Shown in pieces: positions 1 to 64,000 of a DNA stretch of 64,000 nucleotides. A program made the translations under genes and the position numbers. The notes below the pieces were generated by a model. It searched no databases. It saw nothing but the letters and a program-made list of their open reading frames with translations, and had not been told where the DNA came from. Each line of letters starts with the position of its first letter. Within the stretch, counting starts at the first letter, position 1. This DNA comes from Turneriella sp. (GTDB taxonomy: Bacteria > Spirochaetota > Leptospiria > Turneriellales > Turneriellaceae), in assembly GCA_965279515.1 (NCBI GenBank), contig CBDIID010000003.1:3264001-3328000 (forward strand), in the 5' to 3' direction.

Positions 1-1
1 G

Positions 2-1888
2 ATCATCGTCGGCGCCGGCCATGCGGGCTGTGACGCCGCGCACATCACGGCGAAGGCGGGCCTCAAAACACTGCTCGTGACCATGTCGCTCGACACTATC
101 GGGCAGATGAGTTGCAACCCCTCGATCGGCGGTGTCGCAAAAGGCCACATGGTGCGCGAGGTCGACGCGTTGGGCGGCCTCATGGGGCTTGCGACCGACC
201 GCACCGGCATACACTACAAGATGCTCAACCGCAGCAAAGGCCCGGCCGTCTGGGGGCCGCGCGCGCAGGCTGACAAGAAGCTCTATCAGAACGAAGTCAA
301 ATTCATTCTCGAATCGACGCCCAACCTCGATATTCTGCAAGACAGCATTGTTGATCTGCTGATAGATGAATCAGCGGGATTTAAAAAGGTTACGGGTATT
401 TTAACCCAGCGCCGGCTCGAGATTCTCTCGCCGGCGGTTGTCATCACCACAGGTACTTTTCTGCGCGGCCTCATCCACGTTGGTGATTTTCAGACCGCTG
501 CGGGCCGCTACGGCGACAAAAGCTCGCAAGAACTTTCTCCCTCTTTAAACAGAATCGGTTTTGAACTCGGCCGCCTTAAGACCGGCACGCCGCCCCGTAT
601 CCATGGCGAGACCATCGACTACGCGGCGATGCAGACGCAGGAACCCGACGAGGTGCCGCAGCCTTTCAGTTTCTCATTTGAATACAAAAAAGAAAAACTC
701 TGGCAGCGGCAGATTAACTGTTACCTCACCTATACATCCGCCGAGACGCATAATGTGATTCGTGGTGCGCTCGACCGCTCGCCGCTTTACTCGGGGAAAA
801 TCAAATCGATCGGCCCGCGCTACTGTCCTTCCATCGAAGACAAGGTCGTGCGTTTCGCTGAAAAGGAACGCCACCAGATTTTTCTCGAACCCGAGGGTCT
901 GCGCACGCATGAAGTCTATGTCAACGGCATCTCGACGAGCTTGCCCGAAGACGTGCAGTGGAAGATTCTGCGTTCCATCAAAGGCTTGGAAAACGCGCAG
1001 ATGATGCGCCCGGGTTATGCGGTCGAATACGACTTCATTCAACCCACCGAACTTTACCCGACGCTCGAAACCAAAAAAGTGAAGGGGCTCTATCTCGCGG
1101 GCCAGATCAATGGCACCACGGGTTATGAAGAAGCTGCGGCGCAGGGCCTCATCGCCGGTTACAACATTATCTACCGCGCACAAGGCCGCGGCGAATTTAT
1201 CCTCAAGCGCGACGAAGCCTACATCGGTGTGTTGATCGACGATCTCGTCAACAAGGGCGTTGACGAGCCGTACCGCATGTTCACTTCGCGCGCCGAGCAC
1301 CGCCTCACTCTGCGGCAAGACAATGCGGATTTCCGCCTGATGCGCTTTGCGGCCGAACTGGGCATCGACGGCGGGCTGATGGCTGAGTGTGAAGAGAAAT
1401 ACACACGCTACGGCACTTATAAGGAAGCAATCCACAAGAAAAAGATCAGCGTGCCGTTGATTGAAAGCCTCGAAACGCAGGGCGTCAGCGTGCAGAAGGG
1501 CTCGGCGTATGAGTCTCTGCTGCGGCGCCCGCAACTTTCAGAAGAGGCCATCCGCCTGGTTTTTGCCGATCTGCGCGAAAACGTGCCGGCCTTGCAGCCG
1601 GTGACTGCTGAAGAAGAATTCAAGATCGCGATGGAAGTCAAGTACGACGGCTACAATGAGCGCGAAGCGAACCGCATGGGCCGCCGTGTCGACGCCGAAG
1701 ACAGGCCGATTCCCGAAGATTTTGATTACGATGTGCTCGACAGCGTCAAGTTTGAAGCGCGCGCCAAGTTAAAGAAGATACGCCCACGCACGCTGGGGCA
1801 GGCCGCGCGCATCAGCGGCGTTGATCCCAGCGATATTGATATTCTGCTGATCACCCTCGAAAACCAGCGCCGTGCGAAAGCCGGCTGA
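2..1888 (+). CDS. mnmG: tRNA uridine-5-carboxymethylaminomethyl modification enzyme MnmG/GidA (5' end truncated by the window)
   Basis: Frame is open from position 2 ([16 protein letters not shown]-binding motif). Contains [20 protein letters not shown] and [17 protein letters not shown] signatures. Confidence 0.98.
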
Positions 1889-1906
1889 TTTTCAATCACC
1901 GGGATA

Positions 1907-2239
1907 TTACTTCTCGGCCTGTTTTTTACGTCTGGAAAGTTTTGCCGATAATCCCGTAAGCTCGAAGATTGGAAGAATCGCGGGCGGTATGTTTAAGACA
2001 CGAAAAGATAAGCTGCGTGCCGCCGTCTGATTCAGGGTCTGTGCAATCAGGCCAAGCCCCGCGGAATCGATTTGTGTGACTTTTTCCAGATCGAGAACCA
2101 TTTCTTTCAGATCTGCCGTCAGCCACGGCTTTAGCTCGCTCTTAAACTGTATTGCGCCGCTGAACACCAGGGCTCCTTCAGCATAGATCGTGAGGATGCC
2201 GTCATGCATGATCGTGGTTAGTTTGAGTTTTTCACCCAT
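1907..2239 (-). CDS. STAS domain anti-sigma factor antagonist
   Basis: About 110 aa from MGEKLKL. Has LDLEKVTQIDSAGLG (phospho-Ser motif) and IFELTGL. Confidence 0.85.
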   Translation of the reverse strand: MGEKLKLTTIMHDGILTIYAEGALVFSGAIQFKSELKPWLTADLKEMVLDLEKVTQIDSAGLGLIAQTLNQTAARSLSFRVLNIPPAILPIFELTGLSAKLSRRKKQAEK

Positions 2240-2314
2240 GAGCGATTGGGTCGAAAACCTCCATGCCCTTACAGATGCACAGCGAAAAAAAATCCGGCGC
2301 ACTCAGGGGCGGGA

Positions 2315-2339
2315 ATACCCCCTGTTCAGGGGGTATAAT
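2315..2339. promoter_or_regulatory. Perfect palindrome overlapping a TATAAT -10 box; candidate operator
   Basis: ATACCCCCTG-TT-CAGGGGGTAT at 2315-2336; TATAAT at 2334-2339; lies in a divergent intergenic region. Confidence 0.55.
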
Positions 2340-2381
2340 AACAATGGAAAGACTTTGCAGGGGAGAAATTATTCGGCACAC

Positions 2382-3659
2382 ATGCCGATGTCGGTCATTC
2401 TGCGCAATTTTTGGCTAGGCGTCTGGCTCGTATCGCCTCTCATCGCCCAGGTGCCCGCAGAACCCCCGACTGTTGCATCCCGGGGTACAGTCCAGCGCAA
2501 GGTGCTTATCTTCGATTTTGAGAACCAGACTGGAAAAATCGAGTTTGATTATCTCGCGGGTAGCATCTCAGACGCACTGGCCGACGCGATCAAGAAGACC
2601 GGAAAATTCCGCATCATGCTGCGTGAAGACGCGCGCATAAACTCGGTTGCGGATTCGCAGAGACCGCAGACGGCAGCTACGCCGCCTGAGACTCCGTCGA
2701 CCCATGCAACTTCGGCGGCACCACCTGTTTCGGCAATGCCTGCCGCGGGCGCGGAAAATAAGGGGGCTGCGAACACGGTGTTGATCATGAACGTCAAAGT
2801 CGCGCGCAAAGAAGCGCTCAGGCGTGGCCGTGAAGCCGGTGCGGATGTCGTGGTCTTGGGAAAATTTTCTGAACTCAATGGCGTGCTTTTGATGAGCGCG
2901 CAGGCTTTTGAAGCCGATACGAGGCAGCTCAAAGTTTCTGAAGAGGTACTCACCAAATCAGACAGCGACATGTTCAACGGTATCAATATTCTTGCGAACA
3001 AGATTGCCGAATCGATGGCGCGCGAATTACCGATGTTCGACGCCGCTGAGGCCGAACGGCGCAGAGCGCTTGCCGAGGGCATCAAGGCCGAAGTGCGCGA
3101 TTGGGAAATCCAACTTTTTGCAGGCTTTCCACTCTTGCACCCGCTTTACAGCAGCGACGGTACGATCACGTATTCAAAGGGCATACCGGTACAGAAGCTG
3201 ACGGGCTATTCCCTCGGAGCGACATTCTGGGACAGCATGTTGGTGCGCAAATTCAGTTTTATGCCGAGGGGCGCCCGCCTGGGGTTGCAGAGCAAGTTGA
3301 CGCTCCTCAGCGGGCAGGCCGATATCGTCGGCGCCAACGCCGTCGTGCTCACGCAGGGAGCTGCGCTCAGCGGTGTTTTTGTTTCGAACCACCTGATGTT
3401 CGGTGTTCCCTACTGGCAGTGGGAGCGCTTCATCGCGTTCGCCGAGGTGGGCGGCGGCGCCGTTTACACGCGGCTTACGACGACCGATAGCACGATTTTC
3501 TCCAGTTGGCAACCGAGCGCCGTGCTCGGTACGTCGGGTGCGTATCATTTTTCGTACTGGAGTCTGGGCTTGAGTTACCGGGCGCAGTTCACGATGTTTG
3601 CCCAAAACCAGGTGTTCATGCAGCACGATCTTTGGCTTTATGCGGGGGTGAGGTTGTGA
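2382..3659 (+). CDS. Exported protein with an N-terminal TolB-N/CsgG/FlgO-like domain and a C-terminal outer-membrane beta-barrel
   Basis: Signal peptide, then VLIFDFENQTGKIEFDYLAGSISDAL and GADVVVLGKF. C-terminal half has amphipathic strands ending LYAGVRL. Start uncertain. Confidence 0.6.
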   Translation: MPMSVILRNFWLGVWLVSPLIAQVPAEPPTVASRGTVQRKVLIFDFENQTGKIEFDYLAGSISDALADAIKKTGKFRIMLREDARINSVADSQRPQTAATPPETPSTHATSAAPPVSAMPAAGAENKGAANTVLIMNVKVARKEALRRGREAGADVVVLGKFSELNGVLLMSAQAFEADTRQLKVSEEVLTKSDSDMFNGINILANKIAESMARELPMFDAAEAERRRALAEGIKAEVRDWEIQLFAGFPLLHPLYSSDGTITYSKGIPVQKLTGYSLGATFWDSMLVRKFSFMPRGARLGLQSKLTLLSGQADIVGANAVVLTQGAALSGVFVSNHLMFGVPYWQWERFIAFAEVGGGAVYTRLTTTDSTIFSSWQPSAVLGTSGAYHFSYWSLGLSYRAQFTMFAQNQVFMQHDLWLYAGVRL

Positions 3660-4657
3660 GAAGCAAAGTCAGCACAATTTTTCTTGGGATGTTGTTCGCA
3701 TCCTGCATGGCGATCGATCAGAAAGATGCATTTCTCGATGCTGAGATTGCAAAGCGGCCGGTCATTCTATTCGCCGATGATTTTGAGAACGGGCTCGGTC
3801 AATGGAGCCAGGTTTCGGGCAGTTGGACAACCGGCACACCCGCCATAAATGGGGGCGCGCTGATAAGCCCGACCGGCGCCTCAGCCACACCCTATAATCT
3901 GACAACGACAAACGATATTGATCTGCGCGGTCGCGCGAACTGCGAGCTCAAGTATGATGTCAGATTCGATTTGAGCGCAACCTCGGGCGTTGCTGCACAA
4001 ATTCTCTATGCAGGAAATATTGTCGGTGAGTTTAAACAAACTTCTGGTACCGCGGCGATGTCGAGCGCATCACAGTTTCTGGCGCGCAAAGCAATCTTAA
4101 CTGCGGGGATAACCGGAAAATTGACAATTCTCATTCAGGTTCCGTCAGGGACATCCGATCTTCGAGTCGACAATGTCTCCGTGACTTGCAACAACGCACC
4201 GCCGACAAGCGTCACGCTTGCGTACGAGAACATGGGCTCAACTGCAAACTGGGTGCTCCAATCCGCATGGGCAGGTTCGGCCAGCGGCGGTTACTTAGGA
4301 ACTGCAAGCATACAGTTACCTTTTTCTGCCTATGCCGGCACCGGTGTAAGCGGAGGCACCCAGAATGCGTCGTTTCAACCGGCTCTGGGCTTTGCGAATC
4401 GATTCGCATGCGAGTTGAGCTATTATTATTCAATACAGGCGAACAACGCATCCAATTGTATGCTTCTGGAAATTAACGGCAGCAATATCTGGACTCTTTG
4501 CAATGTCACGCAAACGGGCAATATCTCGAGATATTTAACCGCATTCGAGGGAACATCGGCTAATACACTGCAGTTTCGCTGCAGGGACAGTGACCCCGGC
4601 AATTCGGTGAGCATTGGTTGCACCGTCGATGAGCTCAAGGTGACCTGCCAGGAGTGA
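3656..4657 (+). CDS. Lipoprotein with two beta-sandwich-like, Cys-containing repeats
   Basis: GTG start overlaps the upstream stop (GTGA). Lipobox LFASC. Two repeats: FADDFENG...VDNVSVTC and YENMGS...VDELKVTC. Confidence 0.6.
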   Translation: MRSKVSTIFLGMLFASCMAIDQKDAFLDAEIAKRPVILFADDFENGLGQWSQVSGSWTTGTPAINGGALISPTGASATPYNLTTTNDIDLRGRANCELKYDVRFDLSATSGVAAQILYAGNIVGEFKQTSGTAAMSSASQFLARKAILTAGITGKLTILIQVPSGTSDLRVDNVSVTCNNAPPTSVTLAYENMGSTANWVLQSAWAGSASGGYLGTASIQLPFSAYAGTGVSGGTQNASFQPALGFANRFACELSYYYSIQANNASNCMLLEINGSNIWTLCNVTQTGNISRYLTAFEGTSANTLQFRCRDSDPGNSVSIGCTVDELKVTCQE

Positions 4658-5098
4658 TCACACCTCGAGCCAGATCGTCACCGGCCCGTCATTGACGAGG
4701 CTCAACTGCATGTCGGCCGCGAACTTGCCTGTTTTGATTTCTTTGCCCAACAGCGTCCCGAGTTCTGCAACATACAGTTCATAGAGTGGGATTGCCACCT
4801 CAGGTTTCGCGGCGTTCATGAATGATGGCCTGTTTCCCTTTTGTGTATCAGCCATTAGCGTAAACTGTGAGACGACCAGCGCTTCGCCGTGGGTATCGGC
4901 GAGACTCAGGTTCATTTTACCTTCAGTATCATAGAAGATGCGCAGGGCTGCCGTCTTCTTCGCGAGCGTCGCGGCTTTTTCAGGCGAGTCTTCGTGACCG
5001 ACGCCGAGGAGAATCAGCAGCCCCGGGCCAATTTCGCTGAAACGTTTGTCGTCGATGTCCACCGCGGCGTGTTTGACGCGCTGAATCAGGGCAACCAT
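4658..5098 (-). CDS. dtd: D-aminoacyl-tRNA deacylase
   Basis: MVALIQRV start; SQFTL, GNRPSF and NDGPVT motifs. Confidence 0.97.
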   Translation of the reverse strand: MVALIQRVKHAAVDIDDKRFSEIGPGLLILLGVGHEDSPEKAATLAKKTAALRIFYDTEGKMNLSLADTHGEALVVSQFTLMADTQKGNRPSFMNAAKPEVAIPLYELYVAELGTLLGKEIKTGKFAADMQLSLVNDGPVTIWLEV

Positions 5099-5843
5099 GG
5101 GTACGCAAATGCAATCGCAGCCTGACGCCACAAGGGGATTTCCAGAGCCGCAGCCGCCGCTCGCCCCACCGCCGCGCTGGCGCGTGCTCTTTGAAGCGCA
5201 GGCAGCAGCTGAGCTCGCGAACCTCGGCCTCAGGTACCGCGAACTCACGCGCACCCGGGCTCAGTTCGCCTATCCGATAATTCTGTTTCCAGGTTTTGGC
5301 ACCAGCGAGCGTGCGCTTTCTTTTCTCAGCCGCTACCTCAAAACCATTGGCGCCACAGTGCATGACTGGGGTATCGGCCGCAACCATGGCTATGTGCCGG
5401 ACCTTTTGACACAGATGCTCGAACAGGTGCGCACGCTCTCACGGCAGCGTGGCACAAAGCTGCACCTGGTAGGCTGGAGCCTCGGCGGCTATATCGCGCG
5501 CGAAGTGGCGCGCGATTTACCCGAGTTGGTAGAGAAAGTTGTCACGCTGGGCACGCCGGTGATTGGCGGTCCTAAATACACGGCCATTGGCGAGATGTAC
5601 GCCCAATGGGGTTTCGATCTCGACGCCATGGAGCGTGATGTCAAAGCAAGGGAGATCAACCCGATTCAGAATGAAATCCTCGCGATTTATTCAAAGGCCG
5701 ACAACATTGTCAGCTGGCAGGCGTGCATCGATTCTGTATCGCCGCACGTGCGTCATATGGAAACAACGGGCTCGCATCTGGGGCTGGTCGTCAATGCGCA
5801 TGCGTATGAGCAGATCAGGGCATTTCTATCGGCCGCGGATTAA
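5097..5843 (+). CDS. Alpha/beta hydrolase (esterase/lipase-like)
   Basis: PGF oxyanion motif, GWSLGG nucleophile elbow, D(NIV) and SH(LG) triad residues. Start may be 5109. Confidence 0.85.
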   Translation: MGTQMQSQPDATRGFPEPQPPLAPPPRWRVLFEAQAAAELANLGLRYRELTRTRAQFAYPIILFPGFGTSERALSFLSRYLKTIGATVHDWGIGRNHGYVPDLLTQMLEQVRTLSRQRGTKLHLVGWSLGGYIAREVARDLPELVEKVVTLGTPVIGGPKYTAIGEMYAQWGFDLDAMERDVKAREINPIQNEILAIYSKADNIVSWQACIDSVSPHVRHMETTGSHLGLVVNAHAYEQIRAFLSAAD

Positions 5844-5879
5844 CACGCATAGCAATGATTGCCAGCCCTGTGTTCGCTT

Positions 5880-7613
5880 TTAGTGCCAGCCTGAGATATA
5901 GCGCCCCGATTGGCAGAGTTCGGCATATGAAATAAAGAGGGCGCGTTTGGTTACAACGCACTCGAGTTTGAGTTCACGGTGCTTATGGTTGGCAATGCGC
6001 GTCACGAGAAAGTGTTTTTCGCCATTTACGGGCGTTATGGCGGTCCACTTCGAACCCAGAATTTTGCCGAAGGAAATCTTCGCAGCCTTCGTTTTCTCCG
6101 CGGCTGGGGCCGCGCTGCGGATTTTCCGCCGCGCGGTATAGTCTTCCAGGTATTTTTGGAATTTCTTCATAACGTATTCATGCACGGGGGCCTGTGTCTG
6201 CGCATAAATACCCCAGGGTAATGCCGGCTCAAAATCGTGGATGGCGGCCAGAGCCTGCCCCATCGCGGGCAGGGTACGGAATTCCAGCCTGCCCGAAGGT
6301 GCCGCACCCTGGCGCAGCAACATACCACCGGTAATATAGTACAGAGCGCGCGTACTGTCAGAACGCTCGACAGAATAGCCGAGCTTGAGCAGGGTCAAAC
6401 CCTGCCCTGAAAAGATAAGATCGCGGCCGTGCATCGTCACCTTAATGAGTCCGCGCAGGTAGGCTTCCAGCCAGCGGCCATAACGCAATGCCAGCCAATG
6501 TGCGTCGACGCCCTCGGGAATGTCGAGCCGCTGTACAGAGCGTACATTGCGTGGTTTATTGGGTTTGAGCATCGGTAGCCTCAGCTTTAAAGCCGTTTCG
6601 GCAGCCGCTGCAGCTAACATTTGCGGCAATGTTTGCGGATCGCGCCCGATGAGCGCGGGCAAAGCATTATCCGCGGCCAGCATATCATGCTTGAGGCTCT
6701 CTACCAACGGATCTATCAGCGTGCGCGCCGCGCCGGAAAAAATCCGCACCCACAGTTTGCTGAGCGCATAGGAGTTTACGGGTAATGTGAATATGCGCAG
6801 GTTTCTGCCGAGAGCCTTGGCTGCAGCCTGCATCAATTGATTATAACTCACTGTAGCTGCGGATCCGATGTTCAGCACCTTGTACGTGTGCTGCACCGGT
6901 TGTTTTTTCCTCAACTTGCCGGATTGAGCAAGAGCCTGGGGGGGCACACGGGCCTCAAAACTGGACTCAACCGCAGCGTACGCTTTTTCGCTGCAAGCGA
7001 CCAGGGCCGCCACTGTGTCGGCGATACTGACGGGCTGTGATTTCGAGCGGGTCCAGGCGGGGCACACCATGACCGGTAGTCGCTTCACAAGCCGGGTCAG
7101 TACCTGATAAGAGGAGCCACCCGCACCGATCACGAGACCCGCGCGTAAGGCAATAAGTTTGGCGCCGTAACTTGCCAGAGTGCGCTCCACTTCTAAACGG
7201 CTGCGTAGGTGCAGCGATAGTTCGCCGGCGGGTACAATTCCGCCCAGATAAACGATGCGCTGAATTCCAGCTTCGTGGCAGGCGCGCGCAAAATTGTCTG
7301 CCACAATCAGGTCGAGATCCTGAAAGGTACCCTGCGTCAGCCGGTTGTTCGGCAGCATCGAATGTATGAGATAAATTGCGGTGGCGCAGCCTTGCAGGCC
7401 GTCGGCAACCTGTTTCAACGAAAAAACGTCGCACGAACGCGTCTCGAGGGCCTCGCCTGAACCGCTGTCAGCAACGGAGCGTGCGAGTATGCGCACTCTG
7501 TGTCCGCGGCGCAGAAGCTCGACTGACAAGGCCTTACCCGCGAATCCAGTACCACCAGCGATGGCAATCCGGCCGGCAGCGGCCCGCGCTTTCAATGACG
7601 GCGATGGTACCAT
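5880..7613 (-). CDS. Atypical SDR / NAD(P)H-binding protein (YbjT-like) fused to a C-terminal TIGR02450-like domain
   Basis: GGTGFAG Rossmann motif, YLIHSM, HLRSRLEVE and LRAGLVIG. Tail is SKWTAITPVNGEKHFLV...GW. Confidence 0.75.
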   Translation of the reverse strand: MVPSPSLKARAAAGRIAIAGGTGFAGKALSVELLRRGHRVRILARSVADSGSGEALETRSCDVFSLKQVADGLQGCATAIYLIHSMLPNNRLTQGTFQDLDLIVADNFARACHEAGIQRIVYLGGIVPAGELSLHLRSRLEVERTLASYGAKLIALRAGLVIGAGGSSYQVLTRLVKRLPVMVCPAWTRSKSQPVSIADTVAALVACSEKAYAAVESSFEARVPPQALAQSGKLRKKQPVQHTYKVLNIGSAATVSYNQLMQAAAKALGRNLRIFTLPVNSYALSKLWVRIFSGAARTLIDPLVESLKHDMLAADNALPALIGRDPQTLPQMLAAAAAETALKLRLPMLKPNKPRNVRSVQRLDIPEGVDAHWLALRYGRWLEAYLRGLIKVTMHGRDLIFSGQGLTLLKLGYSVERSDSTRALYYITGGMLLRQGAAPSGRLEFRTLPAMGQALAAIHDFEPALPWGIYAQTQAPVHEYVMKKFQKYLEDYTARRKIRSAAPAAEKTKAAKISFGKILGSKWTAITPVNGEKHFLVTRIANHKHRELKLECVVTKRALFISYAELCQSGRYISGWH

Positions 7614-7909
7614 AGCAGGTGCTACATACCAGCCCCCCGGTGGTAAACCACAAACCGCAACGAGCAGGGACGGATGCCCGAAGTAATTCAACCCGCGTGG
7701 CATACAACCGTGGCATCATGTTAGACGCATTTGGGCCTTGTGGTGAACGCCGTCGTTCTGAGGCATATGTGTATTATCAAAAAAAATCTGTAAGACTGGC
7801 TCGTTTCTTCGGACCATCTGTAGCGTGCGGAATAGGCGCGAATGCCAAATGTGAAATTTGGTCTTGGTGCCATTTCCTCTCTGCGAAAATTTTTTTGAGA
7901 GGTAATTCA

Positions 7910-8347
7910 ATGAAGAAAATATTCTTTTTACTCACCGTGGCCGCCATGACGGCGGCGTTCGCTAAAGCCGGGAAAGCAGAATTCGGCGGTTACTGTGTGG
8001 TTGCTTACGTGGATGCCAATGCCGCAGTTCTGGGTACCGACAAATACGTCAGCCTGTATCAGGGCAAAACTTACTATTTTGTAAACCAGGGTGCCAAGGA
8101 TAATTTTGACAAAGACCCAGAGAAATATGCCAAAACCATTAAGTATAAAACATTTTGCGCCACGGCCGTGGCTTATGGTAAAAAGGTCGCCAGCGATCCT
8201 TCGCTGTTCAGCAATGTCAACGGTCACATTTACTTTTTTGCCAACCCGGGCGCAAAGGCCATGTTCGACAAAGACCAGCAAGTTACCATCGAAAAGGCCG
8301 AAGCAAACTGGAAAAAAGCAAAAGGGAACCCTGATGGGTTAAAGTAA
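7910..8347 (+). CDS. Secreted tandem YHS-domain protein
   Basis: Signal peptide MKKIFFLL. GGYCVVAY, YQGKTYYF...FDKDPEKY, and a second repeat VNGHIYFF. RBS GAGAGG. Confidence 0.8.
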   Translation: MKKIFFLLTVAAMTAAFAKAGKAEFGGYCVVAYVDANAAVLGTDKYVSLYQGKTYYFVNQGAKDNFDKDPEKYAKTIKYKTFCATAVAYGKKVASDPSLFSNVNGHIYFFANPGAKAMFDKDQQVTIEKAEANWKKAKGNPDGLK

Positions 8348-8439
8348 GCCGGTTGTGAAACGCGTCTAATGCTTTATTGAAGTTGAACGATGCGTCATTT
8401 TTTGTTTGCCGCCTGTTTCCAGTGGGATTTCCATCCGCC

Positions 8440-9258
8440 ATGAAAACATTCCAAGGCCGTGTGGCCGTCATCACTGGCGCAGGCTCGGGCATCGGCCGCG
8501 CGCTCGCTCTCAACCTGGCTCAAAAGGGTTGTAAACTCGCTCTCAGCGACATCCGCGCCGAAAGCGTCGCCGAAACGGCTAAGCTCTGCGAGGCTTACAC
8601 AGGCGATGTCATGTTCGACGCGATGGACGTCGCCGATAAAAAGGCGATGCAGGCTTATCCAGACAAGGTCATCCAAAAATTCGGCGCGGTACACATCGTG
8701 ATCAACAATGCCGGCGTCGCGGTCTCGGCGAGCGTCGAAGAGACCAGCATCGAAGACTATGAGTGGCTCATGGGCATCAACTGGTGGGGCGTGCTCTACG
8801 GCACGAAATTTTTTCTGCCGCATCTGCAAAAGGTGGATGAAGCGCATATCGTGAATATCTCGAGCGTATTCGGCCTCATCGGTGTGCCCACGCAGTCGGC
8901 GTACAATGCCGCCAAATTCGCCGTGCGCGGTTTTACAGAATCACTGCGGCAAGAACTTGCCGACACACACATCGGCGTCAGCTGTGTGCACCCCGGCGGC
9001 ATCAAGACCAACATTGCCGCGTACGCGCGCTACAAGACCGGCCCGAACGGAGACACCAACCATGCGACTGCCAGTGAAAAATTCGCAAAGCTCGCGCGCA
9101 CGACGCCCGAAGAGGCCGCGGCGACGATTGTGAAAGGTATTGAAAAAAAATCTCCGCGTGTGCTGATCGGCGCCGACGCTGTGGCGATCGACGTCATGGC
9201 GCGCACCATGCCCGAGAGTTATTCAACGGTTTTAGGCCAGCTGCTGAAACTTGGCTAG
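8440..9258 (+). CDS. Short-chain dehydrogenase/reductase
   Basis: TGAGSGIG, NNAG and YNAAK motifs. Confidence 0.93.
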   Translation: MKTFQGRVAVITGAGSGIGRALALNLAQKGCKLALSDIRAESVAETAKLCEAYTGDVMFDAMDVADKKAMQAYPDKVIQKFGAVHIVINNAGVAVSASVEETSIEDYEWLMGINWWGVLYGTKFFLPHLQKVDEAHIVNISSVFGLIGVPTQSAYNAAKFAVRGFTESLRQELADTHIGVSCVHPGGIKTNIAAYARYKTGPNGDTNHATASEKFAKLARTTPEEAAATIVKGIEKKSPRVLIGADAVAIDVMARTMPESYSTVLGQLLKLG

Positions 9259-9311
9259 CCATAGGGGAAATTTCTTTACATGGTGCGTCCCGCCGGGCGC
9301 GCTGAGTCTCC

Positions 9312-9869
9312 GTGTCGCGCAGGGATATAATCTTACGATGGGGTATTGTAACCTGCCTGCTGTCATGCACCGCCTGCAAGACATTTGACATCCAACGCGA
9401 TGCCTACGATGGCTCGCGCATCATCGAGTATTCGGTGATTGCCGGTGATCGCGGCGGCGCAGATACCCTGGATTCGATCGATCTGAAATTCCAGAAAACC
9501 ATCCGAAAAACGGGAACTCCCGGCCTGCGGTTATTTTTCCATGCAGTCGGCAACGCCTACATGGCGCTCAGTATCGAGCCGCAGCTGACCGTAAAGGTCG
9601 ACGGAAAGGAGAATTTACTGCCGATTGCCAATCTGAGTTATTCCGGGGAGCGCGCCGGAGGCGCTGACCACAAGGGCTACCTGGATACGGGCATTCCTTA
9701 CCTGCATATTCGAGGAGAAGTCGACCTGGCAGCAGTGAAAGAGCAGTTACTCAAAGCCGATGCGCTCGTGATGCGGCTGCAACGCGAAGGTAAATCCGCC
9801 ATCTTTGTATTCTCAGCGCGTGAGGTCCAAAACGTTCAAAAACTCGTCCAGCATACAGGCGATGAGTAG
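9312..9869 (+). CDS. Hypothetical lipoprotein
   Basis: 185 aa ORF with a hydrophobic N-terminus and a lipobox-like LLSC/TAC. Confidence 0.6.
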   Translation: MSRRDIILRWGIVTCLLSCTACKTFDIQRDAYDGSRIIEYSVIAGDRGGADTLDSIDLKFQKTIRKTGTPGLRLFFHAVGNAYMALSIEPQLTVKVDGKENLLPIANLSYSGERAGGADHKGYLDTGIPYLHIRGEVDLAAVKEQLLKADALVMRLQREGKSAIFVFSAREVQNVQKLVQHTGDE

Positions 9870-9891
9870 TTTCAAAATTTGTGGCCTGTTA

Positions 9892-9907
9892 ATCGTATAT
9901 TTACGAT
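9892..9907. promoter_or_regulatory. Probable ArsR operator
   Basis: Inverted repeat ATCGTA-TATT-TACGAT about 35 bp upstream of arsC. Confidence 0.65.
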
Positions 9908-9942
9908 ATTAGATCAGAAAGCCAATACTGGAGTTATTAACT

Positions 9943-10356
9943 ATGAAGCGAATTCTTGTCTTATGCACGGGCAATAGCTGCCGCAGCCAGATTGCCGAGG
10001 GCTATTTACGCCACTTTGCGGGTGACCGCGCCGAAGTCCTGAGCGCTGGCGTCGAAACCCACGGTGTCAATCCGCGCGCTATTCAGACGATGCAAGAAGA
10101 TGGCATCGATATCTCTGCCCATACCTCGAACAATGTCTCTGAATACATGGGGCAGAACTTTGATCTCATCATTACCGTCTGCGACAACGCCAAAGAGCGC
10201 TGCCCGGTATTCCCGTCGAAAGCGGAACGTTTCCACCACAATTTCCCTGACCCGGCGAAAGCCACCGGCAGCGAAGAAGAAATCAGGGCTGAGTTCCGCC
10301 GGGTGCGGCAGATGATCAAAGAATATTCCGAAAAATTTGTACGCGAACATGTCTGA
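9943..10356 (+). CDS. arsC: Arsenate reductase (thioredoxin-dependent, LMW-PTP fold)
   Basis: [20 protein letters not shown] and FPDP motifs; lies next to acr3. Confidence 0.95.
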
Positions 10357-11407
10357 AACTGCAGCCCCAAAACTCTCTTTTCTCGACCGTTACCTGACGC
10401 TGTGGATTTTTGCCGCGATGGCCGCCGGCGTCGCTATCGGCTGGTTTTTTCCCCGCACACCGCAGCTGCTTGGCACCTTTCAGGTAGGTTCGACGAACTA
10501 CCTGATCGCCGCAGGGTTGATACTGATGATGTATCCGCCGCTCGCCAAGGTCAGGTATGAGAAGCTGGGGCAGGTATTTCGCGACCGCAAGGTGTTGCTG
10601 CTGTCGATGGTACAGAACTGGCTGATCGGTCCGGTACTGATGTTTGCCCTGGCCGTGTCGCTGCTCGCCGACAAGCCCGAATACATGACCGGCCTCATTC
10701 TGATCGGTATCGCGCGCTGTATTGCCATGGTGATTGTCTGGAATGATCTCGCGCGCGGCGACAAAGAATATGCAGCCGGTCTCGTCGCCTTCAACAGTTT
10801 TTTCCAGGTTCTCTTTTACAGCGTCTATGCCTATGTCTTTGTCACCTGGCTGCCGCCGCTCTTTGGTGTGCGCGGCGTGGCGGTTCCGATTACGATTACG
10901 ATGGGCCAGATTGCCGGCAGCGTTCTGATCTATCTGGGTATCCCGTTTTTTGGCGGCATGCTCACACGTTTTCTGCTGCTCCGGCTGAAAGGGCAGGAAT
11001 GGTATGAGAAGGTGTTTATAGCGCGCCTCAGCCCGCTCACGCTGATTGCGCTGCTCTTTACGATCGTGGTGATGTTCAGCTATAAGGGTGACCTGATTGT
11101 GAAGATCCCGGGGGATGTCCTCAGGATCGCGCTTCCGCTCTTGATCTATTTTGCGGTCATGTTCGTGGGCAGTCTTTTTCTTGCGCGGCGCGCCGGTGTC
11201 GATTATGAAAAATCGGTTTCCCTGGCTTTTACCGCCGCTGGTAACAATTTTGAACTGGGTATCGCCGTGGCGATCGCCGTCTTCGGCATCGATTCGGGCG
11301 TGGCATTTGCCGCCGTCGTCGGGCCGCTGATTGAAGTGCCGGCATTGATCTTGCTCGTGCAATTTGCCTTGAAACAAAAACAGCGTTTTTCCAGGAGTGT
11401 CGCATGA
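10349..11407 (+). CDS. acr3: ACR3 family arsenite efflux permease
   Basis: [33 protein letters not shown] and GPLIEVP motifs. Confidence 0.96.
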
Positions 11408-11739
11408 TCAACAAAAGCACCGAATTTGCTTCGCGCGAACAGCAGCTCGCATCCGCGGCGAAGGCGCTGTCGCACCCCGCGCGTCTTGAAATTCTGAAAT
11501 TACTCGCGGGACTCAAGGACTGTATGTGCGGCGATATTGTGAACGAATTGCCGCTGGCGCAATCCACAGTTTCGCAGCACCTCAAATCACTCAAAGAAGC
11601 GGGATTGATTAAAGGTGAAATCAACGGCCCGAGAACATGCTACTGCATAGACATCGATGCGGTGAAAGAGCTGCATGAGAATATTGAAATCTTCTTCCAG
11701 GAAATCAGGACCGCAGCCCGGAACCAGGGTTGTTGTTAA
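11404..11739 (+). CDS. arsR: ArsR/SmtB family repressor
   Basis: [27 protein letters not shown] and C-terminal CC. ATGA overlap with acr3. Confidence 0.92.
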
Positions 11740-11747
11740 GGAGCGTT

Positions 11748-12926
11748 ATGATCATACCAGCCGAATACCTCAACAAACACTGCCACTGCAAAACCCTCGA
11801 TAAAAACACGCTGGAATACCCGCAGTTCTTCAGCCCGCACCCGCATTTCATTGCCGAAAAAGACCTGAAATCGACCGCTGTATTCATCGAAGCCTACGAG
11901 CGCCTGCTTGCCGATGAAAATGTCCGCTCGCAGTTTCTGTCGAGGCTCGCCAAACCGGGGGATGCGCCCGAAGCCGGCATTTTTAACTCGTATGATTTTC
12001 ATATCAGCGATACCGGGCCGCAGCTCATTGAGATCAACAGCAACGCCGCCGGCGCCGTCGTTTCGCTTTTTGCCGCGACAAAAATTATGCAGTGCTGCGA
12101 GGGCATGCTCGATAATTTTTCGGCTGAGAAGACTTTAACCGAAGGCGAATCGATCATCCGTATGTTTCGCGAAGAGTATGCGCTGCGTTTTCCAGGTAAG
12201 GTGTTACGCTCGGTCGCCATCGTCGACGAAGACCCCACGAACCAGTTTTTTTATCCGGAATTTTTGCTGGCGCAGAAATTATTACGCCGCAACAATATCG
12301 AAACCGTCATCGCCGCGCCAGGAGACATCCGCATCGAAGGTGACGCTGTCTACGCGGGGGATATCCCCATCGACTTCATCTATAACCGCACAACGGATTT
12401 TTATTTTGAAAACGTTTCTTCGCAGGTGCTCAAAGAGGTCTATGAGCGCGGTCTTGCGACAGTGAGCCCCAACCCTGCCGTGCATGCGCTCTATGCAAAT
12501 AAGGCGAACCTGGCATACTTCTGGTCGTCCGCTGCTGAGTCGCTGCCAGCGGGTGATCTGGCGACGGTGCGCGCGCACTTGCCCGAGACAAAGTTCGTCA
12601 CTGCGGAAAACGCGGCACTGCTCTGGAGCGGGCGGAAGCAATGGTTCTTTAAACCCGTCGAAGGTTTTGGCGGAAAGGGTGTCTACCGTGGCGATAAACT
12701 GACCTCTAAGGTCTGGCTACACATTCAGGCAGGCGGATATATTGCGCAAAAATATATTGTACCGCGGGAACGCCAGGTTGCGCCTGCAGAATCGCTGAAA
12801 TACGATGTGCGCGTCTATGCCTACCGGGGTAAAATTCTCGGGCTCATGGCGCGGTATTACCAGGGACAGACGACGAATTTCCGCACCGCGTCGGGCGGTC
12901 TCGCGCACGTGCTCGTCGCCGCCTGA
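11748..12926 (+). CDS. Circularly permuted ATP-grasp (glutathionylspermidine/glutathione synthetase-like) ligase
   Basis: YDFH...PQLIEINSNAAG near the N-terminus; IYNR, FKPVEGFGGKGV, YIAQKY and YDVRVY. RBS AGGAG; starts 8 bp after arsR. Confidence 0.75.
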   Translation: MIIPAEYLNKHCHCKTLDKNTLEYPQFFSPHPHFIAEKDLKSTAVFIEAYERLLADENVRSQFLSRLAKPGDAPEAGIFNSYDFHISDTGPQLIEINSNAAGAVVSLFAATKIMQCCEGMLDNFSAEKTLTEGESIIRMFREEYALRFPGKVLRSVAIVDEDPTNQFFYPEFLLAQKLLRRNNIETVIAAPGDIRIEGDAVYAGDIPIDFIYNRTTDFYFENVSSQVLKEVYERGLATVSPNPAVHALYANKANLAYFWSSAAESLPAGDLATVRAHLPETKFVTAENAALLWSGRKQWFFKPVEGFGGKGVYRGDKLTSKVWLHIQAGGYIAQKYIVPRERQVAPAESLKYDVRVYAYRGKILGLMARYYQGQTTNFRTASGGLAHVLVAA

Positions 12927-12930
12927 AGTT

Positions 12931-13713
12931 TTAGAATTTGATGCTGTGGCAGCGCACTGACATCTGCATGAAGAAGTCGCGGTTGCTGCGCACGACTTCG
13001 GTTTGGCCGCCCAGGTAAACACTGAGGTTTTCCACAGGTAAACTCATGGAGACAAAACCGCCGAAGCGCAGCGAGCTGTCGTAGCGCACGAAATCACCGC
13101 CGGCATAACTGATGTCGATACCCGTACCGATACGCCTGAACAGTGTGACGGCGGCGGTAAAGATCGCGCCGGGGTAGGTATGGTACATGCCTTCCACCGC
13201 CGGCTTTGCGGCAAAGGGAATCGCTGCATACGCGCGTATGCCAAAATAAAAATACGATACCGGAAAATCAAAGGCGAGACCGGGGCGCGCCTGCCAGGTC
13301 TGCAGGCTTAGTGCCGTCTTGCCGACCGGGATCGTCGCCGCGCCTGTGATACTCACGGATGGTGCATAACGGTTGCCGCCGAAAATATCTTTCGCGCCAA
13401 AAACCGCCGGATCACCCATGCCGGTTTCAGAAACCGAACCTGTGACTTTTTGATTGCTGTCGGCGTAATAATATTCAGAATTTGCACTTCGTGAAGCGAA
13501 GGGCGCACTGACACCGGCGAGCCAGGTTTTTCCTTCATAACCCAGCGCGGCATTGGCCGCAAAATACCGGCCGTTGACTGTCGCCGTGTCACCCGTACCG
13601 AAAACACTGTTGCTGCTTTGGTAGATCGTACCGGCTTCAAGAAAACCGCCGGTTGAATGGATCGCCGAACTCAGTATGAAGATACCTGTCAGCACATGCA
13701 CGTGACCGCGCAT
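12931..13713 (-). CDS. Putative outer-membrane beta-barrel (MetA-pathway/transporter-like)
   Basis: Signal-like N-terminus, GMGD and TIPVG motifs, amphipathic strands, C-terminal Phe. Confidence 0.6.
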   Translation of the reverse strand: MRGHVHVLTGIFILSSAIHSTGGFLEAGTIYQSSNSVFGTGDTATVNGRYFAANAALGYEGKTWLAGVSAPFASRSANSEYYYADSNQKVTGSVSETGMGDPAVFGAKDIFGGNRYAPSVSITGAATIPVGKTALSLQTWQARPGLAFDFPVSYFYFGIRAYAAIPFAAKPAVEGMYHTYPGAIFTAAVTLFRRIGTGIDISYAGGDFVRYDSSLRFGGFVSMSLPVENLSVYLGGQTEVVRSNRDFFMQMSVRCHSIKF

Positions 13714-13721
13714 CGGTATTC

Positions 13722-14381
13722 TCAGTGCTGCTTATCGACGACACCCTGCGTGCCGGTCGGATTGTGTGGCTCGGTAGGCAGGGGCCTGGATTCCGGCGGC
13801 GGTTTTAAAGCCGGCAGGTTCTGCTGTATTTCGCGTTGCATGATGGCGCGGTTGCTGTCGGCGCGGTTATCGGCGGGCGCCGCCGAGGTTATTGTTTTGC
13901 GCGCGGCAGTATCGCTGGCGGCGCGCACCGCTTTTTCGCCGGTGATGCCCGAGCGTCCAAAATCGCCCAACAGGTCGATGACACCGATCAGCGTCGGCGG
14001 GTTATCTTTATTTTGCCTGACAGCGCTTTCGATGTCGGTTGTCTTAGCGCCGCGTTTTACCGCGATCACGACCGACTGCGCGATCTGATTTTTATTCGGA
14101 TTTCCCGCGGTGCTGACGGGCGCGACGAGCCGCGCCGCTTCGGTATAGAGTTCGCGTTCACGCGTGACGGCTTTGCGCAGCGCGTCGGAAGGAACTCCCT
14201 TGGCAATACCCTCGCGGATTTTGTTGTAAAGAGGTTTTGCATCGAGACCGGCGGCGCGCATTTTGCCCGCTTCGGCCCGTATAAAATCGCGCTCCGCTGC
14301 GGGGACGCCCGTCAGGTCATCGGCATAACTTGCCGATGCAAACCATCCGGCTAAAAAAAACAGTTTTAATAAGCATTTCAT
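13722..14381 (-). CDS. Secreted helical hypothetical protein
   Basis: Signal peptide ending ASYA; GLDAKPLYNKIREGIAKGVP; Pro-rich tail. Confidence 0.7.
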   Translation of the reverse strand: MKCLLKLFFLAGWFASASYADDLTGVPAAERDFIRAEAGKMRAAGLDAKPLYNKIREGIAKGVPSDALRKAVTRERELYTEAARLVAPVSTAGNPNKNQIAQSVVIAVKRGAKTTDIESAVRQNKDNPPTLIGVIDLLGDFGRSGITGEKAVRAASDTAARKTITSAAPADNRADSNRAIMQREIQQNLPALKPPPESRPLPTEPHNPTGTQGVVDKQH

Positions 14382-14716
14382 TCTATCACCGCCACGGCAT
14401 TCACCCCGCCGAAACCATCGTCAATTTTCTCGCGCGCCGTGATCGGTAGAAAACGCCCGGTAGAATTTTTAAAAGTATATTCGTAACGGCCCGGCTCCAG
14501 GTCGAGATCGAGCCAGTAGTAGGAGCCCCAGCGGTGCATCTGATGGGCATTGCTGTCCCAGCCATTCCAGCTGCCGATGAGTGTTATTTCGCCTGCGTTT
14601 TCCATATCTAATTCAAAACGATGACCATGTTTCACCGGAAAGGGAATCCAACGGGTGCTCGCGCAACCGGTGCAAAGCAAAAGGATGACCAAAATGCCCG
14701 TGAGCGGCAGACGCAC
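14378..14716 (-). CDS. Lipoprotein with a CBM48/AMPK-beta-like glycogen-binding domain
   Basis: Lipobox LCTGC; LIGSWNGW, LEPGRYEYTF and DDGFGGVNAV. Confidence 0.8.
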   Translation of the reverse strand: MRLPLTGILVILLLCTGCASTRWIPFPVKHGHRFELDMENAGEITLIGSWNGWDSNAHQMHRWGSYYWLDLDLEPGRYEYTFKNSTGRFLPITAREKIDDGFGGVNAVAVIE

Positions 14717-14752
14717 AGGCCGACAGAGTAATAATCGTTAACGTGTGTAAAG

Positions 14753-15274
14753 TCATAAAATTAGCAGGCTATTTTCCTTGCCAAAGTCGTCATTGACGCG
14801 CGCCGGGCAGCGCGGGTCGATTGTCCAGACGCCATCGACCACGAATTGGTACTGGTAACGGCCCGGTGGCAGAGACATCTTGAGATGCCAGTTACCGCCG
14901 TCGCGTTTTTCGAGCTTCATTTTTCCCGAACGCCATTCTGCGAAATCACCGGCGAGCTCGACGCTTTTGGCGTCGGGGGCGTGGTAGCTGAATTCGACAG
15001 GTACGAGTCCTTCTTTAACCTGCTGCTTCTGGTTGGGCCCTGGAAGAATCTGCAGGCCGAAGATAAACGCCGCTGCTGCCCCGGTCATAACCAGCGCATG
15101 CACCGGTGTGAAAATGGCGCGGCGGTACCAGGGAATGTAGGGCGCCTGGATCTCGGGAGCCGCGGCACGCAGCGCGCGCTTGATCTTATCTTTCAGTCCA
15201 AACTGCTCGGCGAGCTGATGTGCCGCCTCGCGGCGTCGTTCACGGTCAAAACGCAATTGTTCTCTTAAGTCCAT
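14753..15274 (-). CDS. Putative membrane anti-sigma factor with an extracytoplasmic CBM48/AMPK-beta-like domain
   Basis: Charged N-terminus, one TM helix, then VELAGDFAEW, LPPGRYQYQFVVDGVW and DDFGKENS. Overlaps the sigma gene stop. Confidence 0.8.
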   Translation of the reverse strand: MDLREQLRFDRERRREAAHQLAEQFGLKDKIKRALRAAAPEIQAPYIPWYRRAIFTPVHALVMTGAAAAFIFGLQILPGPNQKQQVKEGLVPVEFSYHAPDAKSVELAGDFAEWRSGKMKLEKRDGGNWHLKMSLPPGRYQYQFVVDGVWTIDPRCPARVNDDFGKENSLLIL

Positions 15275-15840
15275 AAATACTCCCGCAGTTGCGGATTGGT
15301 TTTCGCCAGCTGCTTACGCGCGCGAAAAAGCCGCACCTTGATGAGCGAAACAGGTACCTTGAGTGCGGTGGAAATTTCGTTCATCGATAATTCTTCTTCA
15401 TAAAATAACATCAATACATTACGCATCGCCTCGGGCAAACGGTCGATCGCGGCTCTCAGGTCGCGTGCGAGTTCGCGCTCCTCGAGGTTACGGGCGGTCT
15501 CAGAGCGATCGAGAATCTCATCCATTTCAGGCTGCGATTCGACAAGCCGGCTGCGGGCACTCTTCTTAAGATCGCGCACCAGGTTCAGCGCGATGCCAAA
15601 AAGCCACGTGGAAAACCGGCTGCCCTCGCGGAAGCGCTGGATGTTATTGATAGCCCGAATAAACGCCTCCTGTGCCACTTCGAGTGCATCGTCTTCATTA
15701 CCCGTATGCCGCATCAGGAAGCCAATGAGTGGCCCCTGCCAGGTACCGATAAGCCAATCCCAGCCGGTTTCATCGCCGGCGCGCGCACGGGCAATCGCCT
15801 CCGCTTCGCCGCTTTTGGGGTCTTGCGGCTGGGTGATCAT
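15265..15840 (-). CDS. ECF RNA polymerase sigma factor
   Basis: Region 2: DALEVAQEAF...FSTWLFGIALN. Region 4: LSMNEIS...KVRLFRAR. Confidence 0.95.
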   Translation of the reverse strand: MITQPQDPKSGEAEAIARARAGDETGWDWLIGTWQGPLIGFLMRHTGNEDDALEVAQEAFIRAINNIQRFREGSRFSTWLFGIALNLVRDLKKSARSRLVESQPEMDEILDRSETARNLEERELARDLRAAIDRLPEAMRNVLMLFYEEELSMNEISTALKVPVSLIKVRLFRARKQLAKTNPQLREYLWT

Positions 15841-15855
15841 GCTCTCTCTAGATGG

Positions 15856-15880
15856 TACGCCTGTTTGGGGCCAAGGTTAC
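15856..15880 (-). promoter_or_regulatory. Candidate ECF autoregulated promoter
   Basis: Minus strand reads GTAACC-ttggccccaaacagg-CGTA (AAC-N16-CGT), 15 bp upstream of the sigma ATG. Confidence 0.6.
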
Positions 15881-16139
15881 GCACCGCGTCAAAAATATAT
15901 AGGGCCGACGATGACAAGCTGTTTGTCAGAAAGCGGATGTCATGAATTACGATAACGGCGTCGCTTCGTAGGCCGTTGCGGTTGTTGCGCTCGCAGTAAC
16001 CGGTGGAGGTTATATGGCCGGCGGACGGCTGGCACAGGCAAAGTTTACAAATAAATAATCCGTGAGAGATGAATAACGTGTCATGGGTTAATCCTGCTTA
16101 AAATAATTCACCCCGTATGTCTGCCCGGCAGATATACCC

Positions 16140-18500
16140 ATGAAGCCGATGATGACGCGCATGAGCCTTGTTCTGATCGCTGGTTTTGCCGTATTTCAGG
16201 CCGGTGCCCAGACCGGTATTCCCGTGACGCCGGACAACCAGGCGCAGATTCTGAACCTCAATAACATCAATACCCCGTACAATGAGTACACGCCTTTCAT
16301 CACCGCTGACGAGCACTTCCTGTTCTTCCAGTCCAATCGCCCCGACGGCGTCGAGGGCGCAGGCGATTTTGACCTCTGGTTTGCTGAAAACGAAGTCAGC
16401 GAGGGAACTCCTAAATTTAAACCCCCGGTGAATGTCGGCTTGCCGGTTAACTCGTCTGTTTTCGACGGGCATCCGACGCTCCGGAAATTACCTACCGGTG
16501 AGTACGAAATGTATTTCTGCTCTTTTGCCCTCGAAGGCCGCGAAGGCCCGGAGCTGACAAATATCTATTATACAGTCATGAAGAACGGTAAGTGGACTTC
16601 CCCTGTGCCCGTGACTGAAGTCAATACGGATTTCCATGATCGTATGCCGTCGATTTCACAAGACGGGCATTATCTGTTCTTTAGCTCAGATCGTCCCGGC
16701 GGTTTTGGCCGCGACGACATCTGGGTTTCGGAATATGATTTTGCCGCGAAGCGTTGGGGTAAACCCACGAATGCCGGCCGCACGATCAACACACCCGCCT
16801 CAGAAATGACGCCTGCGCTGCACTCCGATAATATTACCCTTTATTTTTCATCAGACCGCGCCGGCGGTGTCGGTGGTTACGATATCTATGTGACGCAGAT
16901 GCTGCAGGGCATGCCGCAATCGGCGATGACAGGCGGCGATGCAGAGTCGATGTGGAAAAAACCACAGAACCTCGGCAAGCCCTACAACTCGACATTTGAT
17001 GATGAATACCCAACGGTTATCCGCAGTGGCGGCTATATGTATTTTGCGTCGAACCGCGAAGGCGGCCAGGGCAGTTTTGATGTCTACCGCGGCAAGGTGC
17101 CCGACTTCGCAAAACCCGAGGTCGTTGTTACCCTCAAAGGCCGCGTCAAAGAGAAATTCAGCGAGAAGGGCATTGAGGCGAACATCCGCATTACCGACGC
17201 CGACGGTGAGCGCAATTTTTCGACGCATCAGCCCGAGGGGCTCTATAGCGCGAACCTCATCAACAAAAAGCAGTATAAGATGGTGGTGACGGCGCCGGGT
17301 TATGCGCCGATCGAATATATCGCCGACCTGCGCGATGTGCATACACCGATCACGATCCAAAAAGATTTCGAGATGGAACGCACGCTGGCTTTCCCGAAAG
17401 AACTGACAGTCAACATCACATTCGTGAACGAGAAGGGTACGGTACTGAAACCTAATGCTACCTACCGGCTGAGCCCTGAGATCAAAGACGATACAATTTT
17501 ACCGTTTAAGAAAAATGCCGGCGTCATCAAGATTCCGTTGATGTCGAAATACAAAAAGCCTGAAGATGCACTCGCGGCGCTCGAACAGATGCAGCTCGCT
17601 GTTGCCGCTAAAAAACAGGGCTACGAAGATCTCGCCGAAACGCGTGGTATTACCGATCTGATGCGCGGCAATGCCGGCGATGTCAAGGACGTGGTCGAGC
17701 TGAAGCTGACGATGAAGGCAGCGGGGTCAACCCCGACACCGGTGGATATCGTGGATTGTAAGGCCGGCAATGGTTGCGTGGCGATCGCATATTTCTCGAC
17801 CAATGTCTCGAGCAAGCTCAACAATGAAAAAGCCGTCGGCCTGAAAAAAGTTGTGGAGTTGTGGAACAAAGAGCCGCATAAATATGTCTATGTCTACGGC
17901 CATACAGACAGCCGCGGTACACCGGGCTATAACCTGAAGCTGGCGCGTTCGCGCGCGGCATTCGTGAAACGCCGCCTGATACAGTATGGCATCCCCGCCG
18001 AGATGGTGATCGCTAAATCTTTCGGCGAAACCAAGCCTGCAAGTAAAGATGAAAGTACGGCAGAAGGCCGGCGCCTGAACCGGCGTGCTGAAATCTATTT
18101 CGATACGACCAAGCGCCCCGGCGACGAAGTGATCGAAGAAAAAGCGGCACCGGAGGACAAACCAGCGCCGAAGAAAAAGAAACCGGCGAAGAAAAAGCCC
18201 GCTAAACCGGCAAAACCACTTCCACCCGAAGAGGTCGAGCCATCGGCTAAAGAAAATGGCGATGATAAGATTGTGCCTGGCGCCGAAGGGCTTCCTAAAC
18301 CGAAGCCAGACGCGGCGAAACCAGTGGAAAAACCGACGGTAGAACCAAAGCCTACTGAGAAACCCGCCGAAAAACCTACAGGCGAAAAAAAGCCTGCGGA
18401 AAAACCCGGTACCGTCGAAGAACAACCTTTCGACAAACCTGTGGAAAAGCCGGGTGCGCCCGCTGTAGCTCCGCCGAATACCGAAATCAAAGTCCAATAA
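16140..18500 (+). CDS. OmpA family protein with PD40 (WD40-like) repeats and a Pro/Lys/Glu-rich tail
   Basis: Repeated LFFSSDRPGGFG-x-DIW units; GHTDSRG...NLKLARSRA...NRRAEI peptidoglycan-binding domain. Confidence 0.9.
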   Translation: MKPMMTRMSLVLIAGFAVFQAGAQTGIPVTPDNQAQILNLNNINTPYNEYTPFITADEHFLFFQSNRPDGVEGAGDFDLWFAENEVSEGTPKFKPPVNVGLPVNSSVFDGHPTLRKLPTGEYEMYFCSFALEGREGPELTNIYYTVMKNGKWTSPVPVTEVNTDFHDRMPSISQDGHYLFFSSDRPGGFGRDDIWVSEYDFAAKRWGKPTNAGRTINTPASEMTPALHSDNITLYFSSDRAGGVGGYDIYVTQMLQGMPQSAMTGGDAESMWKKPQNLGKPYNSTFDDEYPTVIRSGGYMYFASNREGGQGSFDVYRGKVPDFAKPEVVVTLKGRVKEKFSEKGIEANIRITDADGERNFSTHQPEGLYSANLINKKQYKMVVTAPGYAPIEYIADLRDVHTPITIQKDFEMERTLAFPKELTVNITFVNEKGTVLKPNATYRLSPEIKDDTILPFKKNAGVIKIPLMSKYKKPEDALAALEQMQLAVAAKKQGYEDLAETRGITDLMRGNAGDVKDVVELKLTMKAAGSTPTPVDIVDCKAGNGCVAIAYFSTNVSSKLNNEKAVGLKKVVELWNKEPHKYVYVYGHTDSRGTPGYNLKLARSRAAFVKRRLIQYGIPAEMVIAKSFGETKPASKDESTAEGRRLNRRAEIYFDTTKRPGDEVIEEKAAPEDKPAPKKKKPAKKKPAKPAKPLPPEEVEPSAKENGDDKIVPGAEGLPKPKPDAAKPVEKPTVEPKPTEKPAEKPTGEKKPAEKPGTVEEQPFDKPVEKPGAPAVAPPNTEIKVQ

Positions 18501-18501
18501 C

Positions 18502-18915
18502 ATGGCTGATGTTGTGCAGAACGTCACCAGCGAAGATTTTTCGCTGGTGACACAGCACATGGTGATGTCGGAGCATTTGAATCCCAACCACCATATTTTC
18601 GGCGGCCAGCTTCTAGCCTGGCTCGACACCGATGTCTATCTGCATTGCACGAACAAGCTGCGCTATAAATCGATGGTGACCGTGAGCATGAATAATGTCT
18701 ATTTCAAGGCGCCTGGTTATCTCGGTGATATCATCCAGATCTTTGCACGCATCAAGGATGTACGCCGCAGCAGTGTAACGGCAGAAGGCAAGGCCGTGGC
18801 CTATGATCCCGAGAAGCAGACTTCACGCGAGATCATCGCCTGCGAAGTGACGTATGTGGCGGTCGGCCCGAATGGCCGGCCGGTACGGATTTTTGATAAG
18901 GCGAACCCGGGCTGA
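18502..18915 (+). CDS. Hotdog-fold acyl-CoA thioesterase
   Basis: LNPNHHIFGGQLLAWLD and YVAV...GRP motifs. Confidence 0.88.
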   Translation: MADVVQNVTSEDFSLVTQHMVMSEHLNPNHHIFGGQLLAWLDTDVYLHCTNKLRYKSMVTVSMNNVYFKAPGYLGDIIQIFARIKDVRRSSVTAEGKAVAYDPEKQTSREIIACEVTYVAVGPNGRPVRIFDKANPG

Positions 18916-18933
18916 TTACCCGAAAGGATTTTC

Positions 18934-20313
18934 ATGATGTTATTAAACTTGCGAACATTTTTATTGCCGGGGGCACTGTGCCTGGGCCTTTCATCGGCCG
19001 GTTGCGTATTCGGTAAGAAAAAACTTAATGCCGAAGTCATTGTCATCGGCGCGGGGATGTCAGGCATTGCGGCAGCCAGCGAACTCAAAAAAAACGGCAT
19101 CGACGTTTTGGTGCTGGAAGCGCGCAACCGCATCGGCGGCAGAATTTACAGCGACCGCTCGGCGAATAATGTACCGTTCGAAATCGGCGCCGGTTGGATA
19201 GAAGGCATAGATGGTAGTCCGCTGGTGCCACTGGCGAAAAGGCTGGGTGTGCAAATGATTCCAGACGAAGGCGGCGACGAGGTTTACCTGGATAACAACG
19301 GCAAGCGGCTTTCCGATGCCGCCGCGTTTCGCATCCGTAACACGTACGAAAGGTTCACCGCATTTCTGGAAGCGGAACGCGAACTCAAAACGACCGACGG
19401 CGCTTTGGAAGAATCGATAGAAAAATTTGCAAAGCTTGCAGGTCTCGCGGCTGCAGACCGTAGTGCCTTAAACTTTTCCGTGAGCAATGTAATAGAATCT
19501 GACTACCTCGGCGATGCAAAAGAATTGTCGATGCAATATTATGACAGCGACGGCGGCCATGGTGACGACAGTGCGACGATCCGCGAGGGTTATGACGAGA
19601 TGGTAAAGCGTCTCGCCCGCGGCGTCAATGTCATGCTGGGGCAGGCGGTGACGCTTGTGGATACGACAGGCGCAGATGTCGTCGTAGAGACGGCGAGCCA
19701 CAGAATTTCCGGCAAACGGGTACTGGTCACCGTACCCCTCGGCGTCTTGCAGAGTGGTGCGATTGAGTTTAAACCCGGGTTGCCCGAGAAAAAGCGCCAG
19801 GCGATGCAGCGCTTGAAAATGGGGATTCTCCACCGTGCATATTTTCTCTTCGAGCGCCCGTTTTGGGACACAGACGTACATACTTATTTTCACGTCTCCA
19901 ATACCAAAGGCGAGTGGCCGGCATTCGTGAATATGCAGTATTATAACGGCCAGCCGGCATTGCTGGCATTCCATGGCGGCACGGCAGGGGCGCGGTTAGA
20001 CGGGATGAGTGATGCTGAAATTGAAGCCGCGGGAATGCAGGTGCTGAGAAAAATCTTTGGCAGTGCGACTCCCTCGCCGAAGCGGGTCATCGCCTCGCAT
20101 TGGGGCAAGGATATTTGGTCGCGCGGATCCTATTCCTTCATTCCGCTGGGGGCTACCGGCGACGAACATGATGTATTAGCCGAACCTGTCGGGAACAAAC
20201 TCTTTTTCGCGGGTGAGGCTACGACGAAGGAAAATCCTGCGAGTGTGCACGGTGCTTATAAGTCAGGTCTGCGTGAGGCGCGCCGCATTCAACGCGCCGC
20301 AGCAAAACTTTAA
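18934..20313 (+). CDS. Flavin monoamine/polyamine oxidase family protein, probable lipoprotein
   Basis: IGAGMSG, EARNRIGGR, GAGWI, SRGSYS, FAGEAT and VHGAY motifs; lipobox SAGC. Confidence 0.9.
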   Translation: MMLLNLRTFLLPGALCLGLSSAGCVFGKKKLNAEVIVIGAGMSGIAAASELKKNGIDVLVLEARNRIGGRIYSDRSANNVPFEIGAGWIEGIDGSPLVPLAKRLGVQMIPDEGGDEVYLDNNGKRLSDAAAFRIRNTYERFTAFLEAERELKTTDGALEESIEKFAKLAGLAAADRSALNFSVSNVIESDYLGDAKELSMQYYDSDGGHGDDSATIREGYDEMVKRLARGVNVMLGQAVTLVDTTGADVVVETASHRISGKRVLVTVPLGVLQSGAIEFKPGLPEKKRQAMQRLKMGILHRAYFLFERPFWDTDVHTYFHVSNTKGEWPAFVNMQYYNGQPALLAFHGGTAGARLDGMSDAEIEAAGMQVLRKIFGSATPSPKRVIASHWGKDIWSRGSYSFIPLGATGDEHDVLAEPVGNKLFFAGEATTKENPASVHGAYKSGLREARRIQRAAAKL

Positions 20314-20316
20314 AGC

Positions 20317-21789
20317 CTAGCCCTTTTCTGACAGAACGGCGAGCAGCCCCGGCACGACTTCGCCGGCTTCGAGTTTCTGGTGGATCTTTTCGAGAATGCC
20401 GGCGAGTAAGTGCTTACCGGTCTTCGCAGAACCCAGCCGTCCCAGTAGCGCAGCAAAATCTCCCGTCGAGAGTTCCATGGCGCTGAACGCGTCATGCGAC
20501 ACCATGACAAAGTGGCTGCCCTGTGTCAGGCGGTGTTCTGACACCATCGTATATTCGCTGCCAAACTGTTCGCTGCCGAGGTGAATTTCATGGCAATCAT
20601 TGCCCGTAACTTCGAAAAGGTGGATGCCCCCGGCGCGGTAGATATCCATGCTTTTTTGGGCTTCGTCGAGCCTTGCGAAAAGAATACCCGGCACAACTTC
20701 ACTGTGCGCGAAGAATGCCGTCCAGAGGTTGCGCGCGATTTCATCGGAGGCCAGGTTTTCTTTCGCGAGCACCCAGAAGCGTTCCTGGATACGGTGCTTG
20801 ATGAGTACGGCTTCGACTGTATCTGAATCGGTGATGCCGACCAAAACGTCGACACGACCCTGGTCCTGCGAGCCGCAGATGAATTCTTTGGTGCCCACCT
20901 TCGGCCGACGCGGGTAGACGGCAAATTCATAAGATTGCATGCGGGGGAATGGCTTTTCGAAGAGTTTTGTCTGCATGATTTGCAGTGCCGCGTCGGAGCC
21001 GGAAACACCAGGTACCGCCACCGGGCCAGAGGCAGGCCGGTTGCTGAGCCTGATCTTTTCGTCTACGGCATGCATCAGCGCTTCGACTTCTTCATACTGC
21101 GGTTCGATGCTGTCGACGCGCAATGAATCGACGTCGAGGCCGCGGACAATCTGTGCGAGCGTATGCGCCAGCGAGTGGCCGAAGTGGTAGACAAAGAGCG
21201 TATTGATACCGACAGCAAGCAGACATAACAGAAGAAACGAAGCGGCAAGGGTCAGCATCTTGGGCTTCTGCGCCGTGACCCCTACCATGATCGTATAGGC
21301 GTCCTGAACGAACGCGGTGTATTGCACGCCGTCGAATATGTAGAGCGGCGCCGCCGAACGTTTTCTCAGGTGGCTAAGTGTATCTTCCAGAATCTTGTGC
21401 TGCAGTTCGACGTCGCGCAGACGCAGCTTCGGATCGGTCGTGTAGCGGCTAAGGCCAGTGGAAATTTTCTCTTCGCTGTGGTCGATCAGGCGTTTTTTGG
21501 CGTCGAAAACCCCGATCGCGTCGCTAAATCCGGCGTCTTGCAGGCGGCGCATGAAGGTGGTCGAGTTGATCGTGTCTTTGCTGTTCGCCACCGCGCGCAC
21601 GATGACTTCGGCCGCTTTGGCTTTCTGTTCGAGCTGCTGGTTTGCGAGCCGTGAAAACAGAGAAACGGAAAGAACGAAATAAATTGCCGAAAAGATGACT
21701 CCCACCGATAGCATGATGAGGCCCAGGGTTAAAGTAAGCTTCATGGCCAGCGCAGGGCGCGCTTTGCCGGGGACCGCGGAAAAAGACAT
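20317..21789 (-). CDS. Membrane sensor with a degenerate SpoIIE/PP2C-like domain
   Basis: Two TM helices flank an extracytoplasmic domain, followed by a HAMP-like linker and a SpoIIE-like fold pattern (A..MQ..L..., YRAGG) lacking the catalytic Asp motifs. Confidence 0.6.
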   Translation of the reverse strand: MSFSAVPGKARPALAMKLTLTLGLIMLSVGVIFSAIYFVLSVSLFSRLANQQLEQKAKAAEVIVRAVANSKDTINSTTFMRRLQDAGFSDAIGVFDAKKRLIDHSEEKISTGLSRYTTDPKLRLRDVELQHKILEDTLSHLRKRSAAPLYIFDGVQYTAFVQDAYTIMVGVTAQKPKMLTLAASFLLLCLLAVGINTLFVYHFGHSLAHTLAQIVRGLDVDSLRVDSIEPQYEEVEALMHAVDEKIRLSNRPASGPVAVPGVSGSDAALQIMQTKLFEKPFPRMQSYEFAVYPRRPKVGTKEFICGSQDQGRVDVLVGITDSDTVEAVLIKHRIQERFWVLAKENLASDEIARNLWTAFFAHSEVVPGILFARLDEAQKSMDIYRAGGIHLFEVTGNDCHEIHLGSEQFGSEYTMVSEHRLTQGSHFVMVSHDAFSAMELSTGDFAALLGRLGSAKTGKHLLAGILEKIHQKLEAGEVVPGLLAVLSEKG

Positions 21790-22043
21790 ATGTTATTATA
21801 GCATCGGCAGACGGGGCGTCAAATTTGAACGAGAGCTGCGCGGCAGACCGCAAAACGCGAAAATTTGGGAAAAGTTTCGTGATTTTTGTACCAAAAATCA
21901 CTCCATGAACGGGCAAATGCCCGCTTTTCCCGAATTTTTTCGTTTTGCATTTCCGTTCTGAAAATTTATCAGCGGTCTGCCGCGCAGCTCAATCGATGTT
22001 CCGGATTATCTTTACACGAGGTCAAAATCTCCGGCGCTGAGTA

Positions 22044-24743
22044 ATGGCCCAAAAGTATGTCTATTTCTTCTCGGCTAAACGCACCGAGGGGGGCGCAGGG
22101 GACAAAAAGCTCCTCGGCGGCAAGGGGGCGAACCTCGCCGAGATGACCACGCTCGGCATTCCGGTGCCCCCCGGCTTCACAATTTCAACGGAAGTCTGTA
22201 CCCACTATTATGCTCACAATAACAGCTATCCATCCGAACTGCAGGGGCAGATCGACGCCGGTATCGCCGAGCTCGAAGCTGGCATTGGCAAGAAATTCGG
22301 CGATAAAAAGAACCCTCTTCTAGTCTCCGTGCGCTCCGGCGCCCCGGTATCGATGCCTGGTATGATGGATACCATCCTTAACCTCGGCCTCAACGACGAA
22401 ACGGTCGCCGGCCTCATCGAGGGCTCAGGGAATAAGCGCTTCGGTTATGACAGTTACCGCCGTTTTATCCAGATGTATGGCAATGTCGTCATGGGCATGA
22501 AGCACCACGATTTTGAACATATTCTCGAAGGCATCAAAAAGGCAAAGGGTGTGACAGAAGATCTCGCCCTCGACGCCGAAGATCTGCAAAAACTCATCAC
22601 CGAGTATAAGGCCGCGGTGAAGGCCAAGACCGGTAAGGATTTCCCCCAGTCGCCGAAAGAACAACTCCTCGGCGCCATCGACGCCGTGTTCGCGTCGTGG
22701 ATGAATGACCGCGCCATCACCTACCGCAAGCTCAATAATATCTCTGAGGCGCTCGGCACGGCTGTGAATGTGCAATCGATGGTCTTCGGCAATATGGGCG
22801 ACGACTGCGGGACCGGCGTCGCCTTCACGCGCAACCCCGCGAACGGCGAACGCAAGTTCTACGGGGAGTTCCTCATGAACGCGCAGGGCGAAGACGTGGT
22901 TGCGGGCATACGCACACCGCTCTCGATCGAGAAACTGATGGAAATCATGCCCGATGCGATGAAAGAACTTTTGTCTTACGCCGACAAACTCGAGCACCAC
23001 TACAAAGACATGCAGGATATCGAGTTCACCATCGAACGCTCGAAACTCTATATGCTGCAGACACGTTCGGGCAAGCGCACCGCGTTCGCCGCGATACGCA
23101 CGGCGGTCGAGATGGTCGATGAAAAACTCATCGACGAAAAGGCTGCACTAAAACGTATCGACGCGAGCACGCTGCCCTCGCTGCTCGCGAAAATTTTCGA
23201 CGAGAAAGAGAAAAAAGAAGTTCTTGCCAAAGGTCTTGTGGTCGCTTCGGGACTACCCGCAGGCCCCGGCGCTGCGAGCGGCAAGATCGTGCTCACCGCA
23301 GAAAAAGCAGTCGAGTGGGCCGCGCAGGGTGTGAAGTCCATTCTGGTGCGCGTCGAAACATCGCCCGAAGATATTTCGGGGATGCACAGCTCTGAAGGCA
23401 TTTTGACCGCCCGCGGCGGTATGACCTCGCATGCGGCCGTGGTTGCGCGCGGCATGAACAAACCCTGCATCGTCGGTTGTAGCGCGCTCGAAGTCGACTA
23501 CAAGACCGGCACCGTCGAGTTTAACTCCGGCACGCCGAAAGCGGCTAAGTTCAAAGAGGGCGATCCGATTTCGATCGACGGTTTTACCGGGCAGGTTTTG
23601 AATGCCGCGCTGAAGACGATCCCCAGCGAACTCGAGCAGGTCTTTGTCACAAAGACGATGCCGGTCGAAAAATCACTACTCGCCCAGCAATACGGCCGCA
23701 TCATGGAATGGTCTGATAAGCTCAGCCGGCTCAAGGTGCGCACCAATGCCGATACCCCGCAGGATGCCGCTGTCGCGCGCAGCTATGGCGCGCAGGGCAT
23801 CGGTCTCTGCCGTACCGAGCATATGTTCTTCCATGAAGACCGCATCGCCGCGATGCGCGAGATGATTTTGTCGTCGACCGTCGAAGAGCGCGAAAAGGCG
23901 CTGACCAAACTCTTGCCTTACCAGCGCGATGACTTCAAGGGTATTTTCTCCGCCATGGAAGGTCTGCCGGTGACCGTTCGTCTGCTTGATCCCCCGCTCC
24001 ACGAATTCTTACCGCATGAAGAAGAGCAGATCGCCGAGCTGGCGAAAGCTTTCGGCAAGACGATCCAGTACGTGCACAAGAAGATCGACGACCTCAAAGA
24101 ATTTAACCCCATGCTCGGTCACCGCGGCTGCCGGTTGGGAGTCACCTACCCGGAAATTACGGCGATGCAGACGCGTGCTATTATCGAAGCAGCTGCAGAG
24201 CTCATCAAAGAAGGAAAAAAGGTATTCCCTGAAATCATGGTGCCTTTGGTCGGCCACTACAAAGAACTCGCCAACCAGGCAAAGGTTATCCGCGATACAG
24301 CCGACGCCGTGCAGAAAGAGAAGGGCGTCACCGTCGCCTACAGTATTGGAACCATGATTGAAGTGCCGCGTGCGGCGGTCACGGCCGACGAGATCGCGCA
24401 GCATGCCGAATTCTTCAGCTTCGGCACGAACGACCTGACGCAGATGACGTCGGGCTTCTCGCGCGACGACTCAGAGCACTACCTGCCGTATTATATCCAG
24501 AAGGGTATCTATCCGCAGAACCCGTTCCAGGTATTAGACTGGGAAGGCGTCGGTAAACTCATTGAAATCGCGATTGAGAAGGGCCGCAAAACCCAGCCCA
24601 AGATTAAACTCGGCGTCTGCGGTGAGCACGGGGGAGATCCCGATTCTATCAAGTACTGCCACCGCGTAGGCCTGGATTACGTGTCTTGCTCACCCTACCG
24701 CGTGCCGATTGCCCGGCTCGCGGCGGCGCAGGCGACTCTTTAA
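22044..24743 (+). CDS. ppdK: Pyruvate, phosphate dikinase
   Basis: GGKGANLAEM, SMPGMMDT, GGMTSHAAVVARG, FSFGTNDLTQ and GVCGEHGG motifs. Confidence 0.99.
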   Translation: MAQKYVYFFSAKRTEGGAGDKKLLGGKGANLAEMTTLGIPVPPGFTISTEVCTHYYAHNNSYPSELQGQIDAGIAELEAGIGKKFGDKKNPLLVSVRSGAPVSMPGMMDTILNLGLNDETVAGLIEGSGNKRFGYDSYRRFIQMYGNVVMGMKHHDFEHILEGIKKAKGVTEDLALDAEDLQKLITEYKAAVKAKTGKDFPQSPKEQLLGAIDAVFASWMNDRAITYRKLNNISEALGTAVNVQSMVFGNMGDDCGTGVAFTRNPANGERKFYGEFLMNAQGEDVVAGIRTPLSIEKLMEIMPDAMKELLSYADKLEHHYKDMQDIEFTIERSKLYMLQTRSGKRTAFAAIRTAVEMVDEKLIDEKAALKRIDASTLPSLLAKIFDEKEKKEVLAKGLVVASGLPAGPGAASGKIVLTAEKAVEWAAQGVKSILVRVETSPEDISGMHSSEGILTARGGMTSHAAVVARGMNKPCIVGCSALEVDYKTGTVEFNSGTPKAAKFKEGDPISIDGFTGQVLNAALKTIPSELEQVFVTKTMPVEKSLLAQQYGRIMEWSDKLSRLKVRTNADTPQDAAVARSYGAQGIGLCRTEHMFFHEDRIAAMREMILSSTVEEREKALTKLLPYQRDDFKGIFSAMEGLPVTVRLLDPPLHEFLPHEEEQIAELAKAFGKTIQYVHKKIDDLKEFNPMLGHRGCRLGVTYPEITAMQTRAIIEAAAELIKEGKKVFPEIMVPLVGHYKELANQAKVIRDTADAVQKEKGVTVAYSIGTMIEVPRAAVTADEIAQHAEFFSFGTNDLTQMTSGFSRDDSEHYLPYYIQKGIYPQNPFQVLDWEGVGKLIEIAIEKGRKTQPKIKLGVCGEHGGDPDSIKYCHRVGLDYVSCSPYRVPIARLAAAQATL

Positions 24744-24745
24744 GG

Positions 24746-25861
24746 TTACTGCCCGCAAGCGGACTTTTGCAGCTTGGTGATGTGGCCTTCATAAGACCAC
24801 ACCGCTGAGCGGAAACGGCCCCAGTTTTTACCTTTGAGCCCCTGGTCCATGGTCTTCGCCAGCGTTACCATCTGTTTATCGCCGCCGGCCTGAATCAGTG
24901 CCTTCACCATATCTTTATAACCCACGAGGTCTTCTTTCTGGGTATTGAAGTTAAACTTCGGCGGCATTTCCGTCTTCAGCGATACAAGCGCCGATTGAAA
25001 CTCGGTCAGCGCCTGGCACTGTTCGGTCTGCTCGTCGCTGCCCGCGGCCTGCGCCGGAGTGATATCCTGCTCGATACTCGCCTGCGGTGTCTGTGCAGCA
25101 GCGCCTTTCACGAGCTGGTACTGGGGATCCTGGGTTTTCTGTTGCGCGCTATTGATCTGTATCTGCCGCGTCGCCTGCTGCATGATCGTATCCCAGTTGG
25201 TATCGTTCTTCTTTACCTCGCCGCGCACGATCGTCACAAACCGGCTCGTGAATGCCCCGCCCGCAGAGTCTTCGCCGAAAGAGAATTGTCCGATCTGCGA
25301 GCCCGAAACATAGATGCGGCCGGAGAATTCGACGAATAGCTTCTTCCAGAGTTCGTCCTTATCTTGTTGCATCGCGCGCGAGCCCATCGAGCGCGGCGGG
25401 TTGTCAATAAAGCTGTTGCAAGAATCGCTGATCGCGAGTATCATGCGGGGCTTTTTCGCGGCAAGTGTGTCAATCACCCATTGAAAATCCACACCCTTTT
25501 CGCCCGCGTCGGGAATATAGAGCAGCGGCCAGCGCGTTTTCACCTGGTGCGTTCTGAAGCCGTGGCCTGAGTAGTAGAAAAACACTGCATCATCGGGGTC
25601 TGCCTTGAGGCCTGTCACCGCCGCAGTCACGAGTTTCGACTTGATCTGTGCGCCTTTGAGCACCTTGAGGTCGAGGGTTAGCCCCGTGCGCGCCGCAATG
25701 TCGCGTGCGAAGGCTTCGACGTTCTTGAGGTCAGTGACGACAGATTTACCGATCGAACGGTCGTTGGTGTCGCCGATGAGCAGTACGCGGAATGACGCTG
25801 CCGAAACGGCTACAGGCAGAAGCAGAAAGGCGGCGATGGCCGCTGCAAAAACATTACGCAT
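24746..25861 (-). CDS. Secreted caspase-family (peptidase C14) protein
   Basis: Signal peptide; FYYSGHG and SDSC His-Cys dyad; GGAFT; helical C-terminal domain. Confidence 0.85.
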   Translation of the reverse strand: MRNVFAAAIAAFLLLPVAVSAASFRVLLIGDTNDRSIGKSVVTDLKNVEAFARDIAARTGLTLDLKVLKGAQIKSKLVTAAVTGLKADPDDAVFFYYSGHGFRTHQVKTRWPLLYIPDAGEKGVDFQWVIDTLAAKKPRMILAISDSCNSFIDNPPRSMGSRAMQQDKDELWKKLFVEFSGRIYVSGSQIGQFSFGEDSAGGAFTSRFVTIVRGEVKKNDTNWDTIMQQATRQIQINSAQQKTQDPQYQLVKGAAAQTPQASIEQDITPAQAAGSDEQTEQCQALTEFQSALVSLKTEMPPKFNFNTQKEDLVGYKDMVKALIQAGGDKQMVTLAKTMDQGLKGKNWGRFRSAVWSYEGHITKLQKSACGQ

Positions 25862-25864
25862 GAT

Positions 25865-26410
25865 TTATTTTCCGTTGCCGAGTTTGCTCAGACCCGGGTC
25901 ACCGGGAAAAACTTCCAGCGAAAGCGCCAGTATCTCTTTGCGTGCGGCGTCGAAATCTTCCAGGTTACCTTGCTTGCCGTCGCGCCCGAATGCCACTTCG
26001 TTGCACGAGAAGCAAAATAAGGCATGCGCCTGCTTGCCGTCTTTTTCAAAGATAAATCCGACATAGGGCCTGAACGGGCAACGCTTCGTGGTGGCGAAAT
26101 CGTATGTTCCAGTATTGAATATCGTCGCCTGCAGTCGCTTTATATGATCGGCGGTCAGGGCCTTGCCTTTTTTGACGATTGCGTAATTTTCGAGATTTTC
26201 CTGTTTTTCGCCGGAACCCTGTTCTGAATTCACGAGCACGGGAATCACACGCGTGGCATCGGCATAGATATCCTTGCCGGCCAAAAGTTTTTCGACCTGG
26301 GCGTCGACGTTACCTGTGAACATATTTTTTCCCTCCGAGCCGCTGCCGCCCGATTTGCATGCAGAAACTGCGAATACTGCAGCCGCGATGGCTACGCTGA
26401 TTTTTTTCAT
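25865..26410 (-). CDS. Hypothetical lipoprotein
   Basis: MKKISVAIAAAVFAVSAC lipobox; KRCPFRP and LFCFSCNE motifs. Confidence 0.75.
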   Translation of the reverse strand: MKKISVAIAAAVFAVSACKSGGSGSEGKNMFTGNVDAQVEKLLAGKDIYADATRVIPVLVNSEQGSGEKQENLENYAIVKKGKALTADHIKRLQATIFNTGTYDFATTKRCPFRPYVGFIFEKDGKQAHALFCFSCNEVAFGRDGKQGNLEDFDAARKEILALSLEVFPGDPGLSKLGNGK

Positions 26411-26439
26411 GGCGTGATTTACCGGAGAGGTTCGGGAAG

Positions 26440-26859
26440 TCAATGACTAACCGCGGTTTTTAACGCGGCGCCCAGCTTTTGCGCGATCGCGTCGCGGCCT
26501 TCAGATGTATAGGGTGTCATAGGCAGATTTCCCCATACGGGTTTCGGCCATGCGGCGTCGTTATCGAAGCGCGCAATGACGTGCACGTGCAGTTGTGGCA
26601 CAACATTTCCCAGCGCAGCAATATTCAGCTTAGTGGGATGCACTGCGGTTTTCAAAACAGCGCTCGTTATCGCGATTTCTTTCCAGAGCGTTGCCTGGTC
26701 GGGCTCACTGAGATCAATGATCTCCCGTAAATCGGCGCGGCGCGGTATCAGCAAAAGCCAGGGTAATGCCGCGACATCCATGAGCCGCACCGCGCAGAGA
26801 TCGAGATCGAGCACGGGTACCGAATCGGCGGCAATTTGCGGGTGGAGTTCAAAGGCCAT
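26440..26859 (-). CDS. HIT family hydrolase
   Basis: MAFELHPQI start; LNIAALGNVVPQLHVHVIAR...AWPKPVWG. Confidence 0.92.
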   Translation of the reverse strand: MAFELHPQIAADSVPVLDLDLCAVRLMDVAALPWLLLIPRRADLREIIDLSEPDQATLWKEIAITSAVLKTAVHPTKLNIAALGNVVPQLHVHVIARFDNDAAWPKPVWGNLPMTPYTSEGRDAIAQKLGAALKTAVSH

Positions 26860-26860
26860 G

Positions 26861-27514
26861 TTATGCGTAAGTTGCCAGATCGGAAAATCTTTCGAGCCTG
26901 ATCGCGTACTCGGTGATTTCGCCCGCCGGCGCATGGCCATAGGCGCACCAGGCAAAATCCCCGCGAATCGCCTGCGCCGCTTCGAGATCGCTCAGGCGGT
27001 CGCCGACCATGAGAATCTGTTTCGCTTCAATACCCGAGGCGACATAGGTTTTCAGGATATCGCCCTTAGTGAAGATCTTAATCCCATCAATATAAGTGGG
27101 ATTTATCACGTAGTCGAAAATCTTCAACTGGCGCAGTATTGCTTCGATATAGGGCCGCCGGCCGTTCGACGCCACGAGAATTTTACCGCCACACGCCCGT
27201 ATCGCTTCGACGGTCGCATGCACATCAGGGTAATATTCCCCTTCGCCCTTGTCGATCCGCGCACAGAGGAGGCCAAGAATGCTGTCAGAGATCTCGTAGC
27301 GGTCGGCGTCGGGCAGATCGGGAAAGAGATTCTCGAAGATCTTTTTGACCGGCTTACCGATCTCGAGCATGATGCGCTCGCGGCCGGGGGTAACGAGCGT
27401 GGTACCACGGGCTTTGCAGAAATTTTCGATCGCCTCTTTGTAGGTCGGATAGATAATTTCTTCTGAGGAAAAGATGGTGCCGTCGATATCGAGGGCGAAA
27501 TATTTATATTTCAC
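26861..27514 (-). CDS. HAD family hydrolase (phosphoglycolate phosphatase-like)
   Basis: DIDGT, ASNG, K and MVGDRLSD HAD motifs I-IV. Confidence 0.92.
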   Translation of the reverse strand: MKYKYFALDIDGTIFSSEEIIYPTYKEAIENFCKARGTTLVTPGRERIMLEIGKPVKKIFENLFPDLPDADRYEISDSILGLLCARIDKGEGEYYPDVHATVEAIRACGGKILVASNGRRPYIEAILRQLKIFDYVINPTYIDGIKIFTKGDILKTYVASGIEAKQILMVGDRLSDLEAAQAIRGDFAWCAYGHAPAGEITEYAIRLERFSDLATYA

Positions 27515-27517
27515 GTC

Positions 27518-28135
27518 TTATTTAGATTTATACTGCAAGGGTACTTCAATGGAATAACCCATATTTTGTCCATTCACCACATGCGGTGGGCATTTTTTCG
27601 CGCCGAACGCGCGTGCCCCTGCTTTGATGAATAGTTTTCGCATTGCCGGTACCTGGTCCTCATCTACATCGGGGGGGAACTCTACGGCAATAGGGGTGTC
27701 TGAGCGCACATTACCAAACTTATCGACAACCAGCCGCACTGTTACTGTAGCTATCTGCACATAAGGTTTGGCTTCCGTCGGAAAATTATGGCTTGCGCAT
27801 TTGCCGATATCCGGAATCTGTTCGCTACCGGTTAGGTTCACCGGCGGTGCGGTATCGACTTCGTGCGCTGCGGGTGGAACATTCTTTTCGACGGGCGCAG
27901 TTTTGTCCGCCGGTAAAACCGGTTTTACTTTTTCGGCCTGCGCGGCTTTTGACGGCGGAAGTTTGATTTCTGCTGTGGGTGGTTGCGGCGTATTGACAGC
28001 CGGTTGCGGCGTGCTCGCGGGTGCAAGGTTTGCCGCCGTCTGCGGTGTGCCCGGCCCGCAAGGTTTCAGGAAAAACAGGATTGCTGCGGCCGCACCTGCA
28101 ATGAACAGGAATATCAGTACATTACGCGTAGACAT
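27518..28135 (-). CDS. TonB-like energy transducer
   Basis: N-terminal TM, Pro-rich linker, and a C-terminal FPTEAK...VRLVVDKFGNV...IEVPLQY TonB-CTD pattern. Confidence 0.65.
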   Translation of the reverse strand: MSTRNVLIFLFIAGAAAAILFFLKPCGPGTPQTAANLAPASTPQPAVNTPQPPTAEIKLPPSKAAQAEKVKPVLPADKTAPVEKNVPPAAHEVDTAPPVNLTGSEQIPDIGKCASHNFPTEAKPYVQIATVTVRLVVDKFGNVRSDTPIAVEFPPDVDEDQVPAMRKLFIKAGARAFGAKKCPPHVVNGQNMGYSIEVPLQYKSK

Positions 28136-28158
28136 CGGGGAATAATTCTGAGCAGAGC

Positions 28159-28854
28159 CTAATTGTAAAGCTCATAACTCAGCGGCACTTCGAGTTTATA
28201 GGGCTTGGGCGAGCCGCCTGCCGAGTAGATCGGGCAACGCCGCCCCAATAACGATGCACGAGCTGCGTTCATGAATAATGTCTTCATTCTGGCCTTGAGA
28301 TCGGGGGGCAGTTCTTTATTCAGCTTCACGTACAGTGGCTTCGCCTCGCGCACGATGCCCGTCTTGTCTACGGTGATCTGAATGGGTACGAGTGCTTCTT
28401 CGACATAGGCTTTCGCTTCCGCCGGAAAATTGCGCACGGCGCAGCGCGCAATGTTCGGGGCATTACCGCCCGAACCTGTGCCGTCGACGTCGAGATCGAC
28501 AACACCTTCGCCGTCGACGCTGCCGCCGGCTTCGTTCGCGGGCAGGTTAGTGGCTTCTTTCTTCTCTTTGACGAACTGGTTGCCGAAGACTTCATCAATC
28601 TCGATTACGGGAGCCTTGCGCGCGCGCGGTTTAAAATCCCCCAGGTCAATCGACGCCGATGAGAATGGAATCTCACGGCCTTCGCCCTGCCAGCTCACGC
28701 CGATGTAGACACCGGCTTCCGTGGCAAGAATGAGTGCAAACGCGATGGCGAGATATTTCTTTTTTTTGTCGTCGGGAACTTTGCGGAAAGAATTGATCAG
28801 ACCGCCGAACACGCGTTCGCCGCTTGAAAGCAGTATACCACCCAACTCTTCCAC
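28159..28854 (-). CDS. TonB-like energy transducer (paralog of the adjacent gene)
   Basis: TM helix, acidic linker, and FPAEAK...ITVDKTGIV...LEVPLSY. Confidence 0.65.
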   Translation of the reverse strand: MEELGGILLSSGERVFGGLINSFRKVPDDKKKKYLAIAFALILATEAGVYIGVSWQGEGREIPFSSASIDLGDFKPRARKAPVIEIDEVFGNQFVKEKKEATNLPANEAGGSVDGEGVVDLDVDGTGSGGNAPNIARCAVRNFPAEAKAYVEEALVPIQITVDKTGIVREAKPLYVKLNKELPPDLKARMKTLFMNAARASLLGRRCPIYSAGGSPKPYKLEVPLSYELYN

Positions 28855-28925
28855 GCCGCCAGCACCTAAGGTAAAATCACAGGGACAAGATTTAATCGCA
28901 TACGGGGTGCGACGGCGCCATCAAA

Positions 28926-29405
28926 TCAGGACTTTTTGTTCGTCAGCACCTTTTTCTCCGGCGGGCAGGTGGTGCATTCGGCGTAAATTGTCAGGTGGTG
29001 CTCTTTCATGCGGAAACCGTTCTTCAGGGTAATCTTTTCTTTCAGGTTTTCGAGGCCTGAATCTGCAAACTCAATGATCTTGCCGCAGTCCATGCAGACA
29101 ATATGGTCGTGGTGTTCATGCCCCGGAGTATGCTCATAGAACTTATAGTCTTTGCCGAAATCATGCTCTTCGATGAGCTTCAGGTCAAGCATCATCTGTA
29201 TGACGCGGTATGCCGTTGCCTGCGAGACCTTCTTGCCTTTTTCCCGGAACGAAGCGATCAGTTCTTCGACGGTAAAATGTTCGTGCGTGCGAAAAATCCA
29301 GTCGGCGATTTCATCGCGCTGCGGCGTCGATTTATACTGATTTTGCTGCATGCGCTCTTTCAGCAGGGTCATCTCGCGGGTGATGTTGGCGGCACGCGGT
29401 TCCAT
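28926..29405 (-). CDS. fur: Fur family transcriptional regulator
   Basis: TPQR, HFTVEE, ATAYR, HHDHIVCMDCG and CTTC motifs. Confidence 0.92.
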   Translation of the reverse strand: MEPRAANITREMTLLKERMQQNQYKSTPQRDEIADWIFRTHEHFTVEELIASFREKGKKVSQATAYRVIQMMLDLKLIEEHDFGKDYKFYEHTPGHEHHDHIVCMDCGKIIEFADSGLENLKEKITLKNGFRMKEHHLTIYAECTTCPPEKKVLTNKKS

Positions 29406-29491
29406 ATGCTTAGGGGGCGAGTTAAAAGGCGCTCGTCAAGTCTAATTATATAGTCGGATTGACTTCTCTGCTACAAAATCTATTCTGCAGC

Positions 29492-30478
29492 ATGTTCTTT
29501 TCGAAACTTAACCCATTTCTGCGCTCGCTGCTGTTCGCCGCTTTTTGCGGCGCGGCGTATGGAATTCTGACGCAGCTCTTTGCCCGCTTCGGTATGAAGA
29601 ACGACAAACCGATTCCAGAAGCCTTTCTCGTCATGTCGGCGGCGTACGTCTTTTTGTTACCCGCGGTGATCGGTATGGTGCATGTTTTTATCCGCAGCCG
29701 TGAAAAACCGATCGGTTATGCGGGCGCGATTTTTGAACCGCTCTTGCCCTCGTTATTATGCCTGGTCTTCTCTGTGCTCGTCCATTGGGAAGGTACCATC
29801 TGCCTCATCATGGCTTTGCCGATAATGCTGGCCCTTGCCGCGCTCGGCGGGCTTATCATGCGCCTGATACTGAATTTCAAAAACAAGAACCTCGTCTTTG
29901 CGACCTTTGTTTTCCTGCCGATACCCCTGTCTTTTGCCGAACAACAGATTCCCCTGCCGCAGGAGAAACAGATTGTCGCCAACTCCATACGCATCAACGC
30001 CCCCGCCGCGACTGTCTGGAAAAAAATTGTGCGCGTTGAGAAGATTACCGAACCGCAGGAAAGTATGTTTTTCAGCATGGGGTTTCCCCGCCCCGTTGAA
30101 GCCGTGCTGTCAGGCGACGGCGTAGGGCAGACACGCCTTGCGACATTCGAACGCGGCCTGCAGTTTTTTGAGACAGTAACGCACTGGCGCGAGAATGAAA
30201 AGCTCGGCTTCACGATCAAGGCCGACCCGAAGATGACGCCGATCACTACGCTCGATGCGCACGTGACTGTCGGCGGGGCGTTCTTTGACGTTCTGACCGG
30301 GGTTTATGAAATCGAAAAAATCACGGAACGCGAGATCAATCTGAAGCTCTACAGCGAACACCGTATCTCGACGCATTTCAACTTCTATGCCCGCCTGTGG
30401 AGCCGGTTTCTCATGGGTGAGATACAATCGAATATTCTGACGGTGATCAAAAAACGGGCAGAAGCAGAAAAGGGTTAA
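29492..30478 (+). CDS. Membrane-anchored SRPBCC/polyketide cyclase-like protein
   Basis: About 5 TM helices with EGTICLIMA, then IRINAPAATVW and GFPRP. Confidence 0.75.
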   Translation: MFFSKLNPFLRSLLFAAFCGAAYGILTQLFARFGMKNDKPIPEAFLVMSAAYVFLLPAVIGMVHVFIRSREKPIGYAGAIFEPLLPSLLCLVFSVLVHWEGTICLIMALPIMLALAALGGLIMRLILNFKNKNLVFATFVFLPIPLSFAEQQIPLPQEKQIVANSIRINAPAATVWKKIVRVEKITEPQESMFFSMGFPRPVEAVLSGDGVGQTRLATFERGLQFFETVTHWRENEKLGFTIKADPKMTPITTLDAHVTVGGAFFDVLTGVYEIEKITEREINLKLYSEHRISTHFNFYARLWSRFLMGEIQSNILTVIKKRAEAEKG

Positions 30479-31161
30479 TCCGCCCGGGTGGGGATGAGTT
30501 TTATTTCTCTCTCTTCGCCTTCTTCAGCGAGAAACAGTTTCACCGCCACCGCGCCCACTGCCTGTGTTGCTGCGCCGTCGATCGCTGCGCCCACGACGCC
30601 GCCCGCGATCGGAATCAACTTCGAAAGATTACCCGCGCTGGCGAGACCCATCTTCGCCAGTAACCGCGCCGCCACGCTTGAAGCCATATTCTTGGCCACC
30701 GCTGCGGTCATGCGCGAAATCGCCGTCCGTGTCAGATGTTCACCGAGGCGAATTCCCGCATCTTTGAGAATATCAACGGCGGCAGAACCCAGAAGGCTCG
30801 TATAGACAAGGGTGCGCACCTTATCCGATTCGACTTCGTAACCGCCCATAATTGCAATCGCAGCAATCATACGAACCTGTACATAGAGTACGCTGGAAAT
30901 ATTCGCGGGAATCGCAATCGGCAGCGTGGCAACGCCGCCGAGGTTGGTGAGAAATCCCGAAGTCGCGGCCTTGGTCGTTTGCCAGAGAATTAAATCCTGC
31001 GCTGCCTTGCGCGTATCGCCGCCATTCTTTTCAAGATATTCGCGGGCCAGAACACCCGCCGATGGAAAAAATCCGAAGCCGTTCAGTACCTGCAGGTAGG
31101 CACTGTCGAGTACCCTTTGCATGGCATTGGAATCTTGTTTAATAGGTATGTTTTCTTCCAT
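30475..31161 (-). CDS. EcsC family protein
   Basis: TSGFLTNLGG..TLP..IPAN, QVRMIAAIA and KLIPIAGGVVG motifs. Confidence 0.85.
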   Translation of the reverse strand: MEENIPIKQDSNAMQRVLDSAYLQVLNGFGFFPSAGVLAREYLEKNGGDTRKAAQDLILWQTTKAATSGFLTNLGGVATLPIAIPANISSVLYVQVRMIAAIAIMGGYEVESDKVRTLVYTSLLGSAAVDILKDAGIRLGEHLTRTAISRMTAAVAKNMASSVAARLLAKMGLASAGNLSKLIPIAGGVVGAAIDGAATQAVGAVAVKLFLAEEGEEREIKLIPTRAD

Positions 31162-31252
31162 GCAACCCCTATGCGAAGGATAATATTTCGTAAAACTCTT
31201 TTCACCTTGAATTCAATTTGTCACGCAAACTTCTGACAGTGATAACCGAGCT

Positions 31253-31657
31253 ATGAAAAAATACGACTTGCATGGTTTTATTACATGGCGTTTACCCGAG
31301 GGGATTATCCGCACCGAAGCCAAGGCCGGTGTTGATATAGTGCTCGGTTATGCGATTGAAAACAGCCTGATTGTGAATGAACTCTGCCGCGGTCGCAAAC
31401 ACCCGTTGCTCATCGACCTGAAGAATCTGAAATCGATCACTCCGCAGGCGCGTGCGTATTTTTCGGCGCGTGACCGTGAAACCGACATCAACGCCTTTGG
31501 TTTTATCATCCATTCGACATTCCAGCGCATGGTGGGCAATATTTTCATTCAGTTCAACAATCCTCCCTTACCTACACGCCTCTTCACCAGCGAGGCCGCA
31601 GCGCTCGCGTGGCTGCGCACCTACACTCCCATCGCCAAAAGAGCCCTCTCAGCATAG
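31253..31657 (+). CDS. STAS/SEC14 (SpoIIAA-like) small protein
   Basis: PLLIDL...ITPQARAYF...PTRLF...ALAWL pattern. Confidence 0.7.
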   Translation: MKKYDLHGFITWRLPEGIIRTEAKAGVDIVLGYAIENSLIVNELCRGRKHPLLIDLKNLKSITPQARAYFSARDRETDINAFGFIIHSTFQRMVGNIFIQFNNPPLPTRLFTSEAAALAWLRTYTPIAKRALSA

Positions 31658-31707
31658 TCTGCAATGTCTTGACGCCGCCGCGGTCGATTGCGATCGCTCG
31701 TGCATAA

Positions 31708-32343
31708 ATGATCAACATCGACGCCATCGTGAACTGGATCCAATCGATCCATGAGCCCTATACCTACATGCTTGTTTTCGGCATCCTGTTACTCTGCGGT
31801 TTCGGTCTGCCGATTCCCGAAGATATTACCCTGATCACCGGCGGTCTTATGGCGTATTACGGCAAAGCCGATGTCTTTGTCATGATTGGCGTTGGTCTTG
31901 CCGGTGTGATGATTGGTGACGGCGCGATGTTCCAGATCGGCAAACGTTTCGGCACGCGCGTCTTCGAATGGAAGTGGATGGCGAAAATTTTACACGCCGA
32001 ACGGCTTGAACTCGTCAAAGACAAGCTAAAAAACCATGGCTACAAGGTTATTTTTTCAGCGCGGTTTATGCCGGGAGTGCGCTCACTCGTGTTCCTGTCT
32101 TCCGGTGCGCTGGGCATTCCATTCCGAATTTTCCTGCTCTTCGACGGTATGGCAGCGCTCATTTCCGTGCCGGCGATCGTTTATTCCTGTTATTTTTTCG
32201 GCAATCAAATCAATAAAGCGGTGGGAGTTATCAAGAATGTCGAGCACGGCATTCTCATCGTCATCGGCCTCGGAATTCTCTATTTCGTCGTGAAATATTT
32301 TCTCAAAAAACGCCGCGAACGCAAAGAAGCCACAAGCGTCTGA
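31708..32343 (+). CDS. DedA family membrane protein
   Basis: GLPIPED, IGD...IG and ARFMPGVR motifs. Confidence 0.92.
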   Translation: MINIDAIVNWIQSIHEPYTYMLVFGILLLCGFGLPIPEDITLITGGLMAYYGKADVFVMIGVGLAGVMIGDGAMFQIGKRFGTRVFEWKWMAKILHAERLELVKDKLKNHGYKVIFSARFMPGVRSLVFLSSGALGIPFRIFLLFDGMAALISVPAIVYSCYFFGNQINKAVGVIKNVEHGILIVIGLGILYFVVKYFLKKRRERKEATSV

Positions 32344-32346
32344 AAA

Positions 32347-33993
32347 TCACAGGTCAATGTGCACGGCCTTTGACCACGGGCCGAACTCTTCGCCGACAAT
32401 TGCCCGCACGCGGTAGGTGTTCGTGGCTTTTTTCAGCGGTAAAAGATCGTAACATTCGCTCTTGGTAATTGAACGTGAAACAGCAACCCAGTTGCTTCCG
32501 GCATCGTCCCAGCGTTCCATCTGGTAGCCGAGCGCACCTGCAACATCTTCCCAGTCGGCCAGCACACGGCCGTTGACAAACTCGAGCTGGAAGCGTTCGA
32601 TAATGGCATCAGCGGGATTGATGTTTTCGGGTGAGCGTTTTTCCTGGACGGATTTCTGCCTGCGTTCCTCTGCCATGACATGTACCTGACGGGCTACTTC
32701 CGGAAATTTTGTCAGTACATTATCGAAGGTGAATTTATCGAGTGTATACAGGTCGCAATAATCGGCGGCGCGCACACTGGCCGTTCGCTCGCTGCTGAAA
32801 AGAATAGCGATTTCCCCGAAAAAGCTGCCATCCGATAGCGTCGCGAACACAGTATTACCATCTTCAGACACGATTTCCACTTTGCCGCGACTGATGAAAT
32901 ACATCTGATCGCCCATCTCACCCTTCCGGAAAATAAAATCTCCCGGCGTATAAAGTACGGGTTTTAAATTCAGTACGATCTGCCTTATCAGGTCATCGGG
33001 CGCGCCATTGAACATGGGCACTTTTTCGATGATTTCTTTATTGAGATGCAAGGCAACCTGCAATTTTAATGAAGAAGGTAGCTCATCGAGTACCGCAGAT
33101 TCGTCGAAACCGCGGCGATTGTTCCACAAGTAATCATAGTATGTGCGGATGCTATCCTGCAATTCGCCCGGAACATCGCGGTATTGCATGAAGGTCTGGA
33201 TTTTTTCCATTTTGGCGCGGAACTGCGTGCGCGCGAGATCGCTGTTTGCAAGCATACTCGCGAGATTACCAATGATGTAACCATACATGCCCGCACCCGT
33301 GAGCTGCACGAACATGGTGTAGATCATCTGCGGATTGGTCTTTGGCGTGATGTCCCCATAACCGATCGTTGTGATGGTCGTCATACACCAGTAGAGCGCC
33401 CTGATATAATGCGTCAGATCGCTGACGGGGTCTTTATTCGAGGGATCGATCTGAATTCCTAATGCCAGGCCACCGCAGGCAACCCAGTGTGCAATAATCA
33501 GTACGACAAAAATCGTAAACAGTAGCCGGACAATCCCCGGATTAATGAGCTCTTTCTTCCTTTTTGTCTCCAGGAAAGGAAAGATATGGTGCAGCCGAAG
33601 TAACTGCACCTGCAACAAGATCTGTATATAACGGGGAGAGAACAGACGCAGAGAACGCGCGGCATTAGAAGCCTCAGAAAGCCATCCGTCAGCAATCAGC
33701 AGATCGAACGGAATGGCGGTAATCAGGTCAACGATGAACCAGGATCGCAGGTATTTGATGGCTATGACCTTTTTCGAGGTGACTTCCTGGCCATCGACGG
33801 TTATCGTCGTGAAGAAGGTTACGAGGATATCGAGGCTGAAAATGATCGGATACGTGAAATGAATAAACCGGATCCATTGGGGCGTCGCATATTTCAGCGA
33901 AAGATGCAGTGGCACTTCGAGAGCAGCAAAAAGCGTTATGACAAGCAATACGGCATCGAAATAGCGCTTGTAACGGTTATCCTGCTTTATCAT
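32347..33993 (-). CDS. Cyclic nucleotide-gated potassium channel with a C-terminal Fn3-like extension
   Basis: 6-TM channel, TTIGYGD selectivity filter, C-linker, and a CNBD (FFGEIA...RTASVRA). Confidence 0.93.
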   Translation of the reverse strand: MIKQDNRYKRYFDAVLLVITLFAALEVPLHLSLKYATPQWIRFIHFTYPIIFSLDILVTFFTTITVDGQEVTSKKVIAIKYLRSWFIVDLITAIPFDLLIADGWLSEASNAARSLRLFSPRYIQILLQVQLLRLHHIFPFLETKRKKELINPGIVRLLFTIFVVLIIAHWVACGGLALGIQIDPSNKDPVSDLTHYIRALYWCMTTITTIGYGDITPKTNPQMIYTMFVQLTGAGMYGYIIGNLASMLANSDLARTQFRAKMEKIQTFMQYRDVPGELQDSIRTYYDYLWNNRRGFDESAVLDELPSSLKLQVALHLNKEIIEKVPMFNGAPDDLIRQIVLNLKPVLYTPGDFIFRKGEMGDQMYFISRGKVEIVSEDGNTVFATLSDGSFFGEIAILFSSERTASVRAADYCDLYTLDKFTFDNVLTKFPEVARQVHVMAEERRQKSVQEKRSPENINPADAIIERFQLEFVNGRVLADWEDVAGALGYQMERWDDAGSNWVAVSRSITKSECYDLLPLKKATNTYRVRAIVGEEFGPWSKAVHIDL

Positions 33994-34092
33994 AAATGCC
34001 CGCGGCTATCTTTGAATATCGGCCAGCAAGCATGTGGTGTTTAGGCCTGCCTGCCACGAAAGCGGAAATCTCCTGATTTTCTGCCCCGAAGG

Positions 34093-35211
34093 TTACTTCA
34101 GGTAGGTCAGCGCTTCAGGGATCGGATAGGTATAGAGCATCACCGGCGTGTCTTTGAGCTCGGCCAGCGCAGTGATGGCTTGCACTATCGGTTCAACCTG
34201 GTTAGGGCCGAGGCTCGCAAGAATGATTTCGCGCTCATCGCTTTTTTCGAGCGAATGCGCCTTTTGCTGCTGCGGATAGGCATTGGCATAGATGACCGAC
34301 GTGCCGCCGGCACCCGCTTCCATGGCTGCAAGCGAAACGGCGTCGCCCAACCCGCGCTTGACGATGACGTTGAGGCCCATGAGGTTAGTCAGCTTCTTTC
34401 TTTCTTTTTTCGTCGCAGTCTGCACGGTACCGCTGGCGCGCCAGTTGGTGTTACCCTGAATCTGGTCGATGGCTTTGATAATCTGCTCCATCGTCGCTGG
34501 GTAGGGCGTTGTGTTCTGCCAGCTGATTGTGTTGATGAGGCCCTTTTCTACGCGGTGCGTGGAGATAAAACCCATCGCCGGTTGATCGAGTTTGCCCTCT
34601 TCGACCATGATCTCGAAGATACGCTCAGCTTCGGCCGAACCAACAACAACTTCGAGCAGTTCCTTTTTGGGATTGATCGCCAGCTGCAGCATGAAGTTCA
34701 GCCGATCGCGTATGCCGTGGCCATAACCGAAACTGATTGTCGGCGAAGGACTACCGGCCACCATCGCGCCGCGCGCGATTTCTTCAGCCATACCGCGCTG
34801 GCTGATACAGGTGATGGCTACGAGGTCTTTGTGGAATTCATAACTCTCGCCTGCCGCGACGGGAGAACCCGCAAACGGATCGGTGCCCGAAATCCAGAAG
34901 TCGTGTATGCGGCTCGCATAGATTGCGCCACCACCGAAGTGGTCGAGCTTACCGGTTTTGATGAGGTTGGTCATCACCGTGTCGACATGGGCCGCCGGTA
35001 CCAGCAGGTAGAGAGTGTCGAGTGAGGGGGAGATCCCACCGAGTTTAAAGAAGCCGACCTTTTTGCCGTGCATGAGCCCGCGCGCATTGGTGACGAATGT
35101 GGGCTTTACACCCATATCGATCGCCGACTGTACGAGAGTCTTGCTCTTCGAGCGGTCAACGACACAGGTAACGAGGTAGTAGTCGGTGAAGTGTTGTAAT
35201 TTATCGATCAT
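34093..35211 (-). CDS. PII-like protein with three tandem PII-like domains
   Basis: Three repeats of about 95 aa (TC/VIV-x-R...A...G...G-x-I). ATGA overlap with the DUF1538 gene. Confidence 0.75.
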   Translation of the reverse strand: MIDKLQHFTDYYLVTCVVDRSKSKTLVQSAIDMGVKPTFVTNARGLMHGKKVGFFKLGGISPSLDTLYLLVPAAHVDTVMTNLIKTGKLDHFGGGAIYASRIHDFWISGTDPFAGSPVAAGESYEFHKDLVAITCISQRGMAEEIARGAMVAGSPSPTISFGYGHGIRDRLNFMLQLAINPKKELLEVVVGSAEAERIFEIMVEEGKLDQPAMGFISTHRVEKGLINTISWQNTTPYPATMEQIIKAIDQIQGNTNWRASGTVQTATKKERKKLTNLMGLNVIVKRGLGDAVSLAAMEAGAGGTSVIYANAYPQQQKAHSLEKSDEREIILASLGPNQVEPIVQAITALAELKDTPVMLYTYPIPEALTYLK

Positions 35212-36824
35212 TGTGCGGCCGCCGTTTCACGCGGGGTTCTCAGGCGTATGTAAAGCCCAAGCAGCAGAATATTGAGAACCGGATATGCAGAAGCAAGGGC
35301 GAGTACGCCGAAACCTTCACCTGCACCGGTCGCCGAACTGAGCGAAAGGCCGATCGCAAGTTTCAGGGGCACGGTCACGGGGCCCGTGGTGACCGCGCCA
35401 CCGTCCCATGCGATGTTGACGTATTTCTCTTCGTTGAAAATCGTCAGTACCAGCAGGAGTCCGTACGGCGGCAAAAGCAGGTAAAGAAGATCAATGTTAT
35501 ACAGAAGTGAAATGATTCCGAGCCCTGCGCCAATACCCACGCCCAAAGCCACAGCCTGGCTGAATAAATTCTTTTTGAACGCACCCTGCGTCACGTCTTC
35601 GACCTGCTGCCCGAGGACGTTGAAGGCCGGTTCGGCAAGTGTCGCGCCATAACCCAAGATCACGGCGAAGATGACAACAATGACCTTTCCGAAGTTTGTG
35701 CCATAGAGCGGCGCCATCGCATCGATCGGCGGTTTCGCATCGGCAAGGAAGGCGTTGGGTAATGTGTCACCGACCTGGTTGCCGAGTTCACTTAAACCCA
35801 CTGCGAGGCCAAAGTTAAAAAGGAACAGGCCGATAATGGCGAAAAAGATCGCGAGCACGAGCTGCGGAGTGGGGATGCCTTTCTCTTTCAGGAAAAAGCG
35901 CATCACCACAAAAAGGAATGTGAAGATCGGCAGAATCGCCTGCACACCCAACAGCGCCGAATCTTTCACCATCATCAGCATTGAAGGGGCAACGACAACT
36001 TCCGCGGGGCCGTGAGCGACGGCAGCCGCGTGGCCCTGATCGAGAAAAGATAAAATGAAAGTCAAAATAACAACCATCGTAATCGGTATGATGGAAATAA
36101 GCGCAACCATGCCGAAGCCTGCCATGCCACCGTCACCCCGACCCGTGGCGCGGCAAACGCCGAGCCCAAGGGCAAGCACGAGCGGACAGAGCACGGGACC
36201 GACAATCACGGCTCCGGTATCCCATGCTAAACCGATGGCTTCTTTCAGATGCTGGTTGCGTGAGGCGACGAGTGTGAGGACAATACCGATACCGATGAGC
36301 GGCAGTACAATCGGCTTGAGGCTCCAGCCGTAGATGAACCGCATGGTGCCAATGACCACGGCGACGCCGACGCCGAAAGCCACCGTAAACACGAGGTAGA
36401 AGGGTTTGCCTTTTAAGAGTTTATAGAGCAGGGGCGAATGCGATTCCTGAAGGCTCGAGCCCGCCTGCTGCAGAGAACCGATCACAGGCTCGCCGAATGC
36501 CGCGAGTACGCCGAGTACGAAGGCAAATAACAGAATGGTTTTGCCGGAACTGCGCTTGGGCAGTGTGTTACCGACAGTCTCGCCGATCGGAACGAGGCCG
36601 ATCTTCACACCCTCGAGAAAAAACGCGAGGCCCATGATGACCATCGAGATGCCACCGACCATGCCACCGATTTTCTCGAGGCCAAAACGCAGAATGACGA
36701 TCTGGAATGCCACCAGGTAGAGGCACACCGGCGCCACAATCACGACCTGTTCTTTGATATTGTGGTACGCATACGGCAAAAGTATGCGCATCTGCTCGCC
36801 GAATGAGAGTTTAATCCGTTCCAT
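35208..36824 (-). CDS. Internally duplicated DUF1538 family membrane protein (putative transporter)
   Basis: Two homologous hydrophobic halves: GEP...AWDTGAVIVGPV and AEP...AWDGGAVTTGPVTVP. Confidence 0.85.
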   Translation of the reverse strand: MERIKLSFGEQMRILLPYAYHNIKEQVVIVAPVCLYLVAFQIVILRFGLEKIGGMVGGISMVIMGLAFFLEGVKIGLVPIGETVGNTLPKRSSGKTILLFAFVLGVLAAFGEPVIGSLQQAGSSLQESHSPLLYKLLKGKPFYLVFTVAFGVGVAVVIGTMRFIYGWSLKPIVLPLIGIGIVLTLVASRNQHLKEAIGLAWDTGAVIVGPVLCPLVLALGLGVCRATGRGDGGMAGFGMVALISIIPITMVVILTFILSFLDQGHAAAVAHGPAEVVVAPSMLMMVKDSALLGVQAILPIFTFLFVVMRFFLKEKGIPTPQLVLAIFFAIIGLFLFNFGLAVGLSELGNQVGDTLPNAFLADAKPPIDAMAPLYGTNFGKVIVVIFAVILGYGATLAEPAFNVLGQQVEDVTQGAFKKNLFSQAVALGVGIGAGLGIISLLYNIDLLYLLLPPYGLLLVLTIFNEEKYVNIAWDGGAVTTGPVTVPLKLAIGLSLSSATGAGEGFGVLALASAYPVLNILLLGLYIRLRTPRETAAAQ

Positions 36825-36893
36825 AGACCGCCTGCTAAGGCCAGCCTTTCTTACGCGGTTGTAATTGGAATCATTTTTAACAGAATTTTAACA

Positions 36894-37511
36894 CTAGCCG
36901 GGCGGTTTTGTCGCAGCAATACTGGGGTTCGCGGCGTGAAAATCCAGGTAGGCCTTCAGCGTCGGGTCGCTCAGCACCGGGTACATCTCACGAAAGCGCA
37001 GCCAATCGAGAATACAATAGAATGTCAGCTCTGAGAGACCGATTTTTTTCTCGGCTGTGAAATAATTCTCTGTCAATTGGGTCTTGAGCCAGGTGAGGAT
37101 AGACTCTGTGCGGGCGCGCTGCTTCACGAGGTAAGCCACCTTATCGACTTCGACGCCGTCTTTGCGCAGATAGAAGACATTGATCGCCGATTCGACGCAG
37201 CCGTCGGCCGCCGTGACGAGATTTTTCTCCCGCCAGACTTCCGCGCCCTGCGGCTCACGCAGCAGTTTCGCATTCCCCTTGTGTTTTTTCGAAAGATATT
37301 CAATGATGGTGTGGCTATCCCACAGCACGATGCCATCGATTTCGACGCAAGGTACTTTCCAGATTGGGTTCTTCTTGCGCATTGCGGCCTGCCCGGCGTC
37401 GGTGAGTGAGTCGACGAGTTCAAAGGGGATATCCAGTTCGTGGCACAAATAACGCAGGCGCCGTACGAAGGGTGAGGTGACACTGCCGTAGAGGGTAATG
37501 GGGTTGGGCAT
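36894..37511 (-). CDS. Glutathione S-transferase family protein
   Basis: SPFVRR, NPIWKVP and LWDSHTIIEYL motifs. Confidence 0.9.
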   Translation of the reverse strand: MPNPITLYGSVTSPFVRRLRYLCHELDIPFELVDSLTDAGQAAMRKKNPIWKVPCVEIDGIVLWDSHTIIEYLSKKHKGNAKLLREPQGAEVWREKNLVTAADGCVESAINVFYLRKDGVEVDKVAYLVKQRARTESILTWLKTQLTENYFTAEKKIGLSELTFYCILDWLRFREMYPVLSDPTLKAYLDFHAANPSIAATKPPG

Positions 37512-37600
37512 AATTTAAACCCCGGTATATCGCGGAAAATAAGTCTTCGCAGCAATCGGAAAAATCTGCATGGTTTTGCCGCAGGAGGCAGCTTAGGGCC

Positions 37601-38407
37601 TTATCCCAGAATCCGGCCGAAAATAAATTCGTTCAGACCCTTGGGAATTAGCGCTGAGGCGAAACCCGCGGCGTGGCCAAGACCAATAGGGTAGCGCAAA
37701 TCTGGCTTATCCTTGCGGGCAACTTTCAGTATCAGCGCCGCGATATCTTCCGGCGCAGATGCTATGAAGCCGCTTCCGGATTCCAGGTTTTCAACCAGCC
37801 CGAATACACGTTGGTAATCGGGAATATTGTTCGGAGACTTTTCCAGGTTTTGGGTAATGTTTGTCCTGACCGGGCCCGGCTCGATCAGTGACACAAAGAC
37901 ATCAAACCGGATCATCTCATAGCGGAGCGCCTCGCAGAAGCCTTCAATGGCGTACTTTGAGGCACAATAGGCTGACAGCATGGGCGCGGCAAACCGTCCA
38001 AAGCCAGAGCTGATTTGGATGATTTTGCCCTTCCTCTGGATGCGCATTTGCGGCAATGCCATTTGAATCAGCCGGACGCTGGCAAAATAATTTATCTCAA
38101 ACTGCCGGCGCATCATGTCTGGCGATGCCTCTTCAGCCGGCCCGACGGCCATCGCTCCGGCGTTATTGATGAGGATATCCACACCACTCTTGATGAATTC
38201 GTGATCCCCCAGCTGCAATTCCAATGCTCGCGCATCTGCGAGGTCGACTCGTACGATCTGTATTTTCGGAAATTGCGACCGCAGCCGAAGTTCATCAGAC
38301 TCCTTTCTGACTGTCGCAAGGATCTCATACTCCTGTGTTGCGCTCATTGCGCTCAGTGTTTCGTATCCGATACCCGAGGATACTCCCGTGATAAGTACTT
38401 TATCCAT
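37601..38407 (-). CDS. Short-chain dehydrogenase/reductase
   Basis: TGVSSGIG, NNAG, YCASK and IEPGPV motifs. Confidence 0.92.
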   Translation of the reverse strand: MDKVLITGVSSGIGYETLSAMSATQEYEILATVRKESDELRLRSQFPKIQIVRVDLADARALELQLGDHEFIKSGVDILINNAGAMAVGPAEEASPDMMRRQFEINYFASVRLIQMALPQMRIQRKGKIIQISSGFGRFAAPMLSAYCASKYAIEGFCEALRYEMIRFDVFVSLIEPGPVRTNITQNLEKSPNNIPDYQRVFGLVENLESGSGFIASAPEDIAALILKVARKDKPDLRYPIGLGHAAGFASALIPKGLNEFIFGRILG

Positions 38408-38516
38408 GCGTACGTCAGAAATCAGGTGCAAACAAAGAGTAAACAACAAACCGGTAAACTGTGGTCCGCTGGGATTTAAAAGTGTCGATACGTCCTTCCT
38501 TCTGGAATTAGTCCGC

Positions 38517-39287
38517 ATGAAGCTTGAAAATAAGAACATTATTATTGTCGGCGGTTCCGATGGAATCGGCCAGGCCGTGGCTGTTGAGCTAAGCCGCGGG
38601 AATAATACCATTGCGATCATTGCGCGGAATCAAAAAACGCTCGAGGAGACTGCTGCGATGATTCGCCGAAACGGCAGCAAGGCTATCGTGAAAATCGCCG
38701 ACGCACTCGATACGGAAATCGCCGAAAAAACTGTGCAGGAACTGAGTGCAGAAATGGGCCGCATCGATATGGCGCTGCTGAACGTGGGCGGCGCCGGAAG
38801 CACTTTGGAGGTTTTGACGGGGAAACCCGGCGACGCAAATATGACAATGCGCCTGAATTTTGAAACGATGACAAATTATCTATTCCCGCTGGCGAAAATC
38901 ATGAAGGGACAGGCGGGCGGTGGCATTATTGCACATACGAATTCACTCGCGGGATTCATCGGCATGCCGCTTGCCATGCATTACAATGCCGGGAAAGCGG
39001 CGACCCGGATCTTCTTAGATGGCGCCCGGATTGAACTCGCCAGGCACGATATTCGTATCGTTAATCTCTGCCCGGGGTTTGTGGAAACCCGCCTGCAAGA
39101 AAACAATCCGTTACCGAAGCCATTTCTGATGAGCGCCGAGACCGCTGCAAAAGAGATGGTGCAGGCAATCGCCGATGAAAAGGCCGAGCATCTCTTCCCC
39201 TGGCAATTAGCGGTAGGTACCACATTGGGCCAAATGCAGCCCAAGTGGGTATTACAAAAATTCTTTGAGTTGGCTGTGCCTGAGTGA
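38517..39287 (+). CDS. Short-chain dehydrogenase/reductase
   Basis: VGGSDGIG, YNAGK and CPGFVET motifs. Confidence 0.9.
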   Translation: MKLENKNIIIVGGSDGIGQAVAVELSRGNNTIAIIARNQKTLEETAAMIRRNGSKAIVKIADALDTEIAEKTVQELSAEMGRIDMALLNVGGAGSTLEVLTGKPGDANMTMRLNFETMTNYLFPLAKIMKGQAGGGIIAHTNSLAGFIGMPLAMHYNAGKAATRIFLDGARIELARHDIRIVNLCPGFVETRLQENNPLPKPFLMSAETAAKEMVQAIADEKAEHLFPWQLAVGTTLGQMQPKWVLQKFFELAVPE

Positions 39288-39305
39288 CCTGGAAAAGTTT
39301 TTCGG

Positions 39306-40847
39306 CTAGTCTGCCCCGATGATCGGCTTTTTGTAGGAGTACAAACCGTGAACGCCGCCCTGCGCCTGCGCCGCAAGCGAACGGGGTTCAAAACGCAGCT
39401 TGCTGGTGTGCAGCGCCTGGTGCAGGCCAGAGATGTCTTTGCAACCCATGTCCTGTAATGCATGGCGTACACCCTGCATCAGGTAAGGTACGAACTCGAA
39501 TAAGCTGCCTTTGTCGACGACTGCGCCTGAAACCCCTTGAGCTACGCGGATCTTCTGGTCTTCGACGTTATAACGTTTGGCGCCGCCGCCTGAACCTTCC
39601 ATCGCTTCAATAGAAGCCATGCCGCGGAATTTTTTGAGCCGCACGCCGTTCTCGTAGTAGTAGTCGCCCGGTGCTTCTTTGCTGCCGGCAAGCAGCGAAC
39701 CGCACATGACTGCACTGCCGCCGACGGCGAGTGCCTTGGCAATATCGCCGATGTTGGCGATACCGCCGTCGGCGATTACGGGTATTTTATGTTTCGCAGC
39801 CATGAGCGCGGTGTAATAGACCGCCGTCGCCTGCGAACGGCCGCAGGCCATGGTGTCCTGCGTGATGCAGATCGAACCCGGACCCATGCCGATACGCAGT
39901 GCATCTGCGCCGGCTTTGATGAGTGCCTCGCCTTGTTCGCGTGTAACGACATTGCCGGCGACGACATCGACCTCGGGATGTTTTTTCTTGAGCTCCTTCA
40001 ACAGGTCGATCTGGAATTTCGAATAACCTTGCGCTGAATCGACGACGAGCAGGTCGACGCCGCGCGCGACCAGCATGTCGATGCGTTCGCGGTCATGCGG
40101 GTGCGTCGAGACTGCGGCGCCGACGCGCAGACGCTTCTGCGCATCTTTGGTTGCAAGCGGATATTCGCGGTTTTTCTGTAAGTCGGTGCGGCTCATGAGC
40201 GCCACAAGGCGGCCGTTCTTGTCGATGATTGGCAATTTGCCTTTTTTAGACTTACGCAGTATTTCATTCGCCTCGACGAGCGAGACACCTTTAAGTGCGG
40301 TGACGACGTCGGTGGTCATGACTTTGGAAAGCGGAATCGAACGGTTCTTCTCAAAATCGACATCACGGTTAGCGACGATACCGACAAGTTTTGTCATCAA
40401 TGTGCCGTCTTCGGTGATCGGTACACCATGGAAGCCATAACGCTCGGCGATGTTGTCGATGTCGGCGATGGTATTTTTCGGAGAGAGCACGATAGGTTCG
40501 GTAATGAAGCCGTTCTCAAAACGTTTCACGCGTTCGACCTGTGCGGCCTGCTCTTCGATCGAAAGGTTGTTGTGGATGATGCCGATGCCGCCCAATAGCG
40601 CCATGGTGATCGCCATGCGGCTTTCGGTAACGGTGTCCATGGGCGAACTGATGAGTGGCAGTTTGGTTTTGACATTGCGCGTGATGCGTGTCTCGAGGCT
40701 GACATCCTGCGGGGCGAAATCGATATAACCGGGAAGAATAAGAAAATCTTTATAGGTGATACCCTGGTCTTTTTCAAAAACCTGGGAAGCTGAAAAACCG
40801 TCGATGTATTTGCTTTTGGAAGTTTTAGAGGAAGTGCTGCGTGCCAT
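39306..40847 (-). CDS. guaB: IMP dehydrogenase
   Basis: SSPMDTVTE, a CBS pair, [16 protein letters not shown] and FRGMAS. Confidence 0.98.
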
Positions 40848-40924
40848 GTGATAGTTTAAGGAAAAAAAACACGCGGTCAAGTTTAATTAAAAGTCTCGAC
40901 GGCGGGCAAAAAACCTGAAAAACG

Positions 40925-41704
40925 TTGCCGGAGGAGCGAATGCGCGCGCCGAAAAAATATTTCACCCAGGTGCCTGTTTTTGCGCTAATCTGTATATTCG
41001 TTGGGTTTGCTTTTTCCTTATCGAGCCTTTCAGTACGCGATCAAAGGTTTCAGGCCCTTTTTTTCGAGAATACAATCTCAGCACTGTGCATCGGTCTTTG
41101 CGCTTTTACCAGCGGTTTTATAGCTTACCAACATCTCCGCCATCAACGTGTTCCCCAATTTTATCTGAAAAGCCTCGGGGCCTCCCTCTTGGGTGGTCTC
41201 ATGGGCCGAACACTTGCGGTATTATTACATAAATTCACCTCAGGAAGTTTGCCGATTGTGTGTTTAGATTTGATTCTTTCTTTCGTACCCGCGCTTATGA
41301 TGACATTTCTCATTGCAACGGGTTATATTTTCTACTGGCACCACGGAGAACCTGTCGCGAAAGCCGGTGATTTTCCGGAAACGATTGAGATCCGTTCAGA
41401 GGGTAAGCTCCGTTATCTGCCGGTCCGCTCGATCTGCTACCTCACCGCCAACGGCAAGAGGACCATTATTCACACCGAATCGGGTGACCACACGGTGAAC
41501 ATGCTGCTCAAGGAGTTTCTCCGCCGGTTTTCGATTCCCGGGCTCATGCGATCGCATAAAAAACATGCCGTGCAGACGCGCGCGATCCAGTCGCTGCGGC
41601 ATAACCATTCGGGTGAATATCTCGCCGCTCTTGCCGGCGAGGCGTTTATTGTGCCGGTTTCCCCGAAATTTCTGCCCCAGATACGCCGGGCAAAAACCGG
41701 TTGA
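40925..41704 (+). CDS. Membrane-bound LytTR DNA-binding regulator (one-component)
   Basis: About 4 TM helices, then ICYLTANGKRTIIHT...MRSHKKHAV...VPVS. No REC domain. Start 40925 or 40940. Confidence 0.82.
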   Translation: MPEERMRAPKKYFTQVPVFALICIFVGFAFSLSSLSVRDQRFQALFFENTISALCIGLCAFTSGFIAYQHLRHQRVPQFYLKSLGASLLGGLMGRTLAVLLHKFTSGSLPIVCLDLILSFVPALMMTFLIATGYIFYWHHGEPVAKAGDFPETIEIRSEGKLRYLPVRSICYLTANGKRTIIHTESGDHTVNMLLKEFLRRFSIPGLMRSHKKHAVQTRAIQSLRHNHSGEYLAALAGEAFIVPVSPKFLPQIRRAKTG

Positions 41705-41705
41705 T

Positions 41706-41770
41706 TTTGTTCCAGTTTTTTCCGCTTTGTTCCATCCCCCATTGACAATGGTGCACCGGGGGATTATAAG
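41706..41770 (+). promoter_or_regulatory. LytTR-type direct repeats followed by a sigma70 promoter
   Basis: TTTGTTCCA at 41706 and 41726 (11-bp spacer); TTGACA at 41742-41747; 17 bp; TATAAG at 41765-41770. Confidence 0.7.
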
Positions 41771-41806
41771 CGAGACTCAAAATCTGTTTCTAGTAAGGAA
41801 GGTTCA

Positions 41807-42349
41807 ATGAAAGTACTCAAAGTGATCGGAATTCTGCTGGGAGGCATTGTTGCTTTGTTTCTCGTGACGGCGGCGGTTACGAAAAAGAATTATGCCGTCG
41901 AAAGATCAGTGACGATAACGAAGCCCAAAACCGAAGTTTTCAGTTATGCGAAGCTCCTCAAAAATCAGGATAATTTCAGTGTCTGGGCGAAAATGGATCC
42001 GGAGATGAAAAAAACTTACCGCGGTACGGACGGCACCGTCGGCTTCGTTTCGGCCTGGGAGAGCAAGAAGGACGATGTCGGCACGGGAGAACAGGAGATA
42101 AAAAAAATCGACGAAGGTAACCGCATCGACTACGAGCTCCGTTTTCTGAAACCGTTTGAAGCGACCTCGCCGGCGTATCTGGCTTTTACTGATGCTGCTG
42201 ACGGCCAGACGAAGGTGAGCTGGGGCATGAGCGGGCGCATGCCTTATCCGATGAATATCATGCTGCTGTTCATGAATATGGAAGAGATGATCGGCAAGGA
42301 CTTTGACACCGGCCTTGCAAATCTCAAAAACATTCTCGAAAAAAAATAA
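41807..42349 (+). CDS. SRPBCC family protein with an N-terminal anchor
   Basis: VERSVTI, WAKMDP, GTVGFVSAW and GKDFDTGLANLK motifs. Confidence 0.9.
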   Translation: MKVLKVIGILLGGIVALFLVTAAVTKKNYAVERSVTITKPKTEVFSYAKLLKNQDNFSVWAKMDPEMKKTYRGTDGTVGFVSAWESKKDDVGTGEQEIKKIDEGNRIDYELRFLKPFEATSPAYLAFTDAADGQTKVSWGMSGRMPYPMNIMLLFMNMEEMIGKDFDTGLANLKNILEKK

Positions 42350-42355
42350 TCGCCG

Positions 42356-42395
42356 AACGGGAATCCGCGTGAAAATCTGCCGGGTTCCCGTTTTG
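42356..42395 (+). terminator. Probable intrinsic terminator
   Basis: AACGGGAATCCG...CGGGTTCCCGTT stem followed by a T-rich tract, just after the SRPBCC stop codon. Confidence 0.5.
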
Positions 42396-42405
42396 GTATT
42401 TTGCT

Positions 42406-42448
42406 TGTCATATTATGTCGCATCACCCTGATGTGACATAATATGGCA
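42406..42448. repeat. 20-bp inverted repeat covering the start codon of the DegT-like gene
   Basis: TGTCATATTATGTCGCATCA-CCC-TGATGTGACATAATATGGCA; both mismatches are G-U compatible. Confidence 0.8.
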
Positions 42449-43612
42449 GTGGAACAAACAACCGAAGCCGGGTTAACTCCACCGAAACCGGGGTATCTCG
42501 CATCTGTTGCGACGTCTAAGTCGAAAAACCAGACGATCCAGTACATGCGGCCAACGCTCTCGCGCAACGAACTCAAGTCGGTGCTCGAGTCGCTGATTCT
42601 CGAAGAGGTTTCATTCGGCCAGGGCGTGCTGGATTTTGAAAAAACCTTCGCGCGCACTTTTGATTTCGGACACGCCGCCGCCGTCGACTCGTATACATCC
42701 GCCTTTCACCTGGCCCTGCTTGCAGCGGAGCTCGGCAAAGACGATGAAATCGTCATGCCGGTTACCGCGCCGCTCTGTCTCATCGATGCGGCGGGGTACA
42801 ATGGTGCCCGCGCTGTGCTGGTCGATCTTGCGAAAGATTCGTTCCACCCCGAAGTGGATGCCCTTTTGGGCGCGATCACGGATAAGACCAAGGTCATCTT
42901 CCTCCCTTATGTCTTTGGCTCGTACAAGGACTTCCGTTCCCTCTACGAAAAGCTCGAAGCAGCGGGCCTACGCAAAAGTAAAGAGCGTTATATCCGTGTG
43001 ATCGAAGATATCTCGCATGTGATCGGCCATGAGTTTAACGGCCGCCAGGCGGGGGCCGACGCCGACATTGCGATCGCCGGTCTCAACGAAGACCATCTCA
43101 TGACGATTGGCAAGGGCGGTGTGGTGCTCACCGATTCGCACAACCTTTTTGCCGTCATCAAAGACCTGCGCGTGCAGGGTGGTAACCGCCCCTACCGCAT
43201 GCGTTTTGACTATGCCATCACCGACTACCAGGCGGCGATGGGCCTTGAGCAGCTCGGTAACCTTTCGGCGATCATTGAACGCCGCCGTCGCATGGGTGTA
43301 CTCTATAACGAAGCGATTGCGCACAGCCGTTTGAAATCCTACTTCGCCATACCAGAGGCGGATGTCTGTGGTTCTTTCCCCGTGCTCAGCGATTCGAATA
43401 TCGAACACATGCAGAGATATTTTTCTTCGCTGCAGATTGAAACGCGCCGTGTATTTCCGAACGGCCCGTTGCACCAGGTCATGGGGCTGAATCCTTTGGA
43501 TTTCCCGAATGCCGAAAGACTTTACCAGCGCGGTGTGCTGTTGCCACTCTATCCGATGCTGAATAAAGCAGCGGTTGAAAAAATTACCGCGGCGATCCGC
43601 GGCTTTTATTGA
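42443..43612 (+). CDS. DegT/DnrJ/EryC1/StrS aminotransferase-fold protein (degenerate active site)
   Basis: SYTSAFHLAL, VIEDISH, TIGKGG, QAAMG..QL and LPLYP. The canonical PLP Lys position appears to be His. Confidence 0.85.
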   Translation: MAVEQTTEAGLTPPKPGYLASVATSKSKNQTIQYMRPTLSRNELKSVLESLILEEVSFGQGVLDFEKTFARTFDFGHAAAVDSYTSAFHLALLAAELGKDDEIVMPVTAPLCLIDAAGYNGARAVLVDLAKDSFHPEVDALLGAITDKTKVIFLPYVFGSYKDFRSLYEKLEAAGLRKSKERYIRVIEDISHVIGHEFNGRQAGADADIAIAGLNEDHLMTIGKGGVVLTDSHNLFAVIKDLRVQGGNRPYRMRFDYAITDYQAAMGLEQLGNLSAIIERRRRMGVLYNEAIAHSRLKSYFAIPEADVCGSFPVLSDSNIEHMQRYFSSLQIETRRVFPNGPLHQVMGLNPLDFPNAERLYQRGVLLPLYPMLNKAAVEKITAAIRGFY

Positions 43613-43804
43613 GCGCGGCGCTGATGCGACAATAATTCTTGAATTATGTCGGATGGCGGCGTGGTTGTACATTTTTTTGTGGAATGTTGTGCATAACTTT
43701 CGCAAAAGAAGAGACATAGTTTTAAAAAATATTTTTCGTTTTCCTGAATTTTTTTTGATTTCGTCTTTACGTTGCGTTCAGCCTACCGGATTCTCATCCG
43801 CTCG

Positions 43805-43972
43805 ATGGACAAGCAGCAGAAATTTTTTGAGTGCCCTGAATGCTCTACCATCGTGGAGCGTGTCTTCCAGAACGGCATCTGTAGAAATTGTCTCAACAAA
43901 AAACTGCAGGCCGTGCGTATCGTGATCGATAAGAACCACGCGTTGAAAGTTGCCCGCATGGCAACTGCGTGA
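43805..43972 (+). CDS. Small CxxC-CxxC zinc-ribbon protein
   Basis: 55 aa: FECPEC...ICRNCL; fills an intergenic gap downstream of an AT-rich tract. Confidence 0.55.
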   Translation: MDKQQKFFECPECSTIVERVFQNGICRNCLNKKLQAVRIVIDKNHALKVARMATA

Positions 43973-44002
43973 CCTGTGCCGAGTAGCGACGCGTATCGAG
44001 GC

Positions 44003-45022
44003 ATGGTTAGCGTCTCTTCCTATTCTGTCATTCTCGACCGCGACAAAACCATCAATGCCGACCCCGGATACCTGAACGACCCCGCTAAGGTCGCCTTGTT
44101 GCCGCGCGCTGCCGACGGTATCCGACTCTTAAACCAATTCGGTATCAGGGTTTTTGTCGCCAGCAATCAATCCGGCGTTGCCCGCGGATTGATTTCACTG
44201 ACAGAACTGGCGGCCGTGAATGCGAAAATTTCCGCTCTTTTAGCCGCCGAAGGCGCGCATGTCGAAAAGATCTACGTCTGCCCGCACGGCGACGACGATG
44301 GCTGCGATTGCCGTAAGCCTAAACCGGGCCTTGTACAGCAAATCATCGATGAATACGCGATAGATCCCGCCAGGACCTTTATCGCCGGCGACCGCGCCCG
44401 CGACCTCGAGTGTGCAATCCCCTTCGATATCCGCGGTATTTTGGTGGGCCCCGACGAAACTGTAAAACCACCCAATATGGTTTTTCACGCGGAGAACCTG
44501 CATGAGGCCGCGGCTTTCATTCTCGAGACGGTTTTCGAAGAAGAATCGCACAGCAAGGTGTTCGCAACCGCAGAAGCATTTTTACCGCAACTCGAAAAGA
44601 CCAAAAATGCCGGTAAAAAAGTCATTTTTACAAATGGTTGTTTTGATCTCGTACACAGCGGGCATGTGCAATTGCTTGCCCAGGCGCGTGCGCTCGGCGA
44701 TTACCTGGTGCTGGGATTAAACTCAGACCGCAGCGTGCGTGCGCTGAAAGGTGAGTCACGCCCCGTGAACAACGAACAAGACCGCGCCCGCATTCTTGCG
44801 CAGTTGCCGTATATCGATGCGGTCGTGATCTTCGACGAAGATACTCCGGTTGAACTCATGCAAAGACTCAAGCCCGATATCCAGGTGAAGGGCGGCGACT
44901 ATATCAAGGAAAAATTGCCGGAATACCCGGTGATGAAAGAGATGGGAAAAGAAATTGTGATTCTACCTTTCCGCAAAGGCTATTCGACGACGGGCATTCT
45001 CGCCCGCAGCCACGCTAAATAA
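44003..45022 (+). CDS. Fused heptose-1,7-bisphosphate phosphatase (GmhB) and heptose-1-phosphate adenylyltransferase (HldC/RfaE domain II)
   Basis: LDRDKT, SNQSGV and CPH...CDCRKP, then FTNGCFDLVHSGH, GLNSD and VKGGDY. Confidence 0.92.
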   Translation: MVSVSSYSVILDRDKTINADPGYLNDPAKVALLPRAADGIRLLNQFGIRVFVASNQSGVARGLISLTELAAVNAKISALLAAEGAHVEKIYVCPHGDDDGCDCRKPKPGLVQQIIDEYAIDPARTFIAGDRARDLECAIPFDIRGILVGPDETVKPPNMVFHAENLHEAAAFILETVFEEESHSKVFATAEAFLPQLEKTKNAGKKVIFTNGCFDLVHSGHVQLLAQARALGDYLVLGLNSDRSVRALKGESRPVNNEQDRARILAQLPYIDAVVIFDEDTPVELMQRLKPDIQVKGGDYIKEKLPEYPVMKEMGKEIVILPFRKGYSTTGILARSHAK

Positions 45023-46310
45023 TTTCGTCGACCGTTGCTTTCAGCTCGCCTTTCGCGAGGCGCACACGCACCTGTGAACCCTTCTCGACTTTTTTCGCAT
45101 CGGTCAGAATCTTATCGCCATCGTAAACGACAGAATAACCGCGCGACAGCGTTGCCAGCGGTGAATAAGCATCGAAGCGGCCGCCTGTGCTTTCAAATTC
45201 AGCGCGCGTCAGCTTCAGCTTTTGTGCCATCAGTACATCGAGCGGAGTGAGCTTGTTGAGAGCGTTGGCATTGCTGGTAACAATATTGCGGAAGGTGAAG
45301 CGCAGTTTCGATTCGAGCTCGTCGAGAAAGTGCGCCTGGTCTTTGACGAGCACATAGGGTTTTTCCCAGAATTCTTTTTCCGACGAACGTAAAAACCTTT
45401 CACGCAGTGTGCGCAACTGACCATCGAGCGTCGCCGCGTTGCGTTTTGCAAAACCATCCACCTTGAACAGCAGCTCTTCAACCGCGGGAAAAACCGCGCG
45501 CGCGGCATCGGTGGGTGTTGCCGCGGCATAGTCAGCGACATCGTCAGAGATCGGGTGGTCGATCTGGTGGCCGACCGCAGAGACAACGGGAATGCGGCAA
45601 GCGGCAATGATACGGCAGACGGCTTCGTCGTTGAAAGCCATCAGGTCTTCGGCCGAGCCGCCGCCGCGGCCGACAATGACGACCTCACACTGCCATTGCG
45701 GTTTTTGAATTTCTGTCAGCGCCGCAGCGATTGAAGCCGCCGCCGCCTCGCCCTGCACCTGGGCGGGTGCCAGCACGATTTCGGCATGAGGATACCGTTC
45801 CTGCACCTGTTTCAGCATATCGCGGTAGGCCGCGGTTCCGGCCCCTGTCACAATACCCACGCGTTTGGGAAGAGTTGGCAATTCACGCCGGGTCTCAGCG
45901 GTCTTTATCAATCCCTCTTTAAGAAGGCGTTCGCGGATCTGCTGCAGCTTCTGCAGAATGTCGCCCGCGCCGACCTTTTGCACGCGGCGGACCGTGAGGC
46001 TGTATGTCGATTGCGGCGCATAGATGCCCATCGAGCCGAACAGCTCGACTTCGAGGCCGGCCTTGAGCTCGAAATCCAGTGCGGTCTGGGCAAAACGGAA
46101 ATAGGTGCAACGGACGGTGGGGCGTGGGTTTGCACCCTTTTGGCTCATGTCTGAAAGCGTGATATAGATATGGCCAGAGGAGGAGTGTTTTTGGTACGAA
46201 GTAATTTCGCCGCGCACCCAGACATCCTGTAGTTCGGGCGTACTCTTGATTTTGGCTTCGATGATACGGCAGATTTCGGCGACGGAGAACTGTTGCGGCA
46301 CGGGTCGCAT
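45015..46310 (-). CDS. xseA: Exodeoxyribonuclease VII large subunit
   Basis: VWVRGEI, GRGGGSAEDL..FN, SAVGHQID, ATPTDAA and TLSRGYS motifs. Confidence 0.96.
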   Translation of the reverse strand: MRPVPQQFSVAEICRIIEAKIKSTPELQDVWVRGEITSYQKHSSSGHIYITLSDMSQKGANPRPTVRCTYFRFAQTALDFELKAGLEVELFGSMGIYAPQSTYSLTVRRVQKVGAGDILQKLQQIRERLLKEGLIKTAETRRELPTLPKRVGIVTGAGTAAYRDMLKQVQERYPHAEIVLAPAQVQGEAAAASIAAALTEIQKPQWQCEVVIVGRGGGSAEDLMAFNDEAVCRIIAACRIPVVSAVGHQIDHPISDDVADYAAATPTDAARAVFPAVEELLFKVDGFAKRNAATLDGQLRTLRERFLRSSEKEFWEKPYVLVKDQAHFLDELESKLRFTFRNIVTSNANALNKLTPLDVLMAQKLKLTRAEFESTGGRFDAYSPLATLSRGYSVVYDGDKILTDAKKVEKGSQVRVRLAKGELKATVDEII

Positions 46311-46390
46311 CGAATGCAAAATCGGATCGCAGCCGCAAAGTGAAAATCGAAAAGGGCCCGGAGATGATTGTCGCGCCTGCAAAAAATTTC

Positions 46391-48034
46391 ATGCGCGCCA
46401 TCTGTATTTGTGCGCTCGCCGCCGCGCTTTCATGCAAATCATGGGGGAAGTTCTGGGAGGTTGGCACCGTAACGATCAGTGCCTTGGGCGGGCGCAGTAC
46501 CGGGGAGTTGTGGAGCAATACACTGATTGGCAGCTCAACAAGCTCTGTAGCGCGCATTGAAATCTCCATTGCCGGCGGTGCCTGGGGCATAGCAACCGGC
46601 ACGACGTCATGGCGCTATGCGATTCCTTTTTCGGCGAATCTGAAAGTCGGCAAAAAATATGCTTTTAGTGCGCGTGCGGTAGGTAGTGACGGGTCCGTGA
46701 TCGCGACGCAATCGGGGGATTTGCTGCGTCGGGAAAATCACGATATCAACGGAGACGGCTATGCCGACTTCATCGCGGCAGCTCCGGCACGTAATACCAG
46801 CACTGGTTCGATCTATATTTATTATGGCGCTGCGGCGCCGCAATACGCGGCTTCGGGCGCCGGCGCACCAACAATCATCACTGGCGGCGGTACCCAGCGC
46901 AGCTTCGGCTCAGCCTTGGCCCTGGGTGACATCAATGGCGATGGTTACGCCGATCTGGCCGTTGGGGGCGAGCAGTATGCCTCGGGCGCATACAACGGTG
47001 CGGTGTGGATCTATTTCGGCGGCAGTAATGGCATTCCCAGCCAGGCGGCGCTGGTAACGGCGCAATATGTCGGCATCGCCGCAAACGATTATTATGGCGG
47101 CGCGGTTGCGGTGGGCGATCTCAACGGCGACGGTTACCAGGATGTTGTGGTTGGCGCGCGTGAGCGCGTCGGTTCAACGGGTGAAATTTATGCGTACCTG
47201 GGTTCATCCTCCGGCTTGTCATTAGCAACGGCAACCGTGAAAACCGGTACCGGATCTGAAAGGTTCGGTTCTTCGCTGGCGGTGGTCGATGTCAACAGCG
47301 ACGGCATGGCAGATGTCATTGTCGGCGCACCGACAGCCACCCCAACTAGTCTAGCCTATGTTTTTCACGGCATTGCTTCGGGTTTTAATACCACTGCGGC
47401 CGCCACGATCACCGGAGAGGCCGCTGACCGTTTCGGTGACGGCTTCGCCACCGGCGATTTTAACAATGATGGCTATGTGGATATAGCGGTTCAAGCGCGC
47501 GATCACAATGCGGGTCTCGCAACACAGGGGAAGGTATACTTTTTTCCGGGAAGCGCGGCAGGGTTCTCTAATTTCACAGCCAACAGCGCAACGCATCTGA
47601 ATTTTTCGGGTGAGTTAGCCGGATCAACCCTTGGGCGCAGCATACGCATTACCGATGCCAACGGTGATGGTTTTGCCGATTTGCTCTTTTCTTCTTATCT
47701 GCCGGCGTCGATTCCCGGAAAAATTTATTTTCTTCCCGGTAACGCCAGCGGCTTTAGTTCAGCGAATGCGGCAACGATTGCGCAACAAATCACCGGCATC
47801 ACCAATGGCGACGGTCTTGGTGTCTGCATGAGCGTGAAAGATATCAATGGCGACGGCTTTCCCGATCTCATCGCAGGTGCCTATAACCGAAACGCGGGTG
47901 CCGGTGGCGGGCAGGGCACGGCCAGTGTCATTTTAGGGAGTAGAGCCGGCTTTTCGAGTCCATCGTCTGCCGCGGCTGCTTTTACCCTGAATGGTGAAGC
48001 GGGGGGCGACAACTTCGGTCTTGTTGTCTATTAA
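46391..48034 (+). CDS. FG-GAP (integrin-alpha-like beta-propeller) repeat lipoprotein
   Basis: Lipobox ALSC; seven D(I/L/V/F/A)N(G/S/N)DG(Y/F/M)xD repeats. Confidence 0.9.
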   Translation: MRAICICALAAALSCKSWGKFWEVGTVTISALGGRSTGELWSNTLIGSSTSSVARIEISIAGGAWGIATGTTSWRYAIPFSANLKVGKKYAFSARAVGSDGSVIATQSGDLLRRENHDINGDGYADFIAAAPARNTSTGSIYIYYGAAAPQYAASGAGAPTIITGGGTQRSFGSALALGDINGDGYADLAVGGEQYASGAYNGAVWIYFGGSNGIPSQAALVTAQYVGIAANDYYGGAVAVGDLNGDGYQDVVVGARERVGSTGEIYAYLGSSSGLSLATATVKTGTGSERFGSSLAVVDVNSDGMADVIVGAPTATPTSLAYVFHGIASGFNTTAAATITGEAADRFGDGFATGDFNNDGYVDIAVQARDHNAGLATQGKVYFFPGSAAGFSNFTANSATHLNFSGELAGSTLGRSIRITDANGDGFADLLFSSYLPASIPGKIYFLPGNASGFSSANAATIAQQITGITNGDGLGVCMSVKDINGDGFPDLIAGAYNRNAGAGGGQGTASVILGSRAGFSSPSSAAAAFTLNGEAGGDNFGLVVY

Positions 48035-48040
48035 GGATAA

Positions 48041-50368
48041 ATGCCTAAAGCAATCTTAATCACACAATGCCTGCAGAACGACTTTGTGCGCCTGCTCGAC
48101 AGATATGATCCGCTGCCGAATTTTCTGCATATCGGTTATGACGAAGCCAACCGGCTTCTGGGCGAGCGCGTCGAAGAGGGGCCGGTCGCGCAAATCATAC
48201 GCTGGGCTTACGACCAGAAATCCGACGACCTGGGAATCATACATATCCGCGACTGGCACGACGAACACGATACCGAGCAACAAGGGCATCTGAACCAGTT
48301 CGGAAAACACAGTCTTAGGGGAACAGACGGCGCTGATTTTGTTTTTAGCAAGCAGATCAAAGAAGGTCGCCACCATGCGATCGTCGACGCGTCGGGCCTC
48401 AATGATTTTTACCAGACGGATTTAGCGGAGCATCTTAGCGATTGCAATGCTGCCGCCCTCAAAGTCGGGTTGATCGGCGTCTGGACCGAGGCTAAGATTA
48501 CGTATCTCGCCTATGAACTCCTAACCCGGTATCCTAAAATCGAACTTTCGACCTGCAGTGCGCTCACGGCGAGCTCATCCCGCAGCCAGCACTTTATTGC
48601 CCTCGATCATCTCAAAAAAATTCTCGGTGTGAAGATCTTTGATTCCGTCGCCAGCTTCGCCGAACACCTCGGCGGCGAAGGGCATGGGGTCACCCCTTCG
48701 GCTTATGCTGCCGCTAAGATGCTCGACGATGCCAAATTCCATTTTAATATTCCGTATACGCTTAAAGAAGCAGACAATAAAATATTGCATTATCTTTTCC
48801 GCGACAGTAAATCCGCCGATTTCATCTGTCTTGACGGCGGCTTTAGCGGCAACGTGGTCTTAAAGGCCGAATCGCGCGACCAGTATGACCAGAAGCAGAC
48901 GCCGACAGTCGTCAAGATCGGCGAACGCGACCCGATTTCGCGCGAACGTGCGGCATTTGAACGCGTGCAGGAAGTACTCGGTAACAGCGCACCGGCAATC
49001 GTCGATTTTGCCGAATTCGGCACGCGCGGCGGCATCAAATACCGTTACGCAGCCATGACCGATGGCAAAGTGAAGACGTTCCAGAAGTATTTTGCCGAAA
49101 GCGACGATGTGGAACTGCTCAGAAAATTTTTAAGTATCGTTTTCACCCGCCAGCTCGGGAAATTCTACGAGGCCGCGGTTCAGGAGAATCTGAATCTGCT
49201 TGAGTATTACGATTTCCGTCCCAAATATGCCGATTCGGTGAAACGTAAGTGTGCTGAACTGGCGGACCTGCAAGCCGATGGCACTCTCAAAATCACAGAG
49301 GGCTTGCACGTCGAAGACGTCGCCGCTTTTTACGCGCACGACCTGCTCACTTTGCGCGAGACCGTCGCCGTACCGCGCTACGTTTCCTGGCTGCATGGCG
49401 ACCTCAACGGCGCCAATATCATGATCGACGAGGCACATAATGTCTGGCTGATCGATTTCTTTCACACACACCGCGGCCATGCGCTGAAAGACTTAATCAA
49501 ACTCGAAAACGATATCCTGTTTATTTTTACGAAAATTGATGATGCGCATGATCTGTTTTTGGCGAAACAGGCAACAGACTGGCTGTTCGATATCCATGAT
49601 CTCGCGGTACCTCTCGGTGAGATTCCTGTTACACTGGCCGCCGATGCCCGCTTTCGGAAATCCCTGCTTGTCATTCAGTACCTGCGCGGACTTTATAAGA
49701 ATATTATCGATCTCGACCGCGACCCCTACCAGTTTTTCATCGCCGCTGCGCGTTATGCCATGCACACGCTCTCCTTCGACGAGTGCAATCTCTGGCAACG
49801 CAAATGGGCGCTCTATGCGGGAGCGACTGCGCTGGGGCGCGTACGCGCATCGCTGGCACAATCGGCGCAACTCAGAATCGATTTTATGGATCTGCAGGGC
49901 CATGCGTCGCCCCAGGGACTCATCGGGCTGACAATCTTGCCGGGTCGCAAGGACCGTGGCCGCGACCTGGCGACCGATATCGAACAATTAAAAAAATCCG
50001 GCGTCGGCGCCGTGGTGACCCTTATCAGTAATGCCGAATTTGGCGACTACGGCGTACCCGATCTGCTCGACAAATACCGCAGCGCCGGTTTCGAAGTACT
50101 GCACACGCCGATTAAAGACCAGGGTGTACCCACCGCCGATCAGGCCGATGAGCTTCTCGGCTTCATCCAGAAGAATGCGGATGCAAACCGGCGCACGGTT
50201 CTCCATTGTGTCGGCGGTCTCGGCCGCACGGGGGTTGCTGCGGCGCTGTTTCTGAAACACTTCGCAGGTATCGATGGCGATGAGGCAATTAACCGTATAC
50301 GCGCCGTCCGTTCGCCCCGTGCCGTAGAAAATCTCGATCAGGAAAATTACGTGAGAAATTATGCCTAA
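48041..50368 (+). CDS. Multidomain protein: isochorismatase/nicotinamidase-like, APH-type phosphotransferase, and dual-specificity/CDKN3-like phosphatase
   Basis: LQNDF, DWH and HSLRGT; GGFSG, VVK, HGDLNGANI and IDF; LPGRKDR and HCVGGLGRT. Confidence 0.85.
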   Translation: MPKAILITQCLQNDFVRLLDRYDPLPNFLHIGYDEANRLLGERVEEGPVAQIIRWAYDQKSDDLGIIHIRDWHDEHDTEQQGHLNQFGKHSLRGTDGADFVFSKQIKEGRHHAIVDASGLNDFYQTDLAEHLSDCNAAALKVGLIGVWTEAKITYLAYELLTRYPKIELSTCSALTASSSRSQHFIALDHLKKILGVKIFDSVASFAEHLGGEGHGVTPSAYAAAKMLDDAKFHFNIPYTLKEADNKILHYLFRDSKSADFICLDGGFSGNVVLKAESRDQYDQKQTPTVVKIGERDPISRERAAFERVQEVLGNSAPAIVDFAEFGTRGGIKYRYAAMTDGKVKTFQKYFAESDDVELLRKFLSIVFTRQLGKFYEAAVQENLNLLEYYDFRPKYADSVKRKCAELADLQADGTLKITEGLHVEDVAAFYAHDLLTLRETVAVPRYVSWLHGDLNGANIMIDEAHNVWLIDFFHTHRGHALKDLIKLENDILFIFTKIDDAHDLFLAKQATDWLFDIHDLAVPLGEIPVTLAADARFRKSLLVIQYLRGLYKNIIDLDRDPYQFFIAAARYAMHTLSFDECNLWQRKWALYAGATALGRVRASLAQSAQLRIDFMDLQGHASPQGLIGLTILPGRKDRGRDLATDIEQLKKSGVGAVVTLISNAEFGDYGVPDLLDKYRSAGFEVLHTPIKDQGVPTADQADELLGFIQKNADANRRTVLHCVGGLGRTGVAAALFLKHFAGIDGDEAINRIRAVRSPRAVENLDQENYVRNYA

Positions 50369-51206
50369 GCGCTATAAAGTCCCGAAGGGGTATCCCGGTT
50401 ATTATCCGCCGCCGCCACACATCGATCTCGCCGAGCGGTCGAAGGCAATTCTCGAACTCAAGGCGCCCGACGCCGAGCCTGAAGATCAAAAGCCGGGTCT
50501 TAAAAAACGGATCTTACTTTTTCTCGGTTCGTATATTCTGAAATACTATATTCAACTGGCATTCCGCACGTCGAAGCTACTGCTCTTCGATGTGCATCCC
50601 GATACGGAGAAGCTGCTCGCAGACCCGAAGGGGCAGTTTATCATTGCCATCTGGCATAACCGGCTGATGTATACAGTCTACAGCCTCTCAGACCATGTTG
50701 CCGGCCGCGGCCATGACATACTTGCAATTATTTCGCAATCCTCTGACGGCGAACTGATCGCCCGGGCAACGAAGATGTGGGGAGCATACACTGCACGCGG
50801 CTCATCGTCGCGCGGCGGTACATCCGCCCTGAAAAAAATTCTCCGCTACACAAAACTGCATTTTCATCCGCTCATCACTCCCGACGGGCCGCGCGGGCCT
50901 GTGTATATCGTCAAAGAGGGGTTACCGGCGATGGCGCGGTTCACCAATCTGCCGGTCGTGCCGATGTGTTATGCCGCAGAGAAAAAGTGGGTAACACGAT
51001 CGTGGGATCGCTTCATTATCCCGAAACTTTTCTCGAAGACGGTGCTCTCTTACGGGGCGCCGATCTACCTGGCGCGTGACATGCCGGTAGCCGAAGCCTG
51101 CGCGTATCTGCAAAACGCGATGATGGCGCAGGTCGATTTTGTCGAAGGGGCGCTGGCAGACCTGCTGGCCGGGAAAAAAGTCAGGTCTTTGCCGGAAAAT
51201 CCTTAA
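50361..51206 (+). CDS. DUF374 / lysophospholipid acyltransferase family protein
   Basis: IWHNR, SQSSDGE, RGSSSRGG, TPDGPRGP and SWDRF..P motifs. Confidence 0.9.
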   Translation: MPKRYKVPKGYPGYYPPPPHIDLAERSKAILELKAPDAEPEDQKPGLKKRILLFLGSYILKYYIQLAFRTSKLLLFDVHPDTEKLLADPKGQFIIAIWHNRLMYTVYSLSDHVAGRGHDILAIISQSSDGELIARATKMWGAYTARGSSSRGGTSALKKILRYTKLHFHPLITPDGPRGPVYIVKEGLPAMARFTNLPVVPMCYAAEKKWVTRSWDRFIIPKLFSKTVLSYGAPIYLARDMPVAEACAYLQNAMMAQVDFVEGALADLLAGKKVRSLPENP

Positions 51207-53508
51207 GAAAAAGCATCAGCTCGCGGAACGGCATGGGGCGGGCGAGCAAATAACCCTGCATCATGTCGCAGCCCTGTGTCTTGAGAAACTGCCGCTGCTC
51301 TTTTGTCTCTACACCCTCGGCGACCACACTCAGCCGCAGGTTGTGCGCGAGCCCGATGATCGTGCGCACAATGGCCGCGTCATCCGGATCATCTTCGACG
51401 TCGCGCACAAACGATTGGTCGATTTTCAGGTAATGGATCTTGAGCTGGCGCAGGTAACTCAGCGATGAATAACCGGTGCCGAAATCGTCGATAGAAAATT
51501 TTACACCGATTTCAGAAAGCTGTCTGATGGCCTTGCGCGACTTTTGTGTGTCTTGCATGATCATACTCTCGGTCACTTCGAGTTCCAGGCGATTCGGCGG
51601 GAAGCCATGCCGCAGAATCACTTCTTCGACACTGGCAGCAAAATCCGTACTCTGTATCTGCCGGGCGCTGGCGTTTACAGAAACGCGCAGATCGCCGTAG
51701 CCGTGTTCCTTTAGGAGGTTAAAGTCGCGGGCAACCTGATTTAAAACCCACATGCCAATCTCGATGATCTGGCCCGACTCTTCAGCGATCGGAATGAACT
51801 TACAGGGAGAAATCTGGCCCAGGCCCGGGCGGTTCCAGCGTAATAGGGCTTCGCACGATTCTATCTTGCCATTTTTAAAATTCAGCTGCGGCTGGTAGTG
51901 GACTTCGAGCTCGCCCCTGTGAATCGCTTCGCGCAGCGCTGCATCGAGTTCGATACGCTCATGCGTGACACGGTTCAGTTCGTCAGAGAAATACTGGAAC
52001 TGGTTGCGGCCGCTTGCCTTCGCGTGGTACATCGCGATGTCGGCATTTTTCAGCAGTGTCTCGGCCTCTTTGCCGTCGCGCGGAAATACAGCAATGCCTA
52101 TGCTGGCGCTGGCGTTTACCCTAAAACCATCTATCTCCATGGGCTCAGAAATCTTGTGGCATATTTTCTGCGCCAGCGATGCCGCTTCTTCTGGCCGGGT
52201 GTCTTCGGGCAGCAGAATGATAAATTCATCGCCGCCGCGACGGGAAACAGTGTCGATTGCCGTAACCGAACTCCGGAGTATTTCGCCGATCCTCTTCAGG
52301 AATAAATCGCCGCGGTGGTGACCCAATGAGTCGTTGATTTTCTTGAAGTGATCGATATCGAGGAATAAAAGCGCAAAGGCGGATTGATGGGCTTCGGCAA
52401 AGGCGATCGCCTGGTGCAGCCGGTCGCCGAACAAGCCACGGTTGGGTAATCCCGTCAGCGCATCATGCTGGCCGAGATAGTGGATCTCCGCCTCTGCTTC
52501 GGCGCGCTGTAGTTCAGCCGAGGCACGCGCCGCAAAAATCTCGAGAATCGTGCGGTTCACCTCTGCATGCCGCGGCGAATTTTCATGCAGAACGCGTATG
52601 GTGCCGATCTCCGCCGCATTCTTATCGAGTAAGGGTATGCCAAAATGGTTGCGCACATGCGAAAAGTGACCTGGCAAGCCCCGGGGTATTTCATCGCCCG
52701 CAAACCTGAAGTTTTCCGTGATTTCGCCGTCGGCCCAGACTGCGAGCGTCTCAAATTCCCGGTTCTCCGCTTTTACGCGTCTGCCGATGATGGCCGATTT
52801 AGCGTCAAACATATGCGCCAGTTCGCGAACAAAAGATTGGAAAAACTCATCCCCTGTGCCGGTAGTGCCCGCCGCGATGCGCGAAAGCAGCGTTTCCTTC
52901 CGTTTCAGATCGAGCAAGGAAAGAATGACCTGCGCGCTGACCGCGAGAAAAAAGACCAGGATGCCGATATGTATTGCCTGGACGTCCTCCTGCGGAGTGC
53001 GCATCGCCCGCAAAATGTCCCAAATTCCGGTGATACCCATGACGCTGCCGCCGAGAATGATCGTGAGATTTTCCCGGTGGTTTCGAATCGTTGGGACTAA
53101 CATGGCCATCCACAGGCCGATTGCCACGAGCAGGCTCAGCTGAAAGAGGCGCAGCACGGATTCGAGCGAATGTGACCAGAATAGAATATAACAGGAAGCC
53201 GCAATGGTGATCACGGCGAAGTACTGCGCTATGCGCTTCAGGAAATTCCGGTAACCACCGTCAAAGATTCTGTTGAAATACAGCGACAAACCCAAAGGCA
53301 TGATATAAAAGGAGATGAGTTCCAGCTGCCGCCACGACCCGCTGTAAATTACCGTATGAGCCGGCGTGACACTCAGGCTCCAAATACCAATCGCAACCGA
53401 GAACAGTGAATAATAAAACACGAGAGGTCTGAATCGCCCGATCGCAATTAAAACAAAACCTGCGAAACCCGAGGCGACATAAATAATTGACGTGACTAAA
53501 ATTTCCAC
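51181..53508 (-). CDS. Membrane-bound GGDEF-EAL protein with a GAF-like domain
   Basis: Multi-TM N-terminus; HDALTGLPNR, GGDEF, EALLRW, DDFGTGYSS and AEGVE motifs. Confidence 0.95.
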   Translation of the reverse strand: MEILVTSIIYVASGFAGFVLIAIGRFRPLVFYYSLFSVAIGIWSLSVTPAHTVIYSGSWRQLELISFYIMPLGLSLYFNRIFDGGYRNFLKRIAQYFAVITIAASCYILFWSHSLESVLRLFQLSLLVAIGLWMAMLVPTIRNHRENLTIILGGSVMGITGIWDILRAMRTPQEDVQAIHIGILVFFLAVSAQVILSLLDLKRKETLLSRIAAGTTGTGDEFFQSFVRELAHMFDAKSAIIGRRVKAENREFETLAVWADGEITENFRFAGDEIPRGLPGHFSHVRNHFGIPLLDKNAAEIGTIRVLHENSPRHAEVNRTILEIFAARASAELQRAEAEAEIHYLGQHDALTGLPNRGLFGDRLHQAIAFAEAHQSAFALLFLDIDHFKKINDSLGHHRGDLFLKRIGEILRSSVTAIDTVSRRGGDEFIILLPEDTRPEEAASLAQKICHKISEPMEIDGFRVNASASIGIAVFPRDGKEAETLLKNADIAMYHAKASGRNQFQYFSDELNRVTHERIELDAALREAIHRGELEVHYQPQLNFKNGKIESCEALLRWNRPGLGQISPCKFIPIAEESGQIIEIGMWVLNQVARDFNLLKEHGYGDLRVSVNASARQIQSTDFAASVEEVILRHGFPPNRLELEVTESMIMQDTQKSRKAIRQLSEIGVKFSIDDFGTGYSSLSYLRQLKIHYLKIDQSFVRDVEDDPDDAAIVRTIIGLAHNLRLSVVAEGVETKEQRQFLKTQGCDMMQGYLLARPMPFRELMLFLKDFPAKT

Positions 53509-53595
53509 AGCGCGGCCTCGGGCCTTTGAGTGTTTGTGGTTTCTGCGACAAGAACTTTTACAGCATGAATTTAAATTTTACGAAAAAAAAATAAA

Positions 53596-54309
53596 TTATT
53601 TTGGCTCGTTAGCGACGCTGTGGCAATACCGGCAACGTGCTTCGTAAATATTTTCCGGAAAATCTGCTCTCTTTTCGGCAAAAAGTTTGCTCTGCGCGAT
53701 CTCTTGCGAGGTTCCGACGGTAACAACTTCACTATAAAAAGAAGCAGGAGTGTATTCAGGCTTTCCTTCAGAGTTAATACCAACCAGTGTCAATTTCTGA
53801 CTGTGGTGCGCTTCGCCGCCACAGACGACGCAGATCGCAGAAAGTTTTAAAGATTCGTGCGCGATTGCCAGGTAGTCACCGACAGTTCTCTCTGAGCCCG
53901 CAATCGGGAATGGCATACGGCGGTAATCCTGATCGAGCAGAGACATGATGACATCGATACCCGACCGGCTCAATCGCCTGACCGTGTCGAATAAACTGCC
54001 ATCGAGAAACTGCGCTTCTTCAATCGCGACAATATCGGTACCTTCTGCGATCAATGGAGAAATTTCGCGCGGATGTGATATGACGTGAGCCTCTTCGCCC
54101 ACCTGCACGCTTTCATCGCCGGCCTGCGCGAGGTAATGCGGCAGAATTTGCGTCGCATGGTAACGGTTATCGATCGCCGGTTTGAAGAGCTGCACTTTTT
54201 TGCGTGCAATTTTAGCGCGGCGCACGCGGCGCAGCAGCTCTTCTGTTTTGCCCGAAAACATCGGGCCATGAATGACAGTGATCTTGCCGACGGCGGATTG
54301 ATCTTTCAT
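53596..54309 (-). CDS. tdk: Thymidine kinase
   Basis: GPMFSGKT, IEEAQF, ICVVCG and YEARCRYC motifs. Confidence 0.93.
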   Translation of the reverse strand: MKDQSAVGKITVIHGPMFSGKTEELLRRVRRAKIARKKVQLFKPAIDNRYHATQILPHYLAQAGDESVQVGEEAHVISHPREISPLIAEGTDIVAIEEAQFLDGSLFDTVRRLSRSGIDVIMSLLDQDYRRMPFPIAGSERTVGDYLAIAHESLKLSAICVVCGGEAHHSQKLTLVGINSEGKPEYTPASFYSEVVTVGTSQEIAQSKLFAEKRADFPENIYEARCRYCHSVANEPK

Positions 54310-54314
54310 GCGCG

Positions 54315-55103
54315 TCAGTTTCCGTAGAACCAGGTTCCCACAGCCTCACCGGCGATGAGCCGGCGGACAATCCGCATATTTTTTCCGGCGGCGATGCTCA
54401 TGACCTGCCCCGCGGCGAGAATTTTTTCCCCTGCCTGCAGTTTTGTGATCATGCCGCCTGTGCCGCCACCGCCTTCGAGGGCGTCACCCGCGTGGCGTTT
54501 CACATCAGCAGAAACCTTCGCGACGTGAGGCACGGGCTTGCCATCGCGGTAAAACGCGTCGACGGTTGTCAGCAGTATTAACAGGGATTTCGGATAAAGC
54601 AGGGCAATATCGGCCGAAAGATTGTCATTATCGCCGACCTTGATCTCTTCGCTGGCGATGGCGTCGTTTTCATTGATGACAGGTACCGCACCCCAGTCGA
54701 GCAGCTGGTTGAGCGTGGCCTTGAGGTTCTGGCGGTGCAGCTTATTGATAAAGTCAGTGCGTGTGACGAGAATCTGCGCCGCGGCGAGTTTTTCCTTCGC
54801 GAAGGCGTTGCGGTATGAATCGATAAGCAGGCTTTGGCCGAGCGAAGCCAATGCCTGCTTTTCGCTCACAGAAGCCTTGGGTAAGGTCAGTTTATTGCGT
54901 TCTTTAAGAATCGCCCGGCCAAAACCCACAGCCCCGCTCGAGACGATGATGACTTTTTTTCCCTGCTTCTGCAGCTCACGGCATTCGCGCGCCACCGAGC
55001 GAAAATAGCTGAGGCTGCGTTTCTCGATATGCTCGGTCAAAACACCCGTTCCGAATTTCAGAACAACGTGCGTTGCTGCTTGAAGGCGACTTTCCAGGTT
55101 CAT
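54315..55103 (-). CDS. proB: Glutamate 5-kinase (no PUA domain)
   Basis: KFGTGVL, VSSGAV, GQSLL, NENDA, GDNDNL and GTGGMITK motifs. Confidence 0.93.
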   Translation of the reverse strand: MNLESRLQAATHVVLKFGTGVLTEHIEKRSLSYFRSVARECRELQKQGKKVIIVSSGAVGFGRAILKERNKLTLPKASVSEKQALASLGQSLLIDSYRNAFAKEKLAAAQILVTRTDFINKLHRQNLKATLNQLLDWGAVPVINENDAIASEEIKVGDNDNLSADIALLYPKSLLILLTTVDAFYRDGKPVPHVAKVSADVKRHAGDALEGGGGTGGMITKLQAGEKILAAGQVMSIAAGKNMRIVRRLIAGEAVGTWFYGN

Positions 55104-55109
55104 CGGCTG

Positions 55110-56276
55110 TCAGACCTGCATTACCTGTTTTTGCACAACCGCGCGTGCCGCTTTGTCATAGTCCATGAGGCCTTCGATGGTATTAAAATCGCGCTTTTCG
55201 AATGTTGTGCTGAGGGCGCGTTCGATGAGTTCAGAGATCTCGCCAAAGCGGATATCCCCCGCAAGAAAAGCGGCGACCGCGGCTTCGTTGGCGGCGTTGA
55301 AGACCGCGGGAAAATATTTGCCCTGGGTACCCGCACTTCGCCCCAGCGCATACGAACGGAATTTTTTTTCATCCACCGGGAAAAATTCGAGCGCGGGGTA
55401 ATTGGCCGGCGCTTTCGCGGCTACGCAGACTTTAGATTCCTGCGGGTAATACATCGCATACGCTATCGGGTAACGCATATCGGGCTGGCTCACATGCTGT
55501 GTCACGGTACCGTCTGAATATTCAACCATCGCATGCACATAGCTCTGCGGATGGATTACCGCCTGAATTTTTTCGTAAGGCAGGTTGAAAAGATAATGTG
55601 CTTCTATCACTTCGAGCGCCTTATTGGTAAGGCCGGCGGAATCGACGGTGATTTTCTGTCCCATCACCCAGGTCGGGTGTTTCAACACAAGTTCTTTCGA
55701 GGCATTGTAAAAGTTATCGCCGTGGACATGCAGCAGGGGGCCGCCGCTGGCTGTGAGGTATGTGCAGCTAACCCCACCCCCGCCCCTCCCCTTATAGGGG
55801 AGGGGTGAAGACGAATCGCTCCCCCCTATAAGGGGGGAGCCGGAGGGGGGTTCTAAAAGCCGCCACAGGCTCGAGTGCTCTGAATCGATGGGCAGAAACT
55901 TTGCCCCGTTTTTGCGGGCGGCGGCGTTGACGACTTCGCCTGCAATGACGAGGCTTTCTTTGTTGGCGAGTAGAATGGTTTCGCCGCGGTTCGCCGCCTC
56001 GAGGGTGGTGGTGACGCCGGCCGCACCGACGATGGCAATGATGATAAAATCGTGCTCCAGGTCGAGTAGCGCGCGGGTTTTTTCCGCAGCGTCGGGTGAG
56101 GCTGTCGAAAACGATTGTCTGACGTTAAATTCGCGGGCAATCCCACTTGCTTTTTCTTCATTGTTGTGCCAGGTAAAGCCAACCAGCTCAAAGTCATCGC
56201 CGTGCTGGCGCAGAATATCAAGCGTCGAGTCGCCGATCGAACCTGTTGCACCGAAGAGAAGGAATTTCTTTTTCAT
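55110..56276 (-). CDS. dxr: 1-deoxy-D-xylulose-5-phosphate reductoisomerase
   Basis: GATGSIG, LANKES, PIDSEH, TASGGP, HPTWVMGQKITVDS and NAANE motifs. Confidence 0.97.
   Translation of the reverse strand: MKKKFLLFGATGSIGDSTLDILRQHGDDFELVGFTWHNNEEKASGIAREFNVRQSFSTASPDAAEKTRALLDLEHDFIIIAIVGAAGVTTTLEAANRGETILLANKESLVIAGEVVNAAARKNGAKFLPIDSEHSSLWRLLEPPSGSPLIGGSDSSSPLPYKGRGGGGVSCTYLTASGGPLLHVHGDNFYNASKELVLKHPTWVMGQKITVDSAGLTNKALEVIEAHYLFNLPYEKIQAVIHPQSYVHAMVEYSDGTVTQHVSQPDMRYPIAYAMYYPQESKVCVAAKAPANYPALEFFPVDEKKFRSYALGRSAGTQGKYFPAVFNAANEAAVAAFLAGDIRFGEISELIERALSTTFEKRDFNTIEGLMDYDKAARAVVQKQVMQV
55770..55852. repeat. REP-doublet-like palindromic element inserted in frame in dxr
   Basis: Two perfect 10-bp hairpins, CCCCTCCCCT-TAT-AGGGGAGGGG (55783-55805) and GCTCCCCCCT-ATA-AGGGGGGAGC (55818-55840), in inverted units bounded by AACCCC...GGGGTT. 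Confidence 0.85.
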
Positions 56277-56312
56277 CTATATCTTGGTCGTCGGGCGGAA
56301 CCATCTATAAGT

Positions 56313-56339
56313 AACCACGGCGGCACGGCGAACACGGCG
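56313..56339 (+). repeat. Intergenic triple heptamer repeat
   Basis: AAC-CACGGCG-G-CACGGCG-AA-CACGGCG between cdsA and dxr. Confidence 0.7.
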
Positions 56340-56341
56340 CA

Positions 56342-57280
56342 TTACAGCCGACGCAGTTCTTGCACGATATAGAAGTAGTAGTATGCCGCGGGGATCGTGA
56401 TGAGCATCGCATCGAGAAGATCGAGCACGCCACCGTGGCCGGGAATCAGGCCGCCTGAGTCTTTGATGCCCGCGTCGCGCTTGAGCAATGATTCAGAGAG
56501 ATCACCGAGAATGGAGGCAAAATAGATAATCACACCGAAGATCGACATTTCCAGATAGCTGTAAGCCGGGACGTTGAAATACTTGCGGGCAACATAATAG
56601 AACACGAGAACGAGGGCATTCTGCATAACCCCGCCGAGAATATAGCCCTCGTAGGTCTTGTTGGGGCTGACGGCAAAGCCGACTTTATGGCGGCCGAAAG
56701 CCTTGCCCATAAAATAGCCGCCGGTATCAGCCATGGCGGTAGCCCAGGTCACCATCCAGACATAGAAGAGGCCGTTATCGAGACTATAAAGAAGAAACAG
56801 GTGCGAGAAGGTAAAGGGCAGGTAAATGACCGACATCGCATAGACCGCGAGAATCAGCAGCGAGTTTTCGACGCGGTTCTTCAGCAGCTGTAGTTTTAGC
56901 AGCGAGAAAAGGAAGACAAAGGTCAATCCACCTAGCAGCGCATAGTTGAATTTAAGTAGATTCAGCGCCTTTTTAATGCCTTCATTATAGAGCGGCGCGC
57001 CGGGAACATAATAGTTCGCCTGCCAGGCAAGGTAGACCAGGGTCAACAGCAATATCGTACTGACGACACCCAAGGTCTTTGGTATTTTCTCCTTAATTTT
57101 GGCTTCCGCGAGCTCGTAGAATTCGCGGATACCCAAAACGGCGCAAAGCATCGTGAAAGCATAGAGCGGGAACATGTACATGCCCTGGTAGCAGATGCTG
57201 AAAATGAACGCCCCAGCGATGAGAAGGCCGCTAATCAAGCGTTTTGGTGTTTCGCCCATGTGCGAGGGCAGGTATTTCAT
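56342..57280 (-). CDS. cdsA: Phosphatidate cytidylyltransferase
   Basis: DTGGYF.G, SPNKT.EG and GDLSESLLKR..GIKDSG.LIPGHGGVLD motifs. Start may be 57259. Confidence 0.95.
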   Translation of the reverse strand: MKYLPSHMGETPKRLISGLLIAGAFIFSICYQGMYMFPLYAFTMLCAVLGIREFYELAEAKIKEKIPKTLGVVSTILLLTLVYLAWQANYYVPGAPLYNEGIKKALNLLKFNYALLGGLTFVFLFSLLKLQLLKNRVENSLLILAVYAMSVIYLPFTFSHLFLLYSLDNGLFYVWMVTWATAMADTGGYFMGKAFGRHKVGFAVSPNKTYEGYILGGVMQNALVLVFYYVARKYFNVPAYSYLEMSIFGVIIYFASILGDLSESLLKRDAGIKDSGGLIPGHGGVLDLLDAMLITIPAAYYYFYIVQELRRL

Positions 57281-57301
57281 TGAGGTTGTCAACGATACGC
57301 T

Positions 57302-60130
57302 ATGGGAATAGCGGTGACATGCGGAAAAACGGGATTTACACAGTGCTATCCGGTGCGTCCGCTACCGGCAGTGATCGCCCGCACGATTCTTTTGATTCTC
57401 GCGGCGACAGTGTTGCCGGCCGCACCCCTTCTGGCTAAGGTCGTTTCCCCAGAAGATACGGCGGTAATAACGGGAAATGAAAGCCGCGCGCGTCTTGTTG
57501 GCCGGCAAACCTATATCCTCGAAGACCAGGATGCCGCCATAACGATTACCGATATTCTTAAGCCTGAGCTGCAAAGCCGTTTCAGACGCAACGGACGCGA
57601 CACCATCATCCGTGGTCTCGGGAGCCGCCCGTTCTGGCTCAAGGTGTCGCTGCAGAATACTTCAGGTTTCAGAGCATGGCTGGAGTTAGCGAGTATCCAT
57701 CTCTGGTACGTGGACTTTTACGCCGAGGTGAAAGGTAAATACACGCGCATTTTTGAGGCGGGTTCGCTGCACAACCGCACTCTCAGAATCGGGCAGTCGA
57801 ATGTCGTCAATCTCCCCATACCTGTGGGTGCCGAAGTGCAGACGTTCTACATCCGCGCCGTGGCCCTGCCGGCAGTGCAGGTACCCATCTACGCCGGTAC
57901 GACGCAGCAGCTCGCGGAGAAAAAAGCCGTCGATGACTATTTTGTCGGCGGCTTTGTCGGCCTGATGCTGATTACGTTTCTCTTTAATCTTTTTCTGCTG
58001 TTTTCAACCCGCGATCGCACCTACATCTGGTATCTTGCCTACATTCCCGCGGCGGTACTCTCGATCACATTTCTCAAACATTATCCGATCGTCACGGCCC
58101 TCACACCCGCGAGCTGGCACGATTTTTTTTACACGCATCCGTCGTGGTGGAACCTGCCACTCATACTGGCCGGTTTTTTTGCCATCAGCCTTTTGAAGCT
58201 GAATCAGTTCAAAACCCTGAAGTATGCCATGCAGTTTGTTCTATTCTGTTTTATCGTGGTTCTGCCGCTACAGGATTTTTTCGGTCTGCTACCGCATGTG
58301 ACGATGCCGATGCTTTCGCGGCCTTTGCAGGCGGCGTATAACATCCTCATTGTTGGCGTTGCCGGCTACCTGTGGATTTTCCGCCGCCAGCGGATGGCCT
58401 TCTATTTTATTCTCGCATGGATAGGAGCACTCGGCGGTACAACAATACAGTTACTGACGGTGAGCGGCAGATTGCCATTTAATTTTTTCACCGACAATGC
58501 TCTCTATTTCGGCATCGCCTGGGAGATTATGCTCTTCTCGCTGGCTTTGACCGACAGGCTCAAACAGGCCAATCTCAAAAACCTCTCGCGCAGCAACGCC
58601 CTGCTGCAGCAAACCAGCAACATGGCGCGCATCGGCGGCTGGGAGTTTTTTCCGGATGAAGATCGTTTTTACTGGTCGGATATCACGCGTACCATGTATG
58701 ATGCGCCCGAGAGTTTTATTCCGCGCCCTGACAATGCCTTTCAGTTCTACGAGGATCGCAAAAGCCGGCTTATCATGGTGCGCGCCTTCACTGCCTGCCG
58801 CGAACATGGTATACCTTACGATATCGAGCTACAGGTTATCACCCTGAAGGGCAGGCAAATCTGGATCCGAACGATGGGTGAGGCGGAGTTCGAAAAAAAT
58901 GTCTGCGTGCGCGTTTTCGGCACCTGCCAGGATATCACCGGGCGCAAGCACGCAGAGTTCGAACTCATTCGGGCAAAGGAAGCCGCCGAAGTGGCGGCGC
59001 GCGCTAAATCTGATTTTCTTTCGACCATGAGCCATGAAATACGCACGCCGATGAGTGGCGTCATCGGCATGGCTTCGCTACTGGCCGACACTGAACTCGA
59101 CGAAAACCAGCGCAGTTATGTCGAAGTCTTGAACCGCAGTGGTGAAAATCTGCTGAACCTCATTAACGATATTCTCGATTTTTCGCGCATCGAGGCGGGC
59201 AAAACGGTGCTGGCGCATGAGCCCTTTGATCCTCTGGTTATTTCACGGCAGGTTGTCGATCTCATGACACCCAAAGGTGCCGAGCGGGGCAATGCCATCG
59301 AGACGTATTTCGATCCGGCGATCCGGTATCTCGTCGAGGGGGATGAATTCCGGCTGAAGCAGATACTTTCGAACCTCGTCGGTAACGCCGTGAAATTTAC
59401 GGAACAGGGCGCGATCCTTTTGAGCATCCGCGAACTTGTTCAAAAGGATGATCGTGTCGAACTCGAATTTTCAGTTTCAGATACCGGCATCGGCATACCC
59501 GCTGATAAGATCGACCTGCTCTTTAAGCCCTTCACCCAGGTCGATGGCTCGATCGCCCGCCGTTATGGCGGTACCGGCCTGGGGCTTTCCATCTGCCAGC
59601 GGCTCGTCGACCTGATGGGTGGCACCATCGCCATCGCGAGCACCGAAGGGCGCGGTACCAGGGTGACAGTGCGGCTCGCCTTCCCGCGCGTGGTGGCGCC
59701 AGAAAACCCACCGGATTCGCTGCCGGTGCCGGTTGATTTTTCGCGTCATTATGCAGCACTCGTTGTCGACGATGATCCTGTAATCCGCGAAATGCTTGCA
59801 ACAATGCTTGTGAAGTTGGGTTTCGATGTTGTGACTGCATCGGACGGTGACGAAGCAGTGCTGCGGTGCCGCGAGAAAAAATTCGATTTTATAACAATGG
59901 ACACGAACATGCCGCGCGTGAGTGGTTACGAAGCAATTGGCGAGATCCGCAAACTTTCGGGCTCCGAAGAGCATCCGGTAATTATCAGTGTCTCGGCGAC
60001 GGTTGGTCCTGCCGAAGCCATCCACGCCATGGAAACCGGTGCCAATGACGTTCTGACAAAACCGTTTACGTTCGAGTCAATCCGGAATTTGATGTTACGT
60101 TGGGACGCCGTATTGCGGCGTAGGGAGTAA
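57302..60130 (+). CDS. Hybrid sensor histidine kinase (7TMR-DISM, PAS, HisKA, HATPase, REC)
   Basis: Extracellular DISM-like domain plus 7[32 protein letters not shown] domain VVDD...MD...KP. True start may be downstream. Confidence 0.93.
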
Positions 60131-60132
60131 GC

Positions 60133-60879
60133 ATGCAGCAACAGCCGATCAAAAAGACCTACCGAATCTTGCTTGCCGAAGACGACCATGGCACGGTCGA
60201 GTTTGTGACGGCGGCGCTCGAACGTTATAATTTCACGGTTACACATGCAGGGGAAGGCCGTGCAGCGCTACGCCGTCTTTCTGAGGAATCCTTCGAGCTG
60301 ATGCTGTGCGACGTCATGATGCCGCATATCGACGGCTTTAAGGCACTTGAGAATGCGCGCGAAAACCGCGTGCCAATACCGCCGGTGATCATGCTGACCG
60401 CGCTGCACGATCAGGAATCTGTGCTGCGGGCGAAAAAGCTCGGTGCCGCCGGCTATCTCGCGAAACCCTGTACCGCAACGCAGCTTATCGCAAAAGTCAA
60501 GGCAACCTTGGAATTGGCGGACGAAGATTTGGTAGATAAGTCTGCATTGCCCTTCACTATCAAAACGAGCGTTACGGATAATACGCTGATGCTGTCATTG
60601 GTCGGTTGCCCGATGAAAAACCCTTTGGGCGATCTGATCAAAGCTATGGCCCGCGTGGCGACGCTGCAGTTAGCTTTCAAAGCCGCGGAAATTCAGGCTG
60701 GTACAGATTTTCTCTACGCGGCAGCTGCCTTTGAGTATCTCAAAGCCATGGCCGGTTACCTGCAGAAATCCTACCATATTTCCAGGCCGAATATACAATT
60801 TAGCGGGCCGTTTTTTTCTCACGCAGACAAGGTATCCCTTCATGCTTTTAAGGAAGATTTTAGCGTTATCGTATCCTGA
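60133..60879 (+). CDS. Response regulator (REC plus an uncharacterised C-terminal domain)
   Basis: LAEDD, CDVMMPHIDG, MLTA and YLAKP motifs. Confidence 0.9.
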   Translation: MQQQPIKKTYRILLAEDDHGTVEFVTAALERYNFTVTHAGEGRAALRRLSEESFELMLCDVMMPHIDGFKALENARENRVPIPPVIMLTALHDQESVLRAKKLGAAGYLAKPCTATQLIAKVKATLELADEDLVDKSALPFTIKTSVTDNTLMLSLVGCPMKNPLGDLIKAMARVATLQLAFKAAEIQAGTDFLYAAAAFEYLKAMAGYLQKSYHISRPNIQFSGPFFSHADKVSLHAFKEDFSVIVS

Positions 60880-60974
60880 AGACGCCGACGTGTGCTGCCG
60901 ATAGATTTGTGTTTGACTTCGCGAATAAGGTTGCCATTTCTTAGCGTCACTCGTCTAAGTTGAGAGAAGCCTAA

Positions 60975-63590
60975 ATGTCGGTAAAGCGCGGTCATGCCCT
61001 GTTTCTTGGAGTTATGTGCCTGGCACTCGGTCGCTGCAATTCGCTGATCAGCGAAACCGAACGAATCCGCAAACTCTATGAACAGCAGCAAGCCGTCGTG
61101 CCTGTGGTAACGGCGACCGATCCCGCGGACAATAGTGTTGCGCCCTATAATCAAAGCTATATTGATATTACTTTCTCCAGCGAAATCGCTGCCTCGACAT
61201 TCACGCCGCAAACCACCTTCGGCGCCTGTACTGGTTCGGTGCAGATAAGTTATGACGGCTTTGTTAATTGTATCGGCGGTACGGTGGATGCCTCGCAGAA
61301 CCCGCGCCTGCGTTTTACGCCGGCCATTTTCCCGAAGGCCCTGGGGTTTCAGATTAGGGTTACAAATGCCGTCTTAAGCACAGCCGGAGTTCCCGTAACG
61401 CCTTACACCTCGCCCGTTGGGTTTAAGCTGGGCACTCCCTGCGGGACTTCCAATTGTTTCTTCAGCTACTCTACGCCGCTGATATACCCTGCGGGTGCAT
61501 ACTCGGGAATATTCCTGGTTCGGGGTGGCACGCATACGGGTAAGTACCTTGTCTATACATCTGGCATCACCACAACCACGCTTATTGATCCCGTTGCCAT
61601 CTCTTCACAGGCAGGCCCCGACATGGCCACCGGCGGTTGTGCGGCGCCGGGTAACAGCACGCATAATTTCCTGAACAATGCCGGTACTAAAGAAGTTATT
61701 GTCTTGGGAAACTCGACAACGGCGACCTGCCTCTTCGACCATGCACTCAACAATTTCGCCAACGGACCGACTTTCCTCGCAGCAACAGGGCTGGGGTCTT
61801 ATTCATTCAAACCGCAGAACCCGCTATCGGGCGAATATGGAAATGTGCTGATCACGACGGCGAATAACAGTGCCGGAGTTGTGCGTTTCGCAGCCGATGA
61901 TACCGGCAGCGGTTCCGTTTTTACACTGACTGGCGGCAACGCCAATCTCGGTGCGCATGCGATACGCTCAACCGCTGGCACTTATGCCGGAAAATGGATT
62001 CATTACAACAGTGGAGCTCAGACGACCCTGTTCACCGAAAATCCGCCCGGGATGAGCCTTGGGTATTCGCTCGGACTGGGCGTCAGTATTGGCGCGGCTT
62101 CGCTCGAGATCTTTTCCGGTACGCGCACCGGGCAAGTTATTACGGTCTTTGGCGGAAGTGCCAATACGATTTTTGCTTATGACATTGCCAATGATGCCAT
62201 AGTGCCGATGCAGCCCGCAGCGATGCCCGCGCTTGTCGGCGGGGGAGCCTTGCTGCTGCGGCAATCGGGCACTGCGACTTTCGATGCACCAGTTATGCTG
62301 CACGGGAATGGCTCGGCGACGACGGTGCACACAACCAGTGTGTATGATGCTGTGGCCGGAAATTTTACGTCGGGACCGTCGACAACCGGGGCGATCGCAG
62401 GCGGCTCGGCAAGTATCTTTGCCGGTTCGCCCAGTAACGGCGCGTTTCTGATCGTGAATGGCAATACGTTTCCGTCGACCTCGGTTTATTTTCCCTCTAC
62501 TAAATTGTTCAGTGGCACCCGTATGCCTCTCAGCGTGCCAAATCCAGGAGCACATGCGGTTCGTATATCCGGCGGATTTAACGACGGGCGTACACTGATC
62601 GTCGGTGCCGGCGGTACACGGCACTCCGCCGTTTACGATCCGCTGAGGCACACGATGGATGTGGGGCCTGACACACTCACGGCGATTTCTGCGTCGGGCT
62701 TCAGCATTCCACTCAGCCGCGGCGCACATGCGGGGAAAATCTTTACCTTCCATGGCGGCGGTTCCACGACCTTCAGCGTATATGATCCTGGTTCCACAGC
62801 ATATGTAAGTTCAGGGTCGCTTACCTTGCCTGCGATCACTGGCACATTTGCTGTGATGAATGCCGGTGCGAACGGCTTTCCTGTTGCGAATGACGATCGC
62901 CTGCTCGTGATGCACGGTGGGGGCAGCAATACCACACGCTACATCAACCAGATGACCGGTGTTGTCGGGGTGGGGCCGGGGTTGGGTGCCTGCGCCCTGA
63001 GCATCGGTACCAACATCCGGTATACCAAACCCACGGGCGGCGGATTGATGCAGTTTGTGATGTGCACCGCTAACTCCTTCATCGTATTCGATCATGCCCC
63101 GGCCATGCTGAGCTTCGCGGCCCCGCAAATTATGACTTCAACCGGAGCCGGTCGCCAATTGTACGTAATTCCTTCGGGGGCAGAGGCGGGCAACATCATG
63201 GTTATCCATGGTGGTGGCACCGGCACCAGCAGTGTCATCAATGCGGACACGCTCGTTGAAGGCGTTGGCCCCTCTATCGGTGGAGTTGGTGCGTGTGGAA
63301 ACTCCGTCATGGTTGATGCGGGGGCACAACTCATGCCGATACCCTTTGGACCCAATGCGGGTAAGGCTTTGCTCCTGGTGGGAGGCGCGGCAGGTTCGCC
63401 CGTCTCCTGTTTGTACGACCCGGCAACGAACAGTTTTAGTCCAGGACCCGTTGTCAGTTCAAATGGCTCGCCGGGGTTTGCAATCAGCAATGGTTCTGTT
63501 GCCTTCAGAACTTTTGGCGGTGCTTATCCGACTGCATTCATCGTTATCAGTGGTGCGAACAAAAATGTCTGGAATACCTACGTGCCCTAG
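60975..63590 (+). CDS. Surface lipoprotein with an Ig-like domain and kelch-like propeller repeats
   Basis: Lipobox-like LGRC; V..TDPADN...ITFS Ig-like motif; repeated G..L..GG...YDP....GP units. Confidence 0.75.
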   Translation: MSVKRGHALFLGVMCLALGRCNSLISETERIRKLYEQQQAVVPVVTATDPADNSVAPYNQSYIDITFSSEIAASTFTPQTTFGACTGSVQISYDGFVNCIGGTVDASQNPRLRFTPAIFPKALGFQIRVTNAVLSTAGVPVTPYTSPVGFKLGTPCGTSNCFFSYSTPLIYPAGAYSGIFLVRGGTHTGKYLVYTSGITTTTLIDPVAISSQAGPDMATGGCAAPGNSTHNFLNNAGTKEVIVLGNSTTATCLFDHALNNFANGPTFLAATGLGSYSFKPQNPLSGEYGNVLITTANNSAGVVRFAADDTGSGSVFTLTGGNANLGAHAIRSTAGTYAGKWIHYNSGAQTTLFTENPPGMSLGYSLGLGVSIGAASLEIFSGTRTGQVITVFGGSANTIFAYDIANDAIVPMQPAAMPALVGGGALLLRQSGTATFDAPVMLHGNGSATTVHTTSVYDAVAGNFTSGPSTTGAIAGGSASIFAGSPSNGAFLIVNGNTFPSTSVYFPSTKLFSGTRMPLSVPNPGAHAVRISGGFNDGRTLIVGAGGTRHSAVYDPLRHTMDVGPDTLTAISASGFSIPLSRGAHAGKIFTFHGGGSTTFSVYDPGSTAYVSSGSLTLPAITGTFAVMNAGANGFPVANDDRLLVMHGGGSNTTRYINQMTGVVGVGPGLGACALSIGTNIRYTKPTGGGLMQFVMCTANSFIVFDHAPAMLSFAAPQIMTSTGAGRQLYVIPSGAEAGNIMVIHGGGTGTSSVINADTLVEGVGPSIGGVGACGNSVMVDAGAQLMPIPFGPNAGKALLLVGGAAGSPVSCLYDPATNSFSPGPVVSSNGSPGFAISNGSVAFRTFGGAYPTAFIVISGANKNVWNTYVP

Positions 63591-63612
63591 CCTGACTGGC
63601 GCCGGTTAGAAA

Positions 63613-64000
63613 TTGTCGCAACGATCGTTTGGTTTACTTTTGATTTTTGCTTTTTTCGCCCGCGCGACAATGTTTGTTTTGCCGTCGTTTTCTACCGACA
63701 CACGCCGTTTTCTCGCCGACGGGCTGAATGTCGCGGCGGGCAAAAATCCCTATACTGCACCCGCGCCGATTCCCATTGAATACGCGCACCTGCGTTCGTT
63801 CTATCCGCCGCTGCAAGAGGCGGTGTTTGGTGCGCTCGCTGCGGTGTGGCCGTCGCCGCTGGTGTTCCGTCTCTTGGGTGGCCTGTTTGAATTTGCTTTT
63901 GTGCTTTGGTATCTCTACCGCAAGCGCCGGCGGAATATTCCACGACCGCTGTTCCTGTTCCTGCTCTTTAATCCGCTGAGTCTTCACGAGGTCTGGCGCG
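63613..64000 (+). CDS. GT-C fold membrane glycosyltransferase (GT87-like), 3' end truncated
   Basis: Absent from the ORF track because it has no stop in the window. Hand translation from TTG 63613 gives STDTRRFLADG...GKNPY...YPPL...LFNPLSLHE with hydrophobic segments. Confidence 0.7.
   Translation, partial: MSQRSFGLLLIFAFFARATMFVLPSFSTDTRRFLADGLNVAAGKNPYTAPAPIPIEYAHLRSFYPPLQEAVFGALAAVWPSPLVFRLLGGLFEFAFVLWYLYRKRRRNIPRPLFLFLLFNPLSLHEVWR

Follow-up and report, generated by a model that had tools for sequence, protein, structure and literature searches.

The isochorismatase-like hydrolase fold can work without a cysteine nucleophile, as it does in EntB and PhzD, which are not known to have a metal site. 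The nicotinamidase SpNic relies on a triad of Asp9, Lys103 and Cys136 and on the metal ligands Asp53, His55, Glu64 and His71; its substrate coordinates the metal through the pyridine nitrogen, and Lys103 additionally bonds the ligand Asp53 (PMC6271260). A QM/MM model of SpNic contains a hydrogen bond between Asp9 and Cys136 (PMC6271260), so these two sites are neighbours. The triad of the family is arranged as a triangle, and TrtA is inactivated by a Cys-to-Ser exchange at the normal nucleophile site (PMC7948467). Kinases of the APH type treated here have been described by Kaur et al. as likely acting on low-molecular-weight substrates (PMC7159879), and TCAD9 is listed with vWA-MoxR-VMAP conflict systems (PMC10910872).

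We describe a 775-aa protein of Turneriella in which a PncA-like domain with all three triad sites changed precedes a kinase and a phosphatase. Judging by the alignments, the replaced triad is a conserved trait of the family and not chance. The PncA-like part probably senses or processes a breakdown product of NAD rather than carrying out the textbook reaction.

Architecture of the fusion protein

The window (the whole 64,000-nucleotide stretch of DNA that was analysed) contains a plus-strand ORF with an ATG start and zero internal stops, which encodes a PncA-fold domain, a TCAD9/APH-type kinase and a CDKN3-like phosphatase, in that order. Its features are as follows.

48041..50368, + strand: three-domain fusion ORF, 775 aa (AlphaFold2 mean pLDDT 94.8, pTM 0.91)
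48041..48676, + strand: PncA/isochorismatase-fold domain, aa 1-212 (VIA alignment to 5zn8, sequence alignments, conservation)
48068..48070, + strand: codon of Cys10, at the catalytic Asp site (alignments; Cys in 112, Ser in 15 and Thr in 1 of 128 intact domains)
48389..48391, + strand: codon of Ala117, at the catalytic Lys site (alignments; Lys in 0/143 representatives)
48494..48496, + strand: codon of Lys152, at the nucleophile Cys site (alignments; Lys in 135/143, Cys in 0/143)
48746..49858, + strand: TCAD9/APH-type kinase domain, aa about 236-606 (Pfam TCAD9 E 1.8e-53; catalytic residues; Foldseek)
49865..50365, + strand: CDKN3/KAP-like cysteine phosphatase, aa about 609-775 (Pfam CDKN3 E 1.2e-18; VIA alignment to KAP)

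The motifs verified in the protein were CLQNDF (C10), DWH (D71/H73) and GVWTEAKI (K152) in the N-terminal domain, GGFSG, VVK (K292), HGDLNGAN (D454, N459) and IDF (D472) in the kinase, and HCVGGLGR (C723, R729) in the phosphatase. The Pfam models for TCAD9 (PF19974; 182.7 bits against a cut-off of 40), APH (6.9e-6) and CDKN3 all matched, and the Isochorismatase model matched aa 49-194 at 1.5e-5 and 25.6 bits, below its 27-bit cut-off. The three-domain fusion proposed in a first-pass annotation is thus borne out by the ORF, the motifs, the Pfam matches and the conservation of the fusion in homologues. The full-length pTM suggests that the domains of the model have a fixed arrangement.

The kinase has a GGFSG loop, K292, E302, H452-G-D454, N459 and D472; K292, E302, D454, N459 and D472 are each present in 120/120 of the best homologues. 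Its neighbours in the Atlas are TCAD9/APH clusters and its sequence profiles match generic kinase motifs only. Foldseek matches to maltokinase (4u94) and choline kinase (1nw1) were weak (rmsd 8-11 A), and the kinase domain was absent among the 50 matches listed in either VIA search of the full model. The best structural match of the phosphatase is KAP (1fpz; VIA Z 25.6, rmsd 1.6 A). D693 and the C723-X5-R729 loop residues C723 and R729 are each found in 120/120 of the same homologues, and the domain carries a basic TILPGRxDRxR loop and extra arginines, of which R636 and R641 are invariant and R639 occurs in 119/120. Burroughs and Aravind 2023 is the likely source of three phosphatase Pfam models that match.

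An FG-GAP repeat gene ends 6 bases before the ORF and a DUF374 gene overlaps it by 8 bases. The GC content of the ORF (0.53) is similar to that of the window, and the nearest homologues bearing a genus name come from Turneriella. Scans of 46000-51400 for promoters (3 versus 3.6 expected by chance) and terminators (7 versus 6.0) were at chance level.

Replacement of the catalytic triad and its conservation

The N-terminal model was compared with 48,161 chains using VIA, and its best match was Bacillus subtilis PncA (5zn8; Z 22.4, rmsd 2.0 A, 177 aligned residues). Ranks 1-28 belong to the isochorismatase-like hydrolase fold throughout, and the next match has a Z of 8.5. Comparing the profile of the domain with canonical sequences one at a time was uninformative (probability 5-7%), and alignments were used instead. 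In an end-to-end alignment with the four nearest canonical relatives, taken from planctomycete-group genomes, and one PncA, C10, A117 and K152 occupy the columns of the catalytic Asp, Lys and Cys, respectively, while F15, D71, H73, H90 and G146 are invariant in canonical and variant rows alike. HMMER alignments to 3hb7 and 3s2s give the same placement of K152 and A117, and those to 3eef and 1ilw the same placement of K152. The solved-chain alignments put H83 on the fourth metal ligand. The structural range of 3o94, in which model residue 2 corresponds to chain residue 1, equates C10 with SpNic Asp9 provided that the first strand is ungapped. Pocket positions were mapped through the OiNIC residue list given in PMC3581539. 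V147-W148 align with the predicted cis-peptide pair, and the preceding G146 is invariant (138/138).

All three triad sites are therefore changed, Asp to Cys10, Lys to Ala117 and Cys to Lys152, and the predicted metal ligands D71, H73, H83 and H90 are retained. The first-pass annotation had placed Cys at the Asp site and Lys at the Cys site and had noted PncA-like metal ligands, and each of these assignments holds under the sequence and structural mapping; the replacement of the canonical Lys site goes beyond it. Judged by backbone equivalence only, Cys10 and Lys152 would lie close together.

Out of 7,996 candidates that were scored, the search for homologues yielded 1,213 proteins. One of the best 120 has no N-terminus, hence 119 cover the PncA-like domain, and C10, K152, D71, H73, H83 and H90 are each present in 119/119. 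For a broader view, 382 pooled proteins were reduced to 293 that span the domain and to 143 representatives at 70% identity. None of these has Asp at site 10, Lys at site 117 or Cys at site 152; site 117 is Ala, Ser, Gly, Thr, Cys or Ile, and Lys152 (135/143) is stricter than Cys10 (118/143). A divergent protein outside this set (P0243) has Asp at site 10 and Met at site 152.

Five fragments were removed for later counts, leaving 138 non-redundant domains from bacteria, Asgard archaea and amoebae. The four-ligand metal site is intact in 130 of them. Lys152 is present in 128/130 domains with this site and in 2/8 without it (both 128, neither 6, discordant 2 and 2, with kin not independent), which argues that the replacements are selected rather than products of decay. 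Residues of the pocket (D14, Q12, H90, H73, K152 and D71, at 94-100%) rank among the best-conserved columns, and a new acidic residue, D122, occurs in 110 of the 128 intact domains, that is, those with both Lys152 and the metal site.

Site 10 is more permissive. Ser is found there in 16/138 domains, spread over 10 distinct clades, of which nine consist of one sequence each (parent supports 0.51-0.98), in a FastTree tree built without the columns of sites 10 and 152. This is odd for a thiolate nucleophile. Two other cysteines served as controls. At C91, 7/8 substitutions are Ala, Gly, Phe or Asp; at C172, 2 of 10 are of this kind and Ser occurs in 8/128, so Cys/Ser exchange alone cannot identify a nucleophile. 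The earlier proposal that the catalytic residues were swapped rather than lost accordingly stands for the absence of decay, whereas a swap of catalytic roles is questioned by Ser at site 10.

Distribution and gene neighbourhoods

The family occurs in Leptospirales, Bacteroidota, PVC phyla and Elusimicrobiota, with about 50% identity across phyla. Carriers number 23/201 genomes in the host phylum, 28/61 in the class sample, 1/301 in a Bacteroidota-centred sample and 21/301 in a planctomycete-centred sample (E up to 1e-15), the last including three genomes that match by a canonical relative only. Stand-alone copies of the domain were found in Hermod-, Hel-, Hod- and Lokiarchaeota and in planctomycetes, and amoeboid eukaryotes with copies are Naegleria, Willaertia, Luapelamoeba and Flabellula. 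Several copies, including those of Naegleria and Willaertia, have lost Lys152 and the metal ligands with the kinase motifs intact.

Among 85 long homologues, 56 have kinase and phosphatase (seven of these without the phosphatase Cys), 27 have the kinase only, some of which may be cut by contig ends, and two have neither. The fusion is real and conserved. Its conserved core is the PncA-like domain with the kinase, and the phosphatase is optional. In other proteins the domain follows a Ser/Thr kinase or, in one case (locus L120), a TIR domain. The idea that opposing kinase and phosphatase make the protein a self-contained switch is weakened because the phosphatase is undetected in 27/85 and Cys-less in seven more, and because stand-alone, TIR-fused and Ser/Thr-kinase-fused versions exist.

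The window neighbours scanned were the FG-GAP protein, DUF374, exonuclease VII, a HAD/cytidylyltransferase and a GGDEF-EAL protein. A conserved operon in the window was rejected, given that flanking genes differ even among close relatives. Most neighbourhoods consist of lineage-specific housekeeping genes, those of the spirochaete copies included. When 13 neighbour proteins were used as queries, NAD(P)-related genes occurred at 18/125 loci; as the queries were drawn from the 125 loci themselves and several loci are kin, this count is descriptive and perhaps represents six to eight independent contexts. These contexts are listed below.

SPFH with NAD-kinase-like gene: 6 loci, directly upstream in L033 and L039
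NadE with NadM/Nudix, ADP-ribosylglycohydrolase and Macro: 1 locus
NadE with NrtR: 3 loci, PncB confirmed in two
NadA: 3 loci
GapN-like NADP-dependent aldehyde dehydrogenase, downstream: 5 loci in three phyla, adjacent or nearly so in four

At the remaining 107/125 loci, the one in the window among them, no NAD query matched. The NAD-kinase-like protein is similar to mitochondrial NADK2 (E 9e-12). Its gene was found in 15/61 class genomes, 14 of which carry the fusion-family protein, as against 28/61 overall; 14 further carriers lack it. In genus g3 both genes occur in the same 6/14 genomes and are unlinked wherever coordinates tell, and in genus g5 the fusion-family protein is present in 11/14 and the NAD-kinase-like gene in 0/14. 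The host has an SPFH/NAD-kinase-like pair about 325 kb from the fusion gene.

The host encodes NadA. Its genome gave no further PF00857 match, and PncB and NadV were not found in it with three models, which detected controls in 8, 11 and 8 of 14 genomes. Nor were they found in 27/28 carriers of the 61-genome class sample or, equally, in 31/33 non-carriers, with Pfam models that detected only 8/14 controls. Leptospirales carriers appear to lack standard nicotinamide salvage, so the protein draws attention to a gap in how they handle NAD(P). With neither PncB nor NadV found, no known salvage step would take nicotinate further. In genome G298 a stand-alone variant has a canonical PncA about 4 kb away, and G519 has a similar strong match nearby. 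That the variant is a stand-in for a missing PncA is weakened by the G298 pair and by the undetected PncB of the host. The link to NAD or nicotinamide suggested earlier receives moderate support from the 18 loci and the co-occurring NAD-kinase-like gene, set against the 107 loci without such genes.

No PADLOC 2.0.0 family (a library of systems described by 2023) matched the protein at E up to 0.1, and searches of viral contigs, phages and plasmids gave no match. Neither these searches nor the GC content lend support to a mobile or phage-borne element. No linked MoxR, vWA or VMAP genes were seen among the window neighbours scanned, and a MoxR gene occurs at 6/80 related loci. Some planctomycete copies adjoin STAND/TPR/cyclase, NACHT, dynamin-like, HSP70 and ThiF genes. 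As to the conflict role raised in the first-pass annotation, these are the only neighbourhoods that resemble conflict loci.

Possible functions and comparison with known systems

We tentatively favour the hypothesis that the N-terminal domain is a pyridine-binding sensor that controls a metabolite kinase. A nicotinamidase ancestor of the Bacillus/Streptococcus type would have turned into a ligand-binding domain whose retained four-ligand metal site would hold a pyridine nitrogen as in PncA. Removal of the Asp and the old Lys, with a Lys at the nucleophile site, would shift the net charge of the triad from 0 to +1 beside the oxyanion hole, and such a pocket would suit an anion such as nicotinate rather than amide hydrolysis. 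The long Lys152 probably extends into the room left by the change to Ala117; since SpNic Lys103 bonds Asp53, a Lys from site 152 could keep that job and bond the metal-ligand Asp. Binding of the ligand would in turn regulate the tightly packed kinase of the APH type; this kinase may phosphorylate a small NAD(P)-related metabolite, and the optional phosphatase would remove that phosphate.

This sensor is favoured because Ser is tolerated at site 10, output domains are several (TCAD9 kinase, Ser/Thr kinase, TIR) and no salvage partner was found. Also counted in its support are the coupling of Lys152 to the metal site, the fold mapping, the inactive Cys-to-Ser TrtA set beside Ser at site 10 in 10 clades, the NAD(P) neighbours, the co-occurring NAD-kinase-like gene, the PncA near the G298 variant and the pTM. 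Counted against it are the Cys, Ser or Thr at site 10 in 128/128 intact domains, which fits a nucleophile equally, the Asgard and planctomycete copies without an output domain, the 107 loci without NAD queries, the non-carriers in which PncB and NadV were also not found, the weak small-molecule-kinase matches and the 14 carriers without the NAD-kinase-like gene.

A possible, somewhat less probable explanation, in line with the first-pass annotation, is a rewired but active hydrolase. Its nucleophile would be Cys10 (or the Ser found there), its base Lys152 and its substrate an amide or ester derived from NAD, while the kinase and the phosphatase would catalyze neighbouring steps of a single small pathway. 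It ranks close behind the sensor because site 10 keeps a thiol or hydroxyl, where the controls C91 and C172 accept Ala, Gly, Phe or Asp, and because a triangular triad could have its roles permuted (PMC7948467). The Asp9-Cys136 hydrogen bond modelled in SpNic (PMC6271260), the invariant G146, the frequent D122 and the stand-alone copies are also consistent with it. Repeated Cys/Ser exchange would be unusual for a nucleophile, although C172 exchanges at a similar rate; a Lys in place of the former nucleophile may leave too little room at the acyl position, and the downstream PncB was not found in the host. It is rather doubtful that an active permuted Cys/Ser-Lys enzyme, spread from bacteria to Asgard archaea and amoebae with its kinase and phosphatase, forms an unrecognised way of dealing with NAD breakdown products where PncB and NadV are absent.

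It is unlikely that the protein is a conflict switch whose kinase and phosphatase have a protein, or the fusion itself, as their target and whose PncA-like domain signals the loss of NAD during an attack. The association of TCAD9 with vWA-MoxR-VMAP systems (PMC10910872), the planctomycete neighbourhoods, the single TIR fusion, the match of the phosphatase to the protein phosphatase KAP and the patchy distribution within the class would fit such a role. The empty PADLOC, viral, phage and plasmid searches and the housekeeping genes around spirochaete copies speak against it, as do the likely small substrates of APH-type kinases (PMC7159879) and an identity across phyla that would be unlike that of fast-evolving effectors.

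Lys-Cys redox bridges exist, and PncA can trap aldehydes. A reactive Lys152 that forms a Schiff base with an aldehyde (a pyridine aldehyde or triose phosphate), or a redox-sensitive link to Cys10, is nevertheless improbable. The strictness of Lys152 relative to Cys10 and the downstream GapN-like dehydrogenases favour it, but the 16 domains with Ser at site 10 cannot form a Cys-Lys bridge, 120/125 loci have no GapN-like gene, and the query copy shares 64-71% identity with the GapN-like neighbours, which may represent one transferred block. Last, a dead pseudoenzyme serving as a mere structural scaffold for the kinase is very improbable: none of the three triad residues is the canonical one and the Naegleria, Willaertia and other decayed copies keep their kinase motifs, but these illustrate the appearance of a decayed domain, which the majority of copies do not share, the pocket columns are strongly conserved, and stand-alone copies retain the same site.

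Databases list more than 1,000 homologues under 'isochorismatase' or 'dual specificity phosphatase', names that hide the replaced triad and the fusion. If the sensor hypothesis is true, the domain would represent a new module that senses nicotinate or nicotinamide and is coupled to kinases and a TIR domain across three domains of life. If instead the permuted triad works, it would provide a clear natural example of catalytic residues trading places within one fold. Full-text literature searches found no study of the fusion or the residue pattern, though Burroughs and Aravind 2023 or its supplements may describe the architecture, and two supplementary files of PMC7159879 contain none of isochorismatase, TCAD9 or CDKN3. 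The present analysis contributes the counts of Cys and Ser at site 10, the coupling of Lys152 to the metal site, the archaeal and eukaryotic stand-alone forms, the undetected PncB and the co-occurrence with the NAD-kinase-like gene.

Compared with known systems, the phosphatase resembles CDKN3/KAP and the archaeal PTPs SsoPTP and Tk-PTP in its intact CX5R motif and general-acid Asp; it differs in being bacterial and fused, with about 30% identity, extra arginines, and absence or inactivation in many homologues. The kinase shares the HGDLNxxN and DF motifs of the TCAD9/APH-choline kinase-maltokinase group, with a TCAD9 score far above the Pfam cut-off, but sits behind a PncA-like domain and has no vWA-MoxR-VMAP genes beside it. 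EntB and PhzD have the same fold as the N-terminal domain (Z about 17.8), but retain the Asp (the matches listed include a PhzD D38A mutant), whereas the present domain has lost the Asp and preserved the metal site. PncA (5zn8, 3o90-3o94, 3s2s; PF00857) is the nearest in fold, in ligands (D71, H73, H/E83 and H90, equivalent to SpNic D53, H55, E64 and H71) and in the pocket residues F15 and F87, the Gly before the cis-peptide position and the C-terminal His motif. In contrast to PncA, the domain has Asp replaced by Cys/Ser, Lys by Ala/Ser, Cys by Lys and the pocket Tyr by Leu120, an added PNxLHxG..E..R segment, a kinase fusion and a score below the Pfam cut-off. Because the Asp-Lys-Cys triad is missing, the domain should not be classified as a nicotinamidase.

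Residue 91 and the genes upstream of the fusion

Residue 91 of the fusion protein (codon at window 48311-48313) directly follows the metal ligand His90 and is a serine, while the homologue alignment places a cysteine there in 118 of 119 close homologues. Ser91 of the window protein is a rare, private change. Two other genes of the window lie ahead of the fusion:

Window 43976-45022, + strand: fusion of an HAD phosphatase with a cytidylyltransferase-like domain, 348 aa
Window 46340-48034, + strand: FG-GAP repeat protein, seven Pfam stretches

The former, which we take to be GmhB/HldE-like, is also present in close relatives. The FG-GAP repeat gene ends 6 bases upstream of the fusion; among the related loci compared, L002, the closest relative, is the only one with an ORF of similar size ahead of the fusion.

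Several homologues are broken or truncated by stops or frameshifts as assembled, through real loss or sequencing error (loci L063, L066 and L073; genomes G142, G085 and G162), and these breaks frequently fall ahead of the phosphatase.

Contexts of the variant PncA-like domain

The PncA-like domain with the replaced triad also occurs without a fused output domain (stand-alone variant) or in other arrangements:

L149:5551-7848, L151, L152, L132 and L134: stand-alone variant behind an HSP70-like gene
L111-L115 and L135: stand-alone variant behind a WD40 gene, in archaeal-like metagenome sequence of ~30% GC
L120:56-1369: 438-aa fusion of a TIR domain with the variant domain
L141:1775-2854: eIF2B/MtnA-family gene immediately preceding the kinase-bearing fusion

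The HSP70-like gene (~500-560 aa) is directly followed by the stand-alone variant in L149, L151, L152 and L132, the L134 sequence being too short to display it. Unknown ORFs lie downstream, together with a ThiF-family gene in L149, L151 and L152. The stand-alone variant adjoins NadE-NrtR in three planctomycete loci. These arrangements may represent a conflict or NAD operon that has not yet been described.

In the archaeal-like loci, the variant directly follows a WD40-repeat gene whose ~790-aa product has no Pfam match in its C-terminal half; NadA comes after the variant in L113, L118 and L119. The TIR fusion and the eIF2B/MtnA-family neighbor were each seen once. Methylthioribose kinase is an APH-type kinase.

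A conserved SPFH/NAD-kinase-like gene pair

An SPFH/Band-7 gene and an NAD-kinase-like gene form a conserved pair:

L175 (G000:C3:2986948-2988950), L033:3782-5995 and L072:1017-2961: SPFH/Band-7 and NAD-kinase-like genes
L072:2974-5963: two ORFs without annotation, plus a divergent adenylosuccinate-synthetase-like gene

In L072, these two ORFs and the synthetase-like gene separate the NrtR-SPFH-NAD-kinase-like genes from the fusion. The pair looks like an uncharacterised module in its own right. At a cut-off of 1e-3 no Pfam model matches the NAD-kinase-like protein, whose nearest match is human mitochondrial NADK2.
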